From Chlamydiota bacterium (GTDB lineage Bacteria > Chlamydiota > Chlamydiia > Chlamydiales > JAAKFQ01): 64,000 nt of DNA. This document shows, in pieces, positions 1-64,000 of this stretch. The stretch spans positions 1,650 to 65,649 of the forward strand of contig JAAKFQ010000001.1 of assembly GCA_011064725.1 (NCBI GenBank), read 5' to 3'. The notes under the pieces were generated by a model. That model made no database searches, was not told the origin of the DNA, and worked only from the letters and a program-made list of their open reading frames with translations. The position numbers and the translations under genes were made by a program. Position 1 is the stretch's first letter; each line of letters begins with the position of its first letter.

Positions 1-588
1 TATGGTCATCATTCCCAGTTGCCCATGAAGGAAACCGAGAGTCATTCAAATTCTTCAAATCTATATTCTCTCACCAAAAGAACTAATGAAATGTTAGCCG
101 ATATTTATCATAAAAATTATGGGATTTCCACTTTAGGTTTAAGGTTTTTTTCTGTTTATGGTCCTCTCGGAAGACCTGATATGGCTTATTATGTTTTTAC
201 TAAAAATGTCTTAAATCGAATTCCTGTTCTTTTGCATGGAAAAGGAATGATGGCACGAGATTATACTTATATCGAAGATGTTTTAGAAGGAATTGTTGCT
301 GTTTTGGAAAGTTCATATCAAAATGAAGTTTTTAATTTAGGAAGTGGTACTTCTTACACACTTTATGAAATGCTTCGCATCATCCAGGATAAATTAGGAA
401 TTCAAGCTTCTATTCAGAAAACGGACAACATGTTTTTTGGTGTTCAAAAAACATTGGCCTGTAATGAAAAAAGTGAACGGATGTTAGGATATTTAGCAAA
501 AACTAAATTTCAAGATGGACTACACCAATTTATTGATTGGTATCTGGAATACAAAAACGCTAAAAATCTTAAATTGGAGTCTCGATGA
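1..588 (+). CDS. NAD-dependent sugar-nucleotide epimerase/dehydratase (SDR), 3' part; gene begins upstream of the window
   Basis: Frame 1 is open from nt 1. Catalytic YxxxK (YSLTK) is followed by FFSVYGPLGRPDMA, typical of UDP-sugar 4-epimerases. Confidence 0.75.
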   Translation, partial: YGHHSQLPMKETESHSNSSNLYSLTKRTNEMLADIYHKNYGISTLGLRFFSVYGPLGRPDMAYYVFTKNVLNRIPVLLHGKGMMARDYTYIEDVLEGIVAVLESSYQNEVFNLGSGTSYTLYEMLRIIQDKLGIQASIQKTDNMFFGVQKTLACNEKSERMLGYLAKTKFQDGLHQFIDWYLEYKNAKNLKLESR

Positions 589-1406
589 ATTCACGTAACC
601 TATCTTTTACCATTTTTATTTCAGCCCATAAATCTCTACATTTTGCAAAACGATGTATTCAATCCATTCAATGGCAAGAAAAGGATTTTAACGTAGATGT
701 TATTTATGTAGATGATGCGTCTTTCTACAATGTGCAGCAAAAAGAAGAACTTAAAGATATTGTCAAAAGTGTTAACGGGAAAGTTTTCTTTTCCGATAAA
801 AGGCTGTATCAAATTGGCGCCTTTGATCAATACATTCCAAAAATCGAAAATAAACAAACAATTGTGTGTTTACTAGATGGAGATGATTATCTTCTTCCTC
901 ATGCACTTTCTACTCTTCATAAAACCTATTCTAATCCTGAAGTATTAATGAGTTATGGAAACACACTTTTAGATTTCCGTCCTTTTCAAGATTCTAAACC
1001 CAAATATTTTTATGATAAAAAAACCGTCAATATTGCTTATTCGAAAGAGGTTTGGCAAAAACGTTCTTTTAGAGAGGATGGATTTAGATGTTTTCACTTA
1101 AGAAGTTTTTACAGATGGTTGTGGGATTTTGTTAAAAGTGATGGTTTTTATAGAAAGGATGGAACGTATTTTAGGGCTTCTGGAGATAGTGCTTTTGTCT
1201 ATCCTATGCTTGAAATGTTGGCAGATCCTAAACATGTCGTATTTATAGAAGATCCTATTTACGTTTATAGACTCCATGAAGGTAATGTGCATAATCATGA
1301 TAAAAAAAGTCAATCGGATGATCTTAATACCATACGATTTAGCCTTCCAAAATACAAACCTTTAGAAAGACATATTTTAAACCACTTCATTTCAGGTAGT
1401 TTATAA
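585..1406 (+). CDS. Glycosyltransferase, family 2-like
   Basis: N-terminal FTIFISAH...VIYVDDAS and a later LDGDD (DxD) motif. ATGA overlap with the epimerase stop. Confidence 0.6.
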   Translation: MNSRNLSFTIFISAHKSLHFAKRCIQSIQWQEKDFNVDVIYVDDASFYNVQQKEELKDIVKSVNGKVFFSDKRLYQIGAFDQYIPKIENKQTIVCLLDGDDYLLPHALSTLHKTYSNPEVLMSYGNTLLDFRPFQDSKPKYFYDKKTVNIAYSKEVWQKRSFREDGFRCFHLRSFYRWLWDFVKSDGFYRKDGTYFRASGDSAFVYPMLEMLADPKHVVFIEDPIYVYRLHEGNVHNHDKKSQSDDLNTIRFSLPKYKPLERHILNHFISGSL

Positions 1407-3128
1407 ATGTGTGGTATTGTCGGCTTAATTGATCCTTTTTGCAAAAAAGAAGTTTTATCAAGACAGCTAGAAAAGGGATGTCAGCTTTTAAAACATCGTG
1501 GTCCTGATGACCAGGGAATGTATCTAGAAGAAGGTGCTGGCTTTGGCGTAAGACGTCTTGCAATCCAAGATTTAGTAAACGGTAAACAGCCCTTCTACTA
1601 TCGCAACCACGTTCTTTTTTTTAATGGAGAATTATATGGAATCCATTCTTTACGACATAATCTTATCCAGTTAGGTTATCCGATAAGCACAAATTGCGAT
1701 ACTGAAGTATTTTTATACGCATATTTCCATTACAAGGAAAATTTTTTAGATCAGCTGTCTGGCATGTTTGCCTTTGCTATATGGAATTCTGAAACAAAAC
1801 AACTGGTAATTGGAAGAGATCGATGGGGAGAAAAACCTCTTTATTACACTCAAAATGGGAACTACTTTGCTTTTGCTTCCGAAATACACGCCTTTAAAGC
1901 TTTCGAAAAAACAGATTGGACTATCTCAAAACCAGATATTTATTTCTTTTTGCAACATAGTCATTTATTGGTTCCAAAAACAGGTTGGGAAAATATCCAT
2001 AAGCTGGAACAGGGATCCATATTAACATTTAAAGAAGGAAAAGTGGATTTTTATCGATATTTTAATTTCCTTCAAACCATTCAAAAAAAAACCATACAAA
2101 AAACACCCACTCAATTTCTTGATATTTTAAACACAAGCGTAAAAGAATGTCTGGTAAGTGATAGACCCGTAGGAGCCTTTTTAAGTGGGGGAGTTGATTC
2201 ATCAAGTATTGTGGCTTTAGCAAAGAAACATCTAGATATACCTGTCTTTTCTTTATGTTGGGATAATCCAAAATATACGGAAGAAACTTACAGCAATATG
2301 TTGGTAAGGCATTTAAATTTAAAACATTATAAAACTTCTTGTACTCCTAATTATTTCAAGCAGCATTTTGATAGTATCGCAGCTAGTTATGGTGAATTAT
2401 TTGGTGATGAATCTATGATTCCTACTTCATGTTTAGCTGAATTCGCAAAATCTCACGTAGATGTCGTATTAACAGGGGATGGAGGTGATGAACTTTTCCA
2501 TGGATATGATCGCTACTTTTTTAATGATCTTGATTTTATGAAATATTTAGATATTTTTTCCGCATTACCAAAGCAATTAAAAGAAAAGAGTCATCTTTCT
2601 AGGATTCAAGTTGACAATCATCCTTATATCGAATTACATGAATTTATCATAAAAAGCACCCATCCTCTGCGAGCTAGATCCTATTTAGATTTAATCACTT
2701 ATCTTACAAATACTATTCTTACAAAAGTAGATCGTGCGACAATGAGGGTTTCGCTTGAATCTAGGGCTCCTTTTCTTCAAAAAAGAATTACAGATTTTAT
2801 TCTAGGCACAAAAATAGAAGACTTGCATTCTTCAAGGTTGCGAAAAAAAATATTGAAAGATGCTGTTTGTCATTTACTACCTTCAAAAATTCTAAACCGG
2901 GAAAAAAAAGGCTTTGGCATGCCTCTTGAATTCTGGTTTTCTCAAGATTTAAAAAGTTGGTTAATAGAGCGGTTGCATTCTTCTTTTTTATTGAGTTTAG
3001 ATTTTATTCACGAAAATAGTGTTGAATATCTCATCAAAAATGCTGGAAAAAAAAGTCACAAAAGATTGATTTTTAATCTATTAGTATTGGAAACTTGGCT
3101 TCGAAATCAACCTAAATATATCTGTTAG
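1407..3128 (+). CDS. asnB: Asparagine synthase (glutamine-hydrolysing)-type amidotransferase
   Basis: Starts MCGIVG (Ntn Cys2). SGGVDSS PP-loop motif at about aa 260. 573 aa. Confidence 0.85.
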   Translation: MCGIVGLIDPFCKKEVLSRQLEKGCQLLKHRGPDDQGMYLEEGAGFGVRRLAIQDLVNGKQPFYYRNHVLFFNGELYGIHSLRHNLIQLGYPISTNCDTEVFLYAYFHYKENFLDQLSGMFAFAIWNSETKQLVIGRDRWGEKPLYYTQNGNYFAFASEIHAFKAFEKTDWTISKPDIYFFLQHSHLLVPKTGWENIHKLEQGSILTFKEGKVDFYRYFNFLQTIQKKTIQKTPTQFLDILNTSVKECLVSDRPVGAFLSGGVDSSSIVALAKKHLDIPVFSLCWDNPKYTEETYSNMLVRHLNLKHYKTSCTPNYFKQHFDSIAASYGELFGDESMIPTSCLAEFAKSHVDVVLTGDGGDELFHGYDRYFFNDLDFMKYLDIFSALPKQLKEKSHLSRIQVDNHPYIELHEFIIKSTHPLRARSYLDLITYLTNTILTKVDRATMRVSLESRAPFLQKRITDFILGTKIEDLHSSRLRKKILKDAVCHLLPSKILNREKKGFGMPLEFWFSQDLKSWLIERLHSSFLLSLDFIHENSVEYLIKNAGKKSHKRLIFNLLVLETWLRNQPKYIC

Positions 3129-3138
3129 GTATTTTACG

Positions 3139-4086
3139 ATGCAAAAACATCCATGGCGTATCACATTTGTCACCAACCCAGATGATTGCAATCTAAGGTG
3201 TCTGATGTGCAAGGGACATTCCATATACATAAAGCGCATAAAAAATAAGCGTTACATGGATCTCGACCTTATTCGAAAAGTTTTCAAAGAATCTATTTCT
3301 TTAAAAGAGATCATTCCATCTACCATGGGCGAACCTCTTTTATTTAAGCATTTTGATGCCCTTATTGACCTATGCCATGAATTCAATATAAAAATGAACC
3401 TAACCACAAATGGAACCTTTCCAAGATATGGAGCTATTGAATGGGCTAAAAAGATTGTACCTGTTGGGTCTGATATCAAAATTTCATGGAATGGAGTCAA
3501 AAAAGAAACTTTTGAAAAGATCATGATAGGATCCAATTTTGAAAAACATCTCCAAAACGTCAAAGATTTCATCAAAATAAGAGATGAGATTGCAGATAGG
3601 GGAGGGAATTTTTGCCAAGTGAGCTTCCAGATAACTGTCATGGAAAGCAATGTAAAAGAGCTCAAAGAGATGATTCAGTTAGCTGCAAATCTTGGCGTCA
3701 ATCGCATTAAAGCAAATCATGTATGGGTATTTCACCAAGAAGTAAAGCGAGAAAGCTTGAAAAAAGAAAGATGGAATCATTTTGCAAAAGAAGCAATAGA
3801 ATGTGCCAAAGACCTCAATATTGTTTTACAAAATATTAAGCCCTTAGACACACACACTCTTCCAAAAGCATGTCCTTTCATTGGCAAGGAAGCTTGGGTA
3901 TCTGTAGAAGGGGAGTTTGGTCCTTGTTGTTCTTTTGATAAACAAAAACTAGGACATTTTGGAAATCTGCATACTCAGTCTATGGAAGCAATTTTCAATA
4001 GCAAAACGTATAAAAACTTTGTCAAGAATTACGCAAACCATCCGGTATGCAAGCAGTGTAATATGAGAAAATGCGGCCCAAGTTAA
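3139..4086 (+). CDS. Radical SAM enzyme with Cys-rich SPASM/twitch-like C-terminus
   Basis: CNLRCLMC (CxxxCxxC) near the N-terminus. C-terminal Cys cluster CPF...GPCCSFD...HPVCKQCNMRKC. Confidence 0.7.
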   Translation: MQKHPWRITFVTNPDDCNLRCLMCKGHSIYIKRIKNKRYMDLDLIRKVFKESISLKEIIPSTMGEPLLFKHFDALIDLCHEFNIKMNLTTNGTFPRYGAIEWAKKIVPVGSDIKISWNGVKKETFEKIMIGSNFEKHLQNVKDFIKIRDEIADRGGNFCQVSFQITVMESNVKELKEMIQLAANLGVNRIKANHVWVFHQEVKRESLKKERWNHFAKEAIECAKDLNIVLQNIKPLDTHTLPKACPFIGKEAWVSVEGEFGPCCSFDKQKLGHFGNLHTQSMEAIFNSKTYKNFVKNYANHPVCKQCNMRKCGPS

Positions 4087-4104
4087 CCTCGGGCCCACAA
4101 ATGT

Positions 4105-4479
4105 TTAACGATGATATTTTCTCGGCATAACGAAGAGTGAAAATAAAATCACAAAGAAGATGATCAATTCTATCACAGCTGTCATTGTGACATTTTGATT
4201 TGTTGTGTACATATCCATCCAAAATACGCCCACAAGTACAATCAACACAACAAGCGCAATTGACCAAGTCACAGCACCTGCTGAAAGCTCTTTCACTTTT
4301 TTATTTGTAATGAGGCAGGTTGTTCCAACAATTGCAAGAGCAAATGCAAATGCTTGTGCAAGCCATGCAATAATTCCGTTCATGGAAGGAGACCAAACGG
4401 TTGTTTGATTCACAACACCACCTACGACCAAGAACAAAATGGCCATAACAAAATAAGAAAAACTATCCAAAAATTTCAT
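4105..4479 (-). CDS. Small integral membrane protein (about 4 TM), unknown function
   Basis: Hydrophobic 124-aa ORF. The antisense ORFs 4022..4267 and 4205..4408 look like shadows. Confidence 0.5.
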   Translation of the reverse strand: MKFLDSFSYFVMAILFLVVGGVVNQTTVWSPSMNGIIAWLAQAFAFALAIVGTTCLITNKKVKELSAGAVTWSIALVVLIVLVGVFWMDMYTTNQNVTMTAVIELIIFFVILFSLFVMPRKYHR

Positions 4480-4542
4480 TTTTTATCTCCTTTAAGGATT
4501 TAGTTATTTTTCATTTGTATTCCATTTGCGATTTTTTGTAAA

Positions 4543-4815
4543 ATGTTTTTTATGAAAGCATTAGAAAAACATAAGACTTTTACACAAATTCCCACAATTG
4601 GTCCCAGCCTAGCTCAAGATCTGATAGATTTGGGTTTTATAGATATTCATCAACTAAAAGGCAAAGATCCCCAAAAACTTTACGATCAATTTTGCAAATT
4701 AAAAAAGCAAAAAGTGGATAGATGTGTCCTTTATGCATTTCGATTGGTCGTTTATTTTGCTTCTCATAAGAAAAAAGATCCTAAAAAACTTAAATGGTGG
4801 GCGTTTAAAGATTGA
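4543..4815 (+). CDS. Helix-hairpin-helix protein ('pathogenicity locus'/Cdd1-like family)
   Basis: IPTIGPSLAQDLIDLGF...LKGKDPQKLY...VDRCVLYAFRLVVYFA resembles the HhH Cdd1 family as I recall it. Confidence 0.5.
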   Translation: MFFMKALEKHKTFTQIPTIGPSLAQDLIDLGFIDIHQLKGKDPQKLYDQFCKLKKQKVDRCVLYAFRLVVYFASHKKKDPKKLKWWAFKD

Positions 4816-5609
4816 TTGTTTTGACCTATGCATTTCTTATTCTAGCAATTGTAAGCCGATGGTTTTTTTCTAAAACCCTTTCATTTTGCTTGGTTTTTGT
4901 AAGCCTAGCTTGTGCTTCTTTTGCTTCCATAATGACCCTACAAGGTCTGCTTGCTTTGATTCTTCTTTTTGAGTTGATTTATTTGCTTAAAAAAGAGCGT
5001 TTGCATTCGTTATCCCTCATTTACCAAATCCTTGTAGCCACGGTTGCTATTTTGATTGCCAAGCACATGTTTGATGGGTTTGTTAATTTTCAAGTTCTCA
5101 ATCAGATCCAAATTGAGCCTACATCCACAAAAATGTCTCTTTTTTTAAGCTTTGATAAAGGTGTTGTAGGTTTTTTGCTCTTAGGTATTATTCCCATCTG
5201 CCACAGCATTCAAGATTGGAAAAAAGTTCTCAAGGGGATTTTGATCTATTTACCCATCGCTATTTTTATCATGCTGATTTTGGTGTGGATATTAGGCTAT
5301 GTGAAATGGAGTGTAAAATTTCCCTCATTTTTATGGATCTGGTCACTTGCCAATCTATTTTTAGTCAGTATTTCAGAAGAAACCATTTTTAGAGGTTTTA
5401 TTCAAAAAAGACTCGTTGATCTCTTTGGCAACCACATCCTATCAAAAATAGGAGCCATTATCATTGCCTCCGTTCTTTTTGGATTTGTATTGCATCCAGG
5501 AAGCGTGATATACAAGGCGCTTGCCACCATTGCTGGCATTATCTATGGAATCAGCTATCCAGACTACCCAAAGAATAGAAACAGCGATTGGAGTGCACTT
5601 TTTATTTAA
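4812..5609 (+). CDS. CPBP (CAAX-type) intramembrane metalloprotease family protein
   Basis: Multi-TM protein with SEETIFRGF (EExxxR) and a later FGFVLH motif. The start codon is non-ATG and uncertain. Confidence 0.6.
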   Translation: MIVLTYAFLILAIVSRWFFSKTLSFCLVFVSLACASFASIMTLQGLLALILLFELIYLLKKERLHSLSLIYQILVATVAILIAKHMFDGFVNFQVLNQIQIEPTSTKMSLFLSFDKGVVGFLLLGIIPICHSIQDWKKVLKGILIYLPIAIFIMLILVWILGYVKWSVKFPSFLWIWSLANLFLVSISEETIFRGFIQKRLVDLFGNHILSKIGAIIIASVLFGFVLHPGSVIYKALATIAGIIYGISYPDYPKNRNSDWSALFI

Positions 5610-5662
5610 TTTGGTACACATTCTATTCTTTTCCTACCCAAGCCTTCTAAGATGAGTTTTTA

Positions 5663-6175
5663 CTAGATTTTCATCTGGGGTTTTTTGACAGGTCTTGTGT
5701 GCTTTAATCTACGCATAAAAGCCACAATACGTCCAAGGGCAAACCCTACGCTAAATCCAAAAAAGCCGCCTTTAAAAACCAAATGAAGGGGAGAGGAGGC
5801 AAACTCAGGATCGGTTGCTAGTTGATAACCTGTAAAATACTTAAAACTAAAAATAGAAAGAATGACAAATAGCAGAATTTTATCACCTGGATGATAAATG
5901 GTCTTTTTATCTGCCTGCCACTGAATTTTAGGAATGGTGGTAAAGGTAAGATAAAACACAGGCACTAGACTCAAAATCAGTGTTGTTAATGATAAAGGAT
6001 TCAAAATAGTTGCATTTAAGCTAAGAAGATTGACTCCAAGGATAATCGCAGGAATCAAAAATACAACCCATGAGGGCATTTTCTTTGGCTGTCTAGCGCT
6101 CCAACCTCGATAGACTAGAAAGGCAAAAAGCGCATAGACCCAAATAGGCGTGTGTTTTAATATTTCAATTAACAT
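5663..6175 (-). CDS. Integral membrane protein, unknown function
   Basis: 170-aa hydrophobic ORF with a basic C-terminus. Confidence 0.45.
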   Translation of the reverse strand: MLIEILKHTPIWVYALFAFLVYRGWSARQPKKMPSWVVFLIPAIILGVNLLSLNATILNPLSLTTLILSLVPVFYLTFTTIPKIQWQADKKTIYHPGDKILLFVILSIFSFKYFTGYQLATDPEFASSPLHLVFKGGFFGFSVGFALGRIVAFMRRLKHTRPVKKPQMKI

Positions 6176-6262
6176 AGAACAATTTTAACATAATGCATTT
6201 AATATCGTCTAGGCAAGTTTTAATTTGAATGTTTATTCTAATTTAAGTATCTTATCTTCAAT

Positions 6263-6656
6263 ATGAAAAGCACAAATTTGGCTGTTGTTGCCATTCTCGT
6301 TCATCAAGATAAATGCCTCTTTTTGAAACGTCATAACCCACCCCTTAATTGGTGTCCTCCTGCAGGTCGCTTGCTCGAAGGGGAAGATCCAGCTTTAGGC
6401 CTTTTAAGAGAAATCTTTGAAGAAACAGGTTTAAAAGCAGATGTCATTTTACCTGTATCTGATTGCCGGGCAAACGCAGCCTCTGTACCACGCTCATTTG
6501 ATCATTACCACAAATTCAAAGGAAGAAGTATTGGGTAGATTATCTATGTTTTTTAGGATGTTAATACCTACAATCCCTCTGTCTAATAAGGAACTTGCAA
6601 AACGCGTTGAACATTATCAAAATACATTAGGAACCTTTTTGAACACGCAAGATTAG
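6263..6656 (+). pseudogene. Nudix hydrolase, probably frameshifted or decaying
   Basis: ORF 6263..6538 has a Nudix box (GRLLEGEDPALGLLREIFEETGL) but stops at 91 aa. A second ORF continues in another frame (6441..6656). About 390 bp of non-coding DNA follows. Confidence 0.4.
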
Positions 6657-7044
6657 TGTCTATTTTTCAATTGCTTAAAGCTTACCCGGCATCACAACAT
6701 AAGATATATTATCCGACGCTATAAGGGTTGGCGAATTGACACACCCCTATTAATCCTTGACCTTTTTCAAAAAAAGATTTAACATCTTTATGAATTCTTT
6801 AAAGGAGTCATAATGTGATGGCACAAGCGGTAAGATCTTCTCTTAATCCTGATACCGATATAACCTAAATTTTTTATTACATGCTTAAAATTCTCCATAT
6901 TATGCATGACAGAAGTGAACACTCAAAATATTCACTACTTTATCAAAAAGCTTCTCGCCATGGTGAGCCAAAAAAACTTTCACATGAAGCATTCCTAAGA
7001 AAGTATTATGATCCCTCCAAAAAAAACATGCATTATTTCATGAA

Positions 7045-8355
7045 TTAAGAAGAAGGCTCAGCAGTTGCCTCGGGCGTTGTTATTGCCACTTTAGATTCTA
7101 GTCTGGTCAAAACCAAGAATGAAAGAATCGCAAAGCCTGCTGTGATGATGAAAAAGACGCTCCACTGCTGCTCAAAGAAGTAAAAAAACAGCCCACTAAG
7201 GGAAATGATAATGGCTTTAAATCCTGTATTTAATGCTGTTAGATAGGAAAACTGCAAAGAGGCATTATCTTTTGTCACAATAAGAGAATAAAACGTATAC
7301 AGAGCAACTAAACTAAAGCTACCTACAATATTACCTAATATTAACACGACAAAAAGAAAGGTTTTTGTCGGAGCAGATAAACTCATATATACAAGGACAC
7401 AAGAAAATAGTACTTGCAATAGAGCAACGGCAAAAAGACCCTTTTTATAATTAGATTTTGACTGAACCTCCCCTGCAACGAAACTTCCTAAAATATTTGC
7501 TAAAAAAGCAGGTAGAATTCCTAAGGCAATTTGTGTCATTGTAAAATTTAAACTTCTTAAAAAACTCCATATCAAAACATTCATAATGGCGTCAAACACC
7601 TTTGTTGAAAAAAAGAATATATAAAGCTTTACCCATGGCTGTCTTGAAAAATGATTCTCTTTTATGATTAAAAGATTATTTTTTAATCTTTCCCATAAAT
7701 TCATCCCTGATACTTTTGAAGATAATTGAATCGTAGAAAGTGTTTTTTTGAAAAAGAAGATGACTAGCATTGGAATAAGAAGAAATACAATACCGATCAA
7801 ATAGACCAGTTGCCAATTTGCAAGATAATCAGCCAAAAATAAAGCACCTGCAGCAGAAGTCAATAGGCCCACTCTGAAACCCAATGTATTCACAGAAGTT
7901 CCATAAGATAAAAGATTAGGGGGTAAAAGATGGATCCGGATTCCCCCACTGGCATTATCTACAACAGAAAAAGAAAGTGCCATGATTAATAAGCACAGTG
8001 CAAACAAATAAAACTGCGTGAGCGGATCCAACAAACTCATACAAAATAGAGAAATGGATATGCCCAACAAACCAAGTAACAAAAAGAAACGAAAATTACC
8101 AAAACTTTTAATCCACCTAGCCTGCGTATTTTCAATCATGGAGGACCAAAGCAATTTGGCCAATAAAGGAATATTGACTAAGGCCAAAAGAATACTCACC
8201 CTAGAAGTTGCCATTCCTATAGACTCTAGATAGTTACACAACGTACTAGACATCAGCACATAGGATAATCCCAAAGCAAATCCAAGTGGGAACATAAATA
8301 GAACCCTTGGATTCAAATACTCTCTAGAAAAAAATCTTTTTTTGGTTGCTTCCAT
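7045..8355 (-). CDS. MFS transporter (AmpG/muropeptide-permease-like)
   Basis: 436 aa with about 12 predicted TM segments and an MFS-like N-terminus. The AmpG-like subfamily assignment is tentative. Confidence 0.55.
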   Translation of the reverse strand: MEATKKRFFSREYLNPRVLFMFPLGFALGLSYVLMSSTLCNYLESIGMATSRVSILLALVNIPLLAKLLWSSMIENTQARWIKSFGNFRFFLLLGLLGISISLFCMSLLDPLTQFYLFALCLLIMALSFSVVDNASGGIRIHLLPPNLLSYGTSVNTLGFRVGLLTSAAGALFLADYLANWQLVYLIGIVFLLIPMLVIFFFKKTLSTIQLSSKVSGMNLWERLKNNLLIIKENHFSRQPWVKLYIFFFSTKVFDAIMNVLIWSFLRSLNFTMTQIALGILPAFLANILGSFVAGEVQSKSNYKKGLFAVALLQVLFSCVLVYMSLSAPTKTFLFVVLILGNIVGSFSLVALYTFYSLIVTKDNASLQFSYLTALNTGFKAIIISLSGLFFYFFEQQWSVFFIITAGFAILSFLVLTRLESKVAITTPEATAEPSS

Positions 8356-8474
8356 AATTTTTTAAAATAATTTTTATGCCAATTTTGAAATTTCAAATAT
8401 ACTCTAGATTGTAGCATTTTTTATGATTTTTTATAAGCATTTTCTCCCCTTATAAGTATTTGATTATAACACAA

Positions 8475-9185
8475 TTACGATCTGAAGGTGAAATGTTCGA
8501 ACTGAGTTTTGAGATCAAGACATAAATTTGAGTCAAAATGGAGGGGTTGGTGGGCTTCGACCAATTGCGTGTCTATGCACCCTTTGGGCCGGAAATTTTG
8601 TAAAACAAAGTTTTTAGCGCCCAGCTCTAACAATTGCTTGGCAACTAGGCGAATATCTTCCTCTGAAAGCAGAAGTCTATGGACTGTTGTACGAAACTCA
8701 TATGCACATTCACTCTTCAAAATAAGTTCTGTAGATTCTAATGCTTGTTTCCCACTATTTTTGACTTGAGTAACGTTTTCATACTTATCAAAAGGCGCTT
8801 TGATATCCATCCCTATCCAATCAAGTAAAGGTAAAACTTCTTCCAAACGCTTGGGCAGGCAGCCTGCTGTATGCAATCCTATTTTGAATCCCAAACTTTT
8901 CACATCCATGATGGCATTTTTAAGATTGGGCTGCATCAGAGCTTCCCCGCCACTAAAAACCACGCCATCTAACAATTTCTTGCGTTTTTCGAGCAAATCC
9001 AAGACATCATCCCAAGCTGTCGTCGAGCGCTCATCAAGAGAAAATGCTTGGAGATTTGGATTATGGCAATAACGACATCTCCAAGGACATCCCTTACAAA
9101 AAATCACGGCAGACAAATAGCCTGGATAGTCAATCGTTGTAAAAGATGTGATCCCCTCTACAAGAAGTGGAATTTTTGTGTGCAT
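8475..9185 (-). CDS. nrdG: Anaerobic ribonucleotide reductase activating protein (radical SAM)
   Basis: CPWRCRYCHN (CxxxCxxC) and FSGGEAL. The likely start is the internal ATG that forms a TAATG overlap with the nrdD stop; the ORF track starts at 9209. Confidence 0.8.
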   Translation of the reverse strand: MHTKIPLLVEGITSFTTIDYPGYLSAVIFCKGCPWRCRYCHNPNLQAFSLDERSTTAWDDVLDLLEKRKKLLDGVVFSGGEALMQPNLKNAIMDVKSLGFKIGLHTAGCLPKRLEEVLPLLDWIGMDIKAPFDKYENVTQVKNSGKQALESTELILKSECAYEFRTTVHRLLLSEEDIRLVAKQLLELGAKNFVLQNFRPKGCIDTQLVEAHQPLHFDSNLCLDLKTQFEHFTFRS

Positions 9186-11395
9186 TATTGATCCAAGTTT
9201 GCCTTGCATTCAGTAAAGAACATACGCTCTTTATGTTCCCCTTTCTTGCCGATATTAAATGAAGATACAGGTCTAAAGTATCCCATGACCCGTGTCCACA
9301 CTTCACATTCTTGACGATCTTTATCTGGAATGAGGTATCCCATGACCCGTGTCCATCCTTCACATTCTTGACGATCTTTATCTGGAATGATTTGATCATG
9401 TTTTTTGTGAATTAATAATTCTTCATCGCATTTTGGACAAAACTGATGCTCCCCATGTAAATAGCCGTGCTTAGGGCAAATGGAAAATGTGGGTGTAATC
9501 GTAATATAAGGGAGTTTAAAGTTCTCCAAAGAACGACGCACAAATTTTTTACATGCATCAGAACTAGAAATTTTTTCTGTCATGTATAAGTGCAATACAG
9601 TGCCTCCTGTATATTTTGCTTGAAGTGCTTCTTGCTTTTCTAATGCTTCATAGGGATCATCTGAAAATCCAGCAGGGAGTTGTGAAGAATTTGTATAATA
9701 GGGATTCGTTGTGGTTCCTGCTTGAAGGATTTTAGGAAACCTTTTTTTGTCTTCTTTTGCAAAACGATAGGTGGTGCCTTCTGCAGGAGTAGCTTCAAGA
9801 TTGTATAAATTACCCGACTCTTCTTGAAAATGCACCATTTTTTCTCGAATGTGATCTAAAAATGAAAGCGCAAAATCTAACCCCCATTTTGTGGTGATAT
9901 TTTCTTTATCATCTGTAAAATTACGTATCATTTCATTAATACCGTTAACGCCAATTGTAGCAAAATGATTACGAAGCGTGCCCAAATAACGTTTTGTATA
10001 AGGATAGAGTCCATTGTCAATGAGCCGTTGGATGGTTTTTCTTTTCACTTCCAAGCTAGATTTTGCTGACTCCAAAAGATAATCCAAGCGTTGCATCAAA
10101 ACATCCTTATTTCCTTTAAAAAGATATCCTAGCCTTGCACAATTGATCGTTACGACACCCAAAGATCCTGTCTGTTCTGCAGATCCAAAAAGTCCATTCC
10201 CTCGTTTTAAAAGCTCTCTCAAATCTAGCTGCAAACGACAACACATAGAGCGTACCATACTAGGATCTAGATCAGAATTGATGAAATTTTGAAAATAGGG
10301 AAGGCCATATTTAGCGGTCATATTGAAAAGGAGATCTGCATTTTCACTTTCCCAAGGAAAATCTTTGGTAATGTTGTAGGTTGGAATAGGGAATGTGAAG
10401 ACGCGTCCCTTTTCATCTCCATTTGTCATCACCTCGATATAGGCTTTATTGATCATGTCCATCTCTTTTTGGAGATCCCCGTAGGTAAAGTCTACAGGTT
10501 TGCTTCCAATCATTGGCACTTGAGTGCGCAAATCTTCAGGACAGACCCAATCAAAAGTCAAGTTTGTAAATGGCGTCTGCGTCCCCCATCTAGATGGAAC
10601 ATTTAAATTAAAAATCAGCTCCTGCATGTTTTGTTTCACAACAGAGTAATCGAGATTATCGATGCGAATGTACGGTGCCATGTAAGTATCAAACGAGCTA
10701 AATGCTTGTGCCCCTGCCCACTCATTTTGTAATGTGCCTAAAAAATTCACAATTTGTCCCACAGCACTTGATAAATGTTTAGGTGGACCTGCCTCAATTT
10801 TTCCAGCCACTCCATTGAAACCTTCTGCAAGGAGCATTCTTAAAGACCATCCTGCACAATAACCTGCTAAAACATCCAAATCATGAATATGTAAACTTCC
10901 ATCTCTATGCGCTTCACCAATTTCATGAGAATAGACATGCGAGAGCCAATAATTTGCAATAATCTTGCCTGCCGCATTCAAAATCAATCCACCAAGAGAA
11001 TAGCCCTGATTTGCGTTGGCATTCACTCGCCAATCTTTGCGTTCTAAATATTCATTGACCGACTCTATAGAATCGATGACCACTTTTGTATCTTTTCTTA
11101 ACACCGTGTGTTTTTCTCGATACAAAATAAATGCTTTGGCTGTTTTGAAGTAACCTTCCTCAAAAAGCACCTGCTCAACTCTGTCTTGCACTTCCTCTTG
11201 AGTAGGAGTTTTTTCATAAAAATAGGCAATGACTTTATCTGTGAGCTTTTTTGCTACATCTTCGGAAAATGCTTGAGTAGCAATACCCGCTCTTAAAATT
11301 GCAGAAACGATTTTTTCTCTATCAAAAACAACTTCAGATCCATCTCTTTTCAAAAAGCTTTTCAATGACACTTCTTCTGCAATTTTATCGCTCAT
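9185..11395 (-). CDS. nrdD: Anaerobic ribonucleoside-triphosphate reductase (class III), with duplicated glycyl-radical motif
   Basis: N-terminal ATP-cone, a C-terminal Cys/His zinc-ribbon-like segment (CPKHG...CPKC), and the glycyl-radical signature TRVMGYFRPVSSFNIGKKGE. 736 aa. Confidence 0.9.
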   Translation of the reverse strand: MSDKIAEEVSLKSFLKRDGSEVVFDREKIVSAILRAGIATQAFSEDVAKKLTDKVIAYFYEKTPTQEEVQDRVEQVLFEEGYFKTAKAFILYREKHTVLRKDTKVVIDSIESVNEYLERKDWRVNANANQGYSLGGLILNAAGKIIANYWLSHVYSHEIGEAHRDGSLHIHDLDVLAGYCAGWSLRMLLAEGFNGVAGKIEAGPPKHLSSAVGQIVNFLGTLQNEWAGAQAFSSFDTYMAPYIRIDNLDYSVVKQNMQELIFNLNVPSRWGTQTPFTNLTFDWVCPEDLRTQVPMIGSKPVDFTYGDLQKEMDMINKAYIEVMTNGDEKGRVFTFPIPTYNITKDFPWESENADLLFNMTAKYGLPYFQNFINSDLDPSMVRSMCCRLQLDLRELLKRGNGLFGSAEQTGSLGVVTINCARLGYLFKGNKDVLMQRLDYLLESAKSSLEVKRKTIQRLIDNGLYPYTKRYLGTLRNHFATIGVNGINEMIRNFTDDKENITTKWGLDFALSFLDHIREKMVHFQEESGNLYNLEATPAEGTTYRFAKEDKKRFPKILQAGTTTNPYYTNSSQLPAGFSDDPYEALEKQEALQAKYTGGTVLHLYMTEKISSSDACKKFVRRSLENFKLPYITITPTFSICPKHGYLHGEHQFCPKCDEELLIHKKHDQIIPDKDRQECEGWTRVMGYLIPDKDRQECEVWTRVMGYFRPVSSFNIGKKGEHKERMFFTECKANLDQ
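9278..9391 (-). repeat. In-frame 57-bp tandem duplication (2 units) inside nrdD
   Basis: Units 9278-9334 and 9335-9391 differ at 4 nt. They encode LIPDKDRQECEVWTRVMGY and IIPDKDRQECEGWTRVMGY. Confidence 0.9.
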
Positions 11396-11539
11396 AATGA
11401 CTCCTCTTAGGCTTTTTTATATTTTTCTCAATAGAGGCAAAACACAACATCTTGTAGCACACGCCTCTAAACACTACTATATATTATATATTCGATTTTA
11501 AATTCAAGATTTTTCCAACACTTTAAACAATCTTCATCT

Positions 11540-12646
11540 TTACACATTTTGCTTCAGTGTTTTGTGTTTTTTTTCTGAAAAAAAATAGAACTGATTTAAC
11601 AAAAAATGATCCGCAAGAACAATGAAGCTCATCGCCTCAACAACAGGAACTACGCGCACAGCAATACAAGGATCATGTCTAGATTTTTCGGACAACTCCA
11701 ATGTTGTTGGCACATTTTGATAGGTGACTGTTTGTTGTGAGGTCTGAATGCTTGATGTAGGCTTGATAGCCACGCAGAATTCAAGAGGCATTCCTGTAGA
11801 AACACCGCCAAGCACACCTCCTGCATGATTGGTTGCTGTTTTCAATGTTTCATCAAAAGATTCCACTTGATCATTGTGTTCAGATCCTCTCATTGAAGCA
11901 CACTTAAAACCAGAGCCAATCTCAAATCCTTTGACCCCAGGAATGGACAGCATTGCTTTGGCTAAGTTTGCTTCTAGTTTATCAAATATAGGTTCTCCAA
12001 GTCCCATGGGCACATTGAAAACTTTCACCCCCACAATTCCCCCAACTGAATCCCCTTCTTGCTTGCATTTTTCAATCAGTTGAACTATTTCGATTTCTGC
12101 ATTAGGATCGGGACAACAAAGTGCACTTCTTTGGATATTTTCTATCCAATTATCATTGAGTTGAGTTCTTACAGAACCGATCTGCTTAATGTAGGCAACC
12201 ACTTGGATTTCTGGAATCATCTTTTTAGCAAGTGCGCTTGCTGCAACCCAAGATGCCGTTTCTCTGCCACTTGCTCTTCCACCACCTCTTGCGTCCACAT
12301 GTCCATATTTTTTGAAATACATAGCATCAGCATGACCTGGACGTACCACGTTTTTTACAGATGCATAAACACTCGAATCTGCATCTTGATTTTCAATAAG
12401 AATGCAGATCGGCTGGCCCGTTGTTTTTCCTTCAAACACACCAGACACAATTTGAGGCCGATCTTCTTCTTTTCTAGAAGAAACCAAATGTGAAAATCCA
12501 GGGCGGCGTTTTTTTAGCTCTTCAAAAATCTCTTCTTCTGAAATGTCGATATTAGCCGGACATCCATCAATCACAACCCCCATCATTTTTCCATGAGATT
12601 CGCCAAAAGTTGTGATCTTAAAAATATTTCCAAATGTATTTGCCAT
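11540..12646 (-). CDS. aroC: Chorismate synthase
   Basis: MANTFGNIFKITTFGESHG is the canonical AroC N-terminus. The start is taken at that ATG rather than the upstream TTG at 12673. Confidence 0.9.
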   Translation of the reverse strand: MANTFGNIFKITTFGESHGKMMGVVIDGCPANIDISEEEIFEELKKRRPGFSHLVSSRKEEDRPQIVSGVFEGKTTGQPICILIENQDADSSVYASVKNVVRPGHADAMYFKKYGHVDARGGGRASGRETASWVAASALAKKMIPEIQVVAYIKQIGSVRTQLNDNWIENIQRSALCCPDPNAEIEIVQLIEKCKQEGDSVGGIVGVKVFNVPMGLGEPIFDKLEANLAKAMLSIPGVKGFEIGSGFKCASMRGSEHNDQVESFDETLKTATNHAGGVLGGVSTGMPLEFCVAIKPTSSIQTSQQTVTYQNVPTTLELSEKSRHDPCIAVRVVPVVEAMSFIVLADHFLLNQFYFFSEKKHKTLKQNV

Positions 12647-12647
12647 A

Positions 12648-13130
12648 TCAAAACAATTTACTGAGTTTTTCAACTATACGAGATTGTGTCACATCCAATG
12701 TATAATCAGCAACGCTTGCATAGAGTTTTTCTCGTTTGCAATAGAGTGTATCAAAATTATGTTCATCTAAAAACGCAGGCCTATCTTTTTTTAGTTGCAT
12801 TCTTAAAACCTCTTTATCTCGCTTCAAATGAACACAAACCGTATGACCTGAAAACACAAAACCCGTCTCCAAACTCCCACCTCCAAGCGCAATGACTTGG
12901 CTGTTCGAAAAATCCAAATTTCGTAACACTTCAAGCTCAAAGGCACGAAAAAACTCTTCTCCCAATTCGGAATACAGCTCTCTTGGTGTTTTTTGATGTT
13001 TTTTTTCAAGCAGCTCATCGGTATCTACAAAAGGACAGCCTCTAACTTTTGCAATTTTTTTGCCCAATGTGGTTTTACCAACTCCCTTAAATCCCAACAA
13101 AATCAAGCTTTTTTTCAAAACAAGCTCCAC
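12648..13130 (-). CDS. aroK: Shikimate kinase
   Basis: P-loop GFKGVGKTT. 160 aa. Located inside the aro operon. Confidence 0.8.
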   Translation of the reverse strand: MELVLKKSLILLGFKGVGKTTLGKKIAKVRGCPFVDTDELLEKKHQKTPRELYSELGEEFFRAFELEVLRNLDFSNSQVIALGGGSLETGFVFSGHTVCVHLKRDKEVLRMQLKKDRPAFLDEHNFDTLYCKREKLYASVADYTLDVTQSRIVEKLSKLF

Positions 13131-14289
13131 ATTTTTCTAACCTTTCAATAAATTGAGGATAGGTTTTTTTCATACAATCGATATCTTTGATCTCAATATC
13201 CCCTACTCTAAGACCAAGCACGATAAAGCTTAAAGCCAGGCGATGATCCAAATAAGAATGACACACTCCTGATTGCATCGCACTTTCATACACAATAAAG
13301 CCATCTTCTTTTTCTTCGATGTTAGCTCCTAACTTCTTCAATTCTTTTGCAACACACGCAATGCGATCACATTCTTTAAAACGCGCAGATTTTGCATTGT
13401 AAAGTCTTGTTTTACCTTTTGCAAAACAGCCCAACACAGCAAGCTGGGGCAAAGCATCAATGAAAGGATCACAATCGATCTCGATCCCTTCCAATTCTGA
13501 TTTTTTAGCCACGACACTCTGTCCTTTTATTTCTATATCCCCCCCCATTTTCTGAAAACAGTCAATCAACTGTTTATCTCCTTGAGAGTCTGAAAAATCT
13601 AAATGCTCGATCTGAATAGACCCTGTCAAAAGCGCTGCTGCAATCGGATAACTTGCGGAGCTAAAATCTGTAGGAACAGTGTAGTCAAAAGCCTCAATGC
13701 TCCCTTTGGGATAAATAGTGATCTTTTTGTCCGTATCTTCATAGGGAATTTGCAAAAACTTGAGCCAAGACAAGGTCATTTGCACAAAAGGCTTTTCTTT
13801 TCTGTTTTTGATTGAAATAGTTTTGGGCGTTTTAAGTTTCAGAATTGCAAAAATGAGCGCCGATACATATTGTGAATCGCTCCCATCTATCTCAATTGTA
13901 TTTTTATGCAATTGCTCTAATGCTCGAAGCAGAGGCTTGATAGGTCTTTTTTTGAGGCTCAAATCGCCCATGATGATGGCTTTTTCATGAAAAAGCAGTG
14001 CTGTTAAAAGTCTAAAGGCTAGACCCGAATTGCCTACATCAAACACGCTATGTTTTAGATCAAACGCATTTGCACCTATAATTTCTAAACCCTCTTTGGT
14101 TTTTTCTATTTGAGCTCCAAATTGACAGCAGCATTTAATCAACAGCTCCATATCTTTAGACATGAGCACATTTTTTATACAACTTTTGCCAAATGCAATG
14201 GAAGCCAAAATCACAGCCCTTACAGAATGCGATTTAGAAGGTGGCACGCAAATGGTACCACGCAATGTGCTTGTTTTTACAAAAACCAT
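13087..14289 (-). CDS. aroA: 3-phosphoshikimate 1-carboxyvinyltransferase (EPSP synthase)
   Basis: PPSKSHSVRAVILAS near the N-terminus and LGNSGLAFRLL-type motif (VGNSGLAFRLL). Confidence 0.85.
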   Translation of the reverse strand: MVFVKTSTLRGTICVPPSKSHSVRAVILASIAFGKSCIKNVLMSKDMELLIKCCCQFGAQIEKTKEGLEIIGANAFDLKHSVFDVGNSGLAFRLLTALLFHEKAIIMGDLSLKKRPIKPLLRALEQLHKNTIEIDGSDSQYVSALIFAILKLKTPKTISIKNRKEKPFVQMTLSWLKFLQIPYEDTDKKITIYPKGSIEAFDYTVPTDFSSASYPIAAALLTGSIQIEHLDFSDSQGDKQLIDCFQKMGGDIEIKGQSVVAKKSELEGIEIDCDPFIDALPQLAVLGCFAKGKTRLYNAKSARFKECDRIACVAKELKKLGANIEEKEDGFIVYESAMQSGVCHSYLDHRLALSFIVLGLRVGDIEIKDIDCMKKTYPQFIERLEKCGACFEKKLDFVGI

Positions 14290-15611
14290 GTTTGATACTG
14301 CCTCATTGCTTGTTCAATAAAGAGTTGTTTGCCAGAAATCACCTGACATCCAGCTTGCCTTGCTACAGATAAAAGCGGCGTTGCTCCTTGCACAGCATCA
14401 ATAACAATCTGGCAATGCGACAAATCTTTTTCGCTTAATTCAAAAGCCTCTCCATGCATCCCCACAGACGTCGCGTTGATCAAAACATCGCATTTTTGTA
14501 AATGCTCCTTGAACTGCTCCAAAGGAAATACAGGTACACCAAATTTCTTTGCTTTTTCAACGCTGCGATTAAAAATCGTGACATCAGCTCCTTGTTTTTT
14601 CAACTGATGCACAATTGCTCTTGCCACACCTCCAGCTCCCAAAACAAATACAGATTTAGCCTTCAAATCCATATCCCCCAATCCATCTGTATTCGATCCA
14701 ATCAATCTGTGATTGCGAATCGTGATGGTATTCACAGCGCCCATTTCCAAAGCATCTTTTTCCACTTCATCTAAAAATTCAATCACTTTTTCTTTAAAAG
14801 GCATGGTGACAGAAAGCCCTTTAAAATCACTCAATCTTAATTGCTCAAAAAAGGATTTTAGCTCTTTTTCTTCTAATTGTATTTTTACATAACATGCATC
14901 CATCCCAAGTGTTTTATAAATGTGATTATGAAAAATATGACCCCGGCTGCTATCTACAGGGTTGCCTATTAAACCAAAAAGGTTTTTCTGATCTGAGAGA
15001 TGGTAGTGATTCAATTCGTCTATTGTGAGCTGTCCTGGCGCTGTTTTTGGAAATGACTCTACGCTCACATAATGGATTGGGTTGTGCATTTTTGAAGACA
15101 AAATACGTGTCAACTGCCCGCCGATCCCTACACTCAAAAGAATCAAACGCGGATCTTTTTTTTCATGCACAAATTGCAGCGCTTGCAGCGGTGTCACTTC
15201 ATTTAAAACACACTTAAATAGATCTGCATCTTTTGTCTGCAATTGAGCAATAACTTGCGTCAAATCTTCCAAAGAAACTCGATGCTTTGACACAATGACT
15301 TTTGCAGATTTTATAAGGGGAAACAAACGATCGAATGCTTCGAGTTCCAAATCTACCCAATCTGGTTTTAATTCAAGAAAGGGCTCGATATCCATATTCT
15401 TAAATGTAAAAAGAACAGGTGTTTTAACCAGCTGTTTTAATTGCTTCAATTCCTCGATAGTAATCTTGTAAAGATCTAAACGAAATTCCACAAGATCAAC
15501 ATTGGGTAAATGCTGAATCTGCTGATGGAGATCATTAAACGTAGGCCCTGGAAGACAGGCACATAAAAGCGTCTTTGATTTGCCTTTCGGTAAATTGAGT
15601 AGTTGTGTCAA
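14277..15611 (-). CDS. aroDE: Bifunctional 3-dehydroquinate dehydratase / shikimate dehydrogenase
   Basis: The N-terminal half resembles type I DHQase (VEFRLDLY). The C-terminal half has SNTDG and GAGGVARA (NADP site). Confidence 0.8.
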   Translation of the reverse strand: MTQLLNLPKGKSKTLLCACLPGPTFNDLHQQIQHLPNVDLVEFRLDLYKITIEELKQLKQLVKTPVLFTFKNMDIEPFLELKPDWVDLELEAFDRLFPLIKSAKVIVSKHRVSLEDLTQVIAQLQTKDADLFKCVLNEVTPLQALQFVHEKKDPRLILLSVGIGGQLTRILSSKMHNPIHYVSVESFPKTAPGQLTIDELNHYHLSDQKNLFGLIGNPVDSSRGHIFHNHIYKTLGMDACYVKIQLEEKELKSFFEQLRLSDFKGLSVTMPFKEKVIEFLDEVEKDALEMGAVNTITIRNHRLIGSNTDGLGDMDLKAKSVFVLGAGGVARAIVHQLKKQGADVTIFNRSVEKAKKFGVPVFPLEQFKEHLQKCDVLINATSVGMHGEAFELSEKDLSHCQIVIDAVQGATPLLSVARQAGCQVISGKQLFIEQAMRQYQTWFL

Positions 15612-16494
15612 AACACTCCCCTATTTTCTTTAACAAAATAAACTGCCCAAATCCTTTTTTATCATACTTCATTTTTTCAATTAAGAGCTCTATTGCAAAA
15701 GTTTCCAATTGAACATCTAGCCGATCAAACAATTGCAAAATGCGCTGCTTTTCATTTTGTTCTAGCGGCGATAATTGAGATGCAAACAACATTCCCATAA
15801 ACACAGCTTTTCCATGCGGAATTTGGTAACACGACACAGCTTCAATGGCATGTGCCAAAGTGTGTCCAAAATTCAAACAGTGACGATTTGCCCCATCAAC
15901 AAACCCTTTCTTTACTCCCAAATTCTTTTCGATGAAATATTTCAAAAAAGCTCTATCTTTTTCAAAAAGGCGTGAATAGTTAGATTCTATTTCCTCAAAA
16001 AACAGTGCATCCTTAATCAGTGCATGCTTGATGCCTTCTGCAAGACCATTGAAAATCTCTTGTTCACTTAACGTAACAAAAAAATCCATGTCGATCACAA
16101 TTTGTTTTGGTGAATAAAAAGACCCAATCAAATTTTTGCCAAAGGATGTATTGACTCCATTCTTTCCACCAAAACTAGCATCAATGCATGCCAGTAGAGT
16201 CGTTGGCACAAAAATCACATCGACACCACGCATGTACGTGGATGCTAAAAATCCAATCAAATCAAGTGTCATACCTCCGCCAATGGCAACAAATGTATAC
16301 TCTTTGCTAATCCCTTTTTCTAAAAGTCGATCTTCCAGCTGTTCTTTTGTTGCGCGCGTCTTGTTTTCTTCTCCTGAAGGAAAGACAAATACGGGCCCTA
16401 ATTTTGAAATTTTTTCTTGATAAAGCGCATGGATATTTTCATCGCAAAAGCAAATATATTTTTTGTTTTTTAGGCTTTCAATAGATTCAAACAT
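15535..16494 (-). CDS. aroB: 3-dehydroquinate synthase
   Basis: GGGMTLDLIGFLA, PTTLLA..DASFGGKNGVN and HGKAV motifs. Its 3' end overlaps the aroDE start by 77 nt. Confidence 0.85.
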   Translation of the reverse strand: MFESIESLKNKKYICFCDENIHALYQEKISKLGPVFVFPSGEENKTRATKEQLEDRLLEKGISKEYTFVAIGGGMTLDLIGFLASTYMRGVDVIFVPTTLLACIDASFGGKNGVNTSFGKNLIGSFYSPKQIVIDMDFFVTLSEQEIFNGLAEGIKHALIKDALFFEEIESNYSRLFEKDRAFLKYFIEKNLGVKKGFVDGANRHCLNFGHTLAHAIEAVSCYQIPHGKAVFMGMLFASQLSPLEQNEKQRILQLFDRLDVQLETFAIELLIEKMKYDKKGFGQFILLKKIGECFDTTTQFTERQIKDAFMCLSSRAYV

Positions 16495-16520
16495 ATGCTT
16501 GATACTAGCTCAATTTACAA

Positions 16521-17486
16521 TTGAAAAGAAAGATTTATTACTTTAAAATGGCGGTAATGATTTTAATTCTTTTGAACTTCTTTCTATGGTCAACAGTCTT
16601 TCCTTTAGGCAAAGGAACTTTGGATGTTACATCCCCCTTATTTCTGACCGCTACAAGAATGCTTTTTGCCGCTGTGTTACTTCTTGGATTTCTTGGCCTA
16701 ACCAGAGCAAAATCCTTTAAAATCAATGTTAAGCAATTCATCGGTATTGGCCTGCTTGGGTTTTTCAATATTTATCTTGTCAATATCTTGGAGTTTTGGT
16801 CTTTGCAATATCTCTCTAGCGCCAAAGTGTGCTTTTTATATGGCCTCTCACCCTTTTTGACCGCCTTTTTATCCCTCGTGCATTTCAAGGAAAAAATGAC
16901 CACGAAAAAAGCCTTGGGGCTTGGGCTTGGATTTTTAGCCTTTTTGCCCATTCTTTTTTTCCAAAGTGGAACCTCTCAAAGTTCAGTTACTAGCTTTTTA
17001 CCAGAGCTTGCCATGGTAGGCGCCGTGGTGTTTTCTTGCTACGGATGGATTTTGCTCCGCTCTCTAGTTAAGAAAAATGTGGCTTTTTCTATGGCCAATG
17101 GCACAAGCATGCTCATCGGAGGTTTATTCGCTCTTGTGCATTCTTATTTTGTCGATACTTGGAATCCTCTGCCTATGACAAACACAATTGTATTTGCCAA
17201 GGGCTTAATTCTCATGACACTTATTTCAAACGTGATTTGCTATAATTTGTATGGATATTTACTCAAGAAATACACAGCAACGCTGCTCTCTTTTGCAGGG
17301 CTTTTAAGTCCCATATTCGCTTCGATCAACGCCTACTTTATTTTAAACGAGCCGATGCAGCCACTCATTTTCTTCTGCACAGGCTTTATTCTCTTTGCGC
17401 TTTGGATTATCTATTCTGAAGAACTCAAACTCGGCTATATTGAAAAATCGAAAAGAGCTCTAGAGCGTGAAAAACTCAATGTTTAG
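16521..17486 (+). CDS. EamA/DMT-family transporter
   Basis: About 10 TM segments in two EamA-like halves. The start may be the internal MAVMILIL. Confidence 0.7.
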   Translation: MKRKIYYFKMAVMILILLNFFLWSTVFPLGKGTLDVTSPLFLTATRMLFAAVLLLGFLGLTRAKSFKINVKQFIGIGLLGFFNIYLVNILEFWSLQYLSSAKVCFLYGLSPFLTAFLSLVHFKEKMTTKKALGLGLGFLAFLPILFFQSGTSQSSVTSFLPELAMVGAVVFSCYGWILLRSLVKKNVAFSMANGTSMLIGGLFALVHSYFVDTWNPLPMTNTIVFAKGLILMTLISNVICYNLYGYLLKKYTATLLSFAGLLSPIFASINAYFILNEPMQPLIFFCTGFILFALWIIYSEELKLGYIEKSKRALEREKLNV

Positions 17487-17497
17487 GTCTGTTATTA

Positions 17498-17600
17498 ACC
17501 TGAGTTTCTAAGTTTAGTTTATTCAGCATCGCGAGGAGATTTCTCTTAAATTCTTGGGATTTTTACCGCAAGGAATGGTCAAAAGGCCATTCCTAAGATA
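17498..17600. mobile_element. Family-B MITE-like element, left arm plus central hairpin only (half copy)
   Basis: Aligns with the left two-thirds of the full copy at 49669-49830 (…gagatttcKcttaaattcttg…, then a hairpin aggaatgg/ccattcct at about 17571-17594). Preceded by TA. Confidence 0.7.
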
Positions 17601-17609
17601 AAAAGGGTT

Positions 17610-18983
17610 TTATTTCCAATGCTTTTTGGTCCAATGGATCACGAAGGGAAAAACACATCCTAGGATAATACCCGCAGTTAAAATGCCGTCAAAAACAAGC
17701 AAGCTCCCGACACTGAAATAGTCTGGAGGGAAAAAGCCGACGACAATGCCGAAAATAGAGGCAATGATTCCAAAAATCACACAGATTGCTATGCCGTAAT
17801 TTTTGAAAGGGATTTTAAAACCTTTGAGTTTACGCTTCTGCTTGATTCGGATCCACATCGCTGCCAAAAAAAGCAAAATGTACATGATTAGATAGAGCTG
17901 CGCTGTCATCACCGTCAGCATCCAAAAAGAACTATTCACAGAAGGCATGAATAAAAATACAGAAGATAGCACTGTCACGACAATGCCTTGAAAAATTAAG
18001 ATGTTTTTTGGGCTATTATGCTCATTCACTTTGTGAAATATTTTCGGCAGATTCCCATCTTGTGCGGCAACCAAAAGACCCCTGGATGGACCGATGATCC
18101 ATGTCGACACAGACGCAATGGCACCGACGATGATGAGTCCACCCATAATAGGTTCTAAAAATTCCATGTTATACGCTTTAAAAAATAGGGCATAGGCATC
18201 AATCACACCGCCAACTAGATTTAAGCGCTCTGGAGGAATCACACTTGCAATGGATAGGCTCCCCAAAGTATTGACCAAAAAAATCAAAATTGTGGACAGC
18301 AAAATCGCTCGCGGAAAGCTTTTATGGGGCTTTTTGACATCTTCTGCATGCACTACTGACATCTCCATTCCTACAAAGGAAAGGACAATACCAGACAAAA
18401 GCGCAAGCTGTGGCAAATCTTTAATATGAGGGAGCAGGGAAAAATTAAATTCCATTTCGATCGGCTCCTTGGCTAGATACCAGATAATACCAAGTAGAGC
18501 AATAAATGCTGTTGGCAAGAGGGTTCCAAACAAGGCTCCAAAACTAGAGATTTTTGAGCTCAGTTTAATGCCTTTTAGATTGATCCATGTCGATGCCCAA
18601 AAAACCACAAGCACCGTGACAAAGACAAACCACGCATTATGCGCCAAGTCCATCTTGAAAAGCGTTGCAAACGTGACGGCAATAAAGGATAAAATACTCG
18701 GGTACCAAAAGACATTTTCTAACCACTGTAACCAGATGGCTAAAAATCCCCATTTTTTTCCAAAAGCCTCCTTTACCCACAGGTAGACACCGCCGCCTTC
18801 CGGAAAATTGGTGACAAGTTCTGTACACACAAGCGCTACAGGAACAAAAAACATGATCGCTGCAAGCGCATAGAGCAAAATAAGGGAAAATCCATAGGTT
18901 GCAGCAAACGGCAAGTTTTTTAAACTCGCAATCGCCACAACGTTAATCATTGCAATAGCAAAGGGGCCAAGGGCTCTTTTCAT
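17610..18983 (-). CDS. APC-superfamily amino-acid permease/antiporter
   Basis: 457 aa, about 12 TM, APC-like N-terminus (AIASLKNLPFAATYGFSLI…). Substrate not inferable. Confidence 0.75.
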   Translation of the reverse strand: MKRALGPFAIAMINVVAIASLKNLPFAATYGFSLILLYALAAIMFFVPVALVCTELVTNFPEGGGVYLWVKEAFGKKWGFLAIWLQWLENVFWYPSILSFIAVTFATLFKMDLAHNAWFVFVTVLVVFWASTWINLKGIKLSSKISSFGALFGTLLPTAFIALLGIIWYLAKEPIEMEFNFSLLPHIKDLPQLALLSGIVLSFVGMEMSVVHAEDVKKPHKSFPRAILLSTILIFLVNTLGSLSIASVIPPERLNLVGGVIDAYALFFKAYNMEFLEPIMGGLIIVGAIASVSTWIIGPSRGLLVAAQDGNLPKIFHKVNEHNSPKNILIFQGIVVTVLSSVFLFMPSVNSSFWMLTVMTAQLYLIMYILLFLAAMWIRIKQKRKLKGFKIPFKNYGIAICVIFGIIASIFGIVVGFFPPDYFSVGSLLVFDGILTAGIILGCVFPFVIHWTKKHWK

Positions 18984-19059
18984 AAAGATATTTTTATCCT
19001 ATTTTCTAGATATTCGCAATGTTTTTTCCAAAAATATTGACTTGTGCTAAATTAAGTGG

Positions 19060-19629
19060 ATGGCAAAAAAGACAAATGCCGAAGTGGCTGCAGAAAACGA
19101 AAAAAAAGCGAAAAAAACGCAAAAGTGGCTGTTTCAAAACGAATGGCTGGAAGCAAAGAAAACGACGTTTCATTTTGACGATCACGAGTATGAGCGTTTT
19201 TTGGTCGTGCATCCAGGAGCTGTTGCCATCATCCCAATTAACAAAGATGGCGATTTGATTCTTGTCAGGCAATACCGCAGTGCAATTGAACAACTCTCAC
19301 TAGAAATTCCCGCAGGGCGCATTGATGGAGATTTGCCGCCAGATGGTGAAGCACAAAGAGAATTGCAAGAAGAAATTGGCTTTAGGGCAAACAAGCTAAC
19401 CCCCTTTGGATCGCTCTATTCTGCTCCTGGATTTACAAATGAAAAAATCTACCTTTTTATTGCAGAAGACCTCGTGCCTTCAAAGTTGCCGCATGATGTA
19501 GGTGAAGTGATCGATATTGTCACTACTCCTTTATCTGATGCCATTCAATATATAGAAGAGGGTAAAATCGTGGACGCTAAAACTATTGTAAGTATCCTAC
19601 GCTTCGCTAATCGTATTCAGATGCTTTAG
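19060..19629 (+). CDS. Nudix hydrolase (ADP-ribose pyrophosphatase-like)
   Basis: Nudix box GRIDGDLPPDGEAQRELQEEIGF. Confidence 0.75.
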   Translation: MAKKTNAEVAAENEKKAKKTQKWLFQNEWLEAKKTTFHFDDHEYERFLVVHPGAVAIIPINKDGDLILVRQYRSAIEQLSLEIPAGRIDGDLPPDGEAQRELQEEIGFRANKLTPFGSLYSAPGFTNEKIYLFIAEDLVPSKLPHDVGEVIDIVTTPLSDAIQYIEEGKIVDAKTIVSILRFANRIQML

Positions 19630-20401
19630 GTATTTCTTGTGAAGGCTCATCGAACAGCCACTCGATCAAAAAACAAGGATCTTTTAAAAGTTTGTCAAAA
19701 TCAAATGTGCTAGGTTTTTTTTCTCTAGCGATTGTGTGCGTGAAAGGATATTGAATGTGAAAATCTGCATTTAGGTAACTGCAAGGCATTTGCAAAAGAG
19801 AAGAATCGAGTTTTTTATTGGGGTGCTGTTTTCCAATAAATGCAGAGTAAGGATGTTTAGGTTTTGTTTCTTGAAACTTAGCTTCAATAAATCCATCTAG
19901 AGGATCGCCATATTCATCAATCAAAATGTTGAATTTTTTTGTCAGTAAATTGGACGCATCATTGAGCGCGTTTTTCATTCGGTGTTTGATCCAGCTCTCG
20001 TAAGATTTAAGATGTTTTTCAAAAATGTGTTGCAATTTTGAACAACGCTTGAAACGAAGCTCTTTTTCTAGTGTTTTTACAAATTTTTCTTCAAAGGAGC
20101 TGAGTGAAGGTAATACAAACACTTTTTTTGAGCGTTTCTTTTTGAAAAATGTTTTAAAAAATTGCATTGCCTTAGCATCGGATTGAAAAGCGTGGTAATG
20201 GGCATCCCGTTGAAACTGTTTTAAATGCTCAATAAATTTTTTAGCAGACGATTTGGGAATATACACGGTTCCATCATTGTCTTGAATCCCATTGAGTTTG
20301 TCCATCGTTTCTATCATAACAACGCTTGTGGAACGATCCAAATAATTAATAAGACCTTTTAAAATACCAAGTTGATTTTCAAAAACGAGAAATGTTGCCA
20401 T
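19607..20401 (-). CDS. Hypothetical protein
   Basis: 264-aa ORF starting with ATG. No motif recognised. Its 3' end overlaps the Nudix gene convergently by 23 nt. Confidence 0.4.
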   Translation of the reverse strand: MATFLVFENQLGILKGLINYLDRSTSVVMIETMDKLNGIQDNDGTVYIPKSSAKKFIEHLKQFQRDAHYHAFQSDAKAMQFFKTFFKKKRSKKVFVLPSLSSFEEKFVKTLEKELRFKRCSKLQHIFEKHLKSYESWIKHRMKNALNDASNLLTKKFNILIDEYGDPLDGFIEAKFQETKPKHPYSAFIGKQHPNKKLDSSLLQMPCSYLNADFHIQYPFTHTIAREKKPSTFDFDKLLKDPCFLIEWLFDEPSQEIPKASEYD

Positions 20402-20488
20402 AGATTTTCTTCCTTGTTGGAAGTTATCAGATTAACACAACCCCCAAGCAGATGGCAACAATTTTTGCTTCAAATATTTTTTTGACAA

Positions 20489-20646
20489 TTGATGTGATGC
20501 GAAAAATCCAATTTAGAGGAAGAGCGAAAGGGGCAAGATACAAGTATTGCTCGGAAGTTCAACTCCATGAGAGTTGGACAAGGAGCAATGCAAAGTAGGT
20601 TGCTCCTTGCAGCCTTCCTATAGGTAGGATTTTTGCGTTACATCGA
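20489..20646 (-). mobile_element. Family-A MITE copy A6 (158 bp)
   Basis: TIRs ttgatgtgatgcgaaaaatcc / ggatttttgcgttacatcga and central hairpin caactc..gagttg. Flanks ttgacaa/ttgatac (5/7). Overlaps the lgt stop codon. Confidence 0.85.
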
Positions 20647-21495
20647 TTGATACCTCAAGCGCTTAGAATAAATAACAAAGAAAACACCAAGCAATACAAT
20701 AGGAAGACTCAATATTGCGCCCATATTTAAAAAAGGCACATGCCAAAGGCTTTGCTCTAATTTGAAAAATTCAGCAATAGCTCTAAAGGTAAACATATTA
20801 ATTAAAAAGAGCCCACTGAAAAATCCCCTACCCTTATTTTTCAATTTTCGAAAAAGCGCTATAAGGACAAAAGCGCTGATTAAATAAAAAAATGCTTCGT
20901 AAAGCTGTACAGGATGACGTGGAACAAAAGGTGTTGCTCCTGCAGGGTTGCCAAACCTAACCGCCCAAGGCAAGGTTGTTTCTGTACCCATAATTTCTTG
21001 ATTCATAAAGTTTCCAGCACGTATAAAAAAGCTGGCAAACCCAATACTAACAGCGATGAGGTCAAAGAAAAACAAGCTGCTAAGGCCATACAATCGATCT
21101 TTGTAGATACGGCAAAAAAGCAAAATGCTTAAGACGATTCCAATCACAGCTCCATGTGAGGCAAGCCCTCCTTCCCAAGTCATAGGTATCTCCCAAAGGC
21201 GGTGCTTGAAATAGGCCCAATCATAAAAAAAGACGTGAAACAATCTAGCTCCAACAATAGCACCCACCATCACATACAAAAAGATCTTTTCATAAGAAAA
21301 CTTATGGAAAGCCAGTATTTCTTTTTTTTCTTTGTCTTTGAAGGCAGGAAAATCATTCAATAAAAACTGTTTGTACAGTTTTTGCAGAACAAACAAACTC
21401 AACATGCAACCAACAGCAAAAAAAATCCCATACCATGCAATGGGCCTATTAAAAAAAGGTATGTAAAATGCAATAGGATCTGGATTAAAGATCAT
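20638..21495 (-). CDS. lgt: Prolipoprotein diacylglyceryl transferase
   Basis: IAWYGIFFAVG N-terminal signature, HPVQLYEA motif, multi-TM. Confidence 0.85.
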   Translation of the reverse strand: MIFNPDPIAFYIPFFNRPIAWYGIFFAVGCMLSLFVLQKLYKQFLLNDFPAFKDKEKKEILAFHKFSYEKIFLYVMVGAIVGARLFHVFFYDWAYFKHRLWEIPMTWEGGLASHGAVIGIVLSILLFCRIYKDRLYGLSSLFFFDLIAVSIGFASFFIRAGNFMNQEIMGTETTLPWAVRFGNPAGATPFVPRHPVQLYEAFFYLISAFVLIALFRKLKNKGRGFFSGLFLINMFTFRAIAEFFKLEQSLWHVPFLNMGAILSLPIVLLGVFFVIYSKRLRYQSM

Positions 21496-21977
21496 GATTT
21501 TCCTCCACTTTCAGAATAGGTTTTTACAGCTTTGCTAAATTGAAAATAGAGCGCGCTGCCATTTAGAAGCCCTATGCCGACTGTCAGCATAACAAAAGCC
21601 TTTACATCTTGAGGGATATGTAAAAGACGCAAAATAAGCCCTAAAGAGAGCATACAAAAAACTAAAAGGTAAAATGTCACAGGATAAAGTTTTTTTAAAA
21701 CAACAGGATTTTCCATTTTTAAGAGTTTTGATGTCATTTTCTTTACCATGCGCATCAACAAAAAACGCGCTTTTAAAAACCCCAAAATCATTGCGACTAA
21801 GAAAAGAACAAAAAAGCCCATTTCTTTTGCAGGAAAAAGAGGCAAAATCCAAAGGGTTGTATCTTGCATTTCATACGCTTTAAAAAAAAACACAACGCCA
21901 CTCACAACTAAGAATAAGCCAATAAAAAACCAAATAATACCTGTGAGCCTAAGCGCTTGAGAATGTTTAAGCTTCAT
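21492..21977 (-). CDS. Membrane protein, unknown function
   Basis: 161 aa with 4 hydrophobic segments. 4-nt overlaps with mgtE and lgt suggest one operon. Confidence 0.45.
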   Translation of the reverse strand: MKLKHSQALRLTGIIWFFIGLFLVVSGVVFFFKAYEMQDTTLWILPLFPAKEMGFFVLFLVAMILGFLKARFLLMRMVKKMTSKLLKMENPVVLKKLYPVTFYLLVFCMLSLGLILRLLHIPQDVKAFVMLTVGIGLLNGSALYFQFSKAVKTYSESGGKS

Positions 21978-23428
21978 ATCAAAAGTCCTGTTAAAAAGGT
22001 GGCCACGATGAAATAGATCACCATGGATAAAAAGTCATTAAACGCCGTGATAATGGGGCCTGCTGCAACCGCAGGATCAATGCCAATATTGACAAATACA
22101 AGAGGTGAAAAGACACCAAGAAAAGTGCCAGCAATGCATGCGCTAATCAATCCCCCACTAATAATCAAACCAATCGCCGCAGGATAATAGACCGTATCAT
22201 TATGCATGCCAAAAAAACTTAGGAAAAAGACTATTAAGCCTGCTCCAATTCCAAAAACAACGCCTAACGACATGCCCAACACAAGCTCTTTTAAAGCCAT
22301 GTTTTTGCGATTTTTCTTTGTGATCATATTCAGCGCCATGTAACGCACCAAAACGGTACTGTTTTGCAGGCCAATATTTCCAGAAAGCCCTGTAATTAAA
22401 GGAACAAAGAAAAGTAAAAAAGTAAGAAAATGGGGCGCATTTTCATTATAATATTCCATCACTTCCATATTAATAAGGCCAGCTATCAATGTGACAAGCA
22501 GCCAGGGCGCACGCGCAAAAAAACGTTTAATCCCTCTTTGTGAATCGGTCAACTTTTCGTTGGTACCACCAATGGTTGCAATCGTTTCGTCTGCAATATC
22601 TCCAATTGCTTCTATCACATCTTCATGGGTAATCACGCCAAGCAACACATTATGATGATCTACAACAGGTAGGGCAGAAATCTTATAACGCTCGACCACA
22701 TCGACAACCTCCTCTCTTGAAGTCTCTTGATTCACTTTGTGATACACAGGACGCATGATTTTTTTAAGTGGTAATTTATTATCATTGACAATCAAGTTGC
22801 GTGCAGGCACATAGCCTACAAGTTGCCTTTGTTCATTGACAACAAAAATACGTTTTGTCATCTCAACGCCAGGATAATTGCTAATGATTTTGGCAACCTC
22901 TTTGATCGTCTTATCGGGTGTGAATAAAAAATACTCATTTTTCATCAAACGCGCTGCAGATTTGGGCTCATGTTTGACAAGCTCTTTAATTTGAAGTGCC
23001 TTTTTGACATCCAATTTATCTAAGATTTTACGAAACCTGCGAGCGGACAAATCCTCTGTCATACTAACAGCTTCATCAAGAGGCATGTATTCTAATAATT
23101 CTTTTAATTCATGATCATCAATCTGCCTTAATACCGCTGTTCTTGTGTCTCCATCTGTTTCAATAATAAAGGTCACTTTATCATCTAAATCTTTTAAATT
23201 TTCATAAAGGACGCTGCGATCTTGAAGAGGAATTCTAGAAGCTGCTACAGCAAGGTCAATGGGGCTATGTTCTAGAGCAATTTTGGCAACGTTATGCAAA
23301 TAAACAGCTGATGTTGTTCTATGAAAGGCCCTTTTGAGTTTCTCCAGAAGAATATCATCGAGCTGGGCCGTTTTTAAATCAAGAGGATGGTAAACATTTT
23401 TTACCTTATCTTTTACACTCATTATCAC
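21974..23428 (-). CDS. mgtE: Magnesium transporter MgtE
   Basis: MgtE N-domain, CBS pair (…ALPVVDHHNVLLGVITHEDV…), and a C-terminal 5-TM domain ending …FNDFLSMVIYF. Confidence 0.85.
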   Translation of the reverse strand: MIMSVKDKVKNVYHPLDLKTAQLDDILLEKLKRAFHRTTSAVYLHNVAKIALEHSPIDLAVAASRIPLQDRSVLYENLKDLDDKVTFIIETDGDTRTAVLRQIDDHELKELLEYMPLDEAVSMTEDLSARRFRKILDKLDVKKALQIKELVKHEPKSAARLMKNEYFLFTPDKTIKEVAKIISNYPGVEMTKRIFVVNEQRQLVGYVPARNLIVNDNKLPLKKIMRPVYHKVNQETSREEVVDVVERYKISALPVVDHHNVLLGVITHEDVIEAIGDIADETIATIGGTNEKLTDSQRGIKRFFARAPWLLVTLIAGLINMEVMEYYNENAPHFLTFLLFFVPLITGLSGNIGLQNSTVLVRYMALNMITKKNRKNMALKELVLGMSLGVVFGIGAGLIVFFLSFFGMHNDTVYYPAAIGLIISGGLISACIAGTFLGVFSPLVFVNIGIDPAVAAGPIITAFNDFLSMVIYFIVATFLTGLLI

Positions 23429-23574
23429 CTCTTTGTCATCCCAACCAGTGTAGTCGTCTTAGTAAAAACAATCAAATAAAATCTTCTAGATAAACTCAAT
23501 AGAATCTTCATGGCGTGATAAAAGATGTTTGACATTGATTTTTAAAAAAAAAGAGTTTAAAATGAGCTAAACAG

Positions 23575-23664
23575 CTGGCGTTATGCATTAAATTCTTTAG
23601 AGGAGGACGTAGTAGATTGTTCCTTGTAGCCCTCCTATGGATGGAATGTAATGCATAACGTCAG
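23575..23664 (-). mobile_element. Family-A MITE copy A7, internally deleted (90 bp)
   Basis: Both TIRs are present (ctggcgttatgcattaaattc / gaatgtaatgcataacgtcag) but the central ~68 bp is missing. Flanks taaacag/taaataa (5/7). Confidence 0.75.
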
Positions 23665-23682
23665 TAAATAAATCGGTTTAAA

Positions 23683-25617
23683 ATGCAAACTTCACAAAAT
23701 CAAAAAGATAATCTTTTGCAGTTAAAAGATTCTTTGAATCAAGGAGAGATTGAAAAAAGTTTACACCTTTTTGAAAAAATCCATTCTCAAGGGATTGATA
23801 CGGCGCATTTAGAGCTTTTCACAGAGTGTTTGACGCTGTTTAACAAATTTTTAGAATCGAAAAGTGAAGCTGAACTTGAAGATATCTGCTCTTTATGTAC
23901 AAAAACCATCGAAAAACACCAAAATCCAAGCGCGCATTTTTTCTACATTGTGGGACAATGCTATTTGCACTATGGCATCAAAACCGAGCAACTAGATGCT
24001 CTTAAACAAGCAAAAAATTATTTTTACTCAGCTTTGGAAAATAGGAAAGATCTTTCAAAAGAAAATTTGGCACTTTATCTCTGGGCACAAGCTCTAACCT
24101 CCTTTTACATCGGACACATCCAGGATGATCGTTTTTATTTAAGAAAATCTATTGGCGAATATGAAATGATCAATGATAAGGATGTTCTATTGCCTCTTTA
24201 TTTTATCAACAAAGCCCAAAGCTACTTGGCGCTGGCTAAAAAAAACAAAGACAAAGACCTTTTGCATTTGGCAATCAAATATTTGAAACAAGGCAAGCAA
24301 TTAGATCCCAATTCCTTAGAGATTGATTTTTACCTATTTGTAGGTTATCAAAATCTCTATAAACTGAATTTAGAAGATCACACATTTACGATTGCAAATC
24401 AAACCTTAAAGAATATTGAAAATAGCCCTCTATTTTCTGCCTTGATGTATGAAAAATGGGCAGATCTTTTACATTTTGCTGCTGAAGTAAAAAATGATGA
24501 GGAATGTTTAAAGCAGGCTATTGAAAAATATCGCCTTGGGCTCCAGTTAGATCCTCCCAACATCTCTCTTTTGGAAAGTTTCTGCATCGCTCATTGTAAG
24601 CTTGCTATCATTAAAGAAGATGTCACGTTTTTAAATGAACCTTTAAAAGCATTGCAAGATCAAGACCTGCCTCTTGCACAAGGTTATATTCTTTTGGCAA
24701 AAGGGTTATATTTTAAAGAGTTGAGTTTTCTCAACGCTGCAAAAGAACATTTTCAAAAAGCACTAGAACATGATTCTAAACGCTATGAAATTTGGCAAGC
24801 TATGGGGCTTTTACATTTTGGTCTTTCTGTGTTTCTGGAGCCTGTGATCTATTTTGAAAAAGCCATCTACTGTTTTGAAAAGGCTCTTTCTTTTAATGAT
24901 TACTACATTCAGGTAAAGATGGATTTGGCCATCCTCTATTTTTATTTAGCCAAGGCCACAAAAAATGTGGCTATTCTAAGAAAGGCAATTAAAATTTTTG
25001 AACAAGAATCTCTGCACAAAGAACACAATAACCATCTTAATCCAAACTGGCTCTATAGCTATGGATGTGCTCTATGTCTTTATGGAGATTTAAGCCAGGA
25101 TGAAACCCACTATCTTCGCGCCATTTTAACCCTCGCTCAAATCGTGGAGTTACATCCTCACATGAATCATGCCCGTTTTCAACTGGGACTTGCTTGCGCC
25201 TTTTTTGGAGAAACCACACAAAGTGCACACTATTTAAAACGCGCGCTTTATTATTTTAACGAAGTGATTGATCGTGATCATGAAGATGATAGAGCCTATA
25301 TCGAAGCGGCCATCTGCATGCTTAATTTAGCAGAAGTTCAACCTTCCATTGCAAAAGTGGCTTTCTTGGCTTCTGCTGAAGACTACTTAAAGCGCGCCCT
25401 TTTCTTAGGAAATGAACAAAGTTATTATTATCTTGCATGTATTTACTCACTTTTTGGTAGAATAGGACAGTCTATTGAATTTTTGAAAAAGTCAAAACTC
25501 AATGGAACATTGCCAGAAATGACAGAACTTTATGAAGATGAATGGCTAGAAAATGTACGCAAATCCAGTGATTTTGAAAAATTTGTTGGTGAAGTAGAAC
25601 AAGAATTGAAAAGATGA
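23683..25617 (+). CDS. Helical-repeat (TPR-like) protein
   Basis: 644 aa, all-helical, with recurring A..Y/F..AL motifs. Stop overlaps the yidC start (ATGA). Confidence 0.45.
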   Translation: MQTSQNQKDNLLQLKDSLNQGEIEKSLHLFEKIHSQGIDTAHLELFTECLTLFNKFLESKSEAELEDICSLCTKTIEKHQNPSAHFFYIVGQCYLHYGIKTEQLDALKQAKNYFYSALENRKDLSKENLALYLWAQALTSFYIGHIQDDRFYLRKSIGEYEMINDKDVLLPLYFINKAQSYLALAKKNKDKDLLHLAIKYLKQGKQLDPNSLEIDFYLFVGYQNLYKLNLEDHTFTIANQTLKNIENSPLFSALMYEKWADLLHFAAEVKNDEECLKQAIEKYRLGLQLDPPNISLLESFCIAHCKLAIIKEDVTFLNEPLKALQDQDLPLAQGYILLAKGLYFKELSFLNAAKEHFQKALEHDSKRYEIWQAMGLLHFGLSVFLEPVIYFEKAIYCFEKALSFNDYYIQVKMDLAILYFYLAKATKNVAILRKAIKIFEQESLHKEHNNHLNPNWLYSYGCALCLYGDLSQDETHYLRAILTLAQIVELHPHMNHARFQLGLACAFFGETTQSAHYLKRALYYFNEVIDRDHEDDRAYIEAAICMLNLAEVQPSIAKVAFLASAEDYLKRALFLGNEQSYYYLACIYSLFGRIGQSIEFLKKSKLNGTLPEMTELYEDEWLENVRKSSDFEKFVGEVEQELKR

Positions 25618-27344
25618 AAGACAAAAAAGGCTACTATTTATCTGTATTGTTATTTACAGTCTGTTTTTTCTTTTTAAACCATTACCTTTTTCCAGCAAAA
25701 AGCATTTTTGAAACACAAAATGAAAACACTGAAACAGCTGCAATCGAATACAAACAAGAGACCAAAGAAGCCCCACTTAAGTCTATTGCACTCGATACAG
25801 AGGCCTCTTATGTTTTAGAAAATGCGCACTTTACTCTGCTTTTTTCAAAAAATGGCAATCTTCGTCAAATTTATCTTCCTATGCAAACACACAGTGCTAA
25901 AAGCTTGATTAAACCCACTTCCATTGACTACGAACTTGGAGATTTAAATCCTTACGTCGATGTAATCAACAGTGAAAGGAAAGAATCTCAATTTTCTACA
26001 AAAAATTTCTATCCCATGCTCAGATCTAATCAAAACCACGAATATGAGGCGTTTTCTCTCACAAACTCTACACCTTTTGAACTGATCGAACATAGCGACA
26101 AACACATTGTTTTTAAAGCTGACAACATCAAAAAAACATATACTCTCACAAACGATCCTTTTGTTTTTGATGTAAAATTGGAGTTTGATGAACCTCAAAC
26201 AGATCTATGGTTAGCATCAGGAATGTGTGATTCCGAAGTTGTGGCAAATTCTGTTCAATCATTCATCAAATATGGCGTCCAAAAAAAAGGTGAAGTGGAG
26301 ACAAAAGACCTAACGCTTCCCGAAGACAAGTCCTTGATTAGCTCTTTGCAGTACCACTGGCTTTCTATATCCAATGGACCTTTTGGAATGATTGTACAAC
26401 CCAAGAGCACACAGCTGGGTTTGATGATAGAAAAAATAGATAGCAAAAAGATTCCATCAAAACTTGCAACTTTAAGCACACCTGATCTAGATGAAAAACT
26501 AAAAACAGCTCCAGGGTATCTATGTAAATTTCCTGTTTCTAACCAAACGCAAGTAGAATTTAAAATCTTTGCAGGTCCTTATCAAAACAACCTTTTGAAG
26601 CAAATTAACCCCCTACTTTTAGATGCTCAAAATAACCAAGGATTTTTGACCTCCATTTCAAAGCCTTTTTCACGTATTTTGTTCTACATTTTGGAGTTTT
26701 TTTATAACCTGACACATTCTTGGGGTCTTTCGATCATCCTTTTAACGATTGCATTGCGTCTCATGCTCTATCCCCTCAATGCTTGGTCAATCAAACAAAA
26801 TCTAAAAACCCAAAAATTGTCTCCTCAAGTCAAAGTGATTAACGAAAAATATAAAAAAGATAAGCAAAAGCGCTCTATTGAAACAATGAAGCTTTATCGA
26901 AAAGAGGGTGCCAATCCCCTGACTGGTTGTTTTCCTATTCTGATCCAAATGCCCTTTTTGCTTGGTATGTTTGATCTTTTAAAAAACACTTTCCAATTAC
27001 GCGGAGCTAGCTTTATTCCAGGATGGATCACAAACCTTTCTGAACCCGATACTCTTTTTTCTTGGGGTTTTTCCATCATCTTTATTGGCACTTCCTTCCA
27101 TCTGCTTCCTGTTTTGAATGGCATAGCGATGTTTTTCCAACAACGCTTCTCAAGTTCTCTTCCTAAAGATCCTTCTCAATGGACAGATCAACAAAGACAG
27201 CAACGCACAATGGGAACTTTAATGCCCCTTTTCATCACCTTTGCTTTTTACAATTTCCCAGCAGGCTTAAATCTGTATTGGCTCTCTTCTACAATTCTTG
27301 GTGTCGGCCAACAATACTTGATGAAAAAGCTTTCCAAAAAATAG
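25614..27344 (+). CDS. yidC: Membrane protein insertase YidC
   Basis: Large periplasmic domain followed by the conserved core …MKLYRKEGANPLTGCFPILIQMPFLLGMF…. Confidence 0.85.
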   Translation: MKDKKGYYLSVLLFTVCFFFLNHYLFPAKSIFETQNENTETAAIEYKQETKEAPLKSIALDTEASYVLENAHFTLLFSKNGNLRQIYLPMQTHSAKSLIKPTSIDYELGDLNPYVDVINSERKESQFSTKNFYPMLRSNQNHEYEAFSLTNSTPFELIEHSDKHIVFKADNIKKTYTLTNDPFVFDVKLEFDEPQTDLWLASGMCDSEVVANSVQSFIKYGVQKKGEVETKDLTLPEDKSLISSLQYHWLSISNGPFGMIVQPKSTQLGLMIEKIDSKKIPSKLATLSTPDLDEKLKTAPGYLCKFPVSNQTQVEFKIFAGPYQNNLLKQINPLLLDAQNNQGFLTSISKPFSRILFYILEFFYNLTHSWGLSIILLTIALRLMLYPLNAWSIKQNLKTQKLSPQVKVINEKYKKDKQKRSIETMKLYRKEGANPLTGCFPILIQMPFLLGMFDLLKNTFQLRGASFIPGWITNLSEPDTLFSWGFSIIFIGTSFHLLPVLNGIAMFFQQRFSSSLPKDPSQWTDQQRQQRTMGTLMPLFITFAFYNFPAGLNLYWLSSTILGVGQQYLMKKLSKK

Positions 27345-27391
27345 TGCTTTTTGTGTATTTTGGACCTAATACCAAATGTAAGAATTAAATC

Positions 27392-28654
27392 ATGCAAATC
27401 TGGAAAGCGTTTATAAAACATCAGAACAAAAAGTTTAACCAAGACAATCGTCACTGGCTACTCAACTTCACCCTTAAAGGTTTTGACGCAAGAAACCTGT
27501 ATTTAGAAGCTAAAAGCCCTTTTCACGCGCTCTGGTTTGAAGAACACCTTAAATCACGTTTCGATACATTTATACGTGAAAATAGCCATCGCCCTATTAA
27601 GGTACACCTAGAGCTCCCAAACACACAAGAAGAACAAAAGCCTCGCACATTCTTACAACGCCTTAAAGAGGATACGATTTTGCATCCTAGGATGACCTTT
27701 GAACACTATATCCAATCTCCTGAAAACCATTTTGCGATTGATGTTGCTAAACAAGCAATCCAAGCTAAAGATCCATGCTTAATTTTTTTCTCTGGAATTC
27801 GAGGGTGTGGAAAATCGCATTTGCTTCAAAGCTTAACCTATTTTGCTAAATCCCTTTCACTCAATGCAATCTATGTCACTGTCCAAACATTTACCAATCA
27901 CTTTGTCACAGCCATTCGCTTAAATCAAATGGGCACATTTCGTAATTTTTACAGAAATGCTGAGTGTTTAGCCATTGATGATTGTGAAGTGTTTGAAAAC
28001 AAAAATACCACACAAGAAGAATTTTTCCATCTATTCAATCATCTGCATCTAAACAAAATCCCCATGCTATTTTCCTCTCTGAATCACCCTAATCATTTTC
28101 AAAACATTGAGCCTAGAATCACATCACGTCTGCAGTGGGGCGTCTGTCTAAAACTTTACCCTCTTAAGCCCCATGAAATCAAACTCATGATGCAAAAACG
28201 CATAGAAGCTCTCAACGTCCATATAGATGAAGCAGTATTAGATCACATTTTCAAAACACAGCATTCCAATACAGCGATTCAAAAGACATTTGATGCGCTT
28301 TTTTTCCGCATGCATTTAAACCAGCTTAAGTCTATCGACTTGCCTCAAGTCCTCGAATTACTAGAAGATTATTTTCAAAAAGCGCCTACGTTTGACGGTA
28401 TTTTACATCATGTCGCAAAACATTTTGCCATCACAAAAAAAGACATCTTATCAAAAAGCAAGCTAAAAAAATATGCACGGGCCAGAAAAATCTCTATGTT
28501 TCTATGCCGCAAAAATCTCCATCTTCCCTACACACAGCTCAGCAAGCTCTTTCAGAAAGACCACTCTACGGTCATTACAAGCGTCAAAATAATTGAGCAG
28601 TCTAAAGATACTGAAATACAAAAAACACTCGATGTCCTAGAAGCTGCGCTCTAA
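27392..28654 (+). CDS. dnaA: Chromosomal replication initiator DnaA (divergent, short N-terminus)
   Basis: Walker A GIRGCGKSHLLQS, Walker B LAIDDCEVF, and C-terminal DNA-binding signature …ISMFLCRKNLHLPYTQLSKLFQKDHSTVITS. Confidence 0.8.
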   Translation: MQIWKAFIKHQNKKFNQDNRHWLLNFTLKGFDARNLYLEAKSPFHALWFEEHLKSRFDTFIRENSHRPIKVHLELPNTQEEQKPRTFLQRLKEDTILHPRMTFEHYIQSPENHFAIDVAKQAIQAKDPCLIFFSGIRGCGKSHLLQSLTYFAKSLSLNAIYVTVQTFTNHFVTAIRLNQMGTFRNFYRNAECLAIDDCEVFENKNTTQEEFFHLFNHLHLNKIPMLFSSLNHPNHFQNIEPRITSRLQWGVCLKLYPLKPHEIKLMMQKRIEALNVHIDEAVLDHIFKTQHSNTAIQKTFDALFFRMHLNQLKSIDLPQVLELLEDYFQKAPTFDGILHHVAKHFAITKKDILSKSKLKKYARARKISMFLCRKNLHLPYTQLSKLFQKDHSTVITSVKIIEQSKDTEIQKTLDVLEAAL

Positions 28655-28672
28655 AAACCCAAGTTTTGGGTT
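28654..28672 (+). terminator. Possible intrinsic terminator after dnaA
   Basis: Hairpin aaacccaa-gtt-ttgggttt directly after the stop, followed by atttc. The T-tract is weak. Confidence 0.35.
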
Positions 28673-28679
28673 TATTTCA

Positions 28680-28745
28680 CTCATTCTCAGTGAGATAATT
28701 CTTTCTCCTCATGATACTGAATAAACTAAACTTAGAAACTCAGGT
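28680..28745. mobile_element. Family-B MITE-like element, right arm only (half copy)
   Basis: Ends …ctgaataaactaaacttagaaactcaggt followed by TA. This is the perfect reverse complement of the left terminus at 17498-17526. Its terminus contributes to the stop codon of the NSS transporter. Confidence 0.7.
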
Positions 28746-30109
28746 TAAAATATGTTGAAAGCATCAAGCAAGATAAAGATAATGAGTACAGGGGCGATGA
28801 ATTTCCAAATGGCTTTAAAATAGATCGCATACAATTTTTGTGAGATAGGAGATAGATGCATATGCATCTCAAGCTCTTTTAACACATTTTTTGGTCCCCA
28901 CACATAGCCTGCTAAAATACAAGCAACAAATCCACCCAAAGGCACCATAAAATTGAGTGTTACAAAGGAAAGGAGATCAAAAAAAGTTTGATTGAAAAGT
29001 GTCACATGTTTGAACAGTGAAAACGAAAGCGCTGAAGGAATACCAATAATAAAGGCACCTAAAGCACAAAACCAGGTGCTTGCTTTGCGTGTCCATTTTT
29101 TTTGTTCTTGTAAATAGCAAATCAAAGGCTCCATCGCGGAAATTTGTGAAGTCAAAGCTGCAATGGCAACAAGCACAAAAAACAAAATGGCAAAAAGATT
29201 GCCCCCAACGATGCGACTAAATGCTACAGGAAGCACAGAAAAAATAAGTCCTGGTCCAGAATGCGTCAGAGCTTCATTCACACCCGCAATGGAAAATATG
29301 GTTAAAATAGAGAGTATGGCAGCAAGCAAATCAAATCCAGCAATGTAGACGCAGCTACCCACCACATTTTCTTTTTTCTTTAAATAACCGCCATAAGTAA
29401 TCATGGTGCCCTGTCCAAGGCTAAGTGTAAAAAAGGCCTGCCCAAGGGCAAGCAGCAAAGCTCTTGGAGTTAACTTGGACCAGTCGGGAGTAAACAAAAA
29501 ATCGAGCTGTTTTGGATCATCCAAGTTTGCCAACCCCATGATGGTGAGAAAAACAAAGAGCAAAAAAAGCAACGGTATAAGGCTTTTGCTCACCCACTCG
29601 ATTCCCTTCTTCACCCCACCTAAAAGCACATAAGCGCAAAGCACAATAAAAATAAGATGGTAGCTGAGTGTCCAGGTCGGTGTCGCTAAAAAAGTCTGGA
29701 ACTGCGCTTCTGCAGATTGAAAGCTTGCTTGATGAGAAATATTGCCCAAAAACGATTCGACCAAATACCCTAAAATCCACCCCGCCACAACGCTGTAAAA
29801 CGAGCTAATTAAAAAGCCTGTTAAAATCTGGATTTTTCCAATCTGTTTCCATGTCTTTTTGTGAGTGATTTTATAAAGGGCCCCATCGACACTTGTTTGC
29901 CCATGGCGTCCTATGGAAATTTCCGTAATCAAAATAGGAATGCCTAGCAAAAACAGAAAGATGATGTAGGTGAAAATAAATACAGCGCCCCCATTTTGGG
30001 CAGCCAGATAGGGAAAACGCCAGATATTGGCAAGACCAATCGCAGAGCCCGCTGCTGCTGCAATAAACCCAAGCTTGGTCTTAAAATGTTCATGCCCGCT
30101 TTTTTTCAT
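28745..30109 (-). CDS. Sodium-dependent transporter, NSS/SNF family
   Basis: GFIAAAAGSAIGLANIWRFPYLAAQNGGAVF signature. Start taken at the internal ATG (MKKSGHEHF…), because the 35-codon upstream extension runs through a relic repeat. Confidence 0.85.
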   Translation of the reverse strand: MKKSGHEHFKTKLGFIAAAAGSAIGLANIWRFPYLAAQNGGAVFIFTYIIFLFLLGIPILITEISIGRHGQTSVDGALYKITHKKTWKQIGKIQILTGFLISSFYSVVAGWILGYLVESFLGNISHQASFQSAEAQFQTFLATPTWTLSYHLIFIVLCAYVLLGGVKKGIEWVSKSLIPLLFLLFVFLTIMGLANLDDPKQLDFLFTPDWSKLTPRALLLALGQAFFTLSLGQGTMITYGGYLKKKENVVGSCVYIAGFDLLAAILSILTIFSIAGVNEALTHSGPGLIFSVLPVAFSRIVGGNLFAILFFVLVAIAALTSQISAMEPLICYLQEQKKWTRKASTWFCALGAFIIGIPSALSFSLFKHVTLFNQTFFDLLSFVTLNFMVPLGGFVACILAGYVWGPKNVLKELEMHMHLSPISQKLYAIYFKAIWKFIAPVLIIFILLDAFNIF

Positions 30110-30126
30110 ATCAACAAATATACATT

Positions 30127-30172
30127 TTATCGACGTATGTAGCAATAGACATTTGCTCTTCCAAAGACAAAA
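30127..30172 (-). pseudogene. Relic of the last ~15 codons plus stop of the methyltransferase gene (copy of 31174-31219)
   Basis: 40-bp perfect match (30133-30172 = 31180-31219). The adjacent 6 nt still read Arg-stop (cga taa versus agg taa). Confidence 0.7.
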
Positions 30173-30240
30173 AAATCTTTTGCAAAAAAAGGCATCTGTT
30201 ACCATACTTTTCATAAAAGGGATACATAAAGAGGTTTAAG

Positions 30241-31146
30241 ATGCAGAAGAGCGCATTTCAGCTATTTTTTGAGTGCTATACCAAAAAACATTTTGTGTTC
30301 GATGGCCGTGCCACTCGCAAAGAAGCTTGGAGTTTTTTATTGCTTTCCTGGTGGAGCACTTTTTTCATTATAGATATTTATTCCAGATGGTTCTCCTTTA
30401 ATATGATCATTACTAAGAATTATCCACCCAATCAAAGCTTGATGGAGACTTTAAGCATTACGACATTTGTCGTGTTTTTTTTAGTATCATTCCTTCCTGG
30501 TATAGCGGTTACTATTAGACGATTTCATGATTTAAATATGGGAGGGGGATGGTGGTTTGGACTCTTTGTCCCTTTCCTTGGGTTGATTTTGTCGATTTTA
30601 CTCTCTTTTAAGAAAGGAACCGAAGGAGCCAACAAATATGGAGAACCTATTCCCTCTTATCCTAGAAAACAAGGCTCATTTAAGCTTTTTATGGAATGCA
30701 TGACAAAAAAATATTTTGACTTTCGGGGAAAAGCTGGACGTCAAGAGCTATTGTTTTTTTTCCTGTACTATTTTATTGGGTCTATTTTGTTTTCCTTGAT
30801 ACATATTTTTCTTAACATTGGTTTAAATTTATATAAAATTGACATTTTTTCTCATTCCTATATAATTTTTTCCAATATTCTTAGTTTTTTCTCCCACATT
30901 TTCCTTATACCTGCTTTAGCGCTTTTTACAAGACGTCTTCACGGTGCTAATAGATCAAGGTGGTGGCTTTTAATGCTAATAGGGGTAAGCTTTTTTACTT
31001 TCTACTTCTTGTCTCATTATGCCTCTATTCCTTTATTTCCGTTTTTGTTTGTTTCGAGTGGCACAGCACAGTTCTTCCTCTTTTTATTGGGAACTATTAC
31101 TCTTTCGTTCTTTAAAGAGGGCAAGGAAACGATCGCGTTGACGTAA
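30241..31146 (+). CDS. Tandem DUF805-domain membrane protein
   Basis: Two DUF805-like halves: …FDGRATRKEAWSF…RRFHDLNMGGGWW and …FRGKAGRQELLFF…RRLHGANRSRWW. Confidence 0.6.
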   Translation: MQKSAFQLFFECYTKKHFVFDGRATRKEAWSFLLLSWWSTFFIIDIYSRWFSFNMIITKNYPPNQSLMETLSITTFVVFFLVSFLPGIAVTIRRFHDLNMGGGWWFGLFVPFLGLILSILLSFKKGTEGANKYGEPIPSYPRKQGSFKLFMECMTKKYFDFRGKAGRQELLFFFLYYFIGSILFSLIHIFLNIGLNLYKIDIFSHSYIIFSNILSFFSHIFLIPALALFTRRLHGANRSRWWLLMLIGVSFFTFYFLSHYASIPLFPFLFVSSGTAQFFLFLLGTITLSFFKEGKETIALT

Positions 31147-31173
31147 GATAAGAAAAACTACGAGCCCACTCCA

Positions 31174-31806
31174 TTACCTACGTATGTAGCAATAGACATT
31201 TGCTCTTCCAAAGACAAAAGGCAGAGTAAGTTGCTTCCACAAACAGAATTGATTAGATGTCAGCTTTTCAGAAACCATCACTACTTTGGCTCCTTTTTTC
31301 AACTCCAAGAATTTTGTTTGTAATTGCTCAAGGTCTTGGAATCCTGTGGCAAAAAAATAGACAAAATCTGGCGTTGTAAAATCAAACGTCAAAAAATCTT
31401 GGTGTAAAAACGACATCTTGGGCATCAAATGTTGTGCTTTTTCAATTAAGGACTTATTGATATCTAGACCTGTCGATTGCGCATGGTAAAAAATCGAGGC
31501 AAATTGACATAGCCTTCCATCACCGCTGCCAAGATCGACAAAATGACTCTGTGGTTCTAGATAAAAGGTCTTCAATATCCGATCAAATGTCTTTAAGGGG
31601 GTAATCCCATACAAATATGTGTGACGATAGGGATTAACAAAAAGACGGCTCAAGGCGCGTTTGATATCGCTAAAAAACAGAAGCTTGGATTTAAGGTACA
31701 AGGGAATATTTTCAAAGCCATGCCAGAGCGTGACAAAAAAAACACGAAACGTCCAAAAAAGCTTACCAATTGATGGTTTGACCAATTTTAACCACACAAA
31801 ATTCAT
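31174..31806 (-). CDS. Class I SAM-dependent methyltransferase
   Basis: Motif I VDLGSGDGRL followed by GLDIN. Overlaps the 3' end of the upstream hydrolase gene by 44 nt. Confidence 0.6.
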   Translation of the reverse strand: MNFVWLKLVKPSIGKLFWTFRVFFVTLWHGFENIPLYLKSKLLFFSDIKRALSRLFVNPYRHTYLYGITPLKTFDRILKTFYLEPQSHFVDLGSGDGRLCQFASIFYHAQSTGLDINKSLIEKAQHLMPKMSFLHQDFLTFDFTTPDFVYFFATGFQDLEQLQTKFLELKKGAKVVMVSEKLTSNQFCLWKQLTLPFVFGRANVYCYIRR

Positions 31807-32686
31807 CTAATGTAATTTTCTTGTCCTTTAATGCTTGAACAAGCTCTTTGACGGGAGTAAGTTTTTTCTCAAACGTCAAACGAAAGGTATTCCAGTGACA
31901 AGCAATACTCATTTTAGATTTGATGATCTGATGAATTTTAACAGCTTGTATTGGACAGATATGCATATTTTTAAACAGCATCCTTGGATAGTAAGCTCCG
32001 ATAGGAATTAAACTCAGGGTGAAGCTTTTGAATTTTTCAGAAACGGCGCGAAAAATGGACTCTCTATATGCCGTATCTCCAACAAAATAGACGCTTTTTC
32101 CCTTGACATTGAGAACAAATCCCGCACATTTAGATTTGTTGTAGTCAAAAAGCAATCGATACGCCATGTGTTTGACAGGCACAGCTTCAATCCAATAATC
32201 CTTTTGATTAGAGCGTTCCCACCAGTCAAGTTCAATCACATTTTCAATCTTTCTTTTATCAAACCACTTCTTCAAACCTTTCGGAACAAACCAGGTAATA
32301 TTGGGGAATTTTTGATGCAATTTCTTGATGGTGTACTTATCTAAATGGTCATAATGGTTATGGGAGATCAACACGACATCGACTTTTTTTAAATCTTTTA
32401 ATCCCATCGGGATTTTTTCCTGTCTTTTGACTCCAAGAAAACGAAAAGGAAAATAAAAAGGTGTGCAACGTTTTGACCAGATAGGATCTGTCAAAAACAC
32501 CATCCCCTCTATTTCCATCATGAATGTCGAATGCCCAATCCATGTTAAATGAGGATGCGAAGTATTGACTTCTTGTTCAAAATAAGGAACTTGAAAAACG
32601 CCCATATCCACTGATTGCGTAATCATACCAAACCACTCATTTTTAAGTTTATGACAAAGTATACAAAAAATTGAATTTTTCACCAA
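31763..32686 (-). CDS. Metallo-beta-lactamase-fold hydrolase, NAPE-PLD-like (paralog 1, shorter N-terminus)
   Basis: ISHNHYDHLD (HxHxDH) and …WIGHSTF…DPIWSKRC…. The track start is TTG abutting MITE A1; a real start at ATG 32626 is plausible. Confidence 0.7.
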   Translation of the reverse strand: MVKNSIFCILCHKLKNEWFGMITQSVDMGVFQVPYFEQEVNTSHPHLTWIGHSTFMMEIEGMVFLTDPIWSKRCTPFYFPFRFLGVKRQEKIPMGLKDLKKVDVVLISHNHYDHLDKYTIKKLHQKFPNITWFVPKGLKKWFDKRKIENVIELDWWERSNQKDYWIEAVPVKHMAYRLLFDYNKSKCAGFVLNVKGKSVYFVGDTAYRESIFRAVSEKFKSFTLSLIPIGAYYPRMLFKNMHICPIQAVKIHQIIKSKMSIACHWNTFRLTFEKKLTPVKELVQALKDKKITLDEFCVVKIGQTINW

Positions 32687-32844
32687 CTGATGTTATGCAC
32701 CACCTTCTATTCATAGGAAAAGTGGAAGGAACAACCTCCTACGTCTTCCTCCTCATACAACTCTTTGGAGTTGTGCTTGTCAGAAATCCTTGTATCTTGT
32801 TCTTTCCATCTTTCCTCTAAACAGAATTTACTGCATAACATCAG
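32687..32844 (+). mobile_element. Family-A MITE copy A1 (158 bp)
   Basis: TIRs ctgatgttatgcac… / …ctgcataacatcag. Flanks tcaccaa/ttaccaa (6/7). Sits exactly between the two hydrolase paralogs. Confidence 0.85.
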
Positions 32845-33837
32845 TTACCAATTAATGGATTGTCCAGGGTAAAGAATGCGAAATTCTTCATTGTGAACAT
32901 CGCTTTTATCGAGGGCTTCTAAAAGATCAAAAGCAGGCCTTAATTGATCCTCATAAGAAAGTTTGAAGGTGTGCCAATGACAGGCAACAGAAAGCTTAGA
33001 TTTGACTTCTTTATGAATATCAAGCGCTTCTTTTGGCCCCACATGGACAGGAGATTGAAATTTTCTGGGTAGATAAGCACCTATGGGAATAAGACTCAAA
33101 TCGATTTTTTTAAATACATCCCCTAGCTTTTTAAAATCATGTTCATTGTATCCCGTATCTCCTGCAAAATAAAAACGCTTATTTTTCACCTCAACAACAA
33201 ATCCTGCCCAGAGTGTGCGATCCAAATCGAAAAGTTTTCTTCCAGAAAAATGTTGTGCCGGCACCCCAACAACGCGCATTTCAAAATTCTTTTCTTTTAC
33301 GGAGTACTCATCCCACCAATTCAACTCTACAACATTGTAAATGTCCTGTTTAATAAACCACACCTTCAATCCAAGTGGAACAAACCACAAAATTCCCGGA
33401 AATTTTTGATGCAAAAAACGCACCGTTTTACGATCCAAATGGTCATAGTGATTATGCGAAATGACCACGTAATCCACTCTTTCTAAATCATCTATGCTGA
33501 TGGGAGGTTGATGTTTTCTTTTTGGGCCAAAAAAACGAAATGGAGAACATCTCTTTGACCAAATGGGATCTGTCAAAATTTTGCGTCCTTCAACTTCAAT
33601 CAAAAATGTCGAATGATTGATCCATGTGACTTTTGGCTTGGAGGGCACAACTTCATGCTCACAAAAAGGAACTTGAAATCCATCAGGAACAGAGCGTCTT
33701 TTATCTGTGATTTCATCATAGGCTCCAAAAAACCATTTAACAAAGTGTCGGATTTTCCGATGGTGATTTTCTAAATAGGTGTTCACAAACCGCTTAGGCA
33801 TAGGTGTTTTGGGATAGTTTTTACTTTTATAACGCAC
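32845..33837 (-). CDS. Metallo-beta-lactamase-fold hydrolase, NAPE-PLD-like (paralog 2)
   Basis: ISHNHYDHLD. Collinear with paralog 1 over about 300 aa. Both end …INW. Confidence 0.75.
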   Translation of the reverse strand: MRYKSKNYPKTPMPKRFVNTYLENHHRKIRHFVKWFFGAYDEITDKRRSVPDGFQVPFCEHEVVPSKPKVTWINHSTFLIEVEGRKILTDPIWSKRCSPFRFFGPKRKHQPPISIDDLERVDYVVISHNHYDHLDRKTVRFLHQKFPGILWFVPLGLKVWFIKQDIYNVVELNWWDEYSVKEKNFEMRVVGVPAQHFSGRKLFDLDRTLWAGFVVEVKNKRFYFAGDTGYNEHDFKKLGDVFKKIDLSLIPIGAYLPRKFQSPVHVGPKEALDIHKEVKSKLSVACHWHTFKLSYEDQLRPAFDLLEALDKSDVHNEEFRILYPGQSINW

Positions 33838-34002
33838 TTTAACTTAAAAACCGTGTTTTATTACTCTAATAATTAAAAACACATATTAAATTAAACACAT
33901 TTACGCAACCAATTAAAAACAAAAGGCTTTGTAAGGAAATTTTATTTAATTAAATTCAAGAAAAAGATATGATCGACTAAAAATTTTACTTTAGGAGAAA
34001 AA

Positions 34003-34380
34003 ATGGTCGATCCAGTTCAACAAAAAACCCCTTCAATGACCTCATCTCAACCAAGACCCGCTACAATCATTGAGTTTAGATCAAGCAATCACTTAGATGG
34101 AGCCCTCATAGCCATTATCAATAGACAGTCTAAAGCTGTTGCATGGTATCAACATATACCCAACATTTTAATAGCATCTCATTGCTCCTTCGCAGTCGAC
34201 ACAACTGGAGTAAATTTAAGTGAGTTAGAAATTTACGTTTACGCATGCAACACACAATCAGAAAAAATAATTTATGAAGAAAAAAGAAGCTGGCCTCTTG
34301 GAAATGTGAATCATTTTGCTCGATGGATTCTTTATTGCGACGATGCTGGATTGGGATTTGTGCAGCAGCCTATTCGCTAG
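34003..34380 (+). CDS. Hypothetical protein
   Basis: 125-aa ORF with aggag 7 nt upstream of the ATG. AT-rich flanks. No motif recognised. Confidence 0.35.
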   Translation: MVDPVQQKTPSMTSSQPRPATIIEFRSSNHLDGALIAIINRQSKAVAWYQHIPNILIASHCSFAVDTTGVNLSELEIYVYACNTQSEKIIYEEKRSWPLGNVNHFARWILYCDDAGLGFVQQPIR

Positions 34381-35230
34381 GCAACCGATAAAAACCTGGA
34401 TTCTTGTTGATATTTCTCAAATTGAGTTTGAAAATGTTTCCGACAAGCAGGCGGTAAAACATAATTTCGTCATTCGTGGGCTTTCTCGGATAATCATTTT
34501 TAAAAGAGCAAACATTTAAACATTCTCTAAGTTGCGCCAAAATCGTTTCGATATCCCCTCCTTTCAACCCCACTATGTTGGCTTCTGCTACAGGAATATC
34601 AAATTCTTTATCACCGCTCCCAAAATCCTCGTCCACCTGAAGCCTTTTTAAACGCCGTTCATATGATGCAATGGCCTCTTGTTGAATTTTTCTCAAAAAA
34701 GCAAACATTTCAAGACGTAAAAATGCACAAAATTCATGCACGTTAACAGAGGAATCGTTTCTAAGCTCATAAATGGCATAAAATTTCTCAATAACAGGAG
34801 AAAATTCTTCAGAAGAAAGAAATCTTCTTCTATCCAATTCCCACCCACATGAAAAGTCCAAACCGTCCACGCATTGATAAAAATCCTCTATTAAAGGCCG
34901 CGCTTCTGAATAAATCTCTTCTGAGCTTTTGGCACTGGCTGCTACTTCTGGTCCCACTACTTCTTCTTCCTCATCGTCAAATGATAGTTTACGTGGACGA
35001 GGGAAATAACGCGATTTCAATTTCTCAACACCACCTTTATCAGCAATCAAAGAAACCGTAAAAGAATCCTTTTTTAAAGCTTCGGGAGTTGGTGTAGACA
35101 AAGAAAGCGACATTGGCGCAAGAGAACCTCCCCCTTTCCCAGCAAGCGATTCGTTAGAACTTCGACGTAACTCGTCACTTTGCGATTTCCTCTTGAGAGG
35201 GTTTCCCGTTGAACTACCTGGACTTGCCAT
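34370..35230 (-). CDS. Hypothetical protein with a disordered Ser/Gly/Pro-rich N-terminus
   Basis: Start taken at MASPGSS… (aggaaaag upstream). Acidic stretch DDEEEE. No motif recognised. Confidence 0.4.
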   Translation of the reverse strand: MASPGSSTGNPLKRKSQSDELRRSSNESLAGKGGGSLAPMSLSLSTPTPEALKKDSFTVSLIADKGGVEKLKSRYFPRPRKLSFDDEEEEVVGPEVAASAKSSEEIYSEARPLIEDFYQCVDGLDFSCGWELDRRRFLSSEEFSPVIEKFYAIYELRNDSSVNVHEFCAFLRLEMFAFLRKIQQEAIASYERRLKRLQVDEDFGSGDKEFDIPVAEANIVGLKGGDIETILAQLRECLNVCSFKNDYPRKPTNDEIMFYRLLVGNIFKLNLRNINKNPGFYRLPSE

Positions 35231-35374
35231 TACTTTTCCTTTTTTAAAGCTTTTAAAAAGAAATTGTAACAAAACCCAAAATAAAACTCAACAAATGATT
35301 TGATTTAATAAATTAAAATAAATTTTTAATATAAAAATTAATTTTGAAATACCAAGAACTAATGGAATATCACC

Positions 35375-37216
35375 TTACTTCACATTGCAGGCGCAGCGAA
35401 AGCCGTAGGTGGCGTTGCAGTTACCGGGATTATTGCGATGGCGATGACAACAGCGCAAGTCTTCAATGAGGCTTTTCCAGCATCCTCCGCGCAGCACCCG
35501 GTAGACGCCTTGCTTAGGACCTGTTGGATTATCAGGTTCTGTCTTGGACATTTCGTAAAAATGAAAATTGTACCAATCCTGGCACCATTCATACACATTT
35601 CCTGCCATGTCATAGAGGCCAAACTCGTTGGGAGAGAAGCTTTTAATGGACATTGTATCATGGCTAAAGTAATGGGCCGTTCTTTTGTCGATTTTTGATC
35701 CATTTGGATAGAGATTTTCGATTTTACCACCAGAGGCCGCAACTTCCCATTCTGCTTCTGTAGGCAGTCTTTTGCCAACCCATTTCGCATAAGCATCCGC
35801 TCCATACCAAGTCACACCCACAACAGGATGATCATCGTATCCCTGTTCAATCAAAAATTCCCCTTTCTTTAAATAGACACGAGAATCTTTAAGTTTGATC
35901 ATGTCGCAATTATAGATATCCTTAATCCCACCAAGATTTTGTAAAAAGCGCACAAATTGCCTGTTCATCACCGCAGTTGTTTCAATGGCAAATGTGTTGA
36001 GTTCAATAGTATGCTGAGGCATTTCATCTCTGGGGCCATATTTAGATCCTCTAGTAAATGTCCCTCCATGGATCACCTGCATTTCTGATAAGATGGGTTC
36101 TATTTCCGTTTTGACTTGGGTTTGCTCTGGACTATAATGCGATACTTTCATCTCGGTTTGAATCAAGGCGATCGGATCAAAATCTTTGGTAGGTCGCTTT
36201 AAGGGCTCTGGCTTAAGGTCGGGCTCAAAATCTTCAGGAAAGAGTGTTTGTTGCTTTGCTTCAAGTTTGGTTTTTTCAAGTTTGACACCCTCTTCGACTT
36301 GTCTTTGCACCTTTTCCACATGCTTTTCCAAGCTCGATAAAGGTTTTGCGACTTTTTGGTTCAATATTTCTTCCATTGTCTCAACAATGCTAGAGGGTCT
36401 TTGTTTGGGGTCTTGCTTCAAAAACAGATCAATACACGCACTCCAATCTTTGGCTAAATCTGTGCGCAACTCTGTGGGTTTTTGGTAATTTCCTTCAGGG
36501 AACTGTTTGGTGAGTAAGTAATAGGCCAAAATGCCAAAACTATACACATCGCTATGTGTTGATATCTTTTGTTTGGAATACCATTTTTGTTCCGGTGATA
36601 AAAAGAGGTAAGTTTGCAAAAATGAATGTTGCAACTCTGTAATTGTTGTGTCATTGCCTTGATTAAAAGCTTGCATCTTTGCAAAGATAGCTTTTTCCAA
36701 AACGGGCCCCAATCCAAGCAGTTTTGTCAGCCCAAAATCCGCAAGATAAAACGTCTTATCACTTCCAATTAAAATATTGCTTGGTTTGATATTTCGGTGA
36801 ATGTAAGGAAAGCTTTTTAGCGATTTTTCGTGGGCATAATCTAAAGCAGATCCAATCTGTCTTAAAATGGTTTCCACCAGATCTTCTGGAAGCGAGCGTT
36901 TATAGGAAGCCAAAAACTCTTTTAAACTCTGAGGTGTATCATTTTTAGATGTGATAAAATCTGTCACAAGAAAAAAGGTTTCAGCTGCATTTGTGACATG
37001 GTGAATTTTCACAATGTTAGGGTGCTGCAATTTTGTCAGCTGGCTAATCTCTTTCTTGAATTTTACAACAAAGCTTTCATCTTTTGTCCAATGCTTAGGA
37101 AGGACTTTTAAACACACCTTCTTTTTCATGAAGCGATTTTCAGCAAGATAGACTTTTCCACAGGTGCCTTCACCCAATTCTTTCAATAAATCAAAATCCC
37201 CTAACTTCTGTTGCAT
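35375..37216 (-). CDS. Ser/Thr protein kinase fused to an FGE-sulfatase (SUMF1-like) domain
   Basis: Kinase motifs GEGTCGKVY, HRNIKPSNIL, DFGLTK. C-terminal …RVLRGGCW…YGFRCA is typical of formylglycine-generating-enzyme-like domains. Confidence 0.85.
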   Translation of the reverse strand: MQQKLGDFDLLKELGEGTCGKVYLAENRFMKKKVCLKVLPKHWTKDESFVVKFKKEISQLTKLQHPNIVKIHHVTNAAETFFLVTDFITSKNDTPQSLKEFLASYKRSLPEDLVETILRQIGSALDYAHEKSLKSFPYIHRNIKPSNILIGSDKTFYLADFGLTKLLGLGPVLEKAIFAKMQAFNQGNDTTITELQHSFLQTYLFLSPEQKWYSKQKISTHSDVYSFGILAYYLLTKQFPEGNYQKPTELRTDLAKDWSACIDLFLKQDPKQRPSSIVETMEEILNQKVAKPLSSLEKHVEKVQRQVEEGVKLEKTKLEAKQQTLFPEDFEPDLKPEPLKRPTKDFDPIALIQTEMKVSHYSPEQTQVKTEIEPILSEMQVIHGGTFTRGSKYGPRDEMPQHTIELNTFAIETTAVMNRQFVRFLQNLGGIKDIYNCDMIKLKDSRVYLKKGEFLIEQGYDDHPVVGVTWYGADAYAKWVGKRLPTEAEWEVAASGGKIENLYPNGSKIDKRTAHYFSHDTMSIKSFSPNEFGLYDMAGNVYEWCQDWYNFHFYEMSKTEPDNPTGPKQGVYRVLRGGCWKSLIEDLRCCHRHRNNPGNCNATYGFRCACNVK

Positions 37217-37269
37217 CTTAACCTCTTTTTATTTTACTTCTCGCCATCGTATCACGACCGAAACTTATT

Positions 37270-38379
37270 TTAAAGAGAAGCTTTCGATTTGCCTTTCGCC
37301 TTTTTAATGCGTGGCAAAATTTCTAGCGCCAATATTAAAGTGCTGCCCAAAAACACAAATCCCAAAACACCGATAAAATGCCCATTAACATCAGGAAGAG
37401 TCGCTCTCAACACCTCCAATTGAATAGAAAAATGGTCTGCTTTTGGCACCAAAACAAAACTATGTTGAAAAAAAGGCCATAGAACCTTGATAGATCCCAT
37501 TACAAGACCTGATAAAAAAAGCAGTGTTTTTTCTCTGTATTTTTGCAAAAGATAGTAGATAAAACGCGCACAAAAAAGCACGCCTGCAATCACTCCCAAA
37601 CCAAGATTTAAAAGAAAGAAAAAATCTACTATATTTGCATGCATCATAAAAGTGCCAGTAGCACTGATTGCAGCTGTGTAAATTCCCAAAATGTGAAGCA
37701 TCGTACTTCCCGAAATTCCTGGCAAAAGCATGGCAATGCCTGCCGCGACTCCAGACAAAAAAATCGTAGGCTGAAATAATTTTGGCATGAAAAATTCCAA
37801 CTCTTTTAAAGACACCAATCGCTCATCGATATACACGCGTTTTCCCGTTTTTGCCAAGGCATAAGCTGAATGTAGATCTAACATTGTCAATCTTTGCGTA
37901 TTTTCATCATAATTTTCTATCGCTTGATTATGGGTGGCTAAATAGAGCTCTTGTTTTGAAAAATCCACGCTATAGCGCTTTGGACTTTTGAAATTGATAA
38001 AAGTCAACAAAATGGCAAAAACAATCCCTAAAAGCATCCAAATGCTTCCATTCTTGATTTTATTCAGATGTCTTAAGTTTAACAGCGCTGCTGTCATCAC
38101 AAGCCCTAGAAAAAAGGAAAATAGACACATTCTACTTGTGGGATGTTGCAAGCCCGCTTTAATCACATTCGCAAACAAAAAGATGGCAAAAACCATTCCT
38201 GAAATGAGCGTGAAAAGAAATGTCCAATCGGTTGTTTTGATATGCCGAATATTTTTTAAATTGAAAATGAGCTTTTCGTAGATACCTGTAAGATAAGCAA
38301 CACTTCCCCCACTAATTCCTGGGATCAAATCACAAAGGCCCATGCACAAGCCTTTTAAAAAAAGAAAAACACCTTTCAC
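37270..38379 (-). CDS. DUF368-family membrane protein (polyprenyl-phosphate transporter family) with an internal soluble insert
   Basis: Two DUF368 signatures, DLIPGISGGSVAYLTGIYEKL and LLPGISGSTMLHILGIY. Start proposed at a GTG overlapping the rodZ-like stop (TAGTG); the track start at 38466 would overlap that gene by 88 nt. Confidence 0.6.
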   Translation of the reverse strand: MKGVFLFLKGLCMGLCDLIPGISGGSVAYLTGIYEKLIFNLKNIRHIKTTDWTFLFTLISGMVFAIFLFANVIKAGLQHPTSRMCLFSFFLGLVMTAALLNLRHLNKIKNGSIWMLLGIVFAILLTFINFKSPKRYSVDFSKQELYLATHNQAIENYDENTQRLTMLDLHSAYALAKTGKRVYIDERLVSLKELEFFMPKLFQPTIFLSGVAAGIAMLLPGISGSTMLHILGIYTAAISATGTFMMHANIVDFFFLLNLGLGVIAGVLFCARFIYYLLQKYREKTLLFLSGLVMGSIKVLWPFFQHSFVLVPKADHFSIQLEVLRATLPDVNGHFIGVLGFVFLGSTLILALEILPRIKKAKGKSKASL

Positions 38380-38783
38380 TATCCAATCAATCCTAAAAAT
38401 TTCGCAAGATACCAAGAAAACACAACCACAATGCCTGCCGTTGTAGCCCACAAAAAGTAGGTCCATTTTGATGTAATTGCCAAGTTGGAGCGTGACTGCA
38501 GGGTATTAAGGTCAAAATTATAATCGTTCACCTCTCCTTTGTTATTAAAAAGGATACGGTGTTCTTTAACAATGCGATCTCCATCAAGACCTAAATAATT
38601 CGCATATTGCTTAATAAATCCCCTAGCATACACTGCAGAAATCATATTATCAATGCGCCCTTCTTCAATGGCCTCCAAAAAAGGAGAACGAATCGATGTT
38701 TCGCTCTCAACATCTTTAATCGTGACACCTAAATCTTCTCTTCTATGTTTAAAAATTTCGCCAATACTTTTTTCTTGATACAT
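38379..38783 (-). CDS. rodZ: RodZ-like HTH (XRE) protein with a C-terminal TM anchor
   Basis: …IGEIFKHRREDLGVTIKDVESETSIRSPFLEAIEEG…ARGFIKQYANYLGLD is the RodZ N-terminal pattern, followed by a single TM. Confidence 0.6.
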   Translation of the reverse strand: MYQEKSIGEIFKHRREDLGVTIKDVESETSIRSPFLEAIEEGRIDNMISAVYARGFIKQYANYLGLDGDRIVKEHRILFNNKGEVNDYNFDLNTLQSRSNLAITSKWTYFLWATTAGIVVVFSWYLAKFLGLIG

Positions 38784-38878
38784 ATGCGCTCCTAAAACCT
38801 TTCTGACTATATTACAAAAATCATCTTATTTTTTGAAATCTTTTTGCATTTTGTTTAGATTTTTTCTATAATTCAGCT

Positions 38879-39763
38879 ATGGCATCTTTTGTAAAACAAA
38901 TTGATCTTGGCTTAGAAAAAAAACTCAAAAATGATCTAAAAGAACAAGATTTTGAGTTTTCTTGCCCTCAATATACCTGTTTTCAAGCCAAAAAAAAGCA
39001 CCTTACTGTCACTTTGTACACAAGTGGAAAACTTGTTGTGCAGGGAAAAAACATGCAAGAGTTTATCGAATTTTACCTAGAGCCCCTCTTAAACGACTTT
39101 TCTTATTCTTATAAAGAACTTTACACAGATACTACACCACACATTGGATCAGATGAAGCGGGAAAAGGCGATTTTTTTGGTCCCCTTTGTGTCTGTGCCG
39201 CCTATGCTTCTGAACAAGATATCCGAAGATTACTAGATGATGGAATCAAAGATTCTAAAACAATTTCAGACAAAAAAATCTTAAAACTCACCGATAAAAT
39301 ACGTCAATATCTCACCTTTGAAGTGATCGCGATTTCTCCTGTCAAATACAATCTTTTATATGAAACGTTTCAAAATTTAAACGAACTTTTAGCTTGGGGC
39401 CATGCAAGAGCGATTCACAAAGTGTATGAAAAAACAGGATGCGATCAAGTCCTTGTCGATCAATTTGCGAAAAAACATGTTTTAGAAAAAAAAATCGCCC
39501 ATTTAAAAATTCCTATCACGCTTGTGCAACGCACAAAAGCTGAAGAAGACGTGGTTGTAGCAGCCGCTTCCGTTTTAGCAAGACATGCCTTTTTAAAAGG
39601 CATGGAGCAATTAGAAAAAATAGCCAAATGCCCCATTCCTAAAGGAGCGAGCAAAAAAGTGATTGAAACGGGATATTTATTAAGAGAAAAAGGATTTGAG
39701 CTCAAAAATTTTGCAAAAACCCATTTTAAGACCCACGACGAAATCCTCAAACGTTCTTCTTAA
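38879..39763 (+). CDS. rnhC: Ribonuclease HIII
   Basis: N-terminal RNase HIII-specific domain followed by GSDEAGKGDFFGPL (DEAGKG catalytic motif). Confidence 0.8.
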   Translation: MASFVKQIDLGLEKKLKNDLKEQDFEFSCPQYTCFQAKKKHLTVTLYTSGKLVVQGKNMQEFIEFYLEPLLNDFSYSYKELYTDTTPHIGSDEAGKGDFFGPLCVCAAYASEQDIRRLLDDGIKDSKTISDKKILKLTDKIRQYLTFEVIAISPVKYNLLYETFQNLNELLAWGHARAIHKVYEKTGCDQVLVDQFAKKHVLEKKIAHLKIPITLVQRTKAEEDVVVAAASVLARHAFLKGMEQLEKIAKCPIPKGASKKVIETGYLLREKGFELKNFAKTHFKTHDEILKRSS

Positions 39764-39920
39764 CTGATGTTACACAGTAAATTCTACTTAGAGAAAGAAC
39801 GAAAAGGGAGATATACAAGTACGTCCGACAAGCGCAATTCCAAAGAGTTGGGTGAGGAGGAATACGCAGCAGGTCGCCCTTTGCAGATTTCTATAAGTGG
39901 AAGTTAGTGTGTAATATCAG
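39764..39920 (-). mobile_element. Family-A MITE copy A2 (157 bp)
   Basis: Begins the base after the rnhC stop. Perfect 7-bp target-site duplication ttcttaa on both sides. Confidence 0.9.
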
Positions 39921-39963
39921 TTCTTAACTTAACAAAAAAGCTGCAATCGAGTATCATCGTCTT

Positions 39964-40836
39964 ATGCGATTATTCACCTTTGTACTGCTTTCTTTTTCAT
40001 TGGTATTTGCGGATCAGAAGCTGTCAAAAAATTTCTTCATCTTTCAAGGTGATGTGATTTCTATTCAGCGCTCTAAAATCGAATCTCCAGATACTCTCAA
40101 AGGACAAGAAACAAAAATTGCATTATCTGATGAAAGCTTAACTTTTCATCATATGAAAACAGATGAAACTGCCCTTCGTTTTGAAGTAGGTCATGAATGG
40201 TTTCATATTGATTGGAAAGAAAACCCCAATTTTTGTCGCGAAAATTTTCATCTCATCATTGGCCAAGTAGGGTTTTTTACGGATCATTTTGAAAATTGGT
40301 GGATTCTTTTTATGACAGGCCTTGCGTTTGATCTAAAAAATATCCAATTTAAATGGTTTTCTCAATGGCGCACCACATTTTATGCCCGCTACAATTATCA
40401 CAATAAATTTCGCATCCACGTGGGCTTACTTGGATATTTAGGTTTTCGCTACAATGAGGTCTATCCTATTATCGGCATCGATTTCAATTGGAAAAAACTT
40501 CAAGTCAACTTAGTCTTTCCACAAAACATTGCACTTGAATACAAAATCAATCCCACAATCGTGCCTTACGTCAAGTTGCGCTTTATGACACAAGCCAGAC
40601 GTCTTGACAAAGATGAGCCAAGGTCTCTTGGTGCTTTTCGCTATGAAGCGACAGGTCTTGAAGGGGGCTTGCGTTTTGTGATCAAAAAATATGCCAATCT
40701 CGATGTTTATGTCGGTCATACAGGACTTATTGTACATCCCAGACTACGCGTTGAAGGACGCAATGGCACCAACCGCATCTGGTATGATATCAAGTCCAGC
40801 TTCTACGGCGGTATCAGCTTCTTTGTACCTTTTTAA
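39964..40836 (+). CDS. Putative outer-membrane beta-barrel protein
   Basis: Signal peptide MRLFTFVLLSFSLVFA, alternating hydrophobic pattern, C-terminal …ISFFVPF (terminal Phe). Confidence 0.45.
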   Translation: MRLFTFVLLSFSLVFADQKLSKNFFIFQGDVISIQRSKIESPDTLKGQETKIALSDESLTFHHMKTDETALRFEVGHEWFHIDWKENPNFCRENFHLIIGQVGFFTDHFENWWILFMTGLAFDLKNIQFKWFSQWRTTFYARYNYHNKFRIHVGLLGYLGFRYNEVYPIIGIDFNWKKLQVNLVFPQNIALEYKINPTIVPYVKLRFMTQARRLDKDEPRSLGAFRYEATGLEGGLRFVIKKYANLDVYVGHTGLIVHPRLRVEGRNGTNRIWYDIKSSFYGGISFFVPF

Positions 40837-41774
40837 GACTTCAATACTTGGTCAATCTTTTCCATCACCGAAGATGTGAGCTTTTTCTTGACTTGGACAG
40901 ATTTGAGGTTTTCTACAAGTTGCTTTTCGCTTGTGGCCCCAATTAAAGTGCTAGATACATTTTTATTTTTTAGACACCAAGCAAGCGCCAATTGCGCCAT
41001 TGAGCAACCCAGTTCTTTTGCCATTTTCATAAACTTTAAAACTTTTTGCTTATCATTTTTCTTGTCTTCATGTCTAAATTTAGGATTTTTTGTATATCTC
41101 GATTCTTTAGGAATCGATTTTAAATATTTTCCCGTTAAAAAACCTGACGCTAAAGGCGACCAAATCGTCATTCCCATCCCGTAGTTTTTGGCAAGCTCAG
41201 CAAAATCTTTTTCCACTTTTGTTCGATGCAGCATGTTGTATTGGGGTTGTTCTACTCTAGGAGGCGCAGCATTCATTTGCATTGCTACTTTGTGTGCTTC
41301 TTCAATTTGCTCTTTTTCCCATTCGCTCGTTCCCCAATAAAGCGCTTTTCCTTGCTTGATAATAAGATCCATAGCAGCGACAGTCTCTTCCATGGGTGTA
41401 TCGACATCAAAGCGATGTGCAAAGACAATATCCACATAATCGAGCTGTAAGCGTCTTAAAGAATTATCCAACCCTTCTCTTAATCTTTTCGCAGAATGGC
41501 CCATATCATTGATACCATCGCCTCCAAAGAAGATTTTTGTGATCACCACAACATCGGAGCGAACAAATCCACGCAAAATCTCCCCAAGCATCAATTCCGC
41601 AAGCCCATTGGCATAAAGTTCAGCTGTATCAAAAAGATTCACTCCATGATCAAATGCGATATGCATCTGCTCTCTTGCATCTTCAAGTCCAAAGCGCTCA
41701 CCAAAAGTCAGCCATGTGCCAAGGCCAATTTCAGAGACTTTAAGCCCACTATTTCCTAAACGATTGTAATCCAT
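40833..41774 (-). CDS. Aldo/keto reductase (Kv-beta-like)
   Basis: GLGTWLTFG, DTAELYANG, and C-terminal …LIGATSEKQLVENL. Confidence 0.8.
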   Translation of the reverse strand: MDYNRLGNSGLKVSEIGLGTWLTFGERFGLEDAREQMHIAFDHGVNLFDTAELYANGLAELMLGEILRGFVRSDVVVITKIFFGGDGINDMGHSAKRLREGLDNSLRRLQLDYVDIVFAHRFDVDTPMEETVAAMDLIIKQGKALYWGTSEWEKEQIEEAHKVAMQMNAAPPRVEQPQYNMLHRTKVEKDFAELAKNYGMGMTIWSPLASGFLTGKYLKSIPKESRYTKNPKFRHEDKKNDKQKVLKFMKMAKELGCSMAQLALAWCLKNKNVSSTLIGATSEKQLVENLKSVQVKKKLTSSVMEKIDQVLKS

Positions 41775-41798
41775 GTAGATCTCCTAGTTTGCCTTATC

Positions 41799-43379
41799 TT
41801 AAGGCTGAGAAAAAAAAACTTCAACAGGAAGTTTTCCTTGAGGAAACAAGACACCCATTAAAGCTTTGTAGGCGCTATTTTGCGAAAAAATCGTCTCTTC
41901 ATAGCAAAGCAAAACATTTTGATCTTTTGTGAAATGTTGGAGCAAATAGGGCGTGTCAAACACAATAAATAGCGTATTTTTTAGATTTTTCAATTTTTGT
42001 AAATCAGGATCATTTTTATCCATTTTATAAAGCACACAAAGTGTTTTTTGATTTGGATCGAGGTTTTCAAGTGTTTTTTCTTCAAGTAACATGTGCCTAT
42101 CCAAACATGTTTGCAGAGTTTTTGTTTTAGCTTCTCCTAGAGAAACAAGCTGCAATTTTTCATGAGGGTCGAGCATAAGATTTTGAGGATCACCCAAATA
42201 AGTCATCGCTTTGTCATAGAGCATTTGAATCATATACGTGTCATTTTTTTTAGGATCTACAGCTTTTCGCTTGTTTTCCATCCATTTTTGACACGCAATG
42301 AGTTTGATCACCTTTTCATCCAATTCTTCTTCTAAAAGCACCTTTTCTTCAATTTTCTGAGCAATCAAATCGATAGATTGAGGAATGACTTCACAAATCA
42401 TTTGCTTCAATTTTTCCTGATCAAGAACAAGGTAGCAAAATAGATCACAACCTGCTTGATAAGCTATCAAAGCTGCCTCAAGCAAACCATATTGATTCAC
42501 AATCGCTTTCATATTGAGCGCATCTGTAATTACAAGGCCCTCAAATCCAAGCTCTTTTTTCAAAAGATTTAAGGCTTTTTCAGATAATGATGTAGGAAAT
42601 TTGCTATCTATTACAGGCACCTTTAAGTGCCCTATCATCATCCCCCCAATTCCTTGATCAATGGCTGCTTTAAAAGGCACAAGCTCTGTTTGATTCAGTC
42701 TTTCTCGATCAAAGTCGAGAACAGGCAAATCTTCATGCGAATCGATATGCGTATCTCCATGCCCACAAAAGTGCTTACCAAAAGCCAAAACACCTTTTGT
42801 TTGCATCCCTTGAAACAGAAGAGTTCCCCTTCTTGCCACATCCAATGGCCTATCACCAAAACTACGCATATGGATGATGGGATTTTTAGGATTATTGTTC
42901 ACATCCAAAACGGGCGCAAAATTAAAATGCACTCCAGCACATACACATTGTTGACCTATCTTTTTACCCACTTCAAAAAGCAGAGATTCGTCTTGAATTG
43001 CACCCAGAGTCATATTACGAGGAAAGCCTGGCATATCATTGAGGCGCATTGCCACACCCCATTCGGCGTCCAATGCATAAATCAATGAATGGTTAGACAG
43101 ATTATCGAATGTATCAATGAGCTTCTTTTGAGCCACAACAGTGCCTCTAGAAAACAGCACACCACCAATCTGTTTTTCTTGAATAAGAGCCTTTAAGTCT
43201 TCCAAATAAAAATCATTGTTCTCGGAAAAACAGGGAGCAAAGAAAAGGCGTGCGACTTTTTCTTTTATACTAAGTGATGCCACCTCTTTTTTGGCTAAGT
43301 CGACATATTTAGGTTCTAAAAATTCTGGCACATGAGCAAACAAACACCCGAAAAACAAACAACAAATCAAAAATTTCAT
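41799..43379 (-). CDS. Glycoside hydrolase family 3 (beta-N-acetylhexosaminidase-like), secreted
   Basis: Signal peptide and KHFCGHGDTHIDSHEDLP (GH3 KHFPGHG..DSH motif). Confidence 0.8.
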   Translation of the reverse strand: MKFLICCLFFGCLFAHVPEFLEPKYVDLAKKEVASLSIKEKVARLFFAPCFSENNDFYLEDLKALIQEKQIGGVLFSRGTVVAQKKLIDTFDNLSNHSLIYALDAEWGVAMRLNDMPGFPRNMTLGAIQDESLLFEVGKKIGQQCVCAGVHFNFAPVLDVNNNPKNPIIHMRSFGDRPLDVARRGTLLFQGMQTKGVLAFGKHFCGHGDTHIDSHEDLPVLDFDRERLNQTELVPFKAAIDQGIGGMMIGHLKVPVIDSKFPTSLSEKALNLLKKELGFEGLVITDALNMKAIVNQYGLLEAALIAYQAGCDLFCYLVLDQEKLKQMICEVIPQSIDLIAQKIEEKVLLEEELDEKVIKLIACQKWMENKRKAVDPKKNDTYMIQMLYDKAMTYLGDPQNLMLDPHEKLQLVSLGEAKTKTLQTCLDRHMLLEEKTLENLDPNQKTLCVLYKMDKNDPDLQKLKNLKNTLFIVFDTPYLLQHFTKDQNVLLCYEETIFSQNSAYKALMGVLFPQGKLPVEVFFSQP

Positions 43380-43508
43380 AACAAGATGTTAAAAGAATGG
43401 CATTTTTTAATCAATAAATACCTAACAAATGAAAATCCTGAATAATACAAAAAACAGCTCTTTTTACCCAGATAATGTTAAATTTTAGGAATAGATGAAT
43501 TAAATCAT

Positions 43509-44375
43509 TCATTTCACTCTAGATAATCTTTCTATAGCTTGATGAGCTAAATCTATTCCTTGATTTGCAGCTAACATATAAAGCTCTAATGCTTTTTTCT
43601 CATCCTTTTCAACACCTATTCCATTTTCATAACACGCTCCTAGATAATGCTGTGCTAGAGAGAATCCTTGATTGGCCGCTAATGTAAAATATTCTACAGT
43701 TCTCTTTCTATCTTTATCTACACCCTGTCCATGTATATAACACATTCCTAGGCTATATTGGGCTACGATATCCTTCTTCTCTGCAGCTAATCTAAAAAGC
43801 TCTACAGCTTTCTTCTCATCTTTTTCAATTCCTGTTCCGTCTATATAACACATCCCCAACCCGGATTGAGCTTTGGGATATCCTTGATCTGCAGCTAACA
43901 TGTAAAATTCAACCCCTTTTTTTTCATCTTTATCTACGCCAGTTCCATGTATATAGCATACCCCCAAGAAGTATTGAGCTGGAGCGAGTCCTTGATCCAC
44001 AGCCAACGTATAAAGTTCAGCTGCTTTTTTTCTATCCCTACTTATACCTATACCATTCATGTAGCATATGCCCAAGTTGTATTGGGCTGAAGCTAATCCT
44101 TGATCCACAGCTAATGTATAAAATTTTACCGCTTTCTTTTCGTCCCTAGATACACCTACTCCCCTCTGATAACATGTTCCCAGATTGTGCTGAGCTAAAG
44201 CATATCCTTGATCTGCAGATAATGTATAAAACTCTACTGCTTTCTTTTCATCCTTGGATACACCTGTTCCTTTCATGTAACATAAACCTAGATCAAATTG
44301 AGCTCGAGCATTTCCTTGATCTACTGCTAACATGTAAAGTTCTGCTAACTTTTTCCTATTTTGATCCTCATCCAT
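43509..44375 (-). CDS. Sel1-like repeat protein (7 tandem 36-aa repeats)
   Basis: Repeats of the form A.AQ..LG.CY..G.GV..D.KKAVE.Y.LAA.QG, i.e. a 108-bp DNA periodicity. Confidence 0.85.
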   Translation of the reverse strand: MDEDQNRKKLAELYMLAVDQGNARAQFDLGLCYMKGTGVSKDEKKAVEFYTLSADQGYALAQHNLGTCYQRGVGVSRDEKKAVKFYTLAVDQGLASAQYNLGICYMNGIGISRDRKKAAELYTLAVDQGLAPAQYFLGVCYIHGTGVDKDEKKGVEFYMLAADQGYPKAQSGLGMCYIDGTGIEKDEKKAVELFRLAAEKKDIVAQYSLGMCYIHGQGVDKDRKRTVEYFTLAANQGFSLAQHYLGACYENGIGVEKDEKKALELYMLAANQGIDLAHQAIERLSRVK

Positions 44376-44612
44376 CCTACTTACCTCTTTAAAACCGTAT
44401 TGATTCCAAAAACTCCATTAATCAAAAAAATTTCATAAAATAATTTCCCGAATTATATTAGAAAAAGATTTATTTTTAAACTTAGAAACAAAACAGCTCT
44501 TGTAAGATCAACGCCAACCATAAAGAGGCTGCAAAAGCAACCCCCTTAAGTTGGCGAGATTGAAAACGAGATTCTGGCAGAAAAGATGAAGATCAATTTG
44601 CCTCCCAATTTT

Positions 44613-44653
44613 CACAAAAAAACCCCGTATTGGTAAAAAATACCAATACGAGG
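44613..44653 (-). terminator. Rho-independent terminator downstream of 44676..45251
   Basis: Perfect 10-bp stem cgtattggta/taccaatacg (44626-35 / 44641-50) with a 5-nt loop, followed on the minus strand by an 8-T run. Confidence 0.65.
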
Positions 44654-44675
44654 TTAGGCGCATCAAAGACGAGGT

Positions 44676-45251
44676 CTATTTTAGGAGCTGAAAAGAGTTC
44701 ATAAATTTCATGTAATCGGTATTAGAAAATTGTGTATGGTGTCCTTCCATCGCAATGAGGTATAGGACGTTATCCACCATTAAAGCTCGGCCTTTTAAGT
44801 AGACTCCCTGATTGTTGATCAAGAAATCAACGGCTGTAAATCCTTGCACTTGAGTCATTTCTAAAGACATAAGTTCGGCTTCTTGTGATTGCGATAAAAT
44901 TCCATGTAAAAATGCTTTCAAACCATCTTCTGGGTGTTCAGTCATCACAGATTTTGGATATTGAGCAATCAATACCATGCAAAGGGCATCGACTCCACTT
45001 TGTGCAATATAAGCATCATATCTAATAGATACATCGGTATCTTTTATCTTTACCACTTCTGAAATGTGTTGTGGAGGAGATGGGAAAGAGACTTTATACT
45101 CTCCTATCACTGACATAAATTCTTGCCACTCTTGAGACTGTTTTTTTTGTGGTGCTTGTGGGGACTGATATCCACTAGTAACAAGCCCTAATCCCAACAA
45201 AAGCGTAGCGAGAAATTTAAATCTAAATGCTTTTAATTTTATTTTATTCAT
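44676..45251 (-). CDS. Secreted/periplasmic hypothetical protein
   Basis: N-terminal signal-like segment FLATLLLGLGLVTSG. No motif recognised. Confidence 0.4.
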   Translation of the reverse strand: MNKIKLKAFRFKFLATLLLGLGLVTSGYQSPQAPQKKQSQEWQEFMSVIGEYKVSFPSPPQHISEVVKIKDTDVSIRYDAYIAQSGVDALCMVLIAQYPKSVMTEHPEDGLKAFLHGILSQSQEAELMSLEMTQVQGFTAVDFLINNQGVYLKGRALMVDNVLYLIAMEGHHTQFSNTDYMKFMNSFQLLK

Positions 45252-45272
45252 AAATTACTCCCATCGCTTTTT

Positions 45273-45932
45273 TTACAGCGCCAACATCAGGTTCGCAAAA
45301 AGAGCGGATATTGTTAAAAAAATGGATAATGCAAGCCACCAGATCACCACAGCAATGATCCCTGTTAAAATGGCTTTCCAAACGCTAAATTGGTGTACCT
45401 CAGCTATCCCGCCAAAAAAGATCACAAGCGACCAGATTCCAAATACAGCTGTTGCTACAGAGTTGATAAATAACCAAACCGGGAATTGTGCAATAATTGC
45501 AGGCAGTGGTGTCCCTTCAAGTAAGGCCTCTCCTAAAAACAAGTGCGCTGCGAGCTGATTTATCAAAAAAATCACAATTAAAAAGATAATAGGTACCTGA
45601 GACCAGGCAAGCACGGTACGCGTCTCAATATAGCTTGCTTTTCCATGAAACCAACTCCCCACCCATTTTAAAATCCAACCATTGATCCAAAAATAAACGC
45701 GCCCTAAAAGAGGAGTTAGAAGGATCATAATTCCAATGAAAATTGCATTTGTCATGCCTTCTAAAGCAGCAGGTCTCAAAGAACTAAAAATATTGACAAG
45801 AGCATATAAACCTTGAATCGTCGCAAAAAAGTAGAGGTAATATTTTGGATAGGCCTCCACAATAGCTCGAATCGTCTTTTTTGGAGACGTCCAAATTTCC
45901 ACAAAAGGATTCATATCAAATTTGTTTTCCAT
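45273..45932 (-). CDS. Yip1-domain-like integral membrane protein
   Basis: 219 aa with 5 TM segments and a soluble N-terminal segment. Family call tentative. Confidence 0.4.
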   Translation of the reverse strand: MENKFDMNPFVEIWTSPKKTIRAIVEAYPKYYLYFFATIQGLYALVNIFSSLRPAALEGMTNAIFIGIMILLTPLLGRVYFWINGWILKWVGSWFHGKASYIETRTVLAWSQVPIIFLIVIFLINQLAAHLFLGEALLEGTPLPAIIAQFPVWLFINSVATAVFGIWSLVIFFGGIAEVHQFSVWKAILTGIIAVVIWWLALSIFLTISALFANLMLAL

Positions 45933-46227
45933 AAGATTCTTGTTTTTTCTTCTATAACCTCACTTTATGAATAATTAAATTAATTACAAAATTTTAATTA
46001 AAATAGTTACAAGCAACTCATTATTTAAAATTTATAAATTAAGAAGTTTCTAATCAAACCTTTTACTTTCGCAAGCCACTCTATTTAAGAAGTCTATAAA
46101 ATTTCTATGCAATTAATTAAAAATGAAGGAGTTAGAAACATTTGCCGATTTTTAAAAAATGCTATGAAAAAATTACAACTTAAGGTAAATAAACGGGGTA
46201 GTTTAAGATTTTAAAAGGAGTCAATCC

Positions 46228-46677
46228 ATGCAACCTAAAAGTGAAAGGCTTAAGAAATTAGAAACGGAGCACCATGACCTAGAACAATGGCTAAAACTTG
46301 GACTCGTTCCTAAAAAAGATCTTGAAAAACATCGAAATGAAATCGAACACTTAAAAGAAAAGATCCAAGAAGAAAAGGAAAGGCTTTCTAACTTAAAGGA
46401 AAGTGGTGATTTAGAAGAATATGTGACTCCAAGAAGAAGCCCTAAAGGAAGTTATCAGGAAGCAGGTCCCGATATTGAGATTGGAAATGAAGATTTCACA
46501 GACGTTGGGTTTGATTTAGAATCAGAAAATTATGAAACGACACAAGCAACAAGCGCCACAGATGCTATGTACACCGTCGATGAAGAAGAACAAACGACTG
46601 AAGATGATGACCCTTTTTCAGACAAAAATCGTTGGAAACGCGGCATATTGGATGACCAAGATACAAGTCAATGGTAA
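46228..46677 (+). CDS. Acidic coiled-coil hypothetical protein
   Basis: aaggag upstream of the ATG. Glu/Asp-rich. Overlaps the hemW start by 7 nt. Confidence 0.4.
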   Translation: MQPKSERLKKLETEHHDLEQWLKLGLVPKKDLEKHRNEIEHLKEKIQEEKERLSNLKESGDLEEYVTPRRSPKGSYQEAGPDIEIGNEDFTDVGFDLESENYETTQATSATDAMYTVDEEEQTTEDDDPFSDKNRWKRGILDDQDTSQW

Positions 46678-47789
46678 GCCTGTATTTCCACATCCCCTTT
46701 TGTCACTCTAAATGCCCTTATTGCCATTTTTATACGCTCAAAAGCACTCCCTCATTGCAAACACTCTTTTCAAAGGCTCTTTTTAAAGAGTTTGAACAAA
46801 AAAAACATCTGCTGTTTGGCAAATCTATTACCTCTATCTATTTCGGCGGAGGGACTCCGACGCAAATGCCAAGTGCATTTTATGCTCAATTGCTAGATTT
46901 GATTACCCAAAACTGCACGATTGACAACACATGCGAAATCACGATAGAAGCCAACCCTGAAGACCTTACAAAAGAGTATGCGCAGCATCTATCTACATCC
47001 AGAATCCATCGCATCAGTTTTGGTGTTCAAGCGTTTCAACCGCATCTACTCAATCTGCTTGGAAGACGCGCGCATAAAAACACATGCATCGAAGCTATTG
47101 ACATCGCTTACACATCCAATATCCACAATATTTCCATCGATTTGATGTATGAGGTGCCCAACCAAACAGTATTGGATTTTCAACAAAGTTTACAGCATAT
47201 CCAAACCTTGCCCATCACACACATCTCCATTTATAACCTCACCTTTGAACCTAATACCCCATTCAAAAAAAGGGAAACACACTTAGCTCCCCTTCTACCC
47301 AAGGAATCTGAGACCATTAAAATGCTTGCATGTTTGCAAAACTTATCCCATATGGGATTTAAGCGTTATGAAATCTCCGCTTTTGCAAAACCTGGGTTTG
47401 AATCCAAGCACAATTTAGGCTACTGGACAGCACGTCCTTTTTTAGGATTTGGCCCCTCTGCATTTTCTTATTGGAATTCCATACGATTTAAAAATGAAAA
47501 TCATTTGATCAACTATTGCAAAAATATTGAAAATAATAGACCCACAATCGATTTTTCCGAGCTTTTAGAAAAAGAAGCGCGCATCAAAGAGTTGCTTGCT
47601 GTACAATTGCGTACGCTCGATGGCGTCAATCTCAATCAATTTAAAGCACAACACGGCTCCCTCTCAAAAGAGCTTCACGGCACCATCCAGCAACTCATCG
47701 ATCAAAATCTTTTGGAACACTCCGATCGACTCAAGCTGACAGAAAAAGGGCTCGATTTTTACGACTCTGTGGCCCAGGCTATTATTTGA
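46671..47789 (+). CDS. hemW: Radical SAM heme chaperone HemW (HemN-like, oxygen-independent coproporphyrinogen oxidase family)
   Basis: YFHIPFCHSKCPYCHFY (CxxxCxxC) and IYFGGGTP. 372 aa. Confidence 0.8.
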   Translation: MVSLYFHIPFCHSKCPYCHFYTLKSTPSLQTLFSKALFKEFEQKKHLLFGKSITSIYFGGGTPTQMPSAFYAQLLDLITQNCTIDNTCEITIEANPEDLTKEYAQHLSTSRIHRISFGVQAFQPHLLNLLGRRAHKNTCIEAIDIAYTSNIHNISIDLMYEVPNQTVLDFQQSLQHIQTLPITHISIYNLTFEPNTPFKKRETHLAPLLPKESETIKMLACLQNLSHMGFKRYEISAFAKPGFESKHNLGYWTARPFLGFGPSAFSYWNSIRFKNENHLINYCKNIENNRPTIDFSELLEKEARIKELLAVQLRTLDGVNLNQFKAQHGSLSKELHGTIQQLIDQNLLEHSDRLKLTEKGLDFYDSVAQAII

Positions 47790-47948
47790 CTGATTTTACG
47801 CATTACCTTCTATTCATGGGAGGACTGCAAGGAACAATCTACGGCAAATTGCTCCTCGTTCAACTCTCACGGAGTTGACCTTCGGTGCAATACTTGTATC
47901 TTGCCCCTTTCGCTCCCCCTTTAAACAGAACTTACTGCGTAACATCAG
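47790..47948 (+). mobile_element. Family-A MITE copy A3 (159 bp)
   Basis: Starts the base after the hemW stop. Its right TIR contains the stop codon of the convergent pentapeptide gene. Flanks ttatttga/ttattaac. Confidence 0.85.
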
Positions 47949-48517
47949 TTATTAACCTTAATTTCTAAAGCTTCTAGTAGACTGATGGCCTCGGGAAAAG
48001 AAAATTTTGCTCCCTTAAGATTATTATTTTTAGGATCGATGAAATAATTGATTGCGTCTACAAAATTAGCCTTACATAAATTGCAGTTGTGAAAAATTGT
48101 GCTAGACAAATCTGTTTTCCCAAAATCCGCTTGTTGTAAATTGACATTTGTAAAGTAACATTCACGCAGCTTAGATCCTTTAAAAGATGTTTTTTTCATG
48201 TTCAAGTCTGAAAAATTGCAATATTGCATCACACAACCGATCAACCTGATAGAAAAAAGTCGAGTATCACATTTAAAAAATTTAAGACCGATAATTTTAC
48301 TCTCTTCAAAACGACAATCTTGAAAACGGCAATTATCAATTTTGGTCAAAGTAAAGTCACAACATTTGAAACAGCAAGAAGAAAAACTCGCTTGATTTAG
48401 ATTCGCTTCTTTAAAGTGACAATTTTCAAAAGTACAACTAACAAAAGAACACTCTTCCAAAGATTGCTTAGAAAAATCCTTCGATGTGATGGTTTTATCT
48501 TCTTGATACTTGATCAT
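47945..48517 (-). CDS. Pentapeptide-repeat protein
   Basis: Continuous A(D/N)LxX-type pentapeptide periodicity (…[33 protein letters not shown]…). Confidence 0.8.
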
Positions 48518-49584
48518 GCCAGATCGATCTTATCACAAAGATAAACATCTTGGATAGCATGTAAAAGCTCAACACCTTCTTTAAAAGGACGTTGGAATGC
48601 TTTTCTTCCAGAAATAAGTCCCATGCCACCTGCCCTTTTATTCACCACAGCCGTGCTAATCGCATCTTGCAGATCATTGCCCCCGCTAGCACCACCACTG
48701 TTGATGAGTCCCATACGCCCCATGTAACAATTGAGTACTTGGTAGCGTGTCAGATCAATCGGGTGATCTGTAGAAAGCTTTTCGTACATTGCATCTGAAT
48801 ACTTCCCGAATTTCAGTGTTTTAAAACCAAAATTTGTATCGGGAAGCTTTTGTTTGATAATATCTGCTTCAATCGTCACACCCAAATGATTGGCTTGTCC
48901 TGTCAAATCAGCAGCTGTATGAAAATCTTGGGTCTGTGTTTTAAATGCAGAATTTCTTGTATAACACCACAAGATCGTCGCAAGACCATGTTCATGGGCA
49001 TGGTGGAATGTTTTGGAAATTTCTATGATTTGACGATCTGATTCTTTAGACCCAAAATAGATGGTTGCACCCACGGCCACAGCGCCCATGTCATAGGCCT
49101 GCTTGACATGCCCAAAGGCAATTTGGTCGTAGGTGGTTGGGTAGGTTAAAAGTTCATTGTGATTAAGTTTCACAATGAATGGAATCTTATGCGCATACTT
49201 TCTAGACACAGCTCCCAAAACACCAAGCGTAGAGGCAACCGCATTGCAGCCTCCTTCCATTGCCAACTTCACAATGTTTTCTGGATCAAAATACATGGGA
49301 TTGGGAGCAAAGGAAAATCCTGCAGAATGTTCAATGCCTTGATCCACTGGCAAAATGCTCATAAATCCTGTATTTTTTAATCGTCCATGATCAAAAAGTC
49401 TTGTCAAAGAGCCAAGCGTGCGATTATTCCTATCTGACGCACAAAAAATACGATCTACAAAATCAGGGCCAGGTTGATGGATCTGTTCTTTAAAAGGCAA
49501 AGGGCTTTTATAAGAAAGCAATGCACTTTTTTCTTTTAAAATCTTTTCAATTTCTTCTAATGACATAATATTCCCTTTGTTCAA
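48514..49584 (-). CDS. fbaB: Class I fructose-bisphosphate aldolase (DhnA/FbaB type)
   Basis: The C-terminus …[38 protein letters not shown] closely resembles the E. coli FbaB C-terminus as I recall it. 356 aa. Confidence 0.8.
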
Positions 49585-49668
49585 GCATTATTTATCACTG
49601 TAACAAAAAAAAGTTTTAATCTGCAAACACTCGCTTATTATGAAGAAACTTAAGTGCGGATTTGAGTA

Positions 49669-49830
49669 ACCTTAAATATGGATTTAGTTTGCTCAAAATC
49701 ATGTAGAGATTTCGCTTAAATTCTTGTTTTTGCCGTAGGGATATAGTAGAAAACTATTTCCTACGGCAAAAAGTGCAAGAAGAAAGTGAAAGCTCTATGA
49801 GAATGAATAAAATAAAGCCATATTTAAGGT
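49669..49830. mobile_element. Family-B MITE-like element, full copy (162 bp)
   Basis: TIRs accttaaatatgg… / …ccatatttaaggt, flanked by TA on both sides. Central hairpin gccgtagg/cctacggc (49732-49767). Confidence 0.75.
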
Positions 49831-50058
49831 TAAACTTGCAAAAAAATATTTTACAATGTCACAGTTATGTCAGCTGTGAAAATTAAAATTTTTGCGACCT
49901 TTTAAAAATGAAGTTATTTGTTTTTTTTATTTTTCTTTTTCCTCTTCAATTCAAATTGATTAACTTGAAGGTATTTTATAAAACGTTTCCTAAACGTATT
50001 ACGTATGCTGGGAAGGATACGAATCAAATTGGAAAAGTATGGTTTTCCATTTATTTAA

Positions 50059-50217
50059 CTCATGTTACGCAGTAAATTCCATCTATAATAGGGCTGCAAA
50101 GAACACTCTACGGCATTTTGCTCCTCATTCAACTCTCATGGAGTTGAACTACGTCGCAATATTTGTATATTACCCTTTTCGCTCCTCTTCTAAATAGAAT
50201 TTACTGCGCAACATGAG
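50059..50217 (+). mobile_element. Family-A MITE copy A4 (159 bp)
   Basis: TIRs ctcatgttacgcagtaaattc / gaatttactgcgcaacatgag. Perfect 8-bp target-site duplication ttatttaa. Confidence 0.9.
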
Positions 50218-50301
50218 TTATTTAACTGACGGCAAAACAATTGTTGAATAACAATGCCAAAATTGTTATACTCCGCACACAATTAACAACCACATAGTTT
50301 C

Positions 50302-52224
50302 ATGCGTCGATCCATCTTAATTTGTGAGCCAAATATTGCTTTTTCTGGTCAAAGTAAAACTTGGCGATTTAAATATACAACAGCACACAATCTTGCTAAA
50401 GGTGCTAAATTGCGCTTTGATCTCAATTCCAAGGGAAGGTCCATTGATTGGGAAATTCCTTCATCGAATTTAAAAAATAAGCATAATGTGATTTACATGA
50501 TCCTGCCTAATGGGAAAATTCTTGAAGCCAATATGGTTCAAAAAAAAGATTCGATTTTAGAGCTGTTTGAATTTGTACTGCCCATCGAAGTCAAAACAAC
50601 CCAAATGCTCATAATCTGCATTGGACTTCCTCCTAAATCCAAGAAAAATCCCGACGAGGAAGGCAATCTGTGTCAAACACTCACACAACGCAGGCGTCCT
50701 TTCTATTTACACATTGATGCAAAAGGAAAAGGAAAAATTCAGGATCCTGAAATCTTTTCTATCGATGTTAAAGGAGCTGCTCTACATACCATCCGTGCGA
50801 TTATCCCTTCTTTTGTCACACGTAACAAACGTTTTGATGTTGTTGTGCGTTTTGAAGATAAATTTGGAAATTTGACAAGCAATGCAAAAGAAAACACCCT
50901 CATTGACCTTTCTTACGAACATTTAAGAGAAAATCTAAGTTGGAAACTCTTTGTTCCAGAAACAGGGTATTTAGCCATTCCTAACCTCTATTTTAATGAA
51001 CCTGGACTCTATAAACTTAAATTACATAACTTGGAAAATGACGCCGTATTCTATTCTGCGCCCATTTATTGCTTTGAAGATAATCCTGTGCAGCTTTTTT
51101 GGGGGCTCTTTCACGGAGAGAGTGAAAAATTTAATTCTCAAGAATCTATTGAATCATGCATTCGCCATTTCCGCGATGAGCAAGCATTAAATTTTTTCTT
51201 TACCTCTCCATTTGAATCTTCTGATGAAACGTCCATTGATACCTGGAAATTAGTCTGCCAAAATGTCGCGCAATTCAATGAAGATGATCGCTTTGTTTGT
51301 GGTCTTGGCTTTCAATGGCAAGGCGAAAATAAAGAAGAAGGTTTGAGGCAAATGATTTATCGCAAAGAAAATAAACCTCTTTTGCGTATAAAAGAATCGA
51401 AAAATAATCTTCTAAAAAAGGTCTATCGTCAAGCTAATCCAAAAGAGATGCTTTCTATTCCTGAATTTACAGCAAGTCCCAACACACTTTTTGATTTCCA
51501 AAACCATCAAGAAGAGTTTGAAAAAGTAGTGGAGATCTATAATGCCTGGGGATCTTCTGAATGCTCCGAAAAAGAAGGCAACCCTTTCCCCATCAAACCA
51601 GATGGAAAAAAGGGAATTAAAGCCAATGAAAAAGGTTTTATACGCAATATTTTAAACCAAAACTATCGTTTTGGATTTACAGCTGGTGGATTGGATGATC
51701 GAGGAACCTTTGAAAGCTTTTACGATTCTGATCAAAAGCAGTACCATCCAGGACTCACCGCCGTGCTTACTGAAGATTTCACAAAAGATGCGCTCTTTGA
51801 TGCGCTGACAAAAAGAGCCACATTTGCTACAACAGGTGAACGCATGATCGTCTATTTTGAACTTGTGAACAAACGCATGGGCTCTATTTTAAATACAAAA
51901 GACAAACCCGGCCTATGTGTCAATCGCCACCTGACCGGATTTGCCGTGGGAACGAAAAAATTAGATAAACTTGAGATTATTCGTAACGGAAAGCTTTTTA
52001 AAACCTTTGATATTAAAGATTCTTTTTTCCAATTTACCTTCGATGATATGGAAGATTTAGCTTCTATTTGCTTACCCAAGGGAAAAGGCTTATATCCTTT
52101 CACGTATTACTACTTGCGCCTTTTTCAAGAAAATGGACACATTGCGTGGTCCTCTCCAATTTGGGTCGATCTCATAGAAGGACAAAATGCTTTTTTGAAT
52201 ATAAAAAAATCCAAGAAAAACTAG
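50302..52224 (+). CDS. Conserved hypothetical protein (640 aa) heading the mqn/ubiE gene string
   Basis: Long ORF, 3 nt upstream of the radical SAM mqn gene. No motif recognised. Confidence 0.45.
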   Translation: MRRSILICEPNIAFSGQSKTWRFKYTTAHNLAKGAKLRFDLNSKGRSIDWEIPSSNLKNKHNVIYMILPNGKILEANMVQKKDSILELFEFVLPIEVKTTQMLIICIGLPPKSKKNPDEEGNLCQTLTQRRRPFYLHIDAKGKGKIQDPEIFSIDVKGAALHTIRAIIPSFVTRNKRFDVVVRFEDKFGNLTSNAKENTLIDLSYEHLRENLSWKLFVPETGYLAIPNLYFNEPGLYKLKLHNLENDAVFYSAPIYCFEDNPVQLFWGLFHGESEKFNSQESIESCIRHFRDEQALNFFFTSPFESSDETSIDTWKLVCQNVAQFNEDDRFVCGLGFQWQGENKEEGLRQMIYRKENKPLLRIKESKNNLLKKVYRQANPKEMLSIPEFTASPNTLFDFQNHQEEFEKVVEIYNAWGSSECSEKEGNPFPIKPDGKKGIKANEKGFIRNILNQNYRFGFTAGGLDDRGTFESFYDSDQKQYHPGLTAVLTEDFTKDALFDALTKRATFATTGERMIVYFELVNKRMGSILNTKDKPGLCVNRHLTGFAVGTKKLDKLEIIRNGKLFKTFDIKDSFFQFTFDDMEDLASICLPKGKGLYPFTYYYLRLFQENGHIAWSSPIWVDLIEGQNAFLNIKKSKKN

Positions 52225-52227
52225 ATA

Positions 52228-53343
52228 ATGCAAGATGAGCTAATCACACAAATGCCAACAAAAGAGCTTGCGCATATTGCATCCAAAATCCTTGAAAAAA
52301 AACGTTTGAATGCAAAAGAAGGTTTATACCTTTTTGAAACTCCTTTTTTAGAAAGTGTCTGTTTGCTAGCAGATTACGTGAGAAAAGAGCATTGTGGCAA
52401 CGCAGTGACATTTGCTACAACGTATTTTGTGCACCCGACCAATCTATGCGAGCTTTCTTGTCCATTCTGTTCTTTTTATGCCAAACCTGGTTGGAAAACG
52501 GCTTGGTTCCATACCCCAGAAGAAATTGCTGAAAAAATCAAAAAGCATATGCATTTGGGCCTAACAGAAATTCATGTTGTGGGAGGGCTTTGGAAAAGTG
52601 CCAATCTCGATTATTATGAAAAACTTTTTGGCCTGATCAAAGAAATCGATCCCAACTTACATATCAAAGCGCTCGAGCCTGTGGAATATGATTATTTGAG
52701 CAAACTTCACAATATGAGTGTAAAAGATGTGTTAAAAACAATGATCGGATTTGGCTTAGGTTCCATGCCAGGAGGAGGAGCTGAAGTATTAGATGAACAG
52801 ATTCGAAAAAAAATTGCGCCTCAAAAAATTTCCTCTGACCGTTATTTAGAAATTCACAAAATTGCCCACTCATTGAATATTCAATCCAATATCACCATGC
52901 TCTTTGGAACCTATGAAGATCCCTCGTCACTCATCACCCACCTCATGCGTGTTCGCGAAACACAAGATGAAACTGGGGGCTTTAAAACATGCGTCCCCTA
53001 TCCATACCATGCGCAAAATAATGCTCTTGGAAAACGCCAACATTTGCTCAAGCCCAAAGATCCTATTAGAGTTTTTGCCATAACGCGTTTGATGTTAGAC
53101 AATGTGCGCAATTTAAAAGTTCTTTGGAATTACCTTGGAATAGATCGTGCTCTAAACATCCTAAATTGTGGAGGAAATGACCTAGGTTCCACAGCGATTG
53201 ATGAAAAAGTGATCACTATGGCAGGTGGCATTAAAGTACACATGACAAAAAACACGTTATGTGATTTAATTAAAAGCATAAACAGAGTTCCAAAACACAT
53301 CCATTCTGGATTGGAAAAAACGATGGGAGTTGTACATGCTTAA
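52228..53343 (+). CDS. Radical SAM menaquinone (futalosine pathway) enzyme, MqnE/MqnC family
   Basis: CELSCPFCSF (CxxxCxxC). About 370 aa. Immediately upstream of an MqnA-like gene. E versus C not distinguishable by eye. Confidence 0.7.
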   Translation: MQDELITQMPTKELAHIASKILEKKRLNAKEGLYLFETPFLESVCLLADYVRKEHCGNAVTFATTYFVHPTNLCELSCPFCSFYAKPGWKTAWFHTPEEIAEKIKKHMHLGLTEIHVVGGLWKSANLDYYEKLFGLIKEIDPNLHIKALEPVEYDYLSKLHNMSVKDVLKTMIGFGLGSMPGGGAEVLDEQIRKKIAPQKISSDRYLEIHKIAHSLNIQSNITMLFGTYEDPSSLITHLMRVRETQDETGGFKTCVPYPYHAQNNALGKRQHLLKPKDPIRVFAITRLMLDNVRNLKVLWNYLGIDRALNILNCGGNDLGSTAIDEKVITMAGGIKVHMTKNTLCDLIKSINRVPKHIHSGLEKTMGVVHA

Positions 53344-54115
53344 AGTCGGAGTGATTGATTTTATCAACGTATATCCTCTCACTTATCAGCTTGTTAATCA
53401 CAACTCACAGTTCCACTTTTTTTTAGATACACCAGCTAATCTCTCTTTGCTTTTAAAAAATAACGAACTCGACATTGCACAAATTTCTAGCTCATTTTAT
53501 TTACAAAACAAAGATGAATTTGAACTGATCAAAGAATTTGGTGTGGCTGCAACTCAAAGCGTCAAAAGTGTGCATCTTTATCACAATATTCCCATAGAAA
53601 CCATCCAAACCATTTATGTCACTCCACAGAGTAAAGCTTCTGTAAACTTACTTCGTGTTTTAGCCATGCACCACTGGTTTATTGATTGCGACTTTGTGGT
53701 CGTTAATGATTTTGAAGAGCTTATACACAAGCCTGCCTTTTTACTCATTGGAGATATGGCGCTCATACGTCCCCATTTTGAGGGATATGAAACCACCGAT
53801 TTAGCCTCAAGTTGGTATGAGATGACCAATCTTCCTTTTGTCTTTAGTGTTACATGCGTCAGAAAAGATGTTTTTCATCAACACCCAGAAGAGATCAATG
53901 CTTTTATTGAAGCCATGCGCACTTCTTATGCATGGGGAAAAGAGCATCGTGATGAGGTGATCAAGGCTGCAAGAAAAGTCTGTCCGCTTCCAAAACCTTA
54001 TCTCGACAATTACTACGACACTCTGGAATTTGAGCTCACAGATCATCATTTTCAAGGCATGTACAAGTTTGAAAAATATTTGCAAATGTCTCAAAAGCAA
54101 ATGCAAACCACATGA
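53330..54115 (+). CDS. mqnA: Chorismate dehydratase MqnA-like (periplasmic-binding-protein fold)
   Basis: N-terminal LKVGVIDFINVYPL resembles the MqnA signature (…ISYLNxxPL). Size and context fit. Confidence 0.65.
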   Translation: MYMLKVGVIDFINVYPLTYQLVNHNSQFHFFLDTPANLSLLLKNNELDIAQISSSFYLQNKDEFELIKEFGVAATQSVKSVHLYHNIPIETIQTIYVTPQSKASVNLLRVLAMHHWFIDCDFVVVNDFEELIHKPAFLLIGDMALIRPHFEGYETTDLASSWYEMTNLPFVFSVTCVRKDVFHQHPEEINAFIEAMRTSYAWGKEHRDEVIKAARKVCPLPKPYLDNYYDTLEFELTDHHFQGMYKFEKYLQMSQKQMQTT

Positions 54116-54789
54116 ATACAAAACATTTCTTCTCAAGTATTGCTAAGCGCTATGACTTTGCAAATACTCTGCTCTCTCTAGGATTTCATCATTTGTGGAA
54201 TAGAAAACTCCTTTTATCCCTTAAAGGCGCTACGCTACTCGATTTTTGTGCAGGAACAGGCGCCATTTCTAAGCTTGCACTAAAGCGTGGATTTACAAAA
54301 GTCGTCTTGGTGGATTTTTGTGAAAAAATGCTCGGTGTTGCAAAGCAAACCCTCAAAAAAAATGCCGAATTTATTTGCGCCAATGTAGAAAATATTCCTC
54401 TCAATCAAACATTTGATCACATCACAATGGCCTATGGAATTCGCAATGTACAACATCCACAAAAATGCTTTAACGAGGCTTTTCGATTGCTAAAACCTGG
54501 TGGTTCTATTGCCCTTCTAGAGCTCACAAAACCCAAAAATCCCCTGCTTAGATTTTTTCACTGGATCTATTTACACACCTACTTGCCACTTATCGGCAAC
54601 CTTATCACTAAAAACAAAGAAGCGTACAGCTACCTGTCTTCATCCATCCTAGCCTTTGATCTAGATAGAATCAAAGTAGCACTCACACATACAGGTTTTA
54701 GCGAAATTAGCATAAAATCGCAAACTTTTGGACTTGCCACCATTATCATTGCTAAAAAATCTTTATCTCATTTACAGAACACACCTTAA
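54112..54789 (+). CDS. ubiE: Demethylmenaquinone methyltransferase UbiE/MenG
   Basis: …YDFANTLLSLGFHHLWNRKL… (UbiE signature), SAM motif LLDFCAGTG, and GIRNV. Confidence 0.85.
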   Translation: MNTKHFFSSIAKRYDFANTLLSLGFHHLWNRKLLLSLKGATLLDFCAGTGAISKLALKRGFTKVVLVDFCEKMLGVAKQTLKKNAEFICANVENIPLNQTFDHITMAYGIRNVQHPQKCFNEAFRLLKPGGSIALLELTKPKNPLLRFFHWIYLHTYLPLIGNLITKNKEAYSYLSSSILAFDLDRIKVALTHTGFSEISIKSQTFGLATIIIAKKSLSHLQNTP

Positions 54790-54790
54790 A

Positions 54791-54850
54791 TGCTCTGCAT
54801 ACGGTAGATTTTCAGTGCTATCAAGACTTCATGGCACAAAGTTTATTCAC
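54791..54850 (-). pseudogene. Relic of the 5' end of a second Imm11-like immunity gene
   Basis: The minus strand reads gtgaataaactttgtgcc…gaagtcttgatagcactgaaaatctaccgtatgcagagca. It aligns with the intact gene start atggataaactttttcg…ggggtcttgatagtgttgaagatctaccgcgtgcagga, with a ~45-nt internal gap. Truncated at the ubiE stop. Confidence 0.6.
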
Positions 54851-55433
54851 TTGACCATCCTTTTTCTGTTAAAAGTTCTGGATGCTCTCTAATAGGTTTC
54901 TTCACTCTTTCTTCGAATAATTCTAAAAATCTATCCCTGTCACCTCTTGCTTCCAAAGATGCTTTTATTATCTCTTCTAAAACAAATCTAGGGTAGGCTT
55001 CAAGGGGTGATATTTCTAAATGTTTCCTGTAACCGTAAAGGTCAAAAGGAAGTTTATTTCTGAAGGGAAAATAGAACAGAACAATCGGAGGAAACATCGA
55101 GAAAAAAAATAAACTTGTCGCTCGGAAAATATAAGAATTTTTCCAATATACTATAGCAAACTTTCGCCATCGTTTCATACAAGTCCATAGCCATATACCC
55201 AAAATTCCCGATGCGATGCTCATAGCAAAAAGGACAAGAGCTTCGAAAAACCTTCCAGAAATACCCTCATAAATGACATAGACAATTCCCATGATGATAA
55301 TGCTTAAAGAAAACATAAAGAGCATAAACATACTAAGAAAAGACACACTACAAAGAAGGTAAAAGGCAAAGTCAAGAATAATTTCTCGAAACTCTTTTAG
55401 AAAATAAGATTTAAACTTGTTTTGTATTTTCAT
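54843..55433 (-). CDS. Membrane protein (about 4 TM) carrying a copy of the toxin C-terminal tail; probable degenerate or orphan toxin module
   Basis: The C-terminal …AYPRFVLEEIIKASLEARGDRDRFLELFEERVKKPIREHPELLTEKGW aligns with the last ~55 aa of the 670-aa protein. The catalytic His residues are not retained. Confidence 0.55.
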   Translation of the reverse strand: MKIQNKFKSYFLKEFREIILDFAFYLLCSVSFLSMFMLFMFSLSIIIMGIVYVIYEGISGRFFEALVLFAMSIASGILGIWLWTCMKRWRKFAIVYWKNSYIFRATSLFFFSMFPPIVLFYFPFRNKLPFDLYGYRKHLEISPLEAYPRFVLEEIIKASLEARGDRDRFLELFEERVKKPIREHPELLTEKGWSSE

Positions 55434-55469
55434 GATATTTTGTAAGCGTATTTTATCAAATTCACATTT

Positions 55470-56006
55470 TTAATCAACCAAAGGTACTTTAGAAAAGACA
55501 ATTCCTGTACATTTTGCTTTTTGTAGTTTTTTCTTAATGTCTTCTGTAATGACAAGAGCTAATCGAGATTTTGGATAATTAAAAATCTTATGTTTTCCTT
55601 CAATCTTCTTTCTAGAAAATACCGGTTTTATAACTCTGGATTTATCTTTTTGCAAAATGCATCGATCCCAATCGACTGTGTCATAAAACTTAGGAAAGTG
55701 CTGAATATAATACTCTCGTTCTTCTCCTTGTTCACTTTTTACAAACGCCCTCAACCATTGCATTTCATCTTCGGAACCTTTGTTTTCATCTAAAATAGTT
55801 TTCATCTTCACAGAACACATTTTAAATACAGGACTATTTCCTTGATAATCTGCAAAATCGCCTTCCTCTAAATTGAAGTACAACGGTTCCCAATTTTTTA
55901 CGGATCCTGCACGCGGTAGATCTTCAACACTATCAAGACCCCCTGGAGGTCTAGCAGTACCATAATTATCTTGAATTGGAAAATGAATACGAAAAAGTTT
56001 ATCCAT
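55470..56006 (-). CDS. Imm11/DUF1629-like immunity protein candidate
   Basis: 178 aa. Its ATG sits inside the toxin stop region (8-nt overlap ATGGATAA). The pattern …DFADYQG…MCSVKMKTILDE…YYIQHF…DTVDWDRC…IFNYP…LVITEDIKKKLQKAKCTGIVFSKV matches my recollection of Imm11. Confidence 0.55.
   Translation of the reverse strand: MDKLFRIHFPIQDNYGTARPPGGLDSVEDLPRAGSVKNWEPLYFNLEEGDFADYQGNSPVFKMCSVKMKTILDENKGSEDEMQWLRAFVKSEQGEEREYYIQHFPKFYDTVDWDRCILQKDKSRVIKPVFSRKKIEGKHKIFNYPKSRLALVITEDIKKKLQKAKCTGIVFSKVPLVD

Positions 56007-64000: not shown

Follow-up and report, generated by a model that had tools for sequence, protein, structure and literature searches.

Analysis of a 64-kb stretch of DNA from a metagenome scaffold (ENA ERZ23486227; referred to here in its entirety as the window) revealed that the palindromic element at 50059-50217 is one copy of a dispersed repeat family, family A, which is a mobile MITE with target duplications of 7-8 bp. 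The family is a previously undescribed and abundant MITE of an uncultured chlamydial bacterium, of a kind that is itself already known, and the two arms of its copies covary as the partners of a stem that forms from one strand only. The explanation favored here, to which we give somewhat better than even confidence, is that family A is a non-autonomous DNA transposon that would be mobilized in trans by a DDE transposase and whose structure is kept in those lineages that propagate.

The interval 50059-50217 gives the exact limits of an element of 159 bases, opening with CTCATG and closing with CATGAG (reading CTCATGTTACGCAG...CTGCGCAACATGAG), which lies between two copies of TTATTTAA. Its ends are spanned by a 54-nt inverted repeat, and the window contains six occurrences of the terminal 18-mer, where 0.05 would be expected. 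Seven copies of the family were located in the 64 kb by repeat finding and alignment, at about 20.5, 23.6, 32.7, 39.8, 47.8, 50.1, and 58.1 kb, a density of about one copy per 9 kb. The strand listed is the best-folding or "sense" strand, defined as the strand starting TAACTGATGTTACGCAGTAAATTCT.

50059-50217, - strand: the 50.1-kb copy, in the divergent spacer between the DeoC-aldolase and DUF3604 genes
50051-50058: left target-site duplication of this copy, TTATTTAA, present as a single occurrence in the syntenic locus L086
50218-50225: right target-site duplication of this copy, TTATTTAA
50226-50238: 13 additional bases, CTGACGGCAAAAC, right after the duplication and missing from the L086 empty site
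20489-20646, + strand: full copy abutting the lgt stop codon (lgt 20638-21495, - strand), its sense strand opposite to both neighbors
23575-23664, + strand: short copy of about 90 bp with an internal deletion, in the divergent mgtE/TPR-protein spacer
32687-32844, - strand: full copy with flanks TCACCAA/TTACCAA (6/7), the upstream gene having its stop codon within the right flank repeat
39764-39920, + strand: full copy following rnhC and flanked by an exact 7-bp duplication, TTCTTAA (39757-39763 and 39921-39927)
47790-47948, - strand: full copy between the convergent hemW and pentapeptide-repeat genes, with flanks TTATTTGA/TTATTAAC
58072-58230, - strand: full copy in a divergent spacer, with flanks TAATTAA/TAATCAA (6/7)

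The element is approximately 158 bp long (about 160 bp), runs from CTGATG to CATCAG with terminal inverted repeats at its ends (CTGATGTTACGC...GCGTAACATCAG), and is palindromic along its entire length. It is non-coding: a short reading frame that begins in the apical loop is not preserved from one subfamily to another and was rejected as a gene, several subfamilies lacking the start codon. Variants said in the initial annotation to recur in both arms of the same copy were found as matched pairs: gttatgca/tgcataac in the 32.7- and 23.6-kb copies, ttacaca/tgtgtaa in the 39.8-kb copy, aaatccagttta/taaactggattt in the 58.1-kb copy, gcaaaaatcc/ggatttttcgc in the 20.5-kb copy, and taaattccatcta/taaatagaattta in the 50.1-kb copy. 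Within 31763-33837, a family-A copy exactly separates two tandem metal-dependent hydrolase paralogues.

The window also holds other repeats. A second family, TTAACCTGAGTTTCTAAGTTTAGTTTATTCAG..., is present at 17495-17556, 28704-28748, and 49667-49832; in the last of these copies, a perfect hairpin (GCCGTAGGGATA...TCCTACGGC) is enclosed by an inverted repeat of 36 nt, and this copy gives weak, chance-level Rfam matches to mir-252 and RNA-OUT. A 56-nt unit occurs twice at 9278-9390, with 57-nt spacing and 96% identity. About seven to eight diverged 108-bp tandem repeats (63-71% identity) at 43521-44359 lie within a - strand open reading frame of 288 amino acids (43509-44375), which appears to encode a repeat protein built of 36-residue units.

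Apart from an identical copy, the best relative of the HemW encoded in the window shares only 53% identity, and the named HemW relatives are Rhabdochlamydiaceae or Chlamydiota MAGs. A scan of one genome per species with a pattern of the element core returned 45 loci, among which the only true relative was L003, from a Chlamydiae MAG placed near Simkaniaceae by a later search, the other 44 being chance matches. The same kind of scan of metagenomes gave 38 loci. Assembly SDBV01 accounts for 36 of these, which do not overlap the window and probably derive from the same organism. The remaining two, L059 and L072, are unrelated chance matches to the core pattern; common to both is a well conserved, non-family sequence of approximately 150 nt, AATACAAATCTTCTCACAATCAATTCGCGAGAGTTGTTTAAGGAAACC..., at about 7150-7300 and 780-930, respectively. 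A profile search of 410 kb then gave 81 non-redundant copies, of which 66 are full length, including two in L003. No copies were found in a scan of viral contigs, and Rfam 15 produced no match at gathering score in the window and none at E<=10 on the elements. A hammerhead ribozyme, considered for the CUGAUG start, was rejected as its core does not fit and Rfam is silent; an IHF site, compared by eye, did not fit either, and a sigma-70-like promoter within the element (TTGAAC-16-TATCTT, antisense strand) is present in only 39 of 66 copies and is thus no defining feature.

The flanks of the copies carry a copy-specific direct repeat in a 7-bp register around CTGATG...CATCAG, with the consensus T-T-N-N-N-A-A. 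At least six of the seven flank positions match in 21 of 66 copies, where 3.4 would be expected and none of 2000 shuffles exceeded 13, and exact flank repeats of at least 6 nt are found in 15 of 66 copies (2.3 expected); the duplication columns themselves covary (columns 1 and 182). Duplications of 7-8 bp at AT-rich targets are recognizable in only about a third of the copies. A TA duplication of the IS630/mariner type, as in Correia, RUP, and Nezha elements, is ruled out by the 7-8 bp TTNNNAA register, the position-wise flank comparison, and the empty sites.

Mobility, at which the initial annotation had only hinted, is further borne out by empty sites in relatives. L086 is syntenic with the window from 37 to 60 kb and contains no copies in 21 kb, its orthologous spacers being compact. 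At the 50-kb site, where the window reads CCATTTATTTAA + element + TTATTTAA + 13 nt + AATTGTTGAA, L086 reads CCATTTATTTAA|ATTGTTGAA. At the 47-kb site of L086 the hemW and pentapeptide-repeat genes overlap, with TTATTTAA present once and no element, and at the 39-kb site the spacer after rnhC is 21 nt, also without an element. In L003, a copy with divergent arms reads TTGTCAA + element + TTGTTAA, and L089, 86% identical to L003 at the nucleotide level, is empty and contains TTGTTAA once. No copy was found in five sampled relatives (L086-L091, about 120 kb). The start of the 13 additional bases at 50226-50238 resembles an element terminus, and they may be what is left of an earlier copy inserted here. 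The spacer entered by the element (49950-50058 and 50239-50300) is unusually well conserved with L086 12960-13095, for instance in GTATGGTTTTCCATTTATTTAA and AATTGTTGAAnAACAAT, with the proteins of the two genomes only about 50% identical, so that the element may have inserted into a conserved regulatory region or a small RNA.

Solo and truncated ends occur among the copies. Listed for L076 842-870 and L048 378-408 are a mini-remnant of approximately 30 nt, TAACTGATGTTACGCAGTAACTTCAGTTA, which consists of the two termini alone, like an excision footprint or a deletion derivative, and, separately, a 31-nt tandem duplication that takes in flank and 5' end and adjoins a full copy. Three family-A copies (L049 1705-1859, L054 8215-8374, and L063 3378-3484) are interrupted by other short inverted-repeat elements with ends CCAATTGTAAAATTAA... 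(L049) and ...CTGCATAAT... (L054 and L063), so that the genome holds several MITE families inserting into one another. Two candidate histories were discarded: the first copy of L057 is a truncated 5' part followed by a full copy, with the 3' half missing, and is not a clean nested insertion, and the seemingly orthologous copies upstream of the SNF transporter in L003 and L085 differ in their arms and are independent insertions.

The consensus fold of a 46-copy alignment comprises five helices with 47 pairs in all, which together form a single long rod. In this alignment, standard pairs occupy 94.8% of cells, as compared with 86.0% when partners are shuffled, and none of 500 shuffles reached 94.8%; both-sided changes were observed in 37 of the 47 pairs (229 cells, against 70 in shuffles), bearing out the initial annotation's proposal that the arms covary and that a stem is maintained. 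Sliding the partners by 1-3 columns lowers pairing to 36.5-42.9%. The copy at 50 kb also folds far better than shuffled controls, a comparison that the initial annotation had asked for (z = -8.4 for the + strand and -11.8 for the - strand).

The subfamilies with matched arms that the initial annotation had envisaged exist, with distinct arm and core types, and the variants it listed were all of this matched-arm kind. These observations would be expected if no single-strand structure were involved, with clonal subfamilies whose terminal repeats co-evolved with transposases, or with one arm converted on the template of the other in a hairpin. Across 66 copies, the mean corrected mutual information (MI-APC) of structure pairs is 0.24, whereas column pairs outside the structure average 0.00 and columns within 3 nt of each other 0.05; of 24 polymorphic pairs, 13 lie above the 99th percentile of non-pairs, and high values reach paired columns up to 150 nt apart. 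As the signal is high at pairs and low at neighboring columns, the coupling is pair-specific and not a by-product of clonal subfamilies. An account without single-strand structure is thus very improbable, and it is further opposed by the strand polarity of the fold. Covariation in a repeat that multiplies is on its own no evidence for a host RNA gene.

G.U combinations are found in 342 cells and A.C combinations in 62, a 5.5-fold difference, with G.U making up 11% of pair cells. Many pairs run through A-U, G-U, and G-C with the A.C intermediate absent, and at pairs conserved to at least 90% the rare variants are G.U in 19 cases and A.C in seven. A count of singleton pair states (A.C 21, G.U 10) was set aside, being biased against G.U since G.U states are shared. 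The sense RNA is more stable than the antisense RNA in all 66 copies, with means of -73.2 and -53.3 kcal/mol, and the reverse-complement alignment gives no consensus hairpin (-1.6 kcal/mol, against -51.0 for sense). This polarity is also seen in both L003 copies, from a second genome, and in the divergent-arm subfamily. A cruciform, for which both strands would need to fold, is disfavored by pairing on one strand, as is plain recognition of matched terminal repeats in double-stranded DNA, which would treat G.U and A.C alike. Of the structural options in the initial annotation, the stem therefore stands, for one strand only, and the cruciform falls; hairpin-templated conversion, its further suggestion, is unlikely, since it would erase the shared G.U pairs that are so abundant.

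In one reading of the folded molecule, a single-stranded DNA hairpin of fixed strand is transposed or recognized, by a REPIN/RAYT, IS200/IS605, or other hairpin-binding enzyme, and covariation keeps this DNA hairpin. DNA parameters do preserve the polarity (-33.7 against -26.4, in 64 of 66 copies), sequence drift affects the arms and spares the core and the extreme termini, orientation is independent of transcription, and compensatory changes are known from the REPIN ssDNA hairpin (PMC3116915). The copy-specific 7-8 bp duplications with their matching empty sites are, in contrast, not made by known HUH/Y1 transposition; copies are oriented 28:28 with respect to GC skew, unlike IS200/IS605; and the ends are CTGATG, with no GTAG/CGTC tag. 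On these points family A resembles neither REPIN/RAYT nor IS200/IS605 elements, and the reading is unlikely. The folded strand is, on our analysis, somewhat more likely to be an RNA of the element than an ssDNA intermediate, a lean that draws on duplication-making integration, the lack of a replication-linked orientation bias, the 11% of G.U, and the precedents of transcribed MITEs. To our knowledge, no ssDNA stage occurs in duplication-making integration. The strand-polar covariation signal is notably clean. G.U is tolerated and A.C avoided, yet there is no sign of function at individual loci, an unusually clean case; should the polarity reflect a transposition intermediate, it would be informative about the mobilization of very short palindromic elements.

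The position of copies with respect to genes was analyzed for a role in cis. The lgt, rnhC, and hemW genes were confirmed to adjoin copies, and the rnhC stop codon (TAA) falls within the left duplication of the 39.8-kb copy. The median distance between an element end and the 3' end of the neighboring gene is 0, the values clustering at -2, -6, and -19, as compared with a median of 61 for 5' ends, and 29 of 66 full copies lie within -31 to +10 nt of a gene 3' end, in agreement with the earlier remark that copies directly follow stop codons. The terminus TAACTGATGTTACGCAGTAA closes all three frames within 20 nt (TAA, TGA, ...CAGTAA), and the distance clusters coincide with its stop codons. The association is thus accounted for by the TTNNNAA target preference together with three-frame stops in the element ends and carries no sign of a terminator; the family shapes gene ends in that the element supplies their stop codons.

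The 3'-end positions would also suit a cis-acting RNA element, a 3' stabilizer, terminator, or RNase III site, kept at each locus by purifying selection in the host, as would the very stable RNA fold, the G.U lean of rare variants at conserved pairs (19 against seven), and the processing of known MITEs by RNase III or RNase E (PMC10969869). Several results run counter to this. Among copies in tandem gene contexts, 13 have their sense strand pointing the same way as the genes and 19 the other way, which is random, and 25 copies occupy divergent spacers, that is promoter regions, with 19 in convergent ones. A U-tract (at least five T in the next 8 nt) follows only 19 of 66 copies in sense and eight of 66 in antisense, so that with U-tracts mostly absent and orientation random the copies do not have the makeup of intrinsic terminators. 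Private substitutions are as frequent in paired (0.71%) as in unpaired columns (0.72%), and the empty orthologous sites in syntenic relatives indicate that the neighboring genes work without the element. A terminator or stability role, as the initial annotation had proposed, accordingly finds no support, and retention by the host locus by locus is quite unlikely.

Most variation among copies is shared and mosaic. Parsimony on a neighbor-joining tree, comparing internal with terminal changes, was abandoned as unreliable, the tree being star-like and the variation mosaic. Since variation is mostly shared, private changes fall on stems and loops alike, and orientation follows neither transcription nor replication, we infer that the structural constraint acts mainly on copy-producing lineages and not through cis regulation at each locus. 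The recently inserted L003 copy, whose arms are strongly diverged from the main family and which nevertheless forms a near-perfect hairpin of -77 kcal/mol, fits such a filter at the level of lineages.

The apical core (GATACAAG, CAACTC/GAGTTG, GAGGAG, GTAGATTG, and TTGCAGC) is more conserved than the arms. This conservation is partly imposed by the search pattern in the 46-copy set, and it holds in the 66-copy set, in which about 20 full-length copies fall outside the pattern. In a typical MITE, the arms are more conserved than the core. Both this pattern and the strongly diverged arms of the recent L003 copy suggest an element that is recognized by its structure and core and not by long terminal repeats.

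No autonomous partner was found in the 410 kb, whether as a transposase, a longer element with the same ends, a multi-copy open reading frame, or a Tn5-like match; nor did pairs of solo ends enclose a gene in the 410 kb, and outside the window the loci contained no multi-copy DNA of at least 400 bp. The 410 kb likewise yielded no candidate gene for a DDE transposase with a YREK motif. The ISPepr1 subgroup of the IS4 family has 5'-CT ends, direct repeats of 7-8 bp, and AT-rich targets (PMC2266710), and the ends, duplication length, and targets of family A agree with these; CTGATGTTACGCA matches six of the eight conserved ISPepr1 end positions, YT-AA-YTT---A (PMC2266710). Judged by these features, an ISPepr1-type IS4 transposase would be the best candidate mobilizer, as a lead and not a demonstrated relationship.

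In the favored explanation, a DDE transposase, most plausibly of this IS4/ISPepr1 subgroup, would move the element in trans and insert it at AT-rich TTNNNAA sites, very often in the stop-codon region of a gene, with 7-8 bp duplicated. The three-frame stop codons in the termini would make insertions at extreme 3' gene ends tolerable, selection would act on the lineages that keep yielding new copies, and the selected fold would more likely be RNA, as in the transcribed MITEs bcr1, ERIC, and Correia. DDE cut-and-paste uses double-stranded DNA and offers no obvious reason for folding on one strand, which counts against this explanation, as do the lack of a transposase or longer element with these ends in the 410 kb, a core more conserved than the arms, and duplications recognizable in only about a third of the copies. 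Alternatively, a folded single strand of fixed polarity might be what is recognized, through its apical core and CYGAYG termini on an arbitrary stem, with an RNA or ssDNA stage followed by integration at a 7-8 bp staggered cut; such an undescribed mode of bacterial transposition is a long shot.

Among known systems, family A is likened by its features to bcr1 of the Bacillus cereus group, which is transcribed and in which compensatory changes keep an RNA-type fold (PMC3184786). Both are non-coding, dispersed elements of approximately 155-160 bp at non-conserved positions with short AT-rich direct-repeat flanks (PMC3184786), whereas the host phyla are unrelated and bcr1 has 5-bp flanks and two hairpins in place of 7-8 bp and one long rod. 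The Correia/NEMIS elements of Neisseria and the ERIC/YPAL elements of enterobacteria are likewise palindromic intergenic MITEs, of 100-170 bp, which form long RNA hairpins, often lie beside gene ends, and occur in genomes without the transposase (PMC10969869, PMC3733652), but they duplicate TA. REPINs, moved by RAYTs, share a hairpin that takes in the whole element, common compensatory changes, and selection that apparently acts on the replicating unit (PMC3116915); they differ in their length of about 100 nt, their conserved REP ends, and a movement thought to proceed as ssDNA without target duplication, whereas family A duplicates its target and is most conserved in the apical core. The likeness to ISPepr1 lies in the 5'-CT ends, direct repeats, and targets described above (PMC2266710), and the difference in that family-A arms can diverge strongly between subfamilies. 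The Rickettsia palindromic elements are also selfish palindromic repeats of approximately 150 bp, whose host lineage is obligately intracellular and for which no transposase is known (PMC10969869); they often lie in frame inside genes and encode peptide, whereas family-A copies are intergenic or clip the last codons only. A 2024 review of prokaryotic MITEs makes no mention of chlamydiae (PMC10969869), and family A adds a well characterized MITE family to the Chlamydiota.
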